Under the pieces are notes generated by a model. The model made no database searches. It was not told the DNA's origin and worked only from the letters and a program-made list of their open reading frames with translations. A program made the translations under genes and the position numbers. A stretch of 63,841 nucleotides of DNA, the filler included, from Phoronis australis (lineage: Eukaryota > Animalia > Phoronida), in the NCBI GenBank assembly GCA_002633005.1. It is 7 parts of 7 records of this genome, joined end to end, with 100 filler letters (N's around TTAATTAATTAA, not from the genome) between each part and the next. Parts side by side here need not be neighbours in the genome. Positions count along the whole stretch, not along the records: positions 55,092 to 60,163 come from NMRA01002435.1; 6 more parts are not named here. One strand, 5' to 3'. Below are positions 1 to 63,841 of the stretch, one piece after another. Numbering within the stretch: the stretch's first letter is position 1; every line of letters begins with the position of its first letter.

Positions 1-3000
1 TTTATGGCAGTAAGAAGGTCACAAAAATGGCCACTAAAATTAGCCCCAAAAAGTGGTCTGTGGATTATCTCCCCTGTCTAGCACAAAACTGTTAGATTTT
101 AATAAATGGCACAGAATTATGCACAGTATACGTTGATTATTTCAGCCACCAAAATATAGCTTTTGATCTATTTTGTATGTTACTCATTTTTGTTGCTGAA
201 AACATGCAATTTTTGAGACGGCTAATATGCCCAATTGTGCCAATTTGTGTTATCATGCTCCAGCGGCGAAATTAGGGGTCAATGAGTGCACAAAATTTGT
301 CATTTGGGTTTTTGTTAGGATACCTACCCATGTACAAAAAATAAAGTTGTTTTAAATTTTGACGTATAGACTGATTTTTGAAAATCTACTGGTTTTTATA
401 TCGACTGCCTCTTAATTTTTGAAAATGTCCTCAAAATTAAACTTTTTTAAGACACCGTGTTGGCCGTATTCGTCAGTGTAGAAAAGCGAAATGAAAAAAT
501 TTGTACACACTGCACAAAGCACTTCCGTAGACATACGGAAACGTCAACGTCTCTGTCTTACAATGCTGCGTGTGCTTGGCATTTCTGATAAAGTGCTCTC
601 ATGCTGGAAAATTTTTTAAGATTGAGCACCGTTTCAAAAAATTGTGGGTCTTCTTACAGAAGAATTATTATGAGATTTTTGGACTGAAACGGAACCAAAT
701 CTTGTGTGGTGACTCATTGGAATGTGCAAAACTCGGGGATTGGGGGGGGGGGGGGGCAATACANAAGCATATCTTTTATTTTCGTGCCATACATGTAGTT
801 GACAGGTGACATTCAGCGTCACTTACTACCTAAGGTGGCAAGATCATACGATAAAAATATCATCAGACGCTTTGCTTCTCAAAAAGTGCACCTTGATGTA
901 TTTTATCTCAATTTTTTCAACAATGCAATCGCTTTACCAAAGATTCACGCACATATGCCGCGTAGAGACCAATACCTCTTCACCACGTATTCACATCTTC
1001 CCGTTCAAACTTGTTTTATATTACATAATTAGTCAACATGTTGTTGACAGAAAATATTTATTTTTGGAACAACGTGAACGACCAACTCAAAGGGGCCTAC
1101 GTGTACATTAACTAGCCCAGGTTTTAACGTCACTGATGCATGAAAACGGAATGCGCAAAGCTAGAATTGGCTGTAGCCTTAACAGTGGTCATTCCGTGTT
1201 TGATGTGACCGTCTAAGTTCGTGGAAATCGTAACCATATGATTTCAAAGTTAGAGCCATTGAAGTCCGAGGGTTTAGGGCATACTGGACCGTGAATTTCG
1301 TGTCTGTACTGCAAGGGTTAATACTATGAAAATAAAATCCCCGGAGTGAGAGCTCTAATCGCGGTGTAACAACTCACTCACTATCCCATCATCATGGGTG
1401 CGTGATAGGAGACCCATGAATAACTTAAAAAATGCAAAAAGATGCAGTTTGGCGTTAGACAAACAAAAATCAATTATGGGCGAAGACTGTCAAAAATAGC
1501 TGCATTTACAAAATGACTACGGCGTTGTATTGACCGGGAAGCAGCCAATCTAATACAATTTGTTAACATCACGAGTCAAATTAAAGATCAAATGTAAAGA
1601 AAACTTTCACGTTTTTCATCCAAAACTTGTTGCATTGTCCATAATCCAATGTTTACTATTACCGCTTGCCTTCACTTCGAACTAGAGGTGTTAAACAACC
1701 GATGTGAACTCATGCAACGGAGACAGTAAAACTAGGTTAATTTATGTGACCCTGTGCCAAGACGAATATGCATCGACACGCAAAGCGGTATCAGTCTGAC
1801 AACCTATTAGGCAACTGCTACTCTAGCCTAAAAATAGCAGCCGACCAGCTGGTTGGCTGATGGCCGGTCGGCTGAAGGGTCAGCTGAAGGGTGGACTGGG
1901 GAGTCGCCTTAGCCTTATGAGTCGGCACTGCGGCTGGCTGCCGGTTGGACAAAAATTTGTGATGTGTGCTGTATCAGCCTTTGAAAAAAGAAAAGTTACA
2001 ATTTCGACAATACGATTAGTTTTGTGTGAAATAAATAAAGAATTAGCACAGACAAAGAACCAAATGGAGTTCAGTCTTGTTTTATTCAACAACACAATTC
2101 CTCCCTGAAAGCTTCCATTATCTACTGATCACTCACTACAAAACTTGAGAACCCATATGCTATACAATTCTGAATACAGAAGAGCTCACTTAATGGCATA
2201 TCACCAGTTCCAATGCAAATTACGATAATAAGCCTGTTCAGATGTGATGTCAATTGTAACCACTGTATGTAACAAGCTTGTCAAGAGGAGAAACACAGTT
2301 AAACAGGAAACTGATGATATTGGCCCCCAGCGCAAAGTTGAGATCAGGCAAATGAATTGTATTTGGATTGAAAAGCAAAGGTATACATGAAAATAAGCGG
2401 GTTAAAATCAGTTTTGGGGAGTTTTAATGACAGGAATAAGACAATGATGACAATATAAGGGATACTTTACGTGCCATTTAGTGGTAAATGATTTGATTTT
2501 TGACATTTTTTTGATAATAACTGGGATATTCAATTATCCGGTATAACTTAGAGTGTGCTCCACTGCACTACATTAAAAATATTCTGCTAATGCCCCATCA
2601 GGACCAGAACACAAACTAAGGCTTATTCAATGTAACTGGCTGTAAAAGGGAATTCTACCTTTCTTGAAGGTATTTTCTTCATTTCGGCATATTTTGCTTA
2701 CTCTGCAATATCCTTTGAACCTTTCTAATCAGTTGTTATAAGAACCAGATTGACAATCCAAAGTGCACCGCTGTTAATAAGTTGCACAACACAAAGGTGT
2801 GTCCCAGTAGATAAATCACTGCAGGTTGTATCTTATTTTGTGTATTACACTTCTGGTATGAGCAATTGCCATAATTTTCTATCTCAACTTCATTTTCAAG
2901 GAAATCAACAGTACTAGATTTGAAGCACTTTTCAGAGTGCCTAAAACAATTATTTAATACAGCCCTATTACAGTTGCTTGAACACCAGGACATGTTGGCA

Positions 3001-3041
3001 TCCTGGGTAATGAGGCATCCTGGATAATGAGGCAGCTGATC

Positions 3042-4209
3042 AATAGCTCTCTTGCGAGTTTCTCGTTTATCAATGTGACGTCACCGGAAGGGGGGCAAAC
3101 CCACGATATTGCTCTTTTTTGCCCCCAGTTTTTGCTACACACGCTAAATCTTACTGCAGTTGTTATGGTGAATTTTACGCTTAAAATGTTAACACAACTT
3201 AAGAGATGGTAGATAGATCATGGAATAACTGTGAGTGGACGAAGAAAATAGGAACTTGTTATGTTGTGCGAAGCTGTGAACGGACTGATATTGGAACTCT
3301 ACAGGGTCTAGGCCTGAATGTCCCAGGCATACAGCTTTACAGGGGCGATAGTATATCCCCAAAAAAAGTTACTCACTTCAAAATACAGCAAATAAAATCA
3401 AATGGAACATGCATATGGGTACATGGAGTTATAATTAATACATACCCTGACTCTGGATACAATTTAGTCTACAAATAACTTGAACATATCCATGAAAACC
3501 TTGCAGTTCGCTCGAGTTTCTCTCACCTGGTGCCATTTTGAGGAAGTTACGTGAAATCACGTCTGTTGATGAACAAAAAGTCCAAGAAACACAAATCTTA
3601 CAAATTTCATTTGATATTTTCTCATGCTATTTTGCAAGTGTCACGCGCCAGATCTCGCGTTTCGCTCAGTCTCGCGCTAGCCTTTGTTTCATACTCACCT
3701 GACTCAGTTGAAATACTTTGTGGATATCGCGCGTGCGGTCAAAGCTAACAGTAACCACAAAGTGGAGTTGGAATTCTTCGCCAAAGTCACCTGAATTCCC
3801 GTAGCTATGCTTCATCGAAGATATGTTTAGAAGCAGAAAGGATGACTGAAGAAAGTAAGCGCCTTTTTAGATGATAATTTTAGGTGTAGAATGTATTTTT
3901 GACGAGGTGAAAACTTAATCAGTGAGAAAATTTCGCCTACACCCCGATTAAGATACACCAGACGAAATTAGTACAGAACGCGATAGAACATATTGTAGTG
4001 CGAATCTGAATTTCATTTGCCGTAACAGCAATGCTTGTTTGGCATTTTTCAAACTAAACGGCTAAAAACTCGAAGAAAATAACAGAATACACTCTGCTAC
4101 CATATCGGGCAAATGGCCAAACGACAAGCTTTTGCCCCACTTCCCGTGACGTCACAGTTAAGTCTCACATAATCTCGCATTATTGCTATAAACTCGCAAA
4201 AGGACTATT
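3042..4209. mobile_element. Non-autonomous DNA transposon (about 1.17 kb) with terminal inverted repeats; superfamily unassigned
   Basis: AATAGCTCTCTTGCGAGTTT (3042-3061) is an imperfect inverted repeat of AAACTCGCAAAAGGACTATT (4190-4209). A second, subterminal inverted pair is GTGACGTCACCGGAAGGGGG near 3075 and GCCCCACTTCCCGTGACGTCAC near 4134. No intact ORF. Confidence 0.6.
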
Positions 4210-5324
4210 AGCCAAACTTGGTTCAAAAATAGAATTTCAATGACCTGAACCAATACTACCTGTCCCTTAAGCTTCCTGGAATAAGGAATAAGGAATTGGT
4301 CAATAAAATGATGACTAACAGATTGAAGTGACTGTAGAAGAACAAAAGAGGTGGTGAGCTGGGTAAACCCCAGTCTTACTAACAAGGTTTTTGAGTCTGA
4401 CCAGGTCTCAAATGCAGTTGATAATGCAGGTGATAACAGGCCCCTTGTAACCTGCAGTTGATAATGCAGGTGATAACAGGCCACTGTAACCTGCAGAGAC
4501 ATACTGTATAAGAAAAGTCGATGAAGAGACTCCTGCTGCCTGAAATGCTGGATGATAGATGAAACACCAGAACGCTCAGTCGGTCGGTGTTTCACTTAGA
4601 AAAGCATTAGAAAGGAATGCTTTGGAAGTAAAGTTATAGTTTCAGTGAAAAGTGTCACAGCTGACAAAAACATTAAAACCCTGTCTTGCAAAATTCCTTA
4701 AGCAGGCTAGTAGACAAGTATGAGTAGTGAATTTAAAGCACAGTGTCTGTTGCAATGGGCCTAAGTAACGTGTCGTCCTTTCTGTTTTGTTTGCTTTATT
4801 TCACATCTGACACCACTGTCCCATTATTATGTTTATTATTAACTTCATTTTCATGGAAATAAACAGTTCTAGTTTCATAACACTTTTCATAATGAATAAA
4901 ATAATTATGCTAAAGTAACCAGAAACATGTTACAATATGACTGTTCCCCATAGTGCCTAAGTCACATAAAGCCACCAACATGAATTTGTGGTAAAAACAA
5001 GGTCACACTGGATGACAGTCGGGAGTAAATGGGATATTAGTGAGTGTCAGTTTCAAAAATCCCCAATCTACTTTAGGCCCGATAAAAAACAGCCGATCAT
5101 GTTAGGGACAGAAATAAATCCATAGGATCGACCGAACATCTCTACATATCTGACCCAGACACAACAAAAGGACTGGTTGTGAGTGCGTAGTATCACCAGA
5201 CTATTCTGGACTCGCTTCACCACACGGTTTTGCTACTGTGATTGTTATAAACATTCTGAACCAAACAACAACAAACACTCATTATGTGTTTTACAATCAA
5301 TTTGACATGGAGTACTGATCTCAC

Positions 5325-5403
5325 CTCTTCAAAGTTGGCTAAACTGTATACATGTGGCTCCGTATATATGTGTGTGGGAAACCGATCCAGTTCAGAGAGC
5401 ATG
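5325..5403 (-). CDS. RUBCN: Rubicon (RUBCN) exon, C-terminal RH/DUF4206 region: (S)MLSELDRFPTHIYTEPHVYSLANFEE
   Basis: tttttcAG acceptor and GTGAGA donor. Its phase-2 start matches the preceding exon. Resembles the recalled Rubicon segment [24 protein letters not shown]. Confidence 0.85.
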
Positions 5404-5620
5404 CTGAAAAACACAAGCGGTGAACTAAACGATGAGCAAAAAAGCAACTTTTCCTTTGAAAACACTTAGTCTGTTCTGCATTCATTAGAAATTGTCACAA
5501 AGTAAAAATTGGTGCTCTCAAGTCAATGATGGTCAATTCATGTTTTAACACGGTAGTTTTTGATAAACAAAATGGTGGTAACCAGGATTTTGAGAAACTA
5601 GCCTAAGGGCAGGTCATACC

Positions 5621-5779
5621 CAGGGGCGGATCCAGGATTTTGAGTTAGAGGGGGTCATGGCAGAGTTTTAGCCAGGATTTTGCCCGTCAGACATTTGCAC
5701 CCTCTATCTGACAAATGTAAACTGGGAGAATTTTAGGGGGGGCCATGCCCCCCTTGGCCCCCCTCTAAATCTGCCACTG
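5621..5779. mobile_element. Short MITE (159 bp) with CAG...CTG ends and a 5-bp TSD (ATACC)
   Basis: Starts CAGGGGCGGATCCAGGATTTT and ends CCCTCTAAATCTGCCACTG. ATACC flanks both sides (5616-5620, 5780-5784). A related copy lies at 29370-29503. Confidence 0.75.
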
Positions 5780-5904
5780 ATACCTTTGCTTGATATCATT
5801 GTGCAGATATGAAATCAAGATGGTAGAGCTGCAACCTGTTACAGTTCACCAACTTTAAACAAAGCACAATCACAATGCACACAAAAACACCGGGAGAGCT
5901 ATAC

Positions 5905-6205
5905 CTCTGACCGTTACGACACGTGCGCAGAAACGTCCTCAGATGGTACAGCTGTATCCTACAATCCTTGACCTGATCCAACACTTTGACACGGCGGTAC
6001 AGCGAAGCATTGATGTCCAACAGGTTGAAGAGGGGCTCAGAGTGCATGCGCTCCAGCAGGTCGCGCGAGAAGTTGGACACATGACACCGTGTGAAGTCCC
6101 ACTTCTGGAGGATGCGTGCCGGGATGGAGCTGGTAGCATTGCCGTGGCAACACTGGCAGAAGTACTTGCCTAGGTATTCACAGTAGCGGAACCTCTTGGC
6201 AAACC
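5905..6205 (-). CDS. RUBCN: Rubicon (RUBCN) exon, Cys-rich RH/DUF4206 domain: GFAKRFRYCEYLGKYFCQCCHGNA...RTCRNGQ
   Basis: RYCEYLGKYFCQCCH, RIL.KWDF and VSNFSRDLL closely match Rubicon as recalled. AG/GT boundaries; 301 nt, phase 1 to phase 2, consistent with both neighbouring exons. Confidence 0.92.
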
Positions 6206-6412
6206 CTAAAAATGAAATCATCCTTTTTTCATCTGCAAAACATTTTGCACCAGATTCTATTTAATGAAAAAATTGAGTAAAATATCGATGCTAAAAATAG
6301 TTATAAATCATAACTGCGAATTTTGAAAACAGTAAATTTCAATTTTCTCATATGTCCGGTGAATGTTTATAATTTTTCTCAAAAAGTTTACTAGGCGATT
6401 GATAATCTCTAT

Positions 6413-6606
6413 TAAAATAATTAATAGTTTTGTACCAAGTCTGTGTATAGTAACTACACTAAAATAATTAATAGTTTTGTACCAAGTCTGTGTATAGTAA
6501 CTACACTAAAATAATTAATAGTTTTGTACCAAGTCTGTGTATAGTAACTACACTAAAATAATTAATAGTTTTGTACGAAGTCTGTGTATAGTAACTACAC
6601 TAAAAT
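6413..6606. repeat. Minisatellite, 47-bp unit, about 4 copies
   Basis: Unit AAAATAATTAATAGTTTTGTACCAAGTCTGTGTATAGTAACTACACT, repeated almost perfectly. Confidence 0.95.
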
Positions 6607-6702
6607 TCTATATTTTGGGACAGAATAGGATGAACACTAGGTGAAATTTCATTTTGTCAAATTTCTCAACACAAATAACATTTCAGAAAAAAACTTGCTT
6701 TT

Positions 6703-7095
6703 AGCATGGTTAGTATGGCGTGGCAATGTTTGTATGGTATAGCATGGTTTTATGGTGTAGCATGGTTTGTATGGCGTGGCATGGTTTGTATGGCATAGCA
6801 TGGTTTGTATGACATGGTATGGTTTGTATGGCGTCGTATGATTTGTAAGGCATGGCATGGTTTGTATGGCATGGCATGGTTTGCATGACATGGTATGGTT
6901 TGTATGGCGTCGTATGATTTGTATGGCGTGGCATGGTTTGTATGGTGTAGCCTGGTTTGTATGGCATGGCACGGTTTGTATGGCGTTGTATGGTTTGTAT
7001 GGCGTGGCATGGTTTGTATGGTGTGGCATGGTTTCCATGGGGTGGCATGGTTTGTATGGTGCAGCATAGTTTTATGGTGTAGCATGGCTTGTATC
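6703..7095. repeat. Minisatellite, about 19-bp unit (ATGGTTTGTATGGCGTGGC), about 20 copies
   Basis: Visible periodicity. It explains the repetitive HTNHA/PYKPC ORFs in several frames. Confidence 0.95.
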
Positions 7096-7318
7096 GTTTA
7101 GCAATTACCAACAGTTGCTTAAATTTTAGCATTTGCAACACTGTGGAAAGTCTCAAAAATAGAATTGACAATGTTAACAATTATTTTCGTCCCAAAATTG
7201 AAAAAAATTAAGGTAAATCCCTCCTCATTGAAATTTTGTGCAAATTTTAAGTGAACAAACTCTCAAGAAATCTCATTTCAATTTAATGAAGTGTCTGAAT
7301 TTGAAACAAAATCAAGTA

Positions 7319-8416
7319 CCGTATTCGCCCTAATAACCGCCCATGCCCCTATAAGTGCCCCCATGTGTTTTCAGACTTTGCTAAAATAAGCGCACAGTCC
7401 ATGGACGTGTACGTGCTAAAAACGCCTTCCCTACAGTCCTAAATTTCTGCAGCAAAGTCTTTAACTTATCAATAATATCCGACCTGAAAAAGTCATTGTG
7501 CACGGAACTTGTAGACCACGAGCCTCGCTGCTATGTCGGAATTTAGCCGTGACTATACACTAACTTTTGCAGAGCCTCAAAAAGAACACAAAAGTTTTGC
7601 TGATCTTGTGAGGAATGTGTCGTACTTGTCAACGGGATTGTATTGTAGATATTTCCTACCCTCAACAGGAATCCAAATTTCTTTGTACACATGAAAACTG
7701 TGAATCGAAGACTAATAAAAAACTCCACCAGTATTAAAAGCACGTGGCCAGGAAGCGCGTGCTACATGCATGAACCTGTCATCAAAGACATTAGTCGGGA
7801 ACTATGCATTCATGAAACGGGTAACATAGTATCGGCAAGAAATGAATATTGGCACTAATTTCTGGCAGTTTGTACTACCATAAAAAAATTTTGCGTTATT
7901 TTTAAGAGGGATTGTTTGATTAATCATAATTGGTGTTTTTAAAGCCAAATATTCGATAAAATGATTACTGAAAGTGAAAACTTACACACCCTTACACCGA
8001 AAAATAACTGCCAGACAGTCACGTACGCATCCAGCCACACAGCCACTAATATGGGCCTTACCGAGACAATTGTCAAGCGTTTTTTAGCAGATGAGACCGG
8101 CAAGTGCTGAATGAAACAAGTTAAGCTTGTGTACAATGCACATGTTGCGAGGCTAGTCAGTTGCCGAGTTTTCGCCCTGGGATTTATGCATAATTTTCTA
8201 ATCATAATTTAACCACAAAGTTTGATAGCAATGCCCCACAATTTTGTAGAAAGTCTGTCATAGGTTACAGATACATCACAGAGTCTAAATATGACGAATC
8301 TTAGCTTCTGATATCACCCCTTTCGGAGACCGGATTTCAACCATCTTGGGTTACAATAACCGCCCCCTGAAACGAATTTTTCAAAGTGCCCTGGGCAGTT
8401 ATTAGGGCGAATTCTG
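7319..8416. mobile_element. Non-autonomous Tc1/mariner-pogo-type element (about 1.1 kb) with TA TSD
   Basis: TA|CCGTATTCGCCCTAATAACCGCCCA at 7317 and TGGGCAGTTATTAGGGCGAATTCTG|TA ending at 8418 form about 25-bp TIRs flanked by TA. Confidence 0.8.
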
Positions 8417-8837
8417 TAATAAAACTTTAAATAGTGAATCCTGCTACAGGAGAGCATTACTACGAAACCACATTTTTTCTAGAAGCAGAGATGCTGTTTT
8501 TCCTTCACTACTACACCGACAGAGCACAGCACATTGCTACATCAACCCAATGCAGAGAGTTAGCACAAGGTCAACACTTCACATTTTTCACATAACTCTT
8601 GAACTAGACCAAGTATAGCCTAGAAGTATTGCATCAGCTTTCAAAAAGGTAGCCAAAAATTCTTTTCTCAAAAATCGTCAAAATAAGCAAAACATTTCAT
8701 CTGGTTTTCTTCTGGATTTTTGCCAAAACTTTGATGAAGCCACACAATTTTTGACAAAATTTTGCAGACTTTTTTGAAAACTACAGTCAGTATCTGGACT
8801 ATACTTGCACTTAATCCTCTTAATAATTAGTACTCAC

Positions 8838-8902
8838 CTGGCTCCACTTTTGTGCCACAACCGGCACACCTGTAGTTTTGCCTCATCATCACAGCAGTTC
8901 GT
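8838..8902 (-). CDS. RUBCN: Rubicon (RUBCN) exon: RTAVMMRQNYRCAGCGTKVEP(G)
   Basis: cttcAG acceptor and GTGAGT donor. QNYRCAGCG is the Rubicon motif just before RYCEYLGKYFC. Its phase-1 end joins the 5905-6205 exon in frame. Confidence 0.9.
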
Positions 8903-8949
8903 CTGAAGTTGAACAACAAGATGATAGATAAGTTATTACTTCATCACAG

Positions 8950-9385
8950 TCAACAGTGACACAACACTCCACGACTCCTAGATGAGTGAAGGCTTTCCAT
9001 GTGTCACACCAACAGTGACACAACACTTCACGACTCCTAGATGAGTGAAGGCTCTCCATGTGTCACACCAACAGTGACACAACACTCCATGACACACAGT
9101 TGAGCTAAGCCTCTCTGTGTGTCACACCAACATTGGCACAACACTCCATGACACACAGTTGAGCTAAGCCTCTCTGTGTGTCACACCAACATTGGCGCAA
9201 CACTCCATGACACACAGTTGAGTGAAGCCTCTCTGTGTGTCACACCAACATTGGCACAACACTCCATGACACACAGTTGAGTGAAGCCTCTCTGTGTGTC
9301 ACCCCAACATTGGCACAACACTCCATGACACACAGTTGAGCTAAGCCGCTCTGTGTGTCACACCAACATTGGCACAACACTCCAC
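8950..9385. repeat. Minisatellite, 59-bp unit, about 7 copies
   Basis: Unit GTGTCACACCAACATTGGCACAACACTCCATGACACACAGTTGAGCTAAGCCTCTCTGT; the first copies are more diverged. Confidence 0.92.
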
Positions 9386-10535
9386 TCACATTTGTTTTTG
9401 GCCAAAATATGAGTACCAGCCTTAAAATTAGCTGGTATGTAAATAAGAGCATGTTGATGGATGTTTGGGTTTATTCACTATAAATCAAAACAAAAGTTCA
9501 CATTATTCAATCAAGTGACACAGCTGGAGAACAGATAGTACAGGTACAGATCAAAATGCCTAAAGGTGGCATCATCATTGTCTAAGATCTGAACACCAGA
9601 GTAAAGTATAGTGTGACCAGTTGTCAATGAATGGTTAAGAACAGCACAGTGTGTGTGTCTTTACAGTGTTCTTGATGCAACACTCCACCACATGTAGATG
9701 AGCTAAGAAGCTCAGTGTGGTACACCAAGGAGCTCAATTAACTTGAAAGCAGATCAAAACTGAAATGTGCATATCTGCCAACAATCTAGAATAATGTACA
9801 GTAATGGAAGACAATCATTACCCTTAACTGGTGATAATTGCATTAATTTTGATTTTCAACTAATGACTTTGATGCCGTTTATTGTGGTTTGTAAAATGGT
9901 ATCAGAATCTATCCTTACTCTTGGCAGCAGCTGTGATTCACGTGATTCTACAACTTGGGCTATTTCATTTTGTCAAATTTCACATCAAAAACAATATTAC
10001 TTTTAAAATATTAATTCTAACATGGTTTGTACTGAATAGCACAAATGTCTTGAAACAGAACCTGGCAATTTTTTACAATGCATTTGAAAATGATATCAAA
10101 AATAACGATTTCAGCAATTATTTTTGTATAAATTATACGAGGAGTTACAGTAATCAATTGCATTGCCAGAAAAAATAATTCAAGCTTGAAATAAGGTGAA
10201 TTAACATGAACAGGTATTCCTGCAATAGGTGCAGTTATGTAATAACTGTTACTTCAGCCAGTGTGTTACCTTTAAGTTATGTATGTCCATAAAACAATCT
10301 TTAAATTTGACTAACTTCAGAACATCATACTCATAAAAAATGTTATGAAACTGTGCTTTAGACACTATTCTCCAAAACCTTTTAGAAGTTGTTTTTAAAA
10401 TATTTCATTTTTGCATGCAAAATAGGACTTCTATAGTTTTCTTGAAAAAATTAATAGTTGCACAAAACAAAACCAAATATCTTAGAAACTGTAAACCGAG
10501 ATCTCACCCGGAACATTAATAAAGTTTGATCAATT

Positions 10536-11050
10536 TATTACTCTGCGCGTGCAAGCGCAGAGTACTGTAAAGTTGTTCCTGGGTTTTCTTCAATTTTATT
10601 CTTATTACTCTGGGCATGAAAGCACAGAGTACTGTTGTTCCTGGGTTTTCTTCAATTTTATTCTTATTTGTATTACTCAGCGCGTGTAAGCGCAAAGTAC
10701 TGTTGTTCCTGGGTTTTCTTCAATTTTATTTTTATTCTTATTCTTCTTCTTCTGACAAACTTTGAGGCTTAATAACTCCAAAATGGGTGCAGGTATGTCC
10801 TTTAAATTCTGCATGTGATTTTTGGCAGTACATAAATTTTGATTCGTTATATAATCATATTCCATATTGCACCGGAAGAGGTCATTTGGTGCAAAGGTCA
10901 TGTAATTTTCAAAATGCTACTCCTTCATTTTTAAAGCTATTCTTTTCAAATTTGGTGCACAGGTATAAGTCAATAAGGCAATTGAAAAAATTACTTTTCT
11001 AAGTAATCGGGTCATCTAATCAGGTTAAACAGGTCAAAGGTCATTAGGTG
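10536..11050 (+). mobile_element. DINE-1/HINE-like interspersed repeat with a triplicated hairpin head
   Basis: Three tandem copies of TTATTA-CTCTGCGCGTGCAAGCGCAGAG(hairpin)-TACTG...GTTCCTGGGTTTTCTTCAATTTTATT, then a (TTC)n tract and a body with GGTCAAAGGTCA-type motifs. The family assignment is inferred. Confidence 0.5.
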
Positions 11051-11782
11051 CAAACTAAGATTGAACCCCCCTCCGGGGAAAAGGTCCAGCCCCAGCCTAT
11101 CCGTTAAAGATAAGATACAGATGGACAACAAAATTGTTGCAGCTACTAGTACTACTAACTACAATGATAACTAAGTTTTTTAGTAATAATTTTGAATTTG
11201 CTTCTGTTTGTTATTTGCGTAGATGACAGGATTGTGCAGACGATTAGAGGAGGCTTTATGTTACTCATAGACATTGATCACACGTGGTGGTTACACTGTA
11301 GGGTAAGAAGCGAGTCCAGAAGTAAATGTCTATACCTAGCTAAGCTACATAGCAGCGACAGAGCTCCCAAAAAGTAGTGTGGTGTGAATGCCTTAAAATC
11401 GACCGAGAAACAAAACAGCAGAAAATAGGTTTGTTATATGATATTGCTTGCTAGCATACTACGGTAAAGGGCAGGCGTTCTTAAATTTGTAATTGAGGAA
11501 GTGTTTGTCAAATACAGGTAATACTATGTTTTTCATACAGCGTCCGCTTCTACTGTGGATCGGTGGATTGACATGCATGCGTATACACGCTGTATGCGTT
11601 TCTGTCCTTTTAAATTCAGTAGAAGCCGACGGTAAGTTCACTATAGGCAGCCCTCCGTCGTAAGTCTAGACCCAATAAAAACTTTGGTCAATGAAGATAG
11701 ACTTCTTGTCAATAGCGTCAATGATGCACAGCCTCACAGACTTAATTCTTACGATCAACTAACTTGATGGAAAACATTTCCA

Positions 11783-12783
11783 AGGTTAGATGCCACTATT
11801 CCGAAGGTTCGCCACCTTCAAAAGTTCTCTACTTCGAATGTCCACAATTCCAAAATCAGAACTCCAACAGTTACTTTTTTCTTAAATATAAGCAAAGCCC
11901 CAGGAGTCGATTTCGCATTATATCCTGGTTCTAATTCACACCATTGCAAACATTCACTAGTAAGACCGAGCTCAGAGGAGTAGCACACACCTAACTTTGT
12001 GCAATGCTCAAATGTTAACCAGTGAAGCCAGGATTCGAACCCAGGTCTCCCAAATAGGAGTCCGAACCTCTGATTGTCTGCTAATGAGTCCTAACAGACA
12101 CGAACATAGTATCATATTGTGTCCATTTAGTAACCATTTAAAGGGTGTGCAAAAGTTAAGAATACAATGATTACATTGTTTAAAAAAGAGCCCAGTTCCA
12201 ATAACTGCCAATGGTGATTCTTGAATCTAACTAACGATTCTCAAGCATGGACTACATCTAGGGCACGGGTCAGGGCTGCGACCAACGGTTTTAAATTTAA
12301 AAGGACTGAATGGGGCTCTCTGACATCGTGAAGACTGGCAGGGACAGGGTAGCCTGCTAATTACGTTTAATTTTGACCTGGCCATGTGCGCAGTTGCGGT
12401 GGGTGAAGTTCACGTGCAGCGGCCCTAAACTTTTCAGTCGCGCTGTGAAATGCTGCCACTTTGACATGGATTTGATGAATGTATTGTGGTTGATAATTCA
12501 TCAATATTCCCACTCCATATTTTTTAAAATGCAATAAAAATCTCATTTTTTCGTGTTCGTAAGACATGCGGGCAATTTCTCACGTGCATGAAATCCAAAC
12601 AAAAAAGCGCTTTAGTATCCGGGCGTTGTTTTCAGAATAGGTACACTATTTAGTGTAACAAATAACCGAAGTATCATTTATTCATTTTTGCTTGTAAAAG
12701 TGTAAAAATTACACGAGTTGAAAAAGTTTCATCTTGTCGTAGTAGTGAACCTTCGGAATAGTGAACCTTCGGAATGACGAACC
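11783..12783. mobile_element. Degenerate MITE-like element with subterminal repeated inverted motifs
   Basis: CACTATTCCGAAGGTTC near 11795 is the inverse of the tandem GAACCTTCGGAATAGTG motifs at about 12747-12783. Exact ends and TSD not resolved. Confidence 0.45.
12025..12092 (-). mobile_element. Degenerate tRNA-derived SINE head or pseudo-tRNA
   Basis: Minus-strand B box GGTTCGAATCC (12031-12041) inside a CTGG...CCTGG T-arm-like context. The A box is poor and no cloverleaf can be drawn. Confidence 0.35.
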
Positions 12784-13224
12784 AAATGGTGAGTAGTGGG
12801 CTGTTCCCATTTCCAATGACGGAAACAACTTCAGTAATACATAAAATATACTAGATAAACAATTTTGTCAAATTATTCTCCGACTAAATATTTCTGTCCC
12901 AGTAGGTGTAATCACTCATTTAAGCATGCCCGATTTGAAAATTTGGCAGGATGTAATGCGAGAATGTTTTGGACCACATTACATCCAAACTGAGTCCAGT
13001 TCTTTGCAAGCAATCCTCACGGCATCCTCATCTCTGATATTACTAATTCCATTTCTTCTCAAAAACATAGAGATGAGAATCATCTTTGTGTAAACAAACT
13101 TCGCTTCCCCCTGATTAAGCTTCGTAAACTGAGGGCCTTAATCATGAAAACTCCACAATGTCGACGTTTGCAAAATATCAAAGGTCCACCGTTCAAGAAA
13201 TTCGCAATGCTGGCTACAGGCCTG

Positions 13225-13617
13225 AATAATTACAATATATACAGTGTGAGTGTATGGAATAATTACAATATATACTGCGAGTTAAAAGAATAATAACAAT
13301 ATATAGTGTGTGTATGGAATAAATTAAAAAATTTTTGGTGTGAGTGTAAGGACTAATTCCAATATATAGTGCAAGAGAATGGAACCATTACAATATATAC
13401 AGTGTGAGTATATGGAATAATTACAATATAAAGTGCGAGTGTATGGAATTACAACACAGTGTGCGTGTATGAAATAATTACAATATATTCAATGTGAGAG
13501 TATGGAATAATTACAATATATAGAGTGTGCGTGTATTAAATAATTACAATATATTCAATGTGAGTGTATGGAATAATTATAATATATACAGTGTGAGTGT
13601 ATCGAATAATTTCAATA
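13225..13617. repeat. Degenerate minisatellite, about 33-35-bp unit (GGAATAATTACAATATATACAGTGTGAGTGTAT)
   Basis: About 11-12 imperfect copies. Confidence 0.9.
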
Positions 13618-14157
13618 TGTGAACCAGCACGACAAAACGAGTCTTAAGTCAGAAACTCTATTTCCTGACCAGACTGCAAACAGTTGCTATCGGTGAAAGT
13701 TAGGTCAAAACTTTTTATTGCAGATTATGATTATTTATTCATTCTACTTCACAAAACAATACTTTAAAACAAGCAAACTTCATTTCAAACCTTATTTATT
13801 TCAGTTTGAAAAACATCGCCTTCTCCACCACTGCATAGCTCATGAAATTTTCATCAAAATTTGCCGGTTTCCGTATCCCCATTGCTCAGTCACCGATGAC
13901 CCAATTCGCTCGTAAACACATCAACAGAAAGGTCAAACTGCTTATTATGCATGTAGTAAGCACTTTGAGTTTTTCATTCAATCATAAGTCATACTTTCAC
14001 TTTTTGCATTTGGGGTAAATTCAACAGAAGTGTCACTCACCAGTCTTTTAGCTAGCAACGACCTTTTAACCTTGGCTAATACATTGCTGACCTCATTCCC
14101 TAGAACTAGTTAAGTGGGCGTGAAACTGTGGGGTCACGAGGTCACGGATAGGGAAGT

Positions 14158-14501
14158 ACTAGCATAAGCCCACTTGAGTGGGACTTGTGGGTTAATGAAG
14201 TAACTGATAGCGTGACAACCCCACATGAGTGATACTTGTGGGTTAATGAAGTTTTAGCATGACAACCCCACATGAGTGGGACTTGCGGGTTAATTAAAGT
14301 TCAGCATGACAAGCCGACATGAGTGATACTTGTGGGTCAATGAAGTTTAAGCATAACAAGCCCACATGAGTGGGACTTGTGATTAATTAAGTTTCAGCAT
14401 GACAAGCCTACATGAGTGGGACATGTGGGTTAATGAATTTTAAGCATGACAACCCCACATGAGTAGGATTTGTGGGTTAATTTTAGCATGACAAGCCCAC
14501 A
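14158..14501. repeat. Minisatellite, about 47-bp unit with an internal palindrome
   Basis: Unit GCATGACAAGCCCACATGAGTGGGACTTGTGGGTTAATGAAGTTTA, about 7 copies. ACAAG-CCCAC...GTGGG-A-CTTGT can form a hairpin. Confidence 0.9.
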
Positions 14502-16710
14502 TTTGAAGCTGTTACATGTACAAGAACACACTCACATGCCTAGTACTTTAGTGTCTTGCCAAATGCAATCATTACACAGAAGAAAAATAATATTGTCTTT
14601 GCTGGTAAACAAAACCGAACAATATAAGTAGCAGGCACCTCAACTAGGCGCAACCAGCTTAAGTATCAATCCACGGATCCACCGACCACTGTACAGCCAA
14701 CAAGCGGCAAGGTGGGGGGTCAGCCACTCAAAACCATGTTCAGTCTAATAAATCACATAAAAGATGAGAGAAATTGTGTGAAGTATGACACCACAGAGTT
14801 TGGTGGTTTAGGAGATACAAGGGAAGTCTTCTGGGAGGCAAAATGAGGCAATTTCTTGATGCGGAATGAGTCATTTTTTACTACATTTTCTACAGCAGTT
14901 TCTGCTTCAAACAGAATCATTTCTGAATAATTTTGATATCACGATAAGTTCATAACCAATGTAAGTAAAAACGGCAACAACACTAAGATATTGGTTACCA
15001 TGGTAACACTGGAACTGTTTCCGTGGAGGTACTTTTCATGCGTGTTAAAAACCAGCGGTAAGTTATACCCTTATAGCGAAGCTGCCCCCATGAGAAAACT
15101 GAAAACAATAACATGGACATGTAAAAGACTCCATGCCCTTGAAATTAATTTAAAAAAAACTTTGTCAGCCCTTCAGGCAGGCTTGGTAATACGTAGGCCC
15201 TATCTGAATTTCACTATTACTGCACACAATGTGTTTTTGTCGTGTTGAACCAGTCACTAGTTGTGAGCCGTCTCTATGCATTAAAATGCCGTGGTATAAT
15301 ACAGCAATTAAAAGAATTGGTTTGCTTAAATGTTTTTGATGTATTATAAGAAAACAAGCAGTTCCCATTAACATATGAAATTATACTAAATTTGTTCATC
15401 CAACTCAATGAATACCAAACTAAAGCATACAATATGCGTTAGTTGAATGATGGCTGATCTGAAGAGCAGGTTTGCGAATGTATCTATTTATCTGGCACTG
15501 CCAGTCACATCTAATGTGGTATTTTTACAAATTACTGAGAGAAATGACTTTGAAAACTCTTAGGAAATGCACAAGGAATATAGCGAGACATTTGAGAACC
15601 CTAAACATGAGGGGACGTGAAGGAGGTGGAACTTGTCCACCCGAGAAGTAGTCTGTTTGCCTCGGAGGCAGGTGTACAGCTGGAGCTAGATTATCTACCA
15701 TAGTACACTTGCCCAAATCATCGTTACAACCCTCGACATATATTGGCGTCGCTAAAGACACTGAGTACATCCACTGCACACAATACAGAAATCCGACAGA
15801 GGTCTGAAAAATGACCAAAGAAGTCAGTCAAGGTTTAAGGTCCTGCTTCATGCGAGCTCAGGTAGGAATCACCAAACTCCAGGGTCAGACTCTGAGGAAT
15901 GTTCACAGTTTTGATCAATCACTCATCGGTGAGACAAGTCGCACATCAAAATGCACCCTCCCAATATTGGAATAAAGACACGAATTTTAACATGACCCGT
16001 ACATCCCCCAAATTATCCCTTTGACTTGAGGTTTTGAAAGGACATTTGATCTGTTAACCACGTAAAGGATTACAGTGTTGTTTCATACATGTTGAATTTA
16101 CAGTAGAGTTAAAAATTCCTGTTTACCTCATATGATTGCTAAAAAGCGTTGTCTTGCTGAATTTTAGGTTAAACTAACAAAAATAGTCAGTGAGTGTTGT
16201 GAGGGTTCCACAATATTTATTGAGGATCTTGAACCTAATGGTTTCCATATCTTACTTGTGCATAAAAGATAGTGTATGCTATGTATACAATGGATTACAA
16301 GAACACAATTACACATGTAGTCAGATGTTTGGTTGGAAATATGTTATGTTGAAATTGTTAACTTTTTGTGATCATCATGAAGGCGGGCTCGTGTGAAGTG
16401 CAGAATAGCATTGCTCAACTTTTGGGGTCATATCAGCTGCCATCTACTGTTCTGTGTTATAAACAACCAGGATGGTAGTGAACTAGGGTGGGGAGATCTT
16501 GTACAGTTGTATTGGGGATTTTAGATGGTTTTGCTAGAAATTGCATAGCAAATACATATTATACAGTGGCTGCTACCCAAGCACGTTAGAGTAACCACCT
16601 CTATTAAGACGCTGTTGTTTTATTTGGTTGATCCCTATAGCCTATGACTGTGAACATGCAACAAAAGATATTTCCAATACAGCTGACTGAATATGACTAC
16701 AAATTTTCAG

Positions 16711-17392
16711 GAATATGCAGAAGCTGCCAGACAAAGCAGGCTGACTTAATGAAATTTCAGAGTGTGCCAAAAGAAAGCGAGTTAGATTTGGAGCCTATGG
16801 ATACTACAGTAACAGTAAGTACTTGTAAAAATCTGTAACAAATTCCGTAATTGCCTAAAATCGGTCAATTGTTTTATTTTTCAATGTTATGAAGAGAAAT
16901 GTAATGCACAACTCATGCATTTCACAATGAATGCTGACACATAGGTAGCACGGATAATTTAAATAGGTTTCAATATTTTCTACATGTAATGTGCCCTACT
17001 TTCAGGTACATAGAAATTCATTTTGTGAATTTTTATAATCAAATCAGAATGATTTATTTGTGATGCCTTCACTTTAGCTTGGTATTCATGTTTTCTGAGC
17101 CGAAATGGCCACATTAAATTTAATATGTTTATATTTTTCATTGATGCAATTTTAGGAATCAGAAAAGGCTTATGCTGAAGACGTAGCTTCTGCTGAAGTT
17201 GGAAACCTGCTGATTATAAGTAAAGGTTGGGTATGGAAAAGTTCAAAATCAGCAAGAAGGTACCTTTCTGGACAACTAAGTGAGGGTGCTAGAGTGAGGC
17301 CAAAAAGTCTACTCCCAGAAGATGTGAGGAACAAGTCGGGGAAAAGTATTTGCCAAAGATTACTGGCTTGTACCACAACAGGTCCAAAGTAA
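16711..17392 (+). pseudogene. Candidate two-exon coding remnant (16711-16814 and 17156-17392), unidentified, possibly transposon-derived
   Basis: ttttcAG|...ICRSCQTKQADLMKF...DTTVT|GTAAGT joins in phase 0 to ttttAG|ESEKAYAEDVASAEVGN..., which stays open for 78 codons. The sequence downstream is interrupted by stops. No family recognised. Confidence 0.3.
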
Positions 17393-18558
17393 TTTGTTGA
17401 GAAAGGCCACTCTCAGCAACTGTGGGGAAACTGTGACAGTTGGATGTAGAGGACATGACAGAGGAAGTGGAGTATGCATCGGAAAGAGACAATCTGAACT
17501 TTAAGATTGTCAAGGATGTAGCATTGTAAAAATTCAAAGGGAAGAAACAGTGCAGTGGCTGGACCTGTAAATACTCTGGCTGATCTGCTAAATCCAGTGG
17601 TGGTATTATTATGTCAGAACAGCTGTGTAGGGAAGTAGGCTAGTGTGTTGTTGCAAGCTGTTTGCACCAGAACTGCTGTGTGAACAGCACAAATCTAAAT
17701 TTACCTGGATTGATATTTTGCCCACCACCGATCATGATCCTGGGCCAGTGAATTATGTTGGTACAGCTACATGGTAATGGGTACATTATTCTTTTTGTTT
17801 AGCCACTGAATTTTTTGGTCTGATAGGATTTTTCAGCGAGGCCAACACATTTAGACATTTGTTTTGTGATTTCTGACCACTGTACTGTTTCTTTTCCTTG
17901 AAATTGTGTTTCCGCATTTTACTTACCATTATAGATTTTTGTTTTTCAATTGAGTATTTATTACTGACATTCGAGCCCCTGTTGCAGTTAGTCTGGTTGT
18001 AAACCTACATTCCTTCCTGGAGGAGGTAAAGTTTTGATTTAGACCATTTACCTCTATAAACTTTTCTCAATATGTTCCTTATGCAGATGGGAAGTGATTT
18101 CTGGAATTGCAGCAAATTACCAGTTTGCTATTCCTCGAGACCATGCTGTGTGTATAAAATCACACTCTGTTAGACAAGCCATCTTATAGAGCCTGGTCTC
18201 TAGCAAATGCATATTGCCAGTTCTTTCGAAATTCTGAAATTGCTCAGAAGTGACTAGGAAATAATACTTATTTCAAAATGGTAAGTTGTCTAAATAAAAA
18301 GTTGTTTTATGTGATAGTTAAGGCGGGTTTATGTCCACTTCAAATGATTTTTTGTTGCAGTACTGAAAAGTTAGCACATTAGCCCTGGTGACTCCTTGGT
18401 TTTTGGTGAATTGACCATTTTATGGTTCCTATGAGTAACTTTGTAACTGGTCTAGTACGTATGTACAACTGTAATCGCACGGCAACTGTAATGCATACCA
18501 CGTTGCAAAAGTAATTTTCCATGCAAAAATGCTGTGTAACTAGAACAGACAAGCCAGT

Positions 18559-18617
18559 TTTTCACTTTGTGGTTATTTTTCACTTTGTGGTTATTTTTCA
18601 CTTTGTGGTTATTTTTG
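18559..18617. repeat. 18-bp tandem repeat, 3 copies (TTTTTCACTTTGTGGTTA)
   Basis: Direct inspection. Confidence 0.9.
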
Positions 18618-20061
18618 ATAAGAACATTGATGTGCTACCTACAGCTACCTCAAGTTAGAAAAGAAGAAATTTACAGTGTTGCAAGTGACATTGCGAAATC
18701 CCTTTTTTCTCAGTGAGACGACATCACCTTAAATATATTCCCTGACTTTATGGGTTTTATGCGGTTGACTCTGTCCTCTAGCAATTGGAGTGTTTAAAAG
18801 ATGTAGAAGGCATTTTTATTAGAGTCATAACATTTGCACTTTTGACTGTACAGTTATCTTTGTATTATATTATGAAAATATATTTTGTAGTATACAAGTC
18901 TCTGGTTGGTGTTTTATATATTTTCACAAGGAATATTTTCAACATAGATGTGTTGCCTGTGAGGTAGACAACTTTCAAATGAGATGAGGAATAAAATTGT
19001 CAAACATGGTTTTAATTTTTAGATGTGTGACTGCTTTTGAGAAACCAGTGCAGAATTTGATGTTTACTCTTCATTTACGAGAATAAATCCATAAACTTCG
19101 TTGTCTAGAAATTTTACTCAAAGTACGTATTACAGGGTTGGGAATTGATATCCTAATACAAGGGAATCTGAACCGTACCGTACCATGAGCAATGCAACAC
19201 AATACATGGATATAAAAAATGGTGTTTATGTTCCACGGAAAGGATTCGTGTGCGCGGTAAGAGTTACTGATGTGCAAGATGAGTGTCTAGGGATACTTTG
19301 GGATTCCCCTTCGGTGGTCATCCACGGGAAACCTGGTCGCATAGATTAGCATCGTCATTGTTCCCGTTGTTACATAGGTGGATTTAGGGGGGGGGGCAGA
19401 GGGCCCGGGCCCCTCCCTGGCTGCCGCAAAAAAATAAAACAGCAAGAGCGTAGGGAAATGTTGAGTTTATTAATTAACCCTGGTAATTAAAATTATACGG
19501 ATGAAACAAGATTTAAATGTGGGCATTTTTAGTGTTTGGGGGGGGGCTCAGATCCAATTTCAAGTGTAAAAATTCGGAACACGGCACATTCCTAATGAAA
19601 CTATGGCTAAGTATAGGCTCTACCGCGATATCCCAGGTGACTGGCAGTGGCGCTGCGTACTACAACTCCGTTTTCGTCGTCTGCTCCACTGTGCAATGAA
19701 GAAAAATTACTTCATTTTTTAAAGAAAATGGAACCTCAGTGACGATGAAAAAACAGAAGCTGCTGGTAAGATGTGAATTTTAATCGAAACCTTACTGAAT
19801 CACTCAGAAACTCATAATTCTCTCTTTGTCAAATCTTAACTTAAGACGATTTCCAAAGCAATCCCATCATTATTGCCAACACGAAAAACGAATTTGGTCT
19901 TTTGGGCATTTGAAGACTATTTTAAATACAACAAATTTGTTAAGAACCGATTGCACAAAATATAAAACGTGTAATAGGCATTACAAAAAGAAGTAGGTTT
20001 CACACGCAAACGCTGTGGACCGTAAACAAGTAGATCTCTTAGTATAAGATACATAGTTAAA

Positions 20062-20127
20062 TCGTGGTGGTGTAGTGGTAAAGCACATGCGCTTTATCTG
20101 CCACGTCGTGAGTTCGAGTCTGTGGAA
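20062..20127 (+). mobile_element. Degenerate tRNA-derived SINE head or pseudo-tRNA
   Basis: A-box-like TGGTGTAGTGG (20068-20078) and B-box-like GAGTTCGAGTC (20110-20120) at tRNA-like spacing. The stems are broken. Confidence 0.45.
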
Positions 20128-23100
20128 CTTGCGGTTTTTCCCGTTTGACACGTTCTCTGTTTTTGTGTTTCTTGCTTTTTTTTTCTTGGATAATACATCA
20201 AGAATCAAGGAAATGGTGGATTTTTAGAGGAAAAAACAGAAAACCCCCCCTCCCGACCTCCCCCCATTCGGTACTATACGCATCTACAATCATGGTTTGC
20301 GCAAATGCTTACAGCCGGACAAAATGTTGGGCCCCCCATGTGATATCCTAGATCTGACACTGCGTTATAGTAAAGATAATGACGAGCATTTATCGGCAAC
20401 GGTCTGATGTGCGCCCAAGGTTCTATATCCATGAGACCTGTGTTGTTATATCTAACAATGACACAACAAAGGAAAACAATGATACGACCGATGGGCGATA
20501 TACATGCCACCAGTTGCCATGGACAGTGGCGGAGTTTATCTTGTCCTTTAAATGTTTTTAGAGAACTGCAAACCCGATATTTCGTCAGCAAAATTTCTGC
20601 TTCATTTTGGAAAAATTGCGGCCATGCCACCAAACTTATCATTCATTTGATATTAAAATGCGTTGCATGAACGTTTGATCAACAGAAAATCTGACATGAA
20701 TAGGTGTGAAGAAATACACATGAGGAAACTGCAAAGCATAACAACTGTAAATCAAAATAACCTACATTGTTGTCGAATCTAACCCTGTTGACTGGGGAAG
20801 ACATAATCGGCTTTTTAAAAAACGGAGCAATGTATGGTATCTAGGAGTACTATAGTCCTAGGTGGTAAGTAGTAAAGCATCCAAAACATTCAGAAGAAAC
20901 AAACTCATTGCAAAATATCGAAAAACATTAAGGACAATCCGATTTTACGTGCTCACGCAACGGTGTATCAGATATTTGAACATTTCTCATTTTAGTATAT
21001 TTGAGGTTCCAAAATGTATAACTAAAAAACTGGCTGACAAAGCTTTTATTTTATACAATGAAAGTAACATATTTTGTCAACAATTTGGCCAAGTTTCATT
21101 CTCATAGCAGTAGAGGCAGATTTGATATAGTAGGATACTGAACACAACCTCAAAATGGCATAACGGGGGGCAGTGTAGTAAAACTACTAAATGAGGGTGG
21201 TAAATCGGAATTTTTTTTCAAGACATCTGTGTAACAATCTACAGGCACCACTTAACAATGCCAAGTGAATAATACTTCAATAGCTTTCATCCAAGGAAAA
21301 GTATAAACAGTTAAAATTGGACAGTTTTTACAGCGTGAAAACATGGCTGCGAAGCCGTGAAATGTGTTAGAGCCTATAACTTTAGTAGAACGTAATATTT
21401 TGGGGAAATATTTTACCACTGTTTATAGATCTCATAGGACTATCTATGAGTCAAAGTTGGTGAAAATCGGCCGACCCCCACCTTGCTGCTGGGTGGCTGT
21501 TGCTCTCATGGACAAGCACTTAATTGCTGTATGGACTTCTATGGAACTTGGCACATATCAACATATCATTAGTGAAGAGCTAACAGTAATAATCCAGCAG
21601 TAGATAACTTGACTAAATAGGAAAATCAATAGGAAAATCAAAAAGCAAGGTTGGCATTGTGAAGTGGGTCAAAATCCACAAAAGGTGGTCAGCCACTTGT
21701 TCCTGACCATTTCAAACCAAATAAACCAGTTTCAAAATGACCACACTTCATGCCAGAGTTATTTAGCATTGTACTTTTGACGCAGTAGAATAGCTGTTGT
21801 CAAACATTTGCCCAATATATTTCAACTTTATTTTGCCTATGCGCTAATTCTTGTTATTAGACTTTAATGTGCTGTTATTACATCAAATGCTAATTCTAGA
21901 TAATTTGACTATGTCATGCCTAGCGTCAGCTGCAGTCATTTCTCAATTGTCCTAATTTGTCATTAAAACCATCAAATTACACCTCAGTTGATGCTCTGGT
22001 GTCTAAGTTTTCACACAATATGCTCGGCAGTTTTCCACCGAGGTTGCTCTGATATTAATACTTCTGTGTTTCAGATACCTCAGTGACAAATTAAATAGCT
22101 TTAAGAGCTATCATTTTTAACACAAGTCTTAATTAGTGTTTGATTTTGTAATTAACGAGTTACTTAATGTAGTAATTTCAGAGTCTCTTCTGTATCTAAA
22201 ACGAAACTTTGAGTGTGCTGTTCTGTAAGGTTTCGTGTGATTGTTTTCACTTGTAGTGAGTAGTGGTGTTACCAATCTGCTTGCTGTTAAACCCGGGCTG
22301 CGTGACACTATAATGGGGACAACTGGAGTAAAAACGTGATGCAAATTGTACATTTCCGTCATGCACGCGCTCAGTCATGGTGTAAAGAATTGTGATAAGA
22401 CTAAGAGTAGAACTCATTGTAATGAAGGTCCCTGCAGCCGTTCTTGATATACTCATCAATTGTTTGCTAGAATTAATATTAACTTGTTGGCAAACTATGA
22501 GACAGTACACATGCTGTACATGTAGCAAATAGTGACAATTTGGTGGTACGTGGGCGAGTCCTGAGCAATCAGACACAAATCACAAAGTGACTCACTGAAT
22601 GATCTATCATAAAAGTGCACTGAAATTTCAGTGCTGCAGGATGGCAGTTAGTTTTGCCATTTCACCATCCATGTTGCGAATTCTGCAAAAGTGGACGAAA
22701 AACAGGTGCTAAAGCCTCCGGTAATTGTCATGAAATTTAGGCACTCTTGTCGTCATGAAGTGGATATCAAGACCTACATTTTGTGCATTAAAACTTTCTC
22801 AAAATTTAATGTTGTCCAATTTAGTTTGAAACTACTTTATAGTGTGGTAAGGTCAGGCAACAAAACTTACCTTTCAAGCTTACAATAAACCACATCGGTG
22901 ACAGAGTAATTCAGAAATGGCCTAGTCTGATCCCGCAAAATATGGCTTTAACTCAAACCAAACAGGAAGCTAATAGAGCTAAAGCCCAATCAGTAAGCAA
23001 TTTAGTGTTACAAGCCACCAGCTTGGATTTCAGTGAATGACTGGAAGCCAACCACGACAGCTAATGATTTATCACAATTGTTTTATACCAGTTCTGAAGA

Positions 23101-23245
23101 CAGAGATAACTTCAAGAAGAACATCCCATCTAGAAATAATCCCAAAATATGTCTCTTTAAAGACAAGTACCTGTAAGAGTAGAGAACATTTATATTTTGG
23201 ATTTGGAAGAATGACTTTTTACAAACACACCGTAAATGCTTAAAG

Positions 23246-24310
23246 AACAAGAGCAACGCAGAGCGTTGAAATGCACCCACAATTGCACTGCATACGGTAT
23301 CCTTCTAGGGTTGTTTATTGGTACCATCAAGTGGTCAGTAGAGGGCATATATGTAGTACGTTGTACTTTGCAAAATGGAAAGGCATGGTCATTGTCTCCT
23401 CAATAGGCTAGGGGCAAAATGTGAGTAATCTTCATAATACAAGCACATCCTATACATAAGTTGCTTAAAGCACCACAGAAACATAGAATTAAAAACAAAT
23501 TTACCAACATACGAGATTAGCACAACATTAGAATGCCAGAAACAAATTTCTACTTGGAACTTTTCCTTCATAGTCACAAAGTAACACAAAGTATGCACCT
23601 GAAGACCTATGAAAATACAGAGGTCAATGTAAAATACTAAAATTGCCACTAGAGGCAAATACTAAAATTGCCACTAGAGGCATACCGGTAGTGAGAATCA
23701 TCCTAAAGTCGTCATCGTCCGTTGTCAACATCACATAAATACACTTGCTAAATTTAATAAAGATCCTGCAAACGGTTTGGGAGATACAGCCATGGGCGCA
23801 AAAAAACAAACTGCCACTAGGAGGCGCCACAGTAGTCAAAATCGTCGGAAAATCATAGTCAGCTGTCTTCCTTATAGTAAGCACATACACGCCAATTTTC
23901 ACAATCATCCTTTGAGCGGTTTGGTTGATAGAGGGGTGGACGCAAAAATACCGACTCGAAAACAGTAAAAATGGCCACTAGGTGGCGCAAACTATGTCGA
24001 ATCCATTGGAAAACGGCAGGATAGCGTCATCTCACTAATAGGTGCCTACATACCAAATTTCATGAAATCCGTTCAGGACTTTTGAAGATACAAAGGTAAG
24101 CGTAAAAAACTAAAATTGCCACTAGGGGGCACACCGGTAGTCGGATCCCTCCGAAAGTTCGCACATACATATGTTCCATTCATAAATGGAACATATGTAC
24201 CAAATTTCATGAACGTATGTTAAAGGGTTTTGGAGATAGAGCAGCGGACGCCGGACGGATAGGGATGACGGCATAATGCTCCACATATAAATATGTAGGC
24301 GCATAAAAAT
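23246..24310 (+). mobile_element. DINE-1/HINE-like interspersed repeat with internal GCCACTAGRKGGC-containing units
   Basis: Begins AACAAGAGCAACGC and has repeated internal modules and a CGGACG-type tract near its end. It is homologous, in inverse orientation, to 52775-53994 on a different contig. Confidence 0.7.
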
Positions 24311-24344
24311 TGGAAAAACATTATTTCCATAACTTGACAGCACA

Positions 24345-24575
24345 AGCAACAGTTCCACTTATCATCCATCCTAATAGCACACATTGCTGCTGACACTGCT
24401 AGCAACAGCTCCACCTATCATCCATACTAATAGCACACATTGCTGCTGACACTGCTAGCAACAGCTCCACCTATCATCCATACTAATAGCACACATTGCT
24501 GCTGACACTGCTAGCAACAGCTCCACCTATCATCCATACTAATAGCACACATTACTGCTGACACTGCTAGCACCA
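24345..24575. repeat. Minisatellite, 56-bp unit, about 4 copies
   Basis: Unit TATCATCCATACTAATAGCACACATTGCTGCTGACACTGCTAGCAACAGCTCCACC. Confidence 0.95.
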
Positions 24576-26335
24576 CTTACAGCTACAGACGGCTGCAGAT
24601 CTCATCTCTGGGATGATTGTTCAATGGAATAGACTTTTAGCCTTGACCAAAATTGCAAAAATAGAATCTGTAGTGATATTCCCACAAATTGCCAACTCTC
24701 GCTGATGGTTTACCATTGCAATTTGCTGAAATCAAAGCTGGTGACTTTACCAGTTATATACGTCTATCTGTCACTTATCATACCCTAGTTATATACCAGT
24801 TATAAAGTCCATCTGTCAATTATCACACTTTAGTTAACACATAGTTTGGCTGGTAAGAGTTCTACGATGAGATGGTCAAAAAAGAATAGTGAAGAAGTGA
24901 CCAATGTGGGCTTTACATGTTGACATTCAATCCACCAACTAGTTTATTGACTTCTACATATTAATTACCTATCTCAGTGGAATGGAAGCACAGGGTGAGT
25001 GAAAAAACAGAGCACTTTGCAGACCATCTTCTTCACAATAGGATTAAGTCAAACTGTTTACATGGCAAGAGGCAGTGATACATACTTTTGAGAGGGTATG
25101 ATATTGAAGATAATCTGTGCTCGTGGTGGGGCCCACTCCATATTCCCTCGTAGTCTGGTGGTGTGCTGTAACAGCCAAGGTGATCATACACTAAGTCAAA
25201 ATAAAGATTATTCAACTTCTATACCTGTAATGCATCTTGATGAAAATTAAAACCTATCTTCAACGGTAGCACCTGTAAATTTGGTTCCTACAGTATGTTA
25301 AGAGCATCGCTCTGAGCCCACTAGTGCCATAAATTGCCAAATGTAAAGAACTAATAGGTGCATTGGCTTGCTTTATTTACGTCACCGTGGCAGTCACCTT
25401 TTAATACAAACAGCTGCAATTAATACCGGCACGCAATGGTGCCAATACACATAGTGTGAAACGAGATGTGCCAAGGTAATACACATAGTATGGAAAGAGC
25501 ACTGAAAACTACTTAATATATGTACACTGAACTACATAATTATGTTTAGCTTGGTAGAAGACTTTCCGTAAGACATGGTTGACTGAACACAACTTTGTAG
25601 CTGAATCGTCCAAATTTTAAAACTCTCCTCTCATAGCACACGTACATAGTGGCCATCTGTCACTTGGACCAGTTCTATACAGGAGCTGTCCGATGTTCAC
25701 TGTGAGCGATCGAAACAACATAGAAATCAACAAATTTTAAACTGCTTATTTTAATATTTCGGTACGCATCTTTCATCTAGTAAGTTGTGTTCATATGTAC
25801 TAATATACACTCTTATTTTCAACCTCACATAAGAGACTAGTAACAGATTTCACTTTCTAGCCATCGTAATCTTCAAATTTTGCATGACATGCTATGAACA
25901 TTCCCACTAAATAAAATTGGTTCTAACCCCAGTGGTTAAGGTAAACGGTGGGGTATGGAAAATTGAACTAGACCGTATTTATCCACCTTGGCTGAGTCGC
26001 GCTCGGCTCACGATCAAAGGGATGCCGCCAAGCTGCTCTAGTCATCGAGTCACGAGCGAGGATAATTGGCTTCGCTCATGCGGATATGATCAGCTGATTA
26101 CAATCTAGCTAGCAGACTGTACTTTTTATGGAGAGAGTTTTACGTAGTTTTTACTGTAATATTTGAAAAGAGGAGCGAAAACAAATATGAGTACAACTTT
26201 GAATTTTTCAAATCGGCCCAGGATAAGAGATTTTGCAACACAGCAACACTCACGATTACTTTCATTCGGCGCGCACTAATACAAAAATATAGGACCCAAG
26301 TTATTTAGATTTTGGAACACATGCATTGCAATATT

Positions 26336-26435
26336 NNNNNNNNNNNNNNNNNNNNNNNNNNNNNNNNNNNNNNNNNNNNTTAATTAATTAANNNNNNNNN
26401 NNNNNNNNNNNNNNNNNNNNNNNNNNNNNNNNNNN
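26336..26435. other. Artificial contig-joining spacer (N44-TTAATTAATTAA-N44)
   Basis: Exactly 100 nt with a six-frame stop linker; the same structure occurs six times. Confidence 0.99.
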
Positions 26436-28951
26436 ACAGAGGGCAGCATTAGTTGTCATGACTTCATGGACGTCAGTTGCTATCCCTATTTGACAATTGC
26501 ATCATTTTTTGACCATAGAAAGAAAGATTAAAAAACAGACACTTGCCGCACAAAAGTAACATCTATAGGCATTATGTAAGCATCAACCACCATGCTAATT
26601 CAGTTAGCATTATTTGTAACGAATCTACACGTACATCAAGGAGTCATTGGCCTTTCAGGACCAGCATGCTACTGATTCTCTCAATAACATGCAGAGCTCA
26701 GTGACCCCACAACTATGGAGATGACCTACTTACTATTCCCTATATCTCTTGCTACTCTCATTTCACTTCATGGATGTGACTTGACTGGTATTTGACACTT
26801 GATGTCTTACTATCCTGATGATGTCTTATGAATAAACGAAACGTTGAATGAACATGAACTTTTTTATTTGCATGCCTATTTGCACCATAGATCATAGACA
26901 ACACATTCGCAACTGACAGTTTCTTGTGTACAATTCAAAAGGAGGCGCCACTCTCTTAAATTACCAAATTCAGTATCTGGTTAGTGTAATGCGATGGGAA
27001 ATTCTTGCATCTATTTTACTGTCCAGTACAATGAGAAAAAATAATTTTGGCATTGAAATGCCGTTTAAAGTCTTCCAATAACAGAGCTGTTGGCATTGTG
27101 TGTACTTTTGGCGCCCGACCACACAACAGCTGACTATGATTAGCAGACGACGTACTTGATGGAAGTAAAACTTGCTAATTTTGCTAGGTGTCGCTAGTGA
27201 ATAATAATGTCATGGCTTATGCGTAAGATCACAGATTTCGTCCACTGAAACTATAGAGACTCCGGACTTTTGCAAATAACATGCAACGATGTGCTTCTCT
27301 TGTGATGTGTGGCAACATTTTGAGACATGTTGCATTTAAGTGAGTTTCTTGGGTCTACAGAATGCAGGCCTGGATTGGTTGCTTGCCATGACTACCTGCA
27401 CCAGTCAAATTACCAGTCCACCCCTACCTACACAAGTAGGTTGCCATGACCACCCGCACCACTATCAACACTAGTTGATTACCATGCCTACCTACAGAGT
27501 CTCGCCGCTGTAACTACGGGATACTCGTGCTCTCCTTCTTCTGAATCAGCGCACACACTGTGCTCATCCACACGGGCATTGTGCCTGAAAGAGCATTGCA
27601 ACACCACTACAACTCACAAATAGTGTACATCGCATTTTTGGCTTGGGAGAGAGGAATCAGTCAGCGTACAGCTTGGAATATTATGGGTGATTGTAAATCA
27701 TCAGCGTTATTCACATGCAATAGGCCTTTTGAAACTGACATGCAGTGTTTAGTGAGTTCTTTGTGAACCCTTTTCTTATTCATACAATTGTCCCAGTTGC
27801 CTGTGAAAGTAAACTTAGCATAACAAAGGGTTTATGGCCCTGGCTGAAAAGATAATTGTTGTATTACCCCCTATGGGTTTTGAATAGCCCAGCCAGGAAT
27901 AGGATCTACTACCTGATGAAACAATGCAAAATAACGTATAAAAACATCCCATATGTCACAGTCACATTTTATTCCATGGAATAGTCGATAGTGACTAGAC
28001 TTTGAACAGCATAAAACCCAGTGTGAACATGGAATCCTGCTTAATGTCAAGATCACATATGCATGCACTTGGAATACACCATGAAACTTGGAAATTTCAC
28101 GCTGATAACAACTTGACAGCGCTAAAGCAAATTAATTGAAACAATAAATTTTACCCAACCTCTTTTCAACTATTGACGATCTTATTCACCAAAGAAAAAA
28201 TTACCATTGTCATTTTCCTGTGATTCTGTGACACAAGCTACGGTAAAGGAGGACATTGGTGATCGCGAGGCCAATAAATTTCACCTGATTGCCTTAATGA
28301 ATACTAGTATTGAATTCCAAGTTCATGCGTACGCCATCTTGAGATTATGGAGGATTCCAAGTTCAAGCAAAACAGTTTGCTTGCCATGCTGTGTTCCAAA
28401 TTGGGAATCGGACTTTACCGTCCCACTGTAAAGACTTCACTTGGAGTACCTAATAAATAAATTCAGTCAGCACATTTAAAGCTGCTATAAACCTCCTTTC
28501 CCTCTCCATAAATTTTATAAAAAACAAAATCCACCCCATTTCCATAACATCTGCAAAAGATAATCAAGACCACTTCACATTTAAAGGCCTGGGCTTCTTA
28601 GATCAGTCAAAATTAAGTCACCCTAATTCAATGGTAGATGTACACTTAATTCCTAGTCGTGATTGACAACATCTGTCACCATGGCAACTGTCACTATGAC
28701 AGCTGTCACCATGACAAAGGAAATTTTGATAATTAAATCTCACCAATTTTGGAGGCTTCTAATGTCGTGATTGCCCAGAATTTCTCAGAATTATTTTTCT
28801 CTGATCGTAGCTATGCAATAGACCTTTAAAAATGATAAATTCACTTATCTTTTACAAGAAAAAACAAATTTCAAATTCACTGAGATTTTACCGTACAACT
28901 TGATACAGTTGATTAGTTTACCAAAATCTCAGTATTTAGACAACATCTCAC

Positions 28952-29163
28952 TCAAGTAATAATTTCACAACATCCACGTTGTTGGAGTACACTGCCATGT
29001 TAAGTGGAGTCATCCCGTGAAGTCTTTTGTTTGGATCAACGTCATTATTCTCCAGCAGAGCCTTCACGTCTTCAACACGACGCTCTTGAATGGCTAACTT
29101 GAATTGCTTGGTCTTCGCAACACCGGACGATGNTCCACCAATACTGGCTGTTCTCTCAGCCAT
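28952..29163 (-). CDS. Probable first coding exon of an ankyrin-repeat protein
   Basis: FKLAIQERRVEDVKALLENNDVDPN and GMTPLNMAVYSNNVDVVKLLL are ankyrin-like helix-turn-helix repeats (G-x-TPL-x-x-A). The exon ends at a GTGAGA donor in phase 2. The N at 29133 makes the N-terminal frame less certain. A candidate upstream non-coding exon donor (AG|GTAAG) lies near 30008. Confidence 0.8.
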
Positions 29164-29369
29164 TTATCACTGCAAGATTTCAAACACTCTAATCATAGGA
29201 AAGTTATTTCCAGCATGGCTTATCTACTAATTATGCACATCACTGACTCACAAATAGAAGCTGTGCCTGAAAGAACGTGAATACTAATATAAAAGCTGTC
29301 CTGCTGAAGGGTCCCTAATCCCTATACACTGATCACCGTCTGTAGCTGGCTCAGTAGACACGGTGTAGC

Positions 29370-29503
29370 CAGGGGTGGATCCAGGATTTTTATTAGCGGG
29401 GGGCCCGGGGATTTCGGCCATCAGCCATTCACACCCTCGAGCTGCCAAATGGAATTTGGGAAAGTTTAAGGGTGGTCCATGGCCCCCTCTAAATCCGCTG
29501 CTG
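29370..29503. mobile_element. Short MITE (134 bp) with CAG...CTG ends and a 5-bp TSD (GTAGC)
   Basis: GTAGC|CAGGGGTGGATCCAGGATTTT...CCCCTCTAAATCCGCTGCTG|GTAGC. Same family as 5621-5779. Confidence 0.75.
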
Positions 29504-29525
29504 GTAGCTCCTATACTATAGCCTA

Positions 29526-29760
29526 AGAGCTTCATACGCCCGAAGTTTTTCAGCGAATTATGCCTCACACTGACTAAAACATCACAGTCACATTGTTATA
29601 AGTAATTTCTGTGCATAGAGCTAGAGGGACACCTTTAGGAGCTCGTCGATGTCTTTAATTCCGTCTCACTTGAACATACACTCCTGTTATTAAACTTCTT
29701 GTTCGAGCAGTCCCTCGATCAGGTCCAAAAATCGGCAAATGGCAATTTCTACACTGCAAA
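29526..29760 (+). mobile_element. Fragment of the foldback repeat family found in contig G
   Basis: AAGAGCTTCATACGCCCGAAG...AATTATGCCTCACACTGACTAAAAC...ACTCCTGTTATTAAACTT...TCGAGCAGTCC matches about 60868-61090. Confidence 0.75.
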
Positions 29761-30103
29761 CTCCAGGGGATATGATGTCATACCACCCGTCTAAAGCAGT
29801 AATGGGTCGCTTGACTATCATGTGACAAAAATAAATACCCCCTCACACTCCCACTGCCACTGGCTTCACTTTCAGAGACAGCTTGTCTGACTAAAGCAAG
29901 ACCAAGAGCTAGCTCTTTTGCTGCAGTGTAATAACTGATGAAACAACTAGCGTTTTCGTCATTCATGTACAAACCACACTACACAGACATCGTCGGACCT
30001 TGGCTTACCTGCTTTTGCCTTTGGTGCTTTAAAGTGTAAATTGCAAGGTCTAAGTATGTTAAATTGTAATAATATTTTCAAGATATTGTTAGTTGGATAT
30101 ATC

Positions 30104-30203
30104 NNNNNNNNNNNNNNNNNNNNNNNNNNNNNNNNNNNNNNNNNNNNTTAATTAATTAANNNNNNNNNNNNNNNNNNNNNNNNNNNNNNNNNNNNNNNNN
30201 NNN
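30104..30203. other. Artificial contig-joining spacer
   Basis: N44-TTAATTAATTAA-N44. Confidence 0.99.
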
Positions 30204-30563
30204 TATCACGTTCAGAGCTATGGATTGTGCATTCGTGCCTTTTTAGTAGACTTTTGTCTCGTTTTCTCGGACTTTCTGTTTACCTGAGGCGGACCTTTTT
30301 GCCCACTACGCCAAATGGGGGGGGGGCTCCTTTGAGCCCCTCGAGCACCCCGAGTGGTCACATGTTGTGTATACATGTATGTGAGTTTCGTGGCCGAGTT
30401 TGTAATTGATGAGCCCGGTATCCGTGCTACAAATTCGACATTTCGAGTAAAAACTCGCAATTTCGAGTTCAGTATCGAAATTTTAGCCTTAATTCTGGCG
30501 TCATCAATTGCAAACTTGGATTAAAAAATTATCCACGTAAGCCACTAATTACTAAACCACAAA

Positions 30564-30845
30564 ATACCAGAAATTTATCATGAGCTCACTCAAAATAACA
30601 GACATTTATCATGAGCTCACTCAAAATACCAGACATTTATCATGAGCTCACTCAAAATACCAGACATTTATCATGAGCTCACTCAAAATACCAGACATTT
30701 ATCATGAGCTCGCACAAATACCAGACATTTATCATGAGCTCACTCAAAATACCAGACATTTATCATGAGCTCACTCAAAATACCAGACATTTATCATGAG
30801 CTCGCACAAATACCAGACATTTATCACGAGCTCGCACAAAATACC
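30564..30845. repeat. Minisatellite, 31-bp unit, about 9 copies, inside a TCGAG-rich interspersed repeat
   Basis: Unit CAGACATTTATCATGAGCTCACTCAAAATAC. The flank 30420-30540 resembles 33395-33506 (TCGAGTAAAAACTCG.AATTTCGAGTTCA...AAATTATC.ACGTAAG). Confidence 0.9.
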
Positions 30846-33516
30846 TGACCTACACTGTATATCTTGATCTCGCACAAAATAGAATTGAAAATAACAAAAA
30901 CAGTTTCGAGTTCGCTTTTGAGGAAAAATAGTTTCCGGATCCTGATTTACTAACGTTCATTAAGCTAAACTATACAATTAAGGACAGATAGTGTAAGAGT
31001 GTAATTAGATACCTACCGAGGGCAGCCAGGAAACTTACTATAGTAAGTTCTTGCATGTTATTTGATGAATACTTTTCAGAGCAATAATCGGCTGTGATCA
31101 TACCTTTAAAAGGAATAGATGAAATGAAATATAACTGCAGAATTGGACTTGCACTATGAATTTTAGTTATTCCATGTCTAATTACTCTGGTATTACTCAT
31201 TCTATTAAGAACGTAAATAAATAACTATTTTACGTTTTGAAAAGGAGTATGGTGGCAACTGTCTTCAATGTTTGAATTAATACAACTGTGTTTCAATGGC
31301 GGCGCGTTTCCATGGATGTTCCTGCCGAAATATGCCACAATTAAGCAGTTCGTTGTATCGTTTCAAGCAAAACCAGATATTAAACTTTTGAGAATACAAG
31401 TCACCGTTTTTGATCACTGAGGATCTCAGTGTTCGTGTAACGGCCGAACAAACTGTCTTCGCACTTACCGTGCTGTTCTCAGCAAAATGAAAAGTGGCCC
31501 AATGTTCGACTCATGTAACTAAGACTCCCTTTTTATGGTACCACCTAACCCATTATATGTTTATTGGCGAGACATGTGGCTGTGCCCCAGTGTAACATAT
31601 GGAATTGTAAGTGCCTTTAAAAAGCACCTTTATTGTTCAATGTGACAGATAATTCTGTCGTAAAATTTTATTTGTCAGAAATGGAAAATTGATCGCATGT
31701 GCCCAGTTTTCAATGATTTTAAACTTTGGTTTTGGCAACCGTCTCGTTGGTGAGGAAGGTTTATACCACGTAAACATGTATTAAAACATTGTTTGACGTA
31801 TCAAGACGGCGTCATTGAATATAACGTATTTTAATGATTAATGTGGTTACATTTTGCATCACGAAAACAATGTTTGATTTCAATTACTTACCGTGACATT
31901 CTGTCTTATTCAATTTGGATATCATTCAGACAAAACAGGCTCCACAAGATGGCTACTATCATTGTAGACTTTATTTAACGAGGATACATTATAAATATAC
32001 AAAACATGCTTAGCAAGTGCTAAAATACAGCACGGTCCTCGGTGTGATTAAATAAATAAGTAAATACTACGCACATATACTCACTTGCCTTGTTGACTTT
32101 TGCTCACATATTATTACTTTTCAAGCAATTAACGTACATTTCTCGGTGATATCTCGACTCCCGGCCATTTTTGTATTCACTTGCGAAGTTCAAACATGGA
32201 CTGAGCTGTGAATTGTATTATACCGTTCACAGGTAGTCCGATATTCAGCACTATATGTTTCAAATGACTCGTGGGATGCCTCACTTAAAAAAAAAAATAT
32301 CGGGTAGCTAACTTGTGTTTTTTGATAGAGTCTGTGATTGTTTGGAATAAGAAAGTTTCAAGGCACAGAACGAGTGAAAATGCACTGTAAAACATATTTA
32401 TGAACTCCGTGAGTTTCGTTTTTTAATTACCAGTGGGTATACGTGGTTGGGTTGTTCGATGTGGACATTTTCATACCCTAAAGGACATGCGCTTGATCGA
32501 ACGGTATTGGCGACGTACATAATGTACTCATGTGTCTTTTGCCAACCGGTCAATTGTTGATCGTGCATAACCGGTGTCATTCATGTACACAGTTCCTTCT
32601 TCATCGTTATACTGAAACCTTGTGGTCAGTAATTGCACAAGTAGTCTAACTAGTTAGTTCAAGAATACAGTACAACCCCTAGGTTGAGAATTACATACTG
32701 CAACAAAATCGATGAGTACAGGCCGTCTTCCATTCGCTCCGTGATGTCCATGTAAAAACTATTTAGCTATTGATGTCGCGAAGCAACGCATTCGCAGTTG
32801 CGTAGAATGTAAGTCGCCCGCAGCGGTTATTTCACGTGTGTGCTGGGCGTCAAGAGTGACTCATAGAAATGCAAATCGTCAAACACCTTTACATCAGTGC
32901 AGACCAGACTTAAAAATTTCGTGACCCTTACAGTTTTTTGATTGAGAAAACCCGTTTCTGTAATGAAGGTAAGTCGATTCCATAAAATTAATGAATTGCA
33001 TACAGGAATTTTGCCGTCCGGGTTCTAGTCCGACAGTTTGGTAGCATGCATGATACTGCATGAGGCCACAACTTTCTGGTGGCCCTTGTACTGTAACTGC
33101 GTCTTAGCCATGATAACCTGAAACTTGTATTGAGAAAAGCGTGAACCGTGATTTTAACTTGAAGTTACTGCGAACGGGGTGTTTATGTCCCGTGATCGAA
33201 TAAAACATGAGCAGGCGACGACCTGGGCCCGGTCTCTAATCTTTGTACTCGAAACGAACTCGAAACTATTTTTGGCAATTTCTCTGCTCCTTTTGTGCAA
33301 ACTTAAGGTAATTGGTTATCAGTCTGTGCTCGAATACATTATAGTTTATGCATAGCAGTTTCTAGTTCAAGTTTGCCCTTGAAGACCCTTTTATTCGTGA
33401 TACAAACTCGAGTAAAAACTCGAAATTTCGAGTTCAAACTCGAACTTATTGCTTTAATATTGGGTTTACAAACTGTGAACTAAGAGCAATAAATTATCTA
33501 CGTAAGTTATAGTGTA

Positions 33517-33616
33517 NNNNNNNNNNNNNNNNNNNNNNNNNNNNNNNNNNNNNNNNNNNNTTAATTAATTAANNNNNNNNNNNNNNNNNNNNNNNNNNNN
33601 NNNNNNNNNNNNNNNN
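33517..33616. other. Artificial contig-joining spacer
   Basis: N44-TTAATTAATTAA-N44. Confidence 0.99.
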
Positions 33617-33805
33617 ATCACATACAGGTCTGGCACATCACATACAGGTCTGGCACATTACATACAGGTCTGGCACATTACATACACGTCTGGCACATCA
33701 CATACAGGTCTGGCACATTACATACACGTCTGGCACATTACATACACATCTGGCACATTACATACACGTCTGGCACATGACATACAGGTCTGGCACATTA
33801 CACAC
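33617..33805. repeat. Minisatellite, 20-bp unit (CATACAGGTCTGGCACATTA), about 9 copies
   Basis: Direct inspection; it lies at the contig edge. Confidence 0.95.
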
Positions 33806-35181
33806 AGATTCAAAGGAAACTTTCAGATATTACACTTCCTACACTGTTCACAAATCCACTTCCACATGATGGGCTATCAAACAATAAAACTAACGGGATA
33901 TTCAGGCTGCCTGCAGTTTTAGTTCTATAGGTTATGTTTTGCTGTTCCATTTGTTTACTAGCAAGGGGTCAATCTAGAGATGAAGGAATTCATTTACAAG
34001 AGAATAGTGGAGGATATTGTGGAAGAATGTGCCATAGTCATTAAAAATACATTACCATAGTCTAGAATAAAGTGCTGTGTTTGTTTACTGGTAAAAAGTT
34101 GCAATACATTGTAGGAGACTACAAATATTAGAGTATGGATAGAGAGAGCCAGTTGAGTTGAGGTTGAGTTCAAGTTAACTTGTGCTGATGTTCAGTTAAA
34201 GTTGAATGGTAATGCAGTTACGGAATCACTAGTTACAGTGTTTGTCAATAGAGGGCCAGCTATAGAGACAGCAGGTTACTGAATCGGCGAATGAAACAAG
34301 AGCTGGAAGTTCATCACAAGTCAGAGCTTTACACCACAGGCTCAGTATATGACAGATATAATGTCGCACATTTTGTATGAGTAAACTTACAGTGAGGGTC
34401 GAGGTTAATAAAGTGAGTAACTCGAACCAGTCTTCAGTCTATCATCACAACGAAAGCTATTAGCAACCTGCGACCGCCCAAGGTAAAATGTGACATAGAC
34501 AAACACTCAGAGTTGTACAAAACAAAAACACAATGGTAATCTAGAAAATGGTACCAGGGTTTTAGTCTTCTTGAACATTTATACAAAAAGAAACTTGGTT
34601 GGGTTATGAATGTCACTGTTTTGATAAGCGTTTCTGAGAACATTTGAAGATGCAAACGACCTAGAAAATAAGACCACTGCCTTACATTCATGTATGTAAT
34701 GTGCCATGCTATTTTATCAGATATAGGCCTCACTGAAAAAGATGATATTTACACAAAAATATAGGCAGTTATCATTTTTTATTTTTGACAATCATCCATG
34801 TTCAAAATGTTAAGTAAGGTCTACAATTATGAAATTTCTTTGGCTAAAAGCATTCCACACTGAATAAAAATACAACAGAAAACAAACATTATTCACTGAC
34901 GCCAGACTGCACATAATCCGGACTATAAGGCCCTTACAATCGAGTACAAGGCCATACTCTGCTATTAGGCCATTGCCTAATATTCCAAGTAATAGGGTAT
35001 CCATGGTCTATAAAGAGAAAAATAGACTGCAAGTCGAGACTATGGCACAGTCATGAGACTCTTGAACAAAACCCAGTTTAAATAGGCAAAAAAAATCTCT
35101 CATGGGGGAAAATGGCAGCAGGAGAGTGTCAGTAGCGCCATCATGTGAGGGAGAGTGCTGTTAGTGTTGACTGTGGCTTAC

Positions 35182-35274
35182 CAATATGGAGAAATATCCA
35201 TCTTCTTCTGAGCTGAACTGATCTTGCCAAACCATCTTGGAGTAAAACTGCTCTATCACGGATATGCAACGATC
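35182..35274 (-). CDS. Unidentified coiled-coil gene, exon DRCISVIEQFYSKMVWQDQFSSEEDGYFSIL
   Basis: cttgctAG acceptor and GTAAGC donor; 93 nt, phase 0 to 0, in frame with the previous exon. Confidence 0.8.
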
Positions 35275-36068
35275 CTAGCAAGATGAAAATAATAAACACA
35301 TAATGAAGTAACTGTGTGTAACACTTAAACATGTAAACTTGAACCTTTAGGTGAAAAACAAATTTTGCTTTCTAACAAATGAGTGCAGAACAACTTAATT
35401 TTCTACCGAAAACAATTTCAACTTCTGTATGTCATAAGACTAAAACAAAGTTTAACTTCAGTTAGAGCTAACTGAATTTTGTCTCTCCTCGAAATACTAA
35501 CCATAAAACATGCACAACTCAAAAACATTTTATTAGTAGTCTTTTAAATTATGAATTGCGTCTTTTCAATTCTGAAAACAAACGAAATTCCCAACAAAAA
35601 TATGAGTCAGTGCATTTTAACAGTGGAAGTGGTAGTAGAACATTTTAACCAGTGACCTACCAACCTCAGAGGAGTTGAGGGCAGGATGAGTGGCAGAAAC
35701 AAACAAAAGTCTAAACACACACAATTTTCCCACTGTGGTTACTTATTAATCCACTTACCAAAAATATCACAATTAAATTGTAGACTTTGTTTAGCCGGTT
35801 AAATAACAAAACCAAATAAATTTTACTCTCATAAAATAGGATTTTATTTCGGAATCAGTTACCAATTCAAAGTCAGGGAAAATGTGTTGTGTGCAGCATT
35901 TTGGAATTTGTAATTTTCTTGAGTTGATGAAGGTTTCCACGTTAAATAGAATCCTATCACAGCCAGGAACATCACAAGAAAAATTTTGTGAGAGTAATCT
36001 GATTTTCGTTTTTAGCCAGACTAATCAGAGCAAACTGCAACTTCAAAACAGTAGTGAACATAATTTAC

Positions 36069-36149
36069 CTTTGCCAATGGTCGTGGAATTAACCGCTCAA
36101 GAGTTGTGCGAGTCTTGTAATCTTCCCACAGTTTGATAAAGGAATGTTT
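36069..36149 (-). CDS. Unidentified coiled-coil gene, exon KHSFIKLWEDYKTRTTLERLIPRPLAK
   Basis: tttcgtAG acceptor and GTAAAT donor; 81 nt, phase 0 to 0. Confidence 0.8.
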
Positions 36150-36990
36150 CTACGAAAGCAGGAACAAAAATTACAGCCTAACATACCTTTGAATAAATTG
36201 ATGCCACTTAACAATTTTTATGATGGACAAGTCATACAATAATACCAGATGATGTCAGAGCAGATTTTGTTGCTCAGATATGATGTTAACTCCATTTCTT
36301 GGCAGTGATGTTACCTATAATAGTATTTACATAGTATTCTCATGAAAAAAGAGCAGATGACATCTTTATCTTGAGATCTTTATCTCAAGGCATTCTGTTT
36401 ACACTCTAAGCACCATTATTACAACCAATTAGCAGACGGCCATGGCAAGCACGGGACTATGTTTTTGGAATGTGAGTGACGAAGCAATGTCATACAAAAA
36501 TTCAGTAAATTATAGTGATACATTACAATGATTAACAATTAATTTGTACATTTTTAGCAAAATCTTTTTGAGGCAAGAAATATTCTTGAGGTGCCCGCAA
36601 TCACCATGCAAAAGTGAATGCCTTAAAATTGCCATAAATACGTATAGCTTCACAAAACCTAAGATCACGACTCTTTAAAAACAAAAAAAAACGATCATCA
36701 CTGTTGTTTTTGATATGAAACATTTAGTCAAGCAAGCATGACGCTGGACCAATGGCTAATGATGCTTCTAGTCACGTCACTGATGATTCGGCTGTTTCAG
36801 AGGAGATGTTGTTTAATGGAAATGACAAATAATTTTAAATCCTTTCAGAATTATTTCAATTTTAATTTACATATCCTCATTTGGTGTCTAGAATCACAAA
36901 TAATTTATAACAATAAACACTTCATATATTCATATGAACAAATTTGTAAATACACAAAATGTACCAACTAGACTGGTTACCAAATCTCAC

Positions 36991-37135
36991 CATGTGTGCT
37001 TCAGTGGTGCCCATGGCAGAGGGAGCTTCACTACCGCCACCTGGTGTGCTCATAGATGTACTCTGGCGACTGAACGGATATTTGTCTTCAGGAATGTAAA
37101 CAGATGTGTCCGCAGTTATTGGCTTGACCAGTTGA
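36991..37135 (-). CDS. Unidentified coiled-coil gene, exon QLVKPITADTSVYIPEDKYPFSRQ...TTEAHM
   Basis: ctcctctAG acceptor and GTGAGA donor; 145 nt, phase 2 to 0. Confidence 0.8.
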
Positions 37136-37786
37136 CTAGAGGAGAGACAATTTCAGTAGATTATGGAAAAAAATGTGCTTTAGATATTAAAATTTGTATA
37201 AGTAATTCTCTACCTTTGAGCATTTTGACAAAACTAAATTCACAAGAGTTTTGGAGCAAGAAGCAAAAGCCTGCACTTTCTTTCCAAAATGCACATCAAC
37301 TAGAAATAGATTTTTATCTCAGGAAAAGAAAGTTAACTATGGCTCTTTCAGTTGAACTATAAACACAGTCATGTTCTGTTGAAATTATAACTTTTGACTT
37401 AAACCAGTTACCTTTATAAAACTGATCTGAACTTGTTCTAAACTCATATGAGAAGTGATTTCTGGGCTTGGGGTAAAACGGCAATTCATTATCATTTGAG
37501 ACCATGATGCTCAGTGAATACACTGACTAGTTATGATGTCAACAAGTCAACTTTCAGAGCATGCCACTGGTCTCAAACAAGCTCTTTTCAAGCTCAGATT
37601 TCACCTCCAATTTGACCAAGGAACAATATGAGACCAATTATATAATGGCAAGTAATCTAAATCAAAAGTTGGTTTGAGTGACAGCAGGCAATTATTTGAC
37701 TCTACACAATGAGTAATGAATGCAAACACATCACAATTTTTCACAAAATGAAGAATATTTGACAAATGTTGTGAACCTGTACTTAC

Positions 37787-37902
37787 TCAATGACTTCTCT
37801 GTTAATTCGAACCCTGGGCCGGGTCACTTTGATGTGGCTCACCTCATGGGGCATGATGAACACTTTCTCCTCAAGGACGGTCTTGTGGGGGCACAGCACC
37901 GT
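37787..37902 (-). CDS. Unidentified coiled-coil gene, exon TVLCPHKTVLEEKVFIMPHEVSHIKVTRPRVRINREVI(D)
   Basis: ttcctgtAG acceptor and GTAAGT donor; 116 nt, phase 0 to 2; GC3-rich coding composition. Confidence 0.85.
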
Positions 37903-37936
37903 CTACAGGAAGTCAGGGTTAGAAAAATTGTTAGGC

Positions 37937-38162
37937 ACACATGATATCAGCCATAGGTACACATGACATCAGCCATAAGTACATATCATATCAGCCATAG
38001 GTACACATGACATCAGCCATAAGTACATATCATATCAGCCATAGGTACACATGACATCAGCCATAAGTACATATCATATCAGCCATAGGTACACATGACA
38101 TCAGCCATAAGTACATATCATATCAGCCATAGCTACACATGATATCAGTCATAGGTACACAT
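37937..38162. repeat. Minisatellite, 22-bp unit with a 44-bp higher-order alternation
   Basis: CACATGACATCAGCCATAAGTA alternates with CATATCATATCAGCCATAGGTA. Confidence 0.92.
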
Positions 38163-39031
38163 ATTAATGACAGTGAGATGACAAAGAAGGGGACTGACTT
38201 TTAAGCATAGTAAACGAATGTCTTAAGAGTTCATATGATGACTCCATGAGTCAAAACTCGAAAACTGATGCTTTTCAGTAATATCAGTTATTATTAACCC
38301 TACAATCTTGCCAATTTCAGACTAAACAATAGCTAAAATTGCCCATTTTTCATTTTTCCAGAGCTTCAAGTATCAATGTGAATGTTCACAATTTTACAAA
38401 ATGTTGTCAGATGGGACATAAATTAAAGCAGCAATAATGCTGCATTCTGTCAAAGAAACAAAATTTTGAATTAAAGCACTTACCATTGTAAAATTGGTCA
38501 AAATTTGTTCCTTATTCAGGTGAGAAGTGATTTTTAGACTAGTAAAGGACTGAGAGCTCATTATTCCTTGAGACCATACTCGCCGCAACAATCCAAGTTG
38601 AAGAGCCGTGTCTCAAGCAATAACCAACTATCAGATGAGTTCTTAAGTAGCCCTGAAATTACCTAGAGGAAGAATTTGAAGCCAATTTCAAGACAGAAAG
38701 TGGTCTTAATCAAAAGTTGCTTTTTGTGATGGAAGACAGGTTTAGAACTGCTTTACATATATGGTTGTCAAAAACATTTTATGTAGTGCTCTTACACGAA
38801 AAAAGGCAAAAATATAAAAATCACTCGACAACTTTTGTGCGATATTTTACCGTACTATAATAAAAAATTCATTGGCATATCCACAACAGAAAGATATAGC
38901 TTCATTTGCCAATCAGTTATCACAGCACAAAATTCACTTAAAGTTCCATGAAAGCAGCAGCCATGCTTCTATGCACTAGAAGAGTCACCAGCTGGTGCTT
39001 GCTGTAGTTCATCGAACTTATCAACACCCAC

Positions 39032-39210
39032 CTTGTCACCACAGCTCATGCAGTAACTTGCATCTTTAAACTCATGCCAAGTGCGCCCTCCGTTGGACGA
39101 AGTGAACATCATGGCGGAGTATTTGGAGAATATACGCTCGTGAGGGATGAAAGGGTCTTCTTTATTATCATCCTCGTCTTCATCTTCCAGACCAGCAGAC
39201 AAGACAGAGT
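39032..39210 (-). CDS. Unidentified coiled-coil gene, exon (D)SVLSAGLEDEDEDDNKEDPF...DASYCMSCGDK, copy 1
   Basis: tttcAG acceptor and GTGGGT donor; 179 nt, phase 1 to 0; joins TVLCPHK. Confidence 0.8.
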
Positions 39211-39295
39211 CTGAAAGAAAGGCTTCCTTTAGCAAAACCAGACATCTGCAAACAGCCTGGCTGTTGGTTGGTGACTGTGGTGAAAAACAGAACTG

Positions 39296-39392
39296 CAAAT
39301 GACACTGGTATGAACGACACTGGTATACATGACACTGGTATAAACGCCACTGGTATGAACGACACTGGAATAAATGACACTGATATATATGA
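39296..39392. repeat. 15-bp minisatellite (ATGACACTGGTATGA), short version
   Basis: About 6 copies; a longer version lies at 40971-41196. Confidence 0.9.
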
Positions 39393-39582
39393 CTAAAGTT
39401 GCTGTTTAACTCAGGTCAACACTTTGAATTTATTTACACAAAATGATACATCACAGAAATGGACAATGTAGCTTGTTTAGATTAGATAGTATTACGTTAT
39501 TTGTTTGTCACAAGAACCCTAAAAGTTTGTGAAGCATTAAGTATTGCTGCAAATTGAAATATCCTAAAATTGCTCTTATTAC

Positions 39583-39686
39583 CTTTGCCTGTGCTGTGAG
39601 GTCGACCACTTATGACAGCCCTCTTCATGTCGTCAAATTCTTTTACTGAAGCCCTACGTGCTGCTTCTTTGGTGGAAAGTACTTTG
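39583..39686 (-). CDS. Unidentified coiled-coil gene, exon KVLSTKEAARRASVKEFDDMKRAVISGRPHSTGK, copy 1
   Basis: gtttacAG acceptor and GTAATA donor; 104 nt, phase 2 to 1. Confidence 0.75.
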
Positions 39687-40706
39687 CTGTAAACATCAGA
39701 CAACCATAATGAACTTGTAGTGTGGTTACATNGACATCAGCCATAAGTACATATCATATCAGCCATAGCTACACATGATGTCAGTCATAGGTACACATAT
39801 TAATGACTCAGTGAGATGACAAAGAAGGGGACTGACTTTTAAGCAAAGTAAACGAATGTCTTAAGAGTTCATATGATGACTCCATGAGTCAAAACTCGAA
39901 AACTGATGCTTTTCAGTAAATTAAAATATCAATTATTACTAATCCTACAATCTCGCCAATTTCAGACTAAACAATAGCTAAAATTGCCCATTTTTTCATT
40001 TTTCCAGAGCTTCAAGTATCAATGTGAATGTTCACAATTTTACAAAATGTTGTCAGATGGGACAGAAATTAAAGTAGCAATAATGCCGCATTTTGTCAAA
40101 GAAACAAAATTTTGAATTAGAGCACTTACTACTGTAAAATTGGTCACAATTTGTTCCTTATTCAGGTGAGAAGTGATTTTTGGACTAGTAAAGGACTGAG
40201 AGTTCATTATTCTTTGAGACCATACTCGCCGCAACAAACCAAGTTGAAAAGCCCTGTCTCAAGCAATAACCAACTATCAGATGAGTTCTTAAGTAGCCCT
40301 GAAATTACCTAGAAACTGACCGAGGAAGAATTTGAAGCCAATTTCAAGACAGAAAGTGGTCTTCGTCAAAAGTTGCTTTTTGTGATGGAAGACAGGTTTA
40401 GAACTGCTTTACACATGGTTGTCAAAAACATTTTATGTAGTGCTATTCATCTTACACGAAAAAAGGCAAAAAAATAAAAATCACTCAACTTTTATGTGAT
40501 ATTTTACTGTACTACAATAAAAAATTCATTGGCATATCTACAACAGAAAGATTGGATAAAAAAGAAACAGCAAAGATATAGCTTCATTTGCCAATCAGTT
40601 ATCACAGCACAAAATTCACTTAAAGTTCCATGAAAGCAGCAGCCTATGCTTCTATGCACTAGAAGTGTCACCAGCTGGTGCTTGCTGTAGTTCATCAAAC
40701 ACCCAC

Positions 40707-40885
40707 CTTGTCACCACAGCTCATGCAGTAACTTGCATCTTTAAACTCATGCCAAGTGCGCCCTCCGTTGGACGAAGTAAACATCATGGCGGAGTATTTG
40801 GAGAATATACGCTCGTGAGGGATGAAAGGGTCTTCTTTATTATCATCCTCGTCTTCATCTTCCAGACCAGCAGACAAGACAGAGT
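40707..40885 (-). CDS. Duplicate (copy 2) of exon 39032-39210
   Basis: Same peptide and splice sites; a synonymous TTC/TTT difference is visible. Confidence 0.75.
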
Positions 40886-40970
40886 CTGAAAAAGAGGCTT
40901 CCTTTAGCAAAACCAGACATCTGCAAACAGCCTGGCTGTTAGCTGGTGACTATGGTGAAAAACAGAACTG

Positions 40971-41196
40971 CAAATGACACTGGTATGAACGACACTGAAT
41001 GACACTGGTATAAATGACACTGATATGAATGACACTGGTATAAAAGACACTGGTATAAATGCCACTGGTTTGAACGACACAGGAGTAAACGACACTGGTA
41101 TGAACGACACTAGTATACATGACGCTGGTATGAACGACACTGGTATGAACGACACTGATATATGTGACACTGGTATAAATGACACTGGTATATATG
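40971..41196. repeat. 15-bp minisatellite, long version
   Basis: About 15 copies; it explains the SFIPV-repeat ORF. Confidence 0.9.
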
Positions 41197-41381
41197 ATTA
41201 AAGTTGCTGTTTAACTCAGGTCAACACTTTGAATTTATTTACACAAAATGATAAATTGCAGAAATGGACAATGTAGCTTGTTTAGATTAGATACGTTATT
41301 TGCTTGTCACAAGAACCCCAAAAGTTTGTGAAGCATTAAGTATTGCTGCAAATTGAAATATCCTAAAATTGCTCTTATTAC

Positions 41382-41485
41382 CTTTGCCTGTGCTGTGAGG
41401 TCGACCACTTATGACAGCCCTCTTCATGTCGTCAAATTCTTTTACTGAAGCCCTACGTGCTGCTTCTTTGGTGGAAAGTACTTTG
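41382..41485 (-). CDS. Duplicate (copy 2) of exon 39583-39686
   Basis: Same peptide and splice sites. Confidence 0.75.
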
Positions 41486-42942
41486 CTGTAAACATCAGAC
41501 AACCATAATGAACTTGTAGTGTGGTTACATCCTTTTATAATTAAACTATTATTATTGTTATTTCGTTCTGCGGATAGTGTGTTAAATCTCCTGAGCATTC
41601 ATTACACTGACTTTGAAATCAAGAGAGTTATATAACTACAGATCACACAGAAGTAAAATACAAAAAAGCCCCATATCAGTTGTATAACTCCGAAATACAC
41701 AAATGAGTACAAATTAAAAATTTAGTGATTTAGCAATATAGATTAAATTTTAATTTCTCCATACCAATTGTTTATAACATAAATGCTGTATTAGCTATCC
41801 GTCTACAATGTCCCTAGTATACATAATTATAGTCTGAAGTATTTAGATCTATGCCAACGTGTTGGTACACACTAATTCAAAAAGCTTTGCTAAATTTTAC
41901 TGAACATTGAAGCAATTTACAATAGTCACGTAGAGAATTGTAGTAATAACACAAAGCGCACAAAAATGCAACAACATGCAAGCCATGACACACTGCTTGT
42001 CAGTACAGAAAATGATGAGAGTGAGACTCGGGCTAAAATATCACCAATTCAGAACACAATATGGACCATAACTGAAATACTATAATCTCTGTAGCAGCTG
42101 AATCAAAGTGAATGCATAATCAGTTTTGTACCATAGCTACCACCAAACAATATTTTGAAAAATTGTAGTGACTTATAACAATGTTAGAAGCCCTTAAACA
42201 TGAAAAAGAGCAATCTTGGCGATATTTATGTCCAAAATTGCAAATTATGCAGCAGCTACAGCAGATGATGTCTTTGGAAAGCATGTACAAACTTCTTGAA
42301 CTAATAATAAAATCAGAATGTGGTGGAATGGTCAAGACCACAAGCAACTGACAGGAGACACAACAAAGCCTGCGTATACCATGTCACAAATGCTGTTGGC
42401 TTCTGTTGGATTTTCTAAAACTTGTGTGCGTTTTTGTGAAGAAAGCTATGATGGAGCAAGTGTGAATAGTTACTGTATGGGCTGTTTGCTACATACATGC
42501 TGTGGAAAAATGGCAGATTTATTCATTAGATACTAAATGTGGTAGGTTTATATTGCATTCAAATACCAAAATGTTGAGTAAATACAAGCAATTTTTGCAG
42601 TAAGTATATGTATCACACAACACATAACACCAAAGATGTCAGTGTTCATTACAGACATGAATTTAAGCTCAAAAGAATCGTTCATGATAGACCAAAGAAA
42701 GCAACAGACCAAAACAAAGAAAAAGACCAACTGCCATATTGTTCACTACATGCACATGCTTGATACAGTCATGCCAATGTTAGTGACTTGGAAATTTGGT
42801 CTTACACTTGACACAATTAACATGGGAATAATAATTAAACCTCCATTAAACAAAAGTGCAAAATGTCTAACAATATACAGATAATTGATAGTTACTGACA
42901 TTAGGTGATGTGTTAGATATTACTTGGCTAAACCTTTATTCA

Positions 42943-43356
42943 GTGAATTGGGACCATAATCAGACTCAATGGTGAAGTGGGACCATAACTGGACTCAATT
43001 GTGAGGTGGGACCATAATTAAACTCAATTGTGAATTGGGACCATACGTAGCACTCAATTGTGATTTGGGAGCATGAGTAGACTCAGTTGTGAAGTGGGAC
43101 CATAAGTAGACTGAACTGTGAATTGGGACCATAATTAGACTCGATGGTGAATTGGGATCATAATTAAACTCAATTGTGAAGTGGGTCCATAATCAGACTC
43201 AATTGTGAATTGGGACCATAAATAGAATCAATTGTGAATTGGGACCATAATTAGACTCGATGGTGAATTGGGATCATAATTAAACTCAGTTGTGAAGTGG
43301 GTCCATAATCAGACTCAATTGTGAAGTGGGACCATATATAGAATCAATTGTGAATT
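42943..43356. repeat. Minisatellite, 29-bp unit (GTGAATTGGGACCATAATTAGACTCAATT), about 14 copies
   Basis: Direct inspection. Confidence 0.93.
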
Positions 43357-44299
43357 GTTGGAGTATTTAGCTATAGTAAGTACATACAAATACTATAAAT
43401 TTTAACTGCATGGGTAAAACTAAATATTTTCTGAGGGCAGAAATACAATTAAAATATGATTTCTTGGGTTTATACCAATCCGCTGTTAATTGGATTATAA
43501 TAGCATGTCTTATTAGTTAACTCTAAACCCATAAAGGTATCTGCACAGCAAAACAACAGAACTAACATGACCAAATTATTGTTCGACATAAATGGTCGAG
43601 GTGAAATCTCAAGAACGCTGTTACAGGTTTTCAAAACATTTCGTTTTATGCAACCATCTAGTTTTTTCATAAGAGTTATAAAAGTCCTATTTTCTGATAC
43701 CATCTCATGCAAAACTGGAAATTGTTAAAAACAAGAAGTTTGGAGAATAGTGTATAAAGCATAGTACCTGAAAGTTTCACATGTACCCGATCAGTTACGT
43801 TTCTGAGATATCATGTTCTGAAGTGTTGGCCAATGTCTGATGGTCTTACATAACCTTAACTGACTTTCATGAAACAAATAACTGGCTATCATTAACATTT
43901 CAGAAATAGGTCTTTAGAAATGCAAAGCTAGAGATCTAGACAAAAACTGATAGTGAATGTTTGAAGGAAACAATTTAACGAGTATATTAACCCTGTGTTC
44001 TTCTGACAAACAGAATCCCCACTGCATTTGTAGCCAGAAAGTACAAAACCAAGCTGAAGACAAGACGACAGGAATACTGAAAGAAAACCATATTGCACAC
44101 GTTTGACAACACTTGGTGGAGAAGGTTCAATATTGTGCAGGTAGGCAGGTGGGTTTGTTTGCTGTTTTTAAAGTTCGTGTAGGCTAGAGCTTTTCACCAA
44201 TGTCTAGGTGGAATGTGCATTCATGATACATAAACTGGTGTGTTTGGTGAGTGTATGAGTTGCATTGTTCAGAAAGCAGTCACCTCAACCTTTACTTAC

Positions 44300-44317
44300 T
44301 CTTTCTGGTTCGTGTCC
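44300..44317 (-). CDS. Candidate 18-nt micro-exon (M)DTNQK(D) of the coiled-coil gene
   Basis: A long polypyrimidine tract ends in ctcttaaAG, then GGACACGAACCAGAAAGA, then a GTAAGT donor. Phase 2 to 2 fits both neighbours. Confidence 0.6.
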
Positions 44318-45302
44318 CTTTAAGAGAAGGAGGGAGGAAAGCATCAAAGGAAAGATAAGGTGGAAGTGATATAAATGAATAACAATTGAGTACAATTTAC
44401 GGTAAGGTTTCCACAAATTCAAACAAAAATAATGGCCAACATTTTCATAACTTCATCATCTAATTTGTTTATGACAGCCATACTATACAAAATTTTCAAA
44501 TAATGAAGTAACACTGTCTTCTCTTCTTCAAAATATTAATGAAATAAAATTTTGTTGTTCCACTATATACACTGTGTTCTAAATGGAAGATACTTACTGT
44601 AGTCTAGACAATATCTAACTTACAAGAGCTCTGTGATTACAAATATCATGGCCACATTACACCAATTCCAAAGTATTTGACCTCTAGGATAACCACAACA
44701 AAATATTGTTGCTTCCATGGTCAAATCCACAGAATTTGCTCTTTTGAAAGAGCTTTATTAACAGTTACTTACTGGTATGGACTCCTGTATTTTGAGAACC
44801 AGTTTTCTCCACTGAATAACTGGCATAACTGGCATTAAAACAGGTTCTCAAAAATGTGGGGTCCTAGCTGGTAAGTGACTATTGCCAAGCTTGATATGAA
44901 GACAATTCTACAGTATTTGTGACCGTGACACAGTGAGGGAACAAACATTGTGAATTTGTTCTTTAAAGATAATTTTCTGCAGCTTCAGTCAACATCAAAT
45001 TGTGCACAGTAACAAATTAAATCAAAATTTATTCCCAAAAACTGCTCTTTCAACACAACTATCTCTTTCCAAAATAAACAGCCTTCAGGAGATTTAGTGT
45101 GAGCATCTTTTTAAGCTTGATCTTCTATATTTTAGTAAAAAAGATTAAAGAGAACTTTTAATTAAGAACAATGAGAACGTTGATTTCCTCCAGGAACGCT
45201 CACTTCAGTTTTGTTGAACGGGCATCGCCAGACATCTAAAGGACATCAGGGGATAAGTTTCTAAATGACTGAAGTATGATTAACATTACTGAGCAACTGG
45301 CA

Positions 45303-45458
45303 TCCACATGGCGTCCCCGAGATGTCCGGGCACTCCAGATGCCATCCCCGAGACGTCCGGGCAATCCAGATGCCATCCCCGAGACGTCCGGGAACTCCAC
45401 ATGCTGTCCCCTAGACGTCCGGGCACACCACATGCTGTCCCCGAGACGTCCGGGCACT
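45303..45458. repeat. GC-rich minisatellite, about 33-bp unit (CCCCGAGACGTCCGGGCACTCCAGATGCCAT), 4-5 copies
   Basis: Direct inspection; intronic. Confidence 0.88.
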
Positions 45459-45477
45459 GTTTAATAAAGGTTCTTAC

Positions 45478-45605
45478 ATGGTTGGCTTGTTCTCTTCTAA
45501 AATCTGAAGCTGTTCCTCCATCATCAGAATGTGCTGCCGAATTAATCCCAGTTCTTCATTAATGTTGTCAATGGTGCGCTTGAATCTCTCCTGGGTCTGC
45601 CATAA
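45478..45605 (-). CDS. Unidentified coiled-coil gene, exon LWQTQERFKRTIDNINEELGLIRQHILMMEEQLQILEENKPT
   Basis: tgtgttcAG acceptor and GTAAGA donor; 128 nt, phase 0 to 2; heptad pattern. Confidence 0.85.
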
Positions 45606-47645
45606 CTGAACACAAGAAATCACCTCTAGTCATGCACCACATCTGAACTTTACTAAGTGACAAACACAGACAGACAAAATAACCCAGAATTCCCTGTTGG
45701 AATGACTGAGGGCAAGCGGAATTCACCGTCATGACGACTACATGCTCGGAGAATTTGTCATCAAAGTCATGTTTGCTGTAGGTTAAATCAATCAACCAAG
45801 TCATGACATGAGGTTCAGAACAAGACAAAAGTATTATCCGAAAAAAATACTGTCTTTCCTATCATAACAACTAATTTTGTGAACAACAAAAATGAATGGT
45901 GATAATCATTAGGGTCCCAAATTTCTAATTAGTGAATGGCTTAACCACCTTTATAACGTTCCAGTTGACTCCTGCATTCTTCGTCATGATAGAATTCAAC
46001 TGCCACTCAGCTGTTATGAAGGGGAAATATTTTGTCTTATACATTTGGCTTTTAGTTTAGTTTGTTAATGAAGTTTGCAGTTCCAATAAATCTTCCAGTT
46101 TTTCAAAATTTATTCATAATCATTAAACGACTCAGAGCTTTTCGTGAGGTCAACATGAAGTTCATAGAATATCACTCCAAATGGTTTTTTTAGAAGACAA
46201 AATGTCTTGTACGATGTACATTGCGAACTTATAAGGAGGGTGTAAACACCCGAATTTTGGATTTTTGAATTTTTAGATTTTTCAAAACTTTGATTATTTA
46301 TTAATGTTCGTCGCAAAATGAAATTGACTTGAAAAGTGCATAGTTGTCATTTTAACCACATCTGTCAAAATTCCTTTCCCTGTAGGGCTGCTCATCAGGT
46401 TTGAATGTTAGTTCACTGTAGGAATCCAAAGAGCCTAGACAACAAATTGTCCAATTATCACACCACCACACAAGGTCCTTGTGTCAAAATGTGCAACAGA
46501 CCAAGCAGACAAATTGGACTTGGATCTTAGAAGCACTTACATTTTTAGAAAAAAAAACTCAAATTTTGCAATACACCAACTGAAAATTTGGTTATTTTGC
46601 GATAGAAGGTGCCCTCTGGTGTCTTTTTACCATGTTCAGTAAAACTGGAGCAATATATGCACAGACTTTCAGTGACAGTTGACCACAAGTAGCATGCGAT
46701 AATTGCAAAATTTTAAAGACGTTTATCCCAATCATTATTTCACTGTAGTGGCAATATCAATATGCTCATTCAAGTTCATTTCTCAGCTATATTTTAATCA
46801 ATTTTTACGAAATAATACAAATGAACTTCAAATCAGTGCCAGGGATTTTATTAAAATCGATTGCATCTTGAGTTATTTTGATATGAAGTTGGAATTTTGA
46901 CTGAATGTTGTGTATTTGCCAAATCTCAGAAACAGTTAATACAAAAAACAGTATGTGATGATGGCTTTATGGTCATAATTGTGAATGAGTGACTTAAATA
47001 AGACTTTTGGAAGATTTTGAAATCTGTGACAGCATTTTGGAAAAGCCATCAAGAAAAAAATCATCTTTTTGGGAAAATTTAAATATGTTTCATATTAAAA
47101 TATATCGATTTTTCACCTAACTTCTATTAATTGGATTACATGACCATGACTTTTTAGCACAATACAGCCAAAAATAGAGGTGCATTGACAGCAAATTATA
47201 TTTGATATAAATGTTCAAGTTACAGTTTTCTAAAATATCACTTTTTGTTTTTTCATGAAAATCATGAAAGTCATATTTCTTAATAGTCTCTCATGCAAAA
47301 GTGGAACGTTTTAAAATCAATTCCTAGTTACAGTATTTTGGAGAAGAGTGCATAAAGCCTAGTTTCATATGAACCAAATCAGCCATTTCTGAGTTACGAT
47401 TTTTCATTTGGACATTTTTATAGAGCCCTAGATAACCCTAAGTCTATGAACCTATGTCTAAAATGATGCCTTTCTTCAAAATATTTTTACTCTCAAGTAT
47501 TTCACCAAAAACGCTTAGTCACCATCTAGAAAATTCCAGGAACTCACTCGCGCCAGATTAGTCCAAACAGCTAGTAAGTATACAATGTTGCAATGTAATG
47601 AGTACAATGTGACCTTTACTGTGATCTTTTATCAACAAGACTAAC

Positions 47646-47761
47646 CTCTTGTCCAGCTTGCTCAATGTGCTGGTTGTTCATCTGTGAAGTCAACTCATCA
47701 ACATTTTCAGTTGGTTTTTCTGCTAGTTCATTCTTATGCATTTCTAACTCCTTGTCAAATT
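47646..47761 (-). CDS. Unidentified coiled-coil gene, exon FDKELEMHKNELAEKPTENVDELTSQMNNQHIEQAGQE
   Basis: ttttcAG acceptor and GTTAGT donor; 116 nt, phase 1 to 0. Confidence 0.8.
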
Positions 47762-47863
47762 CTGAAAATCAGGGTCAGGAATAAGAAAAAGTCTTTAAGA
47801 GAGTGAAAATAACTTGCAATACCACAGAGGAAGTTGTAGAGATTGAGAGGGTGTGTTGTCATA

Positions 47864-48469
47864 NNNNNNNNNNNNNNNNNNNNNNNNNNNNNNNNNNNNN
47901 NNNNNNNNNNNNNNNNNNNNNNNNNNNNNNNNNNNNNNNNNNNNNNNNNNNNNNNNNNNNNNNNNNNNNNNNNNNNNNNNNNNNNNNNNNNNNNNNNNNN
48001 NNNNNNNNNNNNNNNNNNNNNNNNNNNNNNNNNNNNNNNNNNNNNNNNNNNNNNNNNNNNNNNNNNNNNNNNNNNNNNNNNNNNNNNNNNNNNNNNNNNN
48101 NNNNNNNNNNNNNNNNNNNNNNNNNNNNNNNNNNNNNNNNNNNNNNNNNNNNNNNNNNNNNNNNNNNNNNNNNNNNNNNNNNNNNNNNNNNNNNNNNNNN
48201 NNNNNNNNNNNNNNNNNNNNNNNNNNNNNNNNNNNNNNNNNNNNNNNNNNNNNNNNNNNNNNNNNNNNNNNNNNNNNNNNNNNNNNNNNNNNNNNNNNNN
48301 NNNNNNNNNNNNNNNNNNNNNNNNNNNNNNNNNNNNNNNNNNNNNNNNNNNNNNNNNNNNNNNNNNNNNNNNNNNNNNNNNNNNNNNNNNNNNNNNNNNN
48401 NNNNNNNNNNNNNNNNNNNNNNNNNNNNNNNNNNNNNNNNNNNNNNNNNNNNNNNNNNNNNNNNNNNNN
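47864..48469. other. Scaffold gap (606 N)
   Basis: N run without the linker; the gene continues in the same orientation on both sides. Confidence 0.98.
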
Positions 48470-48493
48470 ATCTTTAGCCTCGTGTAGCTCATC
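48470..48493 (-). CDS. Unidentified coiled-coil gene, exon start DELHEAKD, truncated by the gap
   Basis: aatctaAG acceptor, phase 0, continuing ...DIDELK. Confidence 0.6.
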
Positions 48494-49006
48494 CTTAGAT
48501 TTAACAAATATCAAAACATTACAGAGAATTCACTAAACAATGTGTTACATACAGTACAGTTCTCAAATATTTTGTTGAACGGGTGACACCCAGACATCTG
48601 ACCGCTGGCCATCTGTTGCCATCCTCCAGATGTCCGGTGTTGTTTCGATGGCGTCCATTCAACAAGACACGGGGAACTATATCAAAACATCCCAGAGAGC
48701 TCACACGAAAAGTTTCAAAGACAATGCCTCAGTTGAAAACATTTATAGGTATAAGCATTATGTTGGTATGACTCCTAGCTTAGCATAAAGTACTCGTAGC
48801 TAGATAGGGAAGATAGGCAGAACTCCAGCAAGCAGTAAGGCACAAAAAATGAGATTTTGATAAGTTAGACTAAATCCTTGTAGTAATAAACTAGATATCC
48901 AATGTCAGTTGATTTGAAATTGGCATCAAGAAAATCATAGGTTAGAAGAGTTAGACAGAGTTCTACCTAAGTCTTGTTCATAACTACTGCCATGGGTTCA
49001 ACAAAC

Positions 49007-49088
49007 CTTGAGTTCGTCAATATCACAGTTGAGTTGATAGTTGGTATTGGCTGCCCTCTGTTGTTCACTAGACAAAGTCCTCTCTAAG
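49007..49088 (-). CDS. Unidentified coiled-coil gene, exon (S)LERTLSSEQQRAANTNYQLNCDIDELK
   Basis: ttccattgcAG acceptor and GTTTGT donor; 82 nt, phase 2 to 0. Confidence 0.75.
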
Positions 49089-49893
49089 CTGCAATGGAAA
49101 GATTTCATGTTCACTTACCCAGACAGGCAGGATATAATATAAGACATAGAATATGTTTAAAGAGGTACTCCTTAACAGGTTCATCAGAGGAAAGTGACTC
49201 AACATTTGAATAGCTATAACACAGTTACCCACCAGCAACATTGCTTGATATTCCATGCACTCCACTAAGTTAAGATGATACTTTCAGTTAGTGTAAACAG
49301 CTGATTACAAATTCTTCTGTTAGCAAAGCTCAATATTTGATCTTCATGTGAGAATTAGCTGTGAATGTGTTCTGAACCACACAAATGGCCTTCTTTGGAT
49401 GGATGACCAAGTTGAAGAAAATGGCGTCAACTAGATACACTCCAAGAACAGGATAATAACAAGGTGCTTGAAGTGAGTTTTAGGTGAGATGCTATAAGTT
49501 TTGTCATAGAATGTTACTCTAATGGACTAATTAGTGAATCAATATACAAATGCTAAATGTTCTAGTTGAGAGCACTGGGAATAACACTAATAAAGAAACA
49601 GATTCAGTCTAACTTAATGAATGAAGTGTGCTTCAAGTGGTTTGAGAAAACCAAGGAAATTCATAAATGGAAAGAAATATTAATTTGAACAATGAAGCAC
49701 TGTAATGAAGTTTCATTTAAAATTTGCACTATGGATGGTAGTTTTTAGAAATTAGTGACTGACAAAAAAGTGTACATAACACACGTTCTGAGAAAAACTA
49801 ACTCTTAATTCCTGACTCACAAAATGAAGTTGTCTACTTGATAAGATCTGAGAACCTTCTTGCATATTTCAGATGAAGTTGCCTATCCCTTAC

Positions 49894-50028
49894 CTGTTTA
49901 TTTCTTCATTTTTTTCCGCAATATCCAGATTCAAACTCTCTATTTCGCCGTTCAGTTCATCAATATTTGTGTTGAGATCAGCTATATCTTGCTGGGCCTT
50001 TTCGAAGTCTTTGTGTTTGTCAAACAGT
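49894..50028 (-). CDS. Unidentified coiled-coil gene, exon LFDKHKDFEKAQQDIADLNTNIDELNGEIESLNLDIAEKNEEIN
   Basis: aattacAG acceptor and GTAAGG donor; 135 nt, phase 2 to 2; strong heptad periodicity. Confidence 0.85.
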
Positions 50029-50149
50029 CTGTAATTAAGTCTCCATTTTAACAATCCCGTCTCCAGTTATGAATATTTTTATTTCGACGAATGAAATTTC
50101 TACACACTCAGGCAATTTTAGTTGATCGTAATATATCATACAGTACTTT

Positions 50150-50375
50150 TGTATGAATTCATATCAACAATTCTATGAAGTTATAAGAATGATATTGTAT
50201 AATATGAATTCATATGAATGATACTGTATTATATGAATTCATGTGAATGATGCTGTATAATATGAATTCATGTGAACGATATTGTATTATATGAATTCAC
50301 ATTAAATGGTACAATAATTGCATTATATAAATTCATGAGACTGGTATTGTATTATATGAATTCATATGAATGTTA
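50150..50375. repeat. Degenerate AT-rich minisatellite, about 29-bp unit (TATTGTATTATATGAATTCATATGAATGA)
   Basis: Repeated ATATGAATTCAT cores. Confidence 0.8.
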
Positions 50376-51436
50376 TGGATTAATAATTGACAAGAATTCA
50401 CATTAATAGTTGATATAATATTTATTAAAAGGTATATTATCGATCCTGATTTCTTATCACAGAGCAATGATAAATGATCAAAGATTTTCCATGAACGATG
50501 CTATGAATGATGATACAAATTCATAGCTGACAACAAAATTGAGGGTGTACACATACAATGCCCACACACCAGAGTTATAAATTGCACTTTGACAATTAGG
50601 GCCAGTACTATTAGTACAGGCCCTAATTGCCTCAACGACCCAAATTGCGGCAATAATGTACTAGAGAATGTTCTAGCTATCAAGATTGCATGTTCTCTCA
50701 AAAAGGGCAAACTTTCCCAATTACAAGTTAGAAACACCATTTTGTTTAATGAGTCACGCAATACCTTTGAACACTAAGTGGTTGTCGTGCTGTTTAGCAG
50801 CAATGCCAGCAGGCAAACTTAATCTTATCAATATTGCGGTTTGCAAGCCATGGTACGTTTGGGCGAATTGTTTGTGAAAAATCATTCACCAGGATTCATT
50901 ACGCGTTTTCTCGTTGCTCCCAACTTGTTCGATTCTATAGCCCAAAAACAAGTTGGGAAAGATTACCCCTGTAGCCAATATCTTACACGACTGATTAACT
51001 CCATTCTGGCATTTATGGTTGGAGGGCCAGCTCTCTTTTGTTCGATAATTGCTGTAATCTCCAACAAGATTGTATCTACCCTGACTGGGCTATACAGTTA
51101 AAAATAAAAGTTAAGTTATAACATATTTGAAAATAAACCAATAGCATTTCTGAAATCTTTGTCAAATGGTGATCATGTTTAGTTTTTGAATTGCCAAAAT
51201 TGCCCAACTGCAACCGAAGTTACGACAATCTATTCTTTATGAATACAAAAATTCACTCTGAGTTTGACTGTGTTCACGCGTGGTCTGTAATAAGCCTGGT
51301 AGATAAATGGCCTGCTTGTTGTCATAACAGACAAAAGAGTGTTCCTGGCAGTTAACAAAGCTAGATGTTATCACATGCTCAGAACCCCCTACGTCTGGTA
51401 AAGTCACTAAAAGGGAAAACGCTGTCATGTTTCCGA

Positions 51437-51536
51437 NNNNNNNNNNNNNNNNNNNNNNNNNNNNNNNNNNNNNNNNNNNNTTAATTAATTAANNNNNNNN
51501 NNNNNNNNNNNNNNNNNNNNNNNNNNNNNNNNNNNN
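51437..51536. other. Artificial contig-joining spacer
   Basis: N44-TTAATTAATTAA-N44. Confidence 0.99.
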
Positions 51537-51538
51537 TG

Positions 51539-52126
51539 ACTCCCAGTACGTCTCTCGGTAATCCTCCTCTGCCCACCTATACACCGCCAGTGACACCGAT
51601 GGCTCCGTCTTTACCCGAAGAGACGCCTTCACTTTCTCCGAAGTTTACCCTAGGAGAAGATGGGAGTCCCAATTCACCAGAAGATGCTAATGACAACCAA
51701 GGCGCTGTGCCAAAGGAAATCCCTCTCGACTCTGTGGACTCGCAGTCAGATTCTGAACCGAAAAGTAACATGCCATCAAGAACGGCTAGCACACTTGATT
51801 TTACAGACCTAGAAGAGCAGCGTAGTTCTCTTCTAAAAGAGCTGGAACAAATGGAAAATGATGACTCGCAAAGCAGCATTTTATCGAACTCTGTAGATTC
51901 CAGTCAGGTGGTAAGATATTCTACGCCTGTGACGAATCGGTCGGTGTCTGTGGAATTAGGGACACCTATCCTGCAAGCTGATTCTCCAGCAGGTTTGCCA
52001 TCATTTGATAAATTTGCTGTTGGGATCACTGACCACATACCTTTTGAGAATCTGCCAAATGCCACGGGTACGTACAACAAATTGCAGGACGTTCTCAAAC
52101 AATCCCGAGTTTCCAAGAGTAAATGA
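51539..52126 (+). CDS. ZCCHC8: Terminal coding exon (5'-truncated) of ZCCHC8, the NEXT-complex scaffold
   Basis: Open from the contig edge to TGA. It has a Pro/Thr-rich PPLP..TPP segment, DLEEQRSSLLKELE, and a C-terminal LPSFDKFAVGITDHIPFENLPNATGTYNKL matching the recalled ZCCHC8 motif KFATGITPFEFENMAESTGMY. Confidence 0.85.
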   Translation, partial: TPSTSLGNPPLPTYTPPVTPMAPSLPEETPSLSPKFTLGEDGSPNSPEDANDNQGAVPKEIPLDSVDSQSDSEPKSNMPSRTASTLDFTDLEEQRSSLLKELEQMENDDSQSSILSNSVDSSQVVRYSTPVTNRSVSVELGTPILQADSPAGLPSFDKFAVGITDHIPFENLPNATGTYNKLQDVLKQSRVSKSK

Positions 52127-52448
52127 TAATAATTTTGGGATACAGTGTTTTACGCTATTTTAATTCTTCGGTCTTTTTAATCGTTTTCCATGATATTGTT
52201 TGTCAACTTCAAGTAACAATTATTTTATATCACCTCAAGATTCACATTTCATCTTGTTAGTGCCATTTTATATGTCCTAGTTCCAAGAATGAATGTAAAT
52301 GTAATTAGAGTTCTGTCTACTAAGCACTTATGAAATGAAAGGACTCTCTACCTTTTTCAAGTACATTGAGAGAATGAAGTAGCTTTGACTAAACTTTTGC
52401 CACTTTGTTGTGAGAAAGTTCAACACATCAAATGCTTTTACATGGTAA

Positions 52449-52454
52449 AATAAA
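52449..52454 (+). promoter_or_regulatory. Candidate polyadenylation signal of ZCCHC8
   Basis: AATAAA about 320 nt after the stop codon, followed by a GT/T-rich tract. Confidence 0.4.
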
Positions 52455-52774
52455 ATGTTTGTCCTTATTTTTGTACTTTCAACTCGTATATAAATGTGTC
52501 AGCTATAATTATGGTTAAATGATATTGTAAATTCTTAATATTTGGCATTTTCATCCACATTTGGTAATTTTCTCATTATTGTTTGTGTGCAATGTGAATA
52601 TCATTCTTACTATAGGAAATGAAATACAGTAACTCTCAGTTCAATGTATTGCTTCCCTGAACTTAACAAATCAGTGAGTAATCAAAGGTCTACAATACGA
52701 TGATTAGTTTCACTTTTCCAAATTACCAAAAAGTGCTGAAGAAATGCAATGGCCATGTAAGTTTTAGCCAAACA

Positions 52775-53994
52775 TTTTTTGCACCCACATCACCGTCATC
52801 TCTGTTCGTCCGTCCAGCGTCCCGCGTCCGGTGCTCGATCTCCAAAACCCTGTGATGTATGTTCATGAAATTTTGCATAGATGGGACGGCATGAGCGAAC
52901 TTTTGGACGGATCTGACTACCAGTGTGCCCCCTAGTGGCAATTTTAGTTGTTTACGTTTACCTCTGTATATTCAAACGTTCTCAACGTATTTTCATACAA
53001 TTTGGCATATAGGCATCTATTAGTGAGATGACATTATCCTCCCATTTTCGGATGGATTTGACGTAGTTTGCGTCACCTAGTGGCCATTTTTGCTGTTTTC
53101 GAGTCTGTTTTCTAGCGTCCACCCCTTTATCAACCAAACCGCTCTAAGCTTGATTGTGAAAATTGGTATGTATGTTCTTACTACGAAGAGGACGGCTGAC
53201 GATGATTTTTCGACTTCTATTTCCGTGGCACCTCCTAGTGGCAGTTTTTTTGCACCCATGGCTGTATTTCCTAAACTGCTAGCAAGATCTTTACTAAATT
53301 TAGCATGTGTATTTTATGATGTTGACAACGGATGATGACAACTTTCGGACGGATCTGACTACTGATGTGCCCCCTAGTGGCAATTTTAGTTTTTTACGTT
53401 TACCTCTGTAGCTTAAAAGGTGAGATAATACTATCCATCCGTTTTCGGCTGGAATCAAGGTTCTTTGTGCCACCTAGTGGCCATTTTTACTGTTTTTTGG
53501 CGTCCACCCCTCGATCAACCAAACAATTCTGAAGATGATTTTGAAAATTGGCATATATGGTCTAGGTGTGAAGAGGACGGTTGACGATGATGAATTTGAC
53601 TACAGTGGCGCCTCCTAGAGGTAGTCTTGTTTTGCGCCCATAGCTGCATCTTCTAAACCCACTGCAGGTTATTAAATTTAGTAATTGTATTAAAATGAAG
53701 CTAACACCAGACGTTGACACCTTTCAGGTGGATCCAACGAATGCTGTGCACCATAGTGGCCATTTCATTTTTTCCATTTTCCTTCCTTTCTCTGAAGTTC
53801 CCCAACAGATTTTTATGAAATTTGGCAAATAGCTCTCTATTAAAGAAGCAATGCCGATGGCATGTTCCCGTTTTCATATAAATTGGACGTTTTTGCTCCA
53901 TCTAGTGGCCATTTTTATGAAACAAACAACCCTAGAAGCACACCGTTTGTGGTGCATTCGTGGCCACATTTCAGTGCTTCGCGTTGCTCTTGTT
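52775..53994 (-). mobile_element. Second copy of the DINE-1/HINE-like repeat seen at 23246-24310
   Basis: Ends in GCGTTGCTCTTGTT (reverse complement of AACAAGAGCAACGC). Contains repeated GCCCCCTAGTGGC/CACCTAGTGGCC units and a CGTCCGTCC tract. Confidence 0.7.
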
Positions 53995-54991
53995 AATGAT
54001 TTGTCCATATACTGTTACAAAACTTCTCGACTTCATCCTTTCCCAGATTAGAAGTGATTTCAGGTGTTGGAAGGAACTGAAGGTTCGCTAGTGCTTGAGG
54101 TGATGCTTGGTGCATAGAACCACCTGCCAGGTCAAACCATCTTATACAGCTTTGACTTAATAAGCATTAAGCTGTTCATTCTTCCAAAGACCAAAATCAC
54201 TTCTAATCGAAGTAAGAAAGTCAATTTATTCTAATTTTATTATAACATGCTCTAAATAAAGATTTTTTTTACAAAAGTACTTTTCTTGCTGCTATAACTT
54301 GAGAACCAGAGGTCTGTTTCATGATGCGACTCAAGACCTACATCATAAACTTGGTCGTATGCTCCACACAATTTCTTAAAAACAATTATCACTAGAGCAA
54401 AAATGCACTCTCTGATAACATACAAATAAGCGATTCTTGCCGAGATAATTTCTGAAAATTATGTCCAGATTGTTATGCGTTACTTGGCTAAACCTTTTTC
54501 AACAAATTCTGAAGTGGAAGCACAACACCAAATTTCGGTTTCTAGACACTTTTCATGTGACAGACCTCAGGAGAGATGAAGCTGCGTTTGTTTATGATTC
54601 ACCAACACTGGCTGCCAGTGCACTAACTGCCAGAGCACCAATTGGTACCTGGTACCCATTTATTGTACTTACCCGGTTGTCTCAGATTAATACAACAGAC
54701 AGGACATTAGCTGGTTGCATTGTCACCTTTGGGCAGTGTTTTTTCTCTCGAAATCTAAGGCGGTGACAGTGTATGTATTTTTCCTTTAATTAAATTTGCA
54801 TAAAAGCGGCCAATGGTCTACATACGACACTGTGATATTCGTTGATGTAACCAAATTCTTATACACTTCAGTTAGCTGGAAATGAGGAACAGTTTATCAT
54901 AATAGCTGCATAATTGAGATTTTGTCCAGTGGGGCCCAATGAGACATTCATACTGGATAGTTGAGATTCCTTCCATTACAGCAATGTAGAA

Positions 54992-55091
54992 NNNNNNNNN
55001 NNNNNNNNNNNNNNNNNNNNNNNNNNNNNNNNNNNTTAATTAATTAANNNNNNNNNNNNNNNNNNNNNNNNNNNNNNNNNNNNNNNNNNNN
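54992..55091. other. Artificial contig-joining spacer
   Basis: N44-TTAATTAATTAA-N44. Confidence 0.99.
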
Positions 55092-55398
55092 ATTTACGAA
55101 TGCGAGCTGGATTTTGAAAATGCGGCCTGAGATTTTGGCTAGGTCGCAAAATGCGACCTGGCGATTTCAATAGCGTCGAGCCCTGTAAGGTAACGATTTA
55201 TAACACAAAATTGTCTTAGAAATCTGAAATCGGGTAATTTACCGAAATGGGTTTTAAACGGAGGCAAATATGGAGCACCGTGTCCTACTTTTTGATTGTC
55301 CTCCCTAATTAAATTTTAGGTTCTTCGAAGGTTTGCTAGTTGTGTTCTGATAAAGATCAGTCAGAACATAAATGTGGCTTTCGGTGACAAGATATAGT

Positions 55399-55550
55399 TG
55401 TTGTAGATGTGCTTCCGGTGAATTATATGAGCCTCTGTTAGCTACTCGCTCACGGGCAATTGCCTATTAACTGAATGGTTAGCACGCTTGCCGGTTTTAT
55501 GGGGGTTGCGGGTTCGATCCCCAAGTCGGGTGATCTCGGCTATTACTACA
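55399..55550 (+). repeat. 5' LTR of the TRIM
   Basis: TGTTGTAG...TATTACTACA; A-box variant TAACTGAATGG at 55468-55478 and B box GGTTCGATCCC at 55511-55521. Confidence 0.95.
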
Positions 55551-55552
55551 AA

Positions 55553-55566
55553 TGGCGTAGTTGGCA
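55553..55566 (+). promoter_or_regulatory. Primer-binding site complementary to the 3' end of tRNA-Ser
   Basis: TGGCGTAGTTGGCA versus TGGCGTAGTCGGCA expected from the recalled eukaryotic tRNA-Ser(AGA/TGA) 3' end ...TGCCGACTACGCCA. The single difference would be a G:U pair. Confidence 0.88.
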
Positions 55567-55770
55567 AACGGATGATCTACCGATGAAGCACTGCCAACTA
55601 GTACCCACGGACCTCGGGACAGCGTGCGTGGAAGGATCCAGGAGTCAAGGACCTGTATGAGAGACGACCTTGTGTTCACTTGTGTTGTGGTGGTAAAGGT
55701 ACCAAGGGACGTTGATGACCTGTATGAAAGACATCCTGGTGTTCACCTTCCTGTCGCTTGCCCATTCCGT

Positions 55771-55784
55771 AGGAAAGGGGGGAA
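55771..55784 (+). promoter_or_regulatory. Polypurine tract (plus-strand primer)
   Basis: AGGAAAGGGGGGAA lies directly before the TG of the 3' LTR. Confidence 0.92.
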
Positions 55785-55936
55785 TGTTGTAGATGTGCTT
55801 CCGGTGAATTATATGAGCCTCTGTTAGATACTCGCTCACGGGCAATTGCCTATTAGCTGAATGGTTAGCACGCTTGCCGGTTTTATGGGGGTTGCGGGTT
55901 CGATCCCCGAGTCAGGTGATCTCGGCTATTACTACA
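55785..55936 (+). repeat. 3' LTR of the TRIM
   Basis: 152 bp, 148/152 identical to the 5' LTR. Confidence 0.95.
55854..55907 (+). promoter_or_regulatory. Type-2 RNA polymerase III internal promoter (tRNA-like) inside the LTR
   Basis: A box TAGCTGAATGG (55854-55864) fits TRGCNNARYGG. B box GGTTCGATCCC (55897-55907) fits GGTTCGANNCC. They are 32 nt apart, and the T-arm CGGG-TTCGATC-CCCG is intact. Confidence 0.85.
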
Positions 55937-56957
55937 TAGTAACAGAACAATTCCGTAAAGGCAAGTCCTTATTTCAGCAAAAAATTTACCACAATCCGCA
56001 GTATTTTCAATTAAATATAAATAAATGCAAAATGTGCCAAAACGTCCGATAATTAGGTCGCCTAACTGTAGCCAGTCGAGTCGAGAGGCTACGTGTTGCC
56101 TGCAATTTCTATATTTAAAACTTGTACATGTTTGATTTTTAGTTACAGATGAAACAAATGAGAAAGTAAAGAAGACCAAGTATCACCTCACGAATTGCAG
56201 CTTCCAGATTTTGAGAAACAACTTCATTNTTTTGAGAGTTTCTTTCGCTTTTTGTTCGGTTAAACCGATGCCGGTAAAAAGCACGACTCTTTCGTCAGCC
56301 ATCTTCACAGGGACTCAAAAAGGTGAAGCTAGGAAATGTACAGAAATTTGAAAATGAAAACCAGCAACAACTTTGAAATGCAGAGTAGATAAAATTTTAC
56401 TATTTTATACTTCCAATACTTATTCACTATATTTAGAATCATTTTCACAAATTGTACAAACAACAAAAATTCAATGTATGCCACGCCACATTACTATTTT
56501 GTGAAAGCCTATGAGTTGTTTTTAGAGGTCGCTGTAGTCGCTGGCACGTGTGAGTAATCTCAAACAATAACAAGTTAAATGTTTACAATTGTGTTAACAG
56601 TAGGTTTTGTGCCGTGGCACCTGTGAAGCTTAATCTCAAGGTGTCCAAATGTTTGTTTGAACCAGATCCCACAGCCTAATTAAGTTCAATCCTATTACTT
56701 GCGCAACTTACTTGTTTTCTCACGGCCAAGGTCACAACTTTTTTGCTGATTGGTGGCTGGTTTTTTGGCCGGGGGCCTGGCAATGAGATACTATGATTAC
56801 TGTAGACATGGCCTAGGCAGCATATTTAGAACAAAAATAAAGTGACAGAATCGCGGTTTTGGCAGTTTATGTATACCCAATAGCAGTATTGAAAAAAATG
56901 GGGGGCTAATAGCCCCCAACACCCCCTGACCCTGTGTCGCACCATCCAGAGACCATG

Positions 56958-58838
56958 CATAGACCCTATTCACGCCAACAGGAGGCGCGTTCCAAAACGA
57001 GGCTCGCTACGATAGCTCTGTTAGCTTATCGGCATAGGAGTCTGTGTTTCAGTCCGTGCTGTTCCCCGAACGGCTAGAAAAAATATGGACACGCTTCACA
57101 ATCTCTAACGACGTTTAGATTCGGAAGCGTTGGGTCGTTGCCATAGGCCGACGAAGCAAAATATGTCCGTGTAAAATAAATGTTTTCGAAAAGTTAGATC
57201 ATATTTTGTCGCATCTCGGTCAGTTGTCAAGCATCATAGTAACGACCGGAGAATGGGCCAACCAGGTTGTATTTTCATGANAAAAAATACGTACACGCTT
57301 CACAATCTCTAAAGACGTTTAGATTCGGAAGCGTTGGGTCGTTGCCATACGCCGACGAAGCAAAATATGTCCGTGTAAAATAAATGTTTTCGAAAAGTTA
57401 GATCATATTTTGTCGCATCTCGGTCAGTTGTCAAGCATCATAGTAACGACCAGAGAATGGGCCAGCCAGGTTGTATTTTCATGACTACGGATTTAGGGGG
57501 TGGGGCACTAAAATTGTATCAGATCCCATTTTTGAGTTCGGGTGCGAATTGCTGACTAGCACATGTGCGCAACCAGGGGGTCTTGGACGGTGAATAAACA
57601 ACGCCTAGGCGCTGAATGAACCCTGTTTACCGTTTTTTTTAGTCAACAGGTCCGCAAACCCAAGCCCCTGCTACGGGTTGAAACATTATAATTTTTCTCA
57701 GTTTCCAAAAAGGACAGAGCCCTCAATCCCTCAAATTTAGGGCCCAATATCGGCCATATTCCCCTCTCAAAAATATCAAAATATCACGCGAAATTCCCCC
57801 CACGAGGCATGAAAATTCCCCTAGTGAAAAATCTCTCTGATTTCACATAACCTGTAACCACACAGGTGACAAGTTTTAAGAGCACAAAAGGCTACTTTAA
57901 AATGAGACAGAACCTATGAGAACTTGCAACAGGGCGGGGGTGCTATTGATGGTGATCGGGAGGTAGACTGTTCCCGCCCTCATTCGGCGAAAAAATCGCC
58001 TCTCAGTAGGCACTGGCACCTTTGCCCTCGGATGAACGAGGTTCCTGCAGAAACATGATAACTATGATTTCATTGTCCAGTTAACTGAAATTGAGTTCTG
58101 AAACGAGGTTACGTTTGGACGAACGAATTAGGTGTTTTAATTTTAAAATTCAACTTGGTCCAAATTCAAATCTAACACATGAAATAGACGAAAGAATTTT
58201 TACAGCCAAGAAAGCAGAATTGATGGTCAAATAATTTTTATTTTCAATTACGAGTCTGGTTTATTAATTTAATAAAAAATCCATTTAATAACATCAATTA
58301 TTCTTTCAGATCAATGACAAATCAACTGTTAGTACAAGGGAGTGCATAGGATCAGGCTATGCTTGATTTTAATATTCTTGATCAACAAATTAAACCAGAT
58401 GTGACTCATTGCACATGACAGCCACCACTGTCGAATATGTCTTAAACTCGTCAACAATACGAGCAGATGACCTGGTCCGCGTAGAAAGTATTTTGATCAA
58501 CAATTTACAAGAAAAAAGTAACCCTGCATTCAGCATAATACCTAATCCGTAACACTACGATCGCCGCAATTTGGTCATATTTACTTTTCATGTTTCGAAC
58601 CTAGTTTTCCGAAAAAAATTAAACCCTTTCGTCAGACAACTCTTTGACGCCTTAACATGTTATCTAATGTAATTTTCTACGTCTGTGTGGTTTAATTGTT
58701 GACACATTATTAAAATTCAATATCCAGGTTGGACTCGAAAGACCGGCTATTTAACTCACGCAATGTCTACTTTCACTTTGTTTATCGCAGTGAGCCTCGC
58801 TTTGGATTTTAATGTCCGCCGCGTGAATAGAGTCTATG
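56958..58838. mobile_element. Non-autonomous DNA transposon (about 1.9 kb) with imperfect TIRs and a possible THAP remnant
   Basis: CATAGACCCTATTCACGC and GCGTGAATAGAGTCTATG match at 17/18. An inner pair is TCCAAAACGAGGCTCGCTACGATA / TATCGCAGTGAGCCTCGCTTTGGA. A degenerate internal frame reads ..KDV*IRKRWVVAIRR. Confidence 0.7.
57079..57484. repeat. About 200-bp tandem duplication joined by a single N (57281); probable assembly overlap
   Basis: Near-identical copies on either side of the N. Confidence 0.85.
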
Positions 58839-60163
58839 GCATTGTGGTCTGCAAGTGCTTTATGAACTAAGTGTCAACTAACTCTGTGTGTGTCTGTTAT
58901 GTCTGCTGCATTACTTGGCAGAATGACGTTGTTAATTAGATGTGATATTTTGACAATAACTGATAAAAAAATTTATTTGGTTAAAAATGCCACCAAGACG
59001 AAGAGTTTTATTTTCCTTTTGTAAGATAATAATGTTCAGTGTGAGCAAAAATGATGTCGTATAAGAACGCTACATATTTTCAACAGTGTGTGTAGCTAGA
59101 TTTTCTTGTGAATGTATTGCGTCTATGTAACGGAGCCCAGGTTGTACCGTCGAGCTAGTTATGGAAGTATATGACACTTCTGAAACAGTTGCTGTAAAGT
59201 TGCTTCTTTTTAAAAATCTTTAAGTTGATTTAGATCATGTACCGTTATAAAATTAGTCTCAAATTATTCCTAACACAAACCAGCAGAGGTTTCTGGGAAT
59301 GGGAAAAGCTGAGAATAAACGTTTTGCGAAATACGAAAGAAAGTGGATTTTTGTCCCATTTCTGTTGGCGTCACGGTGCTATAACCCATATCCACTTCTC
59401 CACTCATCATTACGTACATCATTTGGCGGGAAACTTGGAAATAACTAATTTGTCTTCAAAATTTAAAAAATCGCGATTAAAGTTAGGCATTAAAAGTGCT
59501 TATTTAGTTAGATTTTATGGTGTTCATATTTTTGCTAACTGAAACCTCAAAAACTAACTGGAAAATGCATGACGGGATCTCTTTGCACTGGCAATCCATC
59601 AACAGTATGACGTTCCGCCAGAGATCTCCATGGGACACAACCATTTGCTCACATTATCCAAATAACCGGACCTCAGTTTCGGTAGCCTTTCGCATGCCTA
59701 CTTGTGGCCAAGAAACACCCGGTGCGAGTCCGCGTAAGATATCCGAATACGGAGGGTCTGATTTCCGGTCATGGCGTACCCGGATACGTCTGTGGAGCTG
59801 AAGAGTTTAGTGGTGTAGTTCGATGAAGGAAGCAGCCTCAATACGCCGAATCAAATGTGCACTGACCGTGTGCTCTTCAACACAGCCAAAGCTACGGGAT
59901 GCATGCACCCTATAAATACGTTTCAAACAAACCTCACCACCAAACACTCATTCGCCTCAGGACGTGACAAAAAGGCCTCCCTCGGCGATCGCCACTCATT
60001 TCAACCGGCAAGGGACTTCTTGAATACTAAATTTTGGGTTCACCAGCGCTTCGTTACATCGTTCTAAGCATGTCCGATTAAGACATAATATACTGGGGAG
60101 CCCAATGTTCGTCCGCCTAAGCATAAAACCGACTTGCTGTTGTACTCACCGAATTATTCCACT

Positions 60164-60263
60164 NNNNNNNNNNNNNNNNNNNNNNNNNNNNNNNNNNNNN
60201 NNNNNNNTTAATTAATTAANNNNNNNNNNNNNNNNNNNNNNNNNNNNNNNNNNNNNNNNNNNN
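60164..60263. other. Artificial contig-joining spacer
   Basis: N44-TTAATTAATTAA-N44. Confidence 0.99.
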
Positions 60264-60265
60264 TG

Positions 60266-60556
60266 AATTGGAGCGTGCGCAGTATAAAAATGGTGAGTTC
60301 ACGATTTTGGGAACTGAAATAGGGACTGCTCGAAGAAAAGGTTTCATAACGGGAGTATTTGTTCGAGTTGGAAGGAATTAATCACATCGACAACCTCCTA
60401 AGGTGTTCCTCTATGCGCAAAAGGTATTTATAACAATGTGACTTTTATGGTTTAGTCGGTGCGAGGCATAATTTGCCGAAAAGCTTCCGGCATACAGAGC
60501 GCCTATAGCCTCTACATCGCCTCTGCTTCGGGCCAACAGAGGCGATGGTCATTGCC
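60266..60556 (-). mobile_element. Right arm of a foldback/MITE element truncated by the contig edge
   Basis: Near-identical reverse complement of 61461-61750; ends ...GGTCATTGCC|TAA. Confidence 0.8.
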
Positions 60557-60817
60557 TAATCCCAGCTTAGCCTTTACTGGCGGACAATCGAGCATTGCAC
60601 AAAAGTGTCACATACTCGTCATACTCCTCTACTCTAGGCTCAGTCTTACTTGTGAATGAATGAATTTATGCAAGGGAATGAATTTATGCAAGGGAATAAG
60701 TGAGAACCATTTCGGAATACTCGACTTAATTCGAGTATGAATTTTAAGGAAGAGAGAGAGAAAGGTTATTAAATTGTTATGATTGACCTCACAACCACAG
60801 GTTACATTAGATGATTA

Positions 60818-61380
60818 GACAGTGACTACCGTTTCTAGCTGGCAGTAGAGAGGGTGAAGCTCCTATAATAAGAGTTTCATACGCCAGAAGCTTTTCATCA
60901 AATTATGCCTCGCACTGATTAAAACAATCAAAGTTAGAATTACCATTTGCACATGGAAGGACACCTTTGGAAGCCATCGATGTCTTTACTTCCTTCCAAC
61001 TCAAACAAATACTCCTGTTATCAAACTTTTTCTTCGAGCAGTCCTTGGTTCAGTTCCCAAAATGGGTAACTGGTAATTTTTAACAGTGCACGCGCTACTA
61101 TTGGGCGTAGTAAAAATTATAGCGTGCACAGTGTAAAAATGGCCATTTACCGATTATAGGCTCTGAATGAAGCTGAGCTTGAAGAAAAAGTTTGATAACA
61201 TGAGTATTTGTTCAAGTTGGAAGGAATTAAAAACATCAAAAGCCTCCTAAGGTGTCCCTCTATTCGCAAAAGGTACTTATAACTAATGTTTTAGTCAGTG
61301 TGAGGCATAATTCGCCAAAAAGCTTCAAACGTATGAAGAGCTTCACTGTCTACTGCCAGCTAGAGATGGTAGTTGCTGTC
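60818..61380. mobile_element. Foldback MITE (about 560 bp, nearly fully palindromic), diverged subfamily
   Basis: TTA|GACAGTGACTACCGTTTCTAGCTGGCAGTAGA...TCTACTGCCAGCTAGAGATGGTAGTTGCTGTC|TAA. The arms converge on GTGCACGC...GCGTGCAC at about 61087-61128. Confidence 0.8.
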
Positions 61381-61460
61381 TAAGGTTACATGGCATTAGT
61401 CCAAAGGTGCTCTGTATAGTCTACTAGTCCTTTGGCATTGCCATTGTTAGCATTTGTTAA

Positions 61461-62384
61461 GCAATGACCATCGCCTCTGTTGGCCCGAAGCAGAGGCGAT
61501 GCAGAGGCTATAGGCGCTCTGTACGCCGGAAGCTTTTCGGCAAATTATGCCTCGCACCGACTAAACCATCAAAGTCACGTTGTTATAAATACCTTTTGCG
61601 CATAGAGGAACACCTTAGGAGGTTGTCGATATGTTTAAGTCGTTCCAACTCGAACAAATACTCCCTTTATCAAACTTTTTCTTCGATCAGTCCCTATTTC
61701 AGTTCCCAAAATCGTGAAATCAAAATTTTTGTACTGTGCACGCTCCAATTTTTACCGCGCTCGCTAGGTGATGTGACTTCATCGCCTCAATTTTTAAATA
61801 GGCCAAAGGTGAGCCATTGCGGTCTTGTCAGTCAAATGTTCGTTTCCAAAATGCCACCACTTATACTTGTCTTTAATTGGCGTTACTTGAAACTGATTGT
61901 ATTTCAATGAATTATTGTTTGTATTTGATAAAAATAAATGCTGTTGATATGACATTTAATAGTCTTTGTGCACATATTTGACATTTTAATGTTTACCAAT
62001 CGGCAAATGCACGGCTGGTTCGCGGCAGCACGTACGCAAAGGGCGGGAACTTCAGCTTTCAAAGTTCGCCGGTAGGATCGCAACTTCTGACCTTCGGCCT
62101 GTTAAAAAAAAATGAAAATTTTGATTTCACGATTTTGGGAACTGAGATAGGGACTGATCAAAGAAAAAGTTTGATAACGGGAGTATTTGTTCGAGTTGGA
62201 AGGACTTAAACACATCGACAACCTCCTAAGGTGTTCCTCTATGCGCGAAAGGTATTCATAACAACGTGACTTTGATGGTTTAGTCGGTCCGAGGCATAAT
62301 TCGCCAAAAAGCTTCCGGCATACAGAGCGCCTACAGCCTCTGCATCGCCTCTGCTTCGGGCCAACAGAGGCGATGGTCATTGCC
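61461..62384. mobile_element. Foldback element with about 270-bp inverted arms and a unique spacer of about 385 bp
   Basis: Arms 61461-61729 and 62115-62384 are near-identical inverted repeats. Each carries an 11-bp-stem hairpin CATCGCCTCTG...CAGAGGCGATG near the terminus. Flanks are TA/TAA. Confidence 0.82.
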
Positions 62385-62614
62385 TAAGCATTTGTATGTT
62401 GATTGTATTGTTTCCTACTCGTCTCGTCTTGTCTCCTTCCATGGGATGATGTTGACTACTAGTGGTGGGAACTCCAGCTACTGATTGAAGTTTGAAATCT
62501 TGGAAGTTCTGTTCAGTGATGTCATGCTTTTGTGTATTTATTCCCCGAGTTTTATGTTTAAACTCTGATAGAACGAGTTTCAATGTCATGAGCTATTTTT
62601 TCATTCTCTTTCAG

Positions 62615-62669
62615 TAACAACATGCTATATCCAAAGGAAGACAAAGAACACAGATGTCTTCTCTATGCG
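62615..62669 (+). CDS. POLR2I: RNA polymerase II subunit RPB9 exon: (C)NNMLYPKEDKEHRCLLYA
   Basis: ctttcAG acceptor and GTGGGT donor; matches recalled RPB9 CNNMLYPKEDKENRILLYA. Confidence 0.95.
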
Positions 62670-62775
62670 GTGGGTTCAATGTGGGGTTTATGTAGTAGAT
62701 GTTTGCAAATTCTAATTCTCGTGTTACTGACATTGTGCTTTTTTCCTGGATTGTTATTGTCTTTTTGTATTTCAG

Positions 62776-62849
62776 TGTCGCAACTGTGATTACCAACAGG
62801 AGGCGGACAATCCTTGTATTTATGTGAACAAGATTACTCATGAAGTTGA
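62776..62849 (+). CDS. POLR2I: RNA polymerase II subunit RPB9 exon: [24 protein letters not shown](D/E)
   Basis: atttcAG acceptor and GTAAGT donor; zinc-ribbon segment near-identical to recalled RPB9. The first and later exons were not found in this contig. Confidence 0.96.
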
Positions 62850-63841
62850 GTAAGTCAATCATTAAAGTCAAAGTTTGTAAAACGTGGTTTAAGCTGCAGT
62901 CCCAAATCTTGATATGACACCAAGCAGGAGTCAGGTTGTGTATTACTTATCTTTTTGAAGTCTGTGGTTAGGTTTGTAATTAATGATGTGAGATAAAATA
63001 CTTCTATTTGTTCCATCAATACTTGGTAAAATTGCAAGTTTTAAATGTTTGGACTTATGACTTTGCTGGTAATACTCAACATTGCGTTAAATGTTTTGGC
63101 GACTCCTACACAGTTAAGATTGCAACGAGCAGTTAAGTATTTTGACATTATTGAAAAGTTTGCAAAATGAAAGTCCACATTTTGGCCATACTACGCCCAA
63201 GAATTTTTACCATAAATTGTGGATAACTTTTTGTTCCACAAAATTTTTGAATTTGTCCCAAATCTCTGGTTGTTTAAAATCTTAACAATGCACCGACTTC
63301 TCAATCGGACTTAGCTTCATTGTGTCTAGATAAAATTGAATGATTTAAAATTGGAATTGTTAGCATAGAAGGTTAAAGAAATACATAAGAAGTAACGTCA
63401 TTTTATGCACGTGTACTATTAAAGGAAGACCCCCAAAAGTCTTCCATTTTAGACTTGTCTCCTTTAATAAATGGACACATTTGCAAAATGGAATCTGGCC
63501 AGGGGATGATGAATCCACGTTTTGTCAGGGGGGGAACTAGTGCCATTATATGGAGTAGTGTCACAACAAATTTGCCCTTCAAACACCGAAAGCATACCCC
63601 GCAGTCACACCCATTTGATTTCAATCCTACCCAGTTCTCACAAATTAACCCATTTCTTTCAAGTCAACTATTGTCGGGGGAGAGGTTTCCCACCCCCAAA
63701 TACAGCTGAAACAAACATGGGATTCCCTTAGGGCTGTTCCAGCAAAATCTGTATGGGAGGGGGTGAAGGCAACTGAAATAAAAATTTATGGGTGGTTGCG
63801 TTTGATTTAAATTCAAAATGGCTGGTGGTCGTACTTCAAAA

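Follow-up and report, generated by a model that had tools for sequence, protein, structure and literature searches.

Results

Genes and repeats of the window

The stretch of DNA analysed here, hereafter the window (63.8 kb; Phoronis australis), contains part of a gene, a long reading frame, many repeats and, at 55399-55936, the 538-bp element with which this study is concerned. The gene is Rubicon (RUBCN), of which three exons lie on the minus strand (5907-6206, 8836-8919 and 25085-25171). One of these exons, over 100 aa, shares 71% identity with the amphioxus protein and 62-67% with the proteins of brachiopods, molluscs, annelids, sea urchins and vertebrates, and in a tree of 26 rows, a comparison that lacks nemerteans, it joins no supported group. 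The reading frame (51485-52126, plus strand) is long and rich in S and P; its end has what we take to be a resemblance to the C-terminus of ZCCHC8, an identity for which Pfam, a homologue search and the ESM Atlas gave no support. Repeats include a local duplication of about 1.3-1.6 kb with 91-92% identity (38093-41530), many minisatellites, and inverted-repeat elements at 23246-24257, 52818-53994 and 60266-62387. The window is interrupted by six gaps of 100 bases (26336-26435, 30104-30203, 33517-33616, 51437-51536, 54992-55091 and 60164-60263), each composed of 44 N, 12 letters and 44 N, one of them with a TTAA-repeat linker, which are an assembly artefact.

A short element with two LTRs and no coding capacity

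Read on the plus strand, the element consists of a 152-nt 5' LTR (55399-55550), a 234-nt interior (55551-55784) and a 152-nt 3' LTR (55785-55936), and it is framed by the target-site duplication (TSD) TAGT (55395-55398 and 55937-55940). Both LTRs have TG...CA ends, which form an imperfect terminal inverted repeat (8 of the first 10 nt); they differ from each other at four LTR positions (44, 72, 125 and 130), and contigs arriving from unrelated flanks reach the first base of the 5' LTR. The interior starts with AA (55551-55552), followed by a primer-binding site (PBS) of 14 nt (55553-55566), carries a 30-nt direct repeat (55650-55679 and 55717-55746, 87%), and ends in a polypurine tract (PPT) of 14 purines (55771-55784) that abuts the 3' LTR. 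It is non-coding: stop-free stretches reach at most 88 aa when all six frames are read, and there is neither gag nor pol. The initial annotation had proposed this anatomy from TSD to TSD, with an interior of 234 bp devoid of gag and pol, and was borne out to the exact coordinate. We found no second copy of the element within the 63.8-kb window.

The PBS is complementary to the 3' end of tRNA-Ser (AGA/TGA) over its 14 nt, with 13 Watson-Crick pairs and one G:U, and the letter that most family members carry at 55562 makes the match complete. The tRNA-Ser primer suggested at the outset is thus confirmed against the printed tRNA table of PMC10359600, in which the 3' ends of tRNA-Ser-AGA-1-1 and TGA-2-1 are complementary to the PBS; a matching tRNA-Ser 3' end is also given in PMC3299991.

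The element is inserted in a host interspersed repeat, with approximate limits at 55186 and 56087 as drawn from read depth, loose ends at 55185-55186 and joints. The locus adjoins the end of another very high-copy repeat (55100-55185), which 76 and 60 contigs leave at 55185. Neither repeat has further copies in the window.

A tRNA-type promoter remnant in each LTR

Each LTR contains a tRNA-like segment with an A box (55468-55478 and 55854-55864) and a B box (55511-55521 and 55897-55907). The initial annotation had credited both LTRs with an A box, a perfect B box and an intact T-arm. The B box stands as claimed, reading GGTTCGATCC(C) at 55511 and 55897. The A box fits the motif TRGCY..YGG of Helenus elements (see Discussion) exactly in the 3' LTR only; the 5' LTR is off by one letter (55470), where the 3'-LTR letter is found in most mapped reads and contigs. 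The T-arm is not intact, with canonical pairs at 4 of 5 positions of the T-stem in the 3' LTR and at 3 of 5 in the 5' LTR. The composite of A and B boxes has a single occurrence in the window, that of the 3' LTR, whereas 200 mononucleotide shuffles gave 0.01 per window. The core of the B box is unchanged among the family variants listed, so that boxes not conserved across copies, which would have spoken against the element, are not what these variants show. Some copies read CTGG or CTAG, TTCGATT and CCAG at the T-arm (55508-55524), a paired T-A replacing G-C; other subfamilies may therefore have a better preserved T-stem.

Proper tRNA features are otherwise degraded. The acceptor stem is broken, RNAfold favours a different stem over the T-arm, and the segment does not make up a cloverleaf (acceptor, D, anticodon and T stems). 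A search for tRNAs on the LTR segment had been recommended at the outset, and it came out negative: ARAGORN predicted no tRNA in the window and Rfam returned no match at E<=1 in 55000-56300, 5S included. These negatives, together with the broken stems, identify the segment as a remnant of a tRNA-type promoter and not as a tRNA. A by-eye comparison nevertheless aligns 13 of the 17 letters at 55516-55532 with the 3' part of tRNA-Lys-CTT (Fig. S2 of PMC10886601). Folding energies are ordinary for the two LTRs (z-scores -1.0 and +1.1) and for the module described below and the predicted RNA (-0.6 and +0.3), so that a stable RNA structure finds no support. No run of four or more T follows the B box; the sole T4 stands between the boxes (55495-55498, and 55881-55884 in the 3' LTR), where it might act as a leaky Pol III stop.

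A dispersed family with its own insertion sites

Of nine public contig and RNA runs listed, we mapped eight to positions 55100-56220 (1,121 bp); X1 and X2 derive from one sample, X6 from a second organism (B), and X7-X9 are RNA, of which 18-19% of each run was read. At 80% likeness, 2,278 (X1) and 1,606 (X2) contigs were placed on this stretch, flanking repeats included. Thirty of them (X1) and 23 (X2) enter the first base of the LTR, 55399, from unrelated sequence, and since their loose ends agree only to 0.39-0.40, the LTR must be preceded by different flanks. Over the element, the summed depth of contigs exceeds that of unique flank (36.6) by a factor of hundreds to thousands, which is not a copy number.

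The same data contain the site without the element. At 55398, 20 (X1) and 16 (X2) contigs pass directly into the right flank, and a joint from 55393 to 55936, present in contigs of X1, X2 and X6, skips 542 nt, i.e., the 538 nt of the element and the 4 nt of one TSD. RNA reads cross this joint as well (37 in X7, 24 in X8 and 12 in X9). Because both flanks are high-depth repeat, the empty site represents paralogous copies of the host repeat and not necessarily an empty allele. Two further sites carry other duplications. In X9, loose ends at the LTR show a left flank ending in GCCC (66 reads) and a right flank starting with GCCC (74 reads); in X7 and X8, the left flank ends in GAAG (62 and 59 reads) and GAAG follows the LTR end (35 and 30 reads). 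They are two probable solo LTRs with 4-bp TSDs of their own, the left and right ends having been paired on their consensus strings. X9 also contains an expressed LTR variant with a 3-nt insertion at the start of a hairpin of the module described below (55438/55824; 59 and 41 reads), which is probably the solo LTR with the GCCC duplication.

Diverged contigs hold the tRNA-like part inside the LTR (e.g., record 1 of X3, covering 55402-55545 with 22 other letters, and record 26 of X6), and it is thus not a SINE inserted locally. Two observations that would have spoken against a mobile family, a lack of other copies with their own TSDs and a tRNA-like part present at this locus only, are accordingly contradicted by the GCCC, GAAG and empty TAGT sites and by the diverged copies and the second organism, respectively. 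The empty site and the several TSDs show real retrotransposition.

The two LTRs differ by 4 of 152 positions (2.6%, 95% interval 0.7-6.6%). Private changes of the studied copy lie at 55470 in the 5' LTR and at 55828 and 55914 in the 3' LTR, and both LTRs share departures from the family majority at 55451/55837 and 55507/55893. Few RNA reads are 99% alike to this copy (2/807, 1/696 and 2/720), and most are less than 95% alike. Set against the LTR divergence, this makes the studied copy a younger member of an older family: the fairly recent insertion assumed in the initial annotation holds for the copy and not for the family.

Gypsy elements with the same primer-binding site

An autonomous Gypsy element with a tRNA-Ser PBS had been proposed as partner, and such elements do exist in other hosts. 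A scan of metagenomes, whose loci belong to hosts other than the studied one, for TACA followed by the PBS returned 103 loci; in 29 of them the complementarity to the tRNA reaches 17 nt. Four of the five long pol ORFs scanned have the order protease-RT-RNaseH-integrase; in the fifth, which may be nested or rearranged, the integrase precedes RT. When one pol ORF was compared with the PDB, its closest match was Ty3 Gag-Pol (E 1.6e-114). Both LTRs are present in 5 of the 23 loci examined, and of these five two-LTR elements three are flanked by exact 4-bp TSDs, one by TSDs that agree at 3 of 4 letters, while one is unclear.

Like the studied element, the loci L015, L017, L027, L035, L047, L049, L081 and L083 have this PBS directly after a TACA LTR end, and the two-LTR loci have 4-bp TSDs and G-rich PPTs. 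Unlike it, the Gypsy loci encode pol or pol remnants, lack a B box and come from other hosts. A search of the 400 nt upstream of the PBS found no B box in the metagenome loci, and hence no TRIM relative, and the sequence that they have in common with the studied element is no longer than the PBS. They indicate the likely class of the helper and are not the helper itself. A scan of viral contigs for the LTR end plus PBS gave 13 loci, chance matches only. L015, L047 and L049 (and L025, L036 and L073) form a Gypsy-type family with short LTRs of about 170 nt, the same tRNA-Ser PBS and 4-bp TSDs; three of its copies measure only about 3.4-3.6 kb.

Discussion

A new family of a known kind

The name Helenus, suggested in the initial annotation, turns out to be the right one. 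Helenus (TRIMp3; Kojima 2024, Biology 13:119, PMC10886601) comprises TRIMs whose LTRs contain tRNA-derived sequence with conserved TRGCY..YGG and GGTTC boxes, which is exactly the kind of element described here. In animals these elements have 4-bp TSDs and Gypsy-type PBSs, and their use of Pol III is put forward in that paper without experimental validation. The studied element fits Helenus on every feature that its sequence allows to be examined. First, it is shorter than 1000 bp (538 bp, within the range of 311-1263 bp), non-coding and without a functional tRNA. Second, it has two LTRs with tRNA-like A and B boxes. Third, its PBS matches a tRNA 3' end and is of a type seen in Gypsy elements of other hosts, and a PPT and a 4-bp TSD are in place. 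Fourth, it is dispersed and has left probable solo LTRs. Its sizes resemble those of Ser-primed Helenus from bivalves, such as Helenus-2_MyGa (144/226/514). The T4 that stands only between the boxes is common to this element and Helenus-6_SaGl, whereas a run of at least four T after the B box, absent here, is present by eye in 8 of the first 14 LTRs of part 6 of the supplement.

Its family is distinct from those published. None of the families listed in PMC10886601 combines an LTR of 152 with an interior of 234; the PBS has no match in the supplement, where the listed Ser-primed families use other tRNA-Ser ends. Four element-specific motifs have no match in the whole supplement, and comparison by eye with its parts 1, 5, 6 and 7 revealed no relative, parts 2-4, 8 and 9 being covered by motif only. 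As all testable features agree and no family among those compared matches in sizes, motifs or by eye, we assign the element to a new Helenus family; the kind itself was described in 2024 and is not new. The literature from 2024 on yielded no Helenus survey later than that paper. With it, this recent class, whose promoter use is a prediction, gains a well-documented family and a previously unlisted primer type.

Other systems share some of these traits. Cassandra, the one validated Pol III TRIM, has RNA that starts and stops within the 5S parts of its LTRs, giving an 18-nt terminal repeat (PMC10886601; start and stop also in PMC7215508). Cassandra and Ajax, the 5S-bearing TRIMp3, resemble our element in that a TRIM has a Pol III promoter in both LTRs (a predicted one here), but theirs is a 5S promoter and ours consists of boxes of the tRNA type, in which Rfam detects no 5S sequence; moreover, the TSD of Ajax is 5 bp long and that of the studied element 4 bp. 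The tRNA-derived SINEs (SINE2) are equally short and non-coding and have internal promoter boxes of tRNA origin, but they end in a LINE-type tail where this element has LTRs, a PBS, a PPT and a fixed 4-bp TSD.

Transcription and mobilisation

The anatomy, the dispersal, the insertion into an existing repeat with 4 bp duplicated, the PBS for tRNA-Ser and the lack of coding capacity were observed directly. We regard the element as a non-coding, multi-copy TRIM of the Helenus kind. Pol III probably transcribes it from the tRNA-derived boxes in its 5' LTR, and a tRNA-Ser-primed Ty3/Gypsy element probably copies and integrates it in trans. In the 5' LTR, initiation by Pol III would fall a short way before the A box, within or directly behind a palindrome found there. 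The polymerase would pass the T4 of this LTR and terminate at its counterpart in the 3' LTR or in flanking sequence; reading through the first T4 and stopping later would produce the terminal redundancy that strand transfer needs. Host tRNA-Ser would then prime minus-strand DNA and the PPT plus-strand DNA, the Gypsy integrase would join the TG...CA ends, and recombination between LTRs would leave solo LTRs. Most copies are older ones that are passively transcribed as parts of host RNAs.

The RNA data fit this last point. In the 18-19% of each run (X7-X9) that was read, 66-70% of the mapped RNA reads continue into unrelated sequence, RNA depth is higher on the LTRs than on the interior, and no pile-up of element RNA starts or ends appears among the entries listed for these runs, whose library selection is unspecified. 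This signal represents read-through of copies embedded in other transcripts. RNA-seq libraries such as these would probably miss a Pol III RNA that is short and rare, for which reason the RNA weighs little either way. The internal T4 is a cost and not a bar, since T4 stops human Pol III efficiently in vitro and canonical stops are nevertheless read through in cells (PMC3141230). The mutated 5' A box of the studied copy counts against Pol III transcription, as does the failure of ARAGORN and Rfam to recognise the segment.

The main alternative, which we consider unlikely without dismissing it, is an ordinary Pol II-driven TRIM whose ancestor took the head of a tRNA-derived SINE into its LTR, so that the boxes are passengers and copying starts from Pol II or read-through RNA. 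Such an element would account for RNA reads that are read-through, for a T4 within the would-be Pol III unit and for the TATA-like TTATAT at 55423-55428, and the Helenus paper contains no functional promoter test (PMC10886601). Yet this TATA-like motif varies in the family at 55424, the two boxes have outlasted the decayed stems as the best-preserved parts of the tRNA, the family variants listed avoid the B-box core, and the same boxes are retained across Helenus (PMC10886601), all of which argues against this alternative. It is very improbable that the LTR encodes a working tRNA, or a tRNA-like RNA kept for a host function: the 13 of 17 letters matching by eye the 3' part of tRNA-Lys-CTT (PMC10886601) speak for it, against negative ARAGORN and Rfam searches, broken acceptor and T stems and the LTR folding z-scores of -1.0 and +1.1. 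We reject a local accident, in which a SINE or tRNA pseudogene was tandemly duplicated at one locus and came to imitate LTRs, as the 63.8-kb window indeed has no second copy but contigs with dozens of independent flanks, the exact empty site, the other TSDs in RNA runs, the copies found in organism B and the correct positions of PBS and PPT refute it.

A hairpin-palindrome module upstream of the A box

The A box is immediately preceded by a module made of a 6-bp hairpin (55436-55452; 6-nt arms and a 5-nt loop), a perfect 10-nt palindrome (55455-55464, and 55841-55850 in the 3' LTR) and 3 nt. The hairpin has 5 of 6 pairs in the studied copy; the letter that prevails in the family at 55451 (99% of depth) supplies the sixth. 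Of 123,964 window positions, 160 (0.13%) show this layout, and when LTR positions 1-69 were shuffled 20,000 times it arose in 8 cases; both frequencies refer to a definition set after the pattern had been seen. The 3' LTR of the studied copy fails this definition, through private and shared changes.

In the supplement of PMC10886601, the same layout is found by eye 2-3 nt before the A box of LTR-11_DR and its fish relatives and of LTR2_Lch, and again in Helenus-1_CGi, 2_CVi, 1_CVi, 3_SaGl, 1_PiNo, 5_PeMa and 1_LiLo. The letters differ and yet pair (GGGTTAACCC and GGGAATATTCCC, compared by eye with GGCAATTGCC in the studied element). Other animal families, e.g., Helenus-2_CGi, 1_TeGr and those of Lingula, lack the module and keep a tRNA-like 5' strand, again as judged by eye. 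The words 'hairpin' and 'palindrom' are absent from the main text of PMC10886601, which argues for multiple origins of Helenus. A scan of viral contigs for the upstream module gave 9 loci, chance matches only.

The recurrence of the module hints at one shared Helenus lineage, a lead that comes from an unaligned comparison by eye. Tentatively, much of animal Helenus (in ostariophysan fish, the coelacanth, several bivalve orders, nemerteans and the studied host) could be a single lineage, ancient or horizontally spread, marked by the module with its palindrome of 10-12 nt, and the module could serve as a signal at the 3' end of the RNA alone. With a Pol III start inside or behind the module, only the copy in the 3' LTR would be transcribed whole. 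There it could act as a terminator, or as a signal to the Gypsy helper for packaging or strand transfer. The first of these ideas is weakened by the TATT, and not a T run, that follows the palindrome in the studied family; furthermore, according to PMC4982682, which lends no support to hairpin-dependent termination, oligo(T) pausing suffices for Pol III to terminate.

If a 3'-end signal is indeed at work, it would explain how identical LTRs start RNA at one end of the element and stop it at the other, and a single module-marked lineage would contradict the multiple-origin view of PMC10886601. The module thus offers a testable handle on whether animal Helenus arose once or several times, and another on how a Pol III unit present in both LTRs sets the ends of its RNA. 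Without it, the finding would be routine repeat annotation.

A second paired structure lies in the interior, where most of the PBS (55558-55566) belongs to a perfect 9-nt inverted repeat whose other arm stands 25 nt downstream (55592-55600). Pairing of the two arms could mask the PBS in RNA; the majority letter at 55562 would break one of the pairs.
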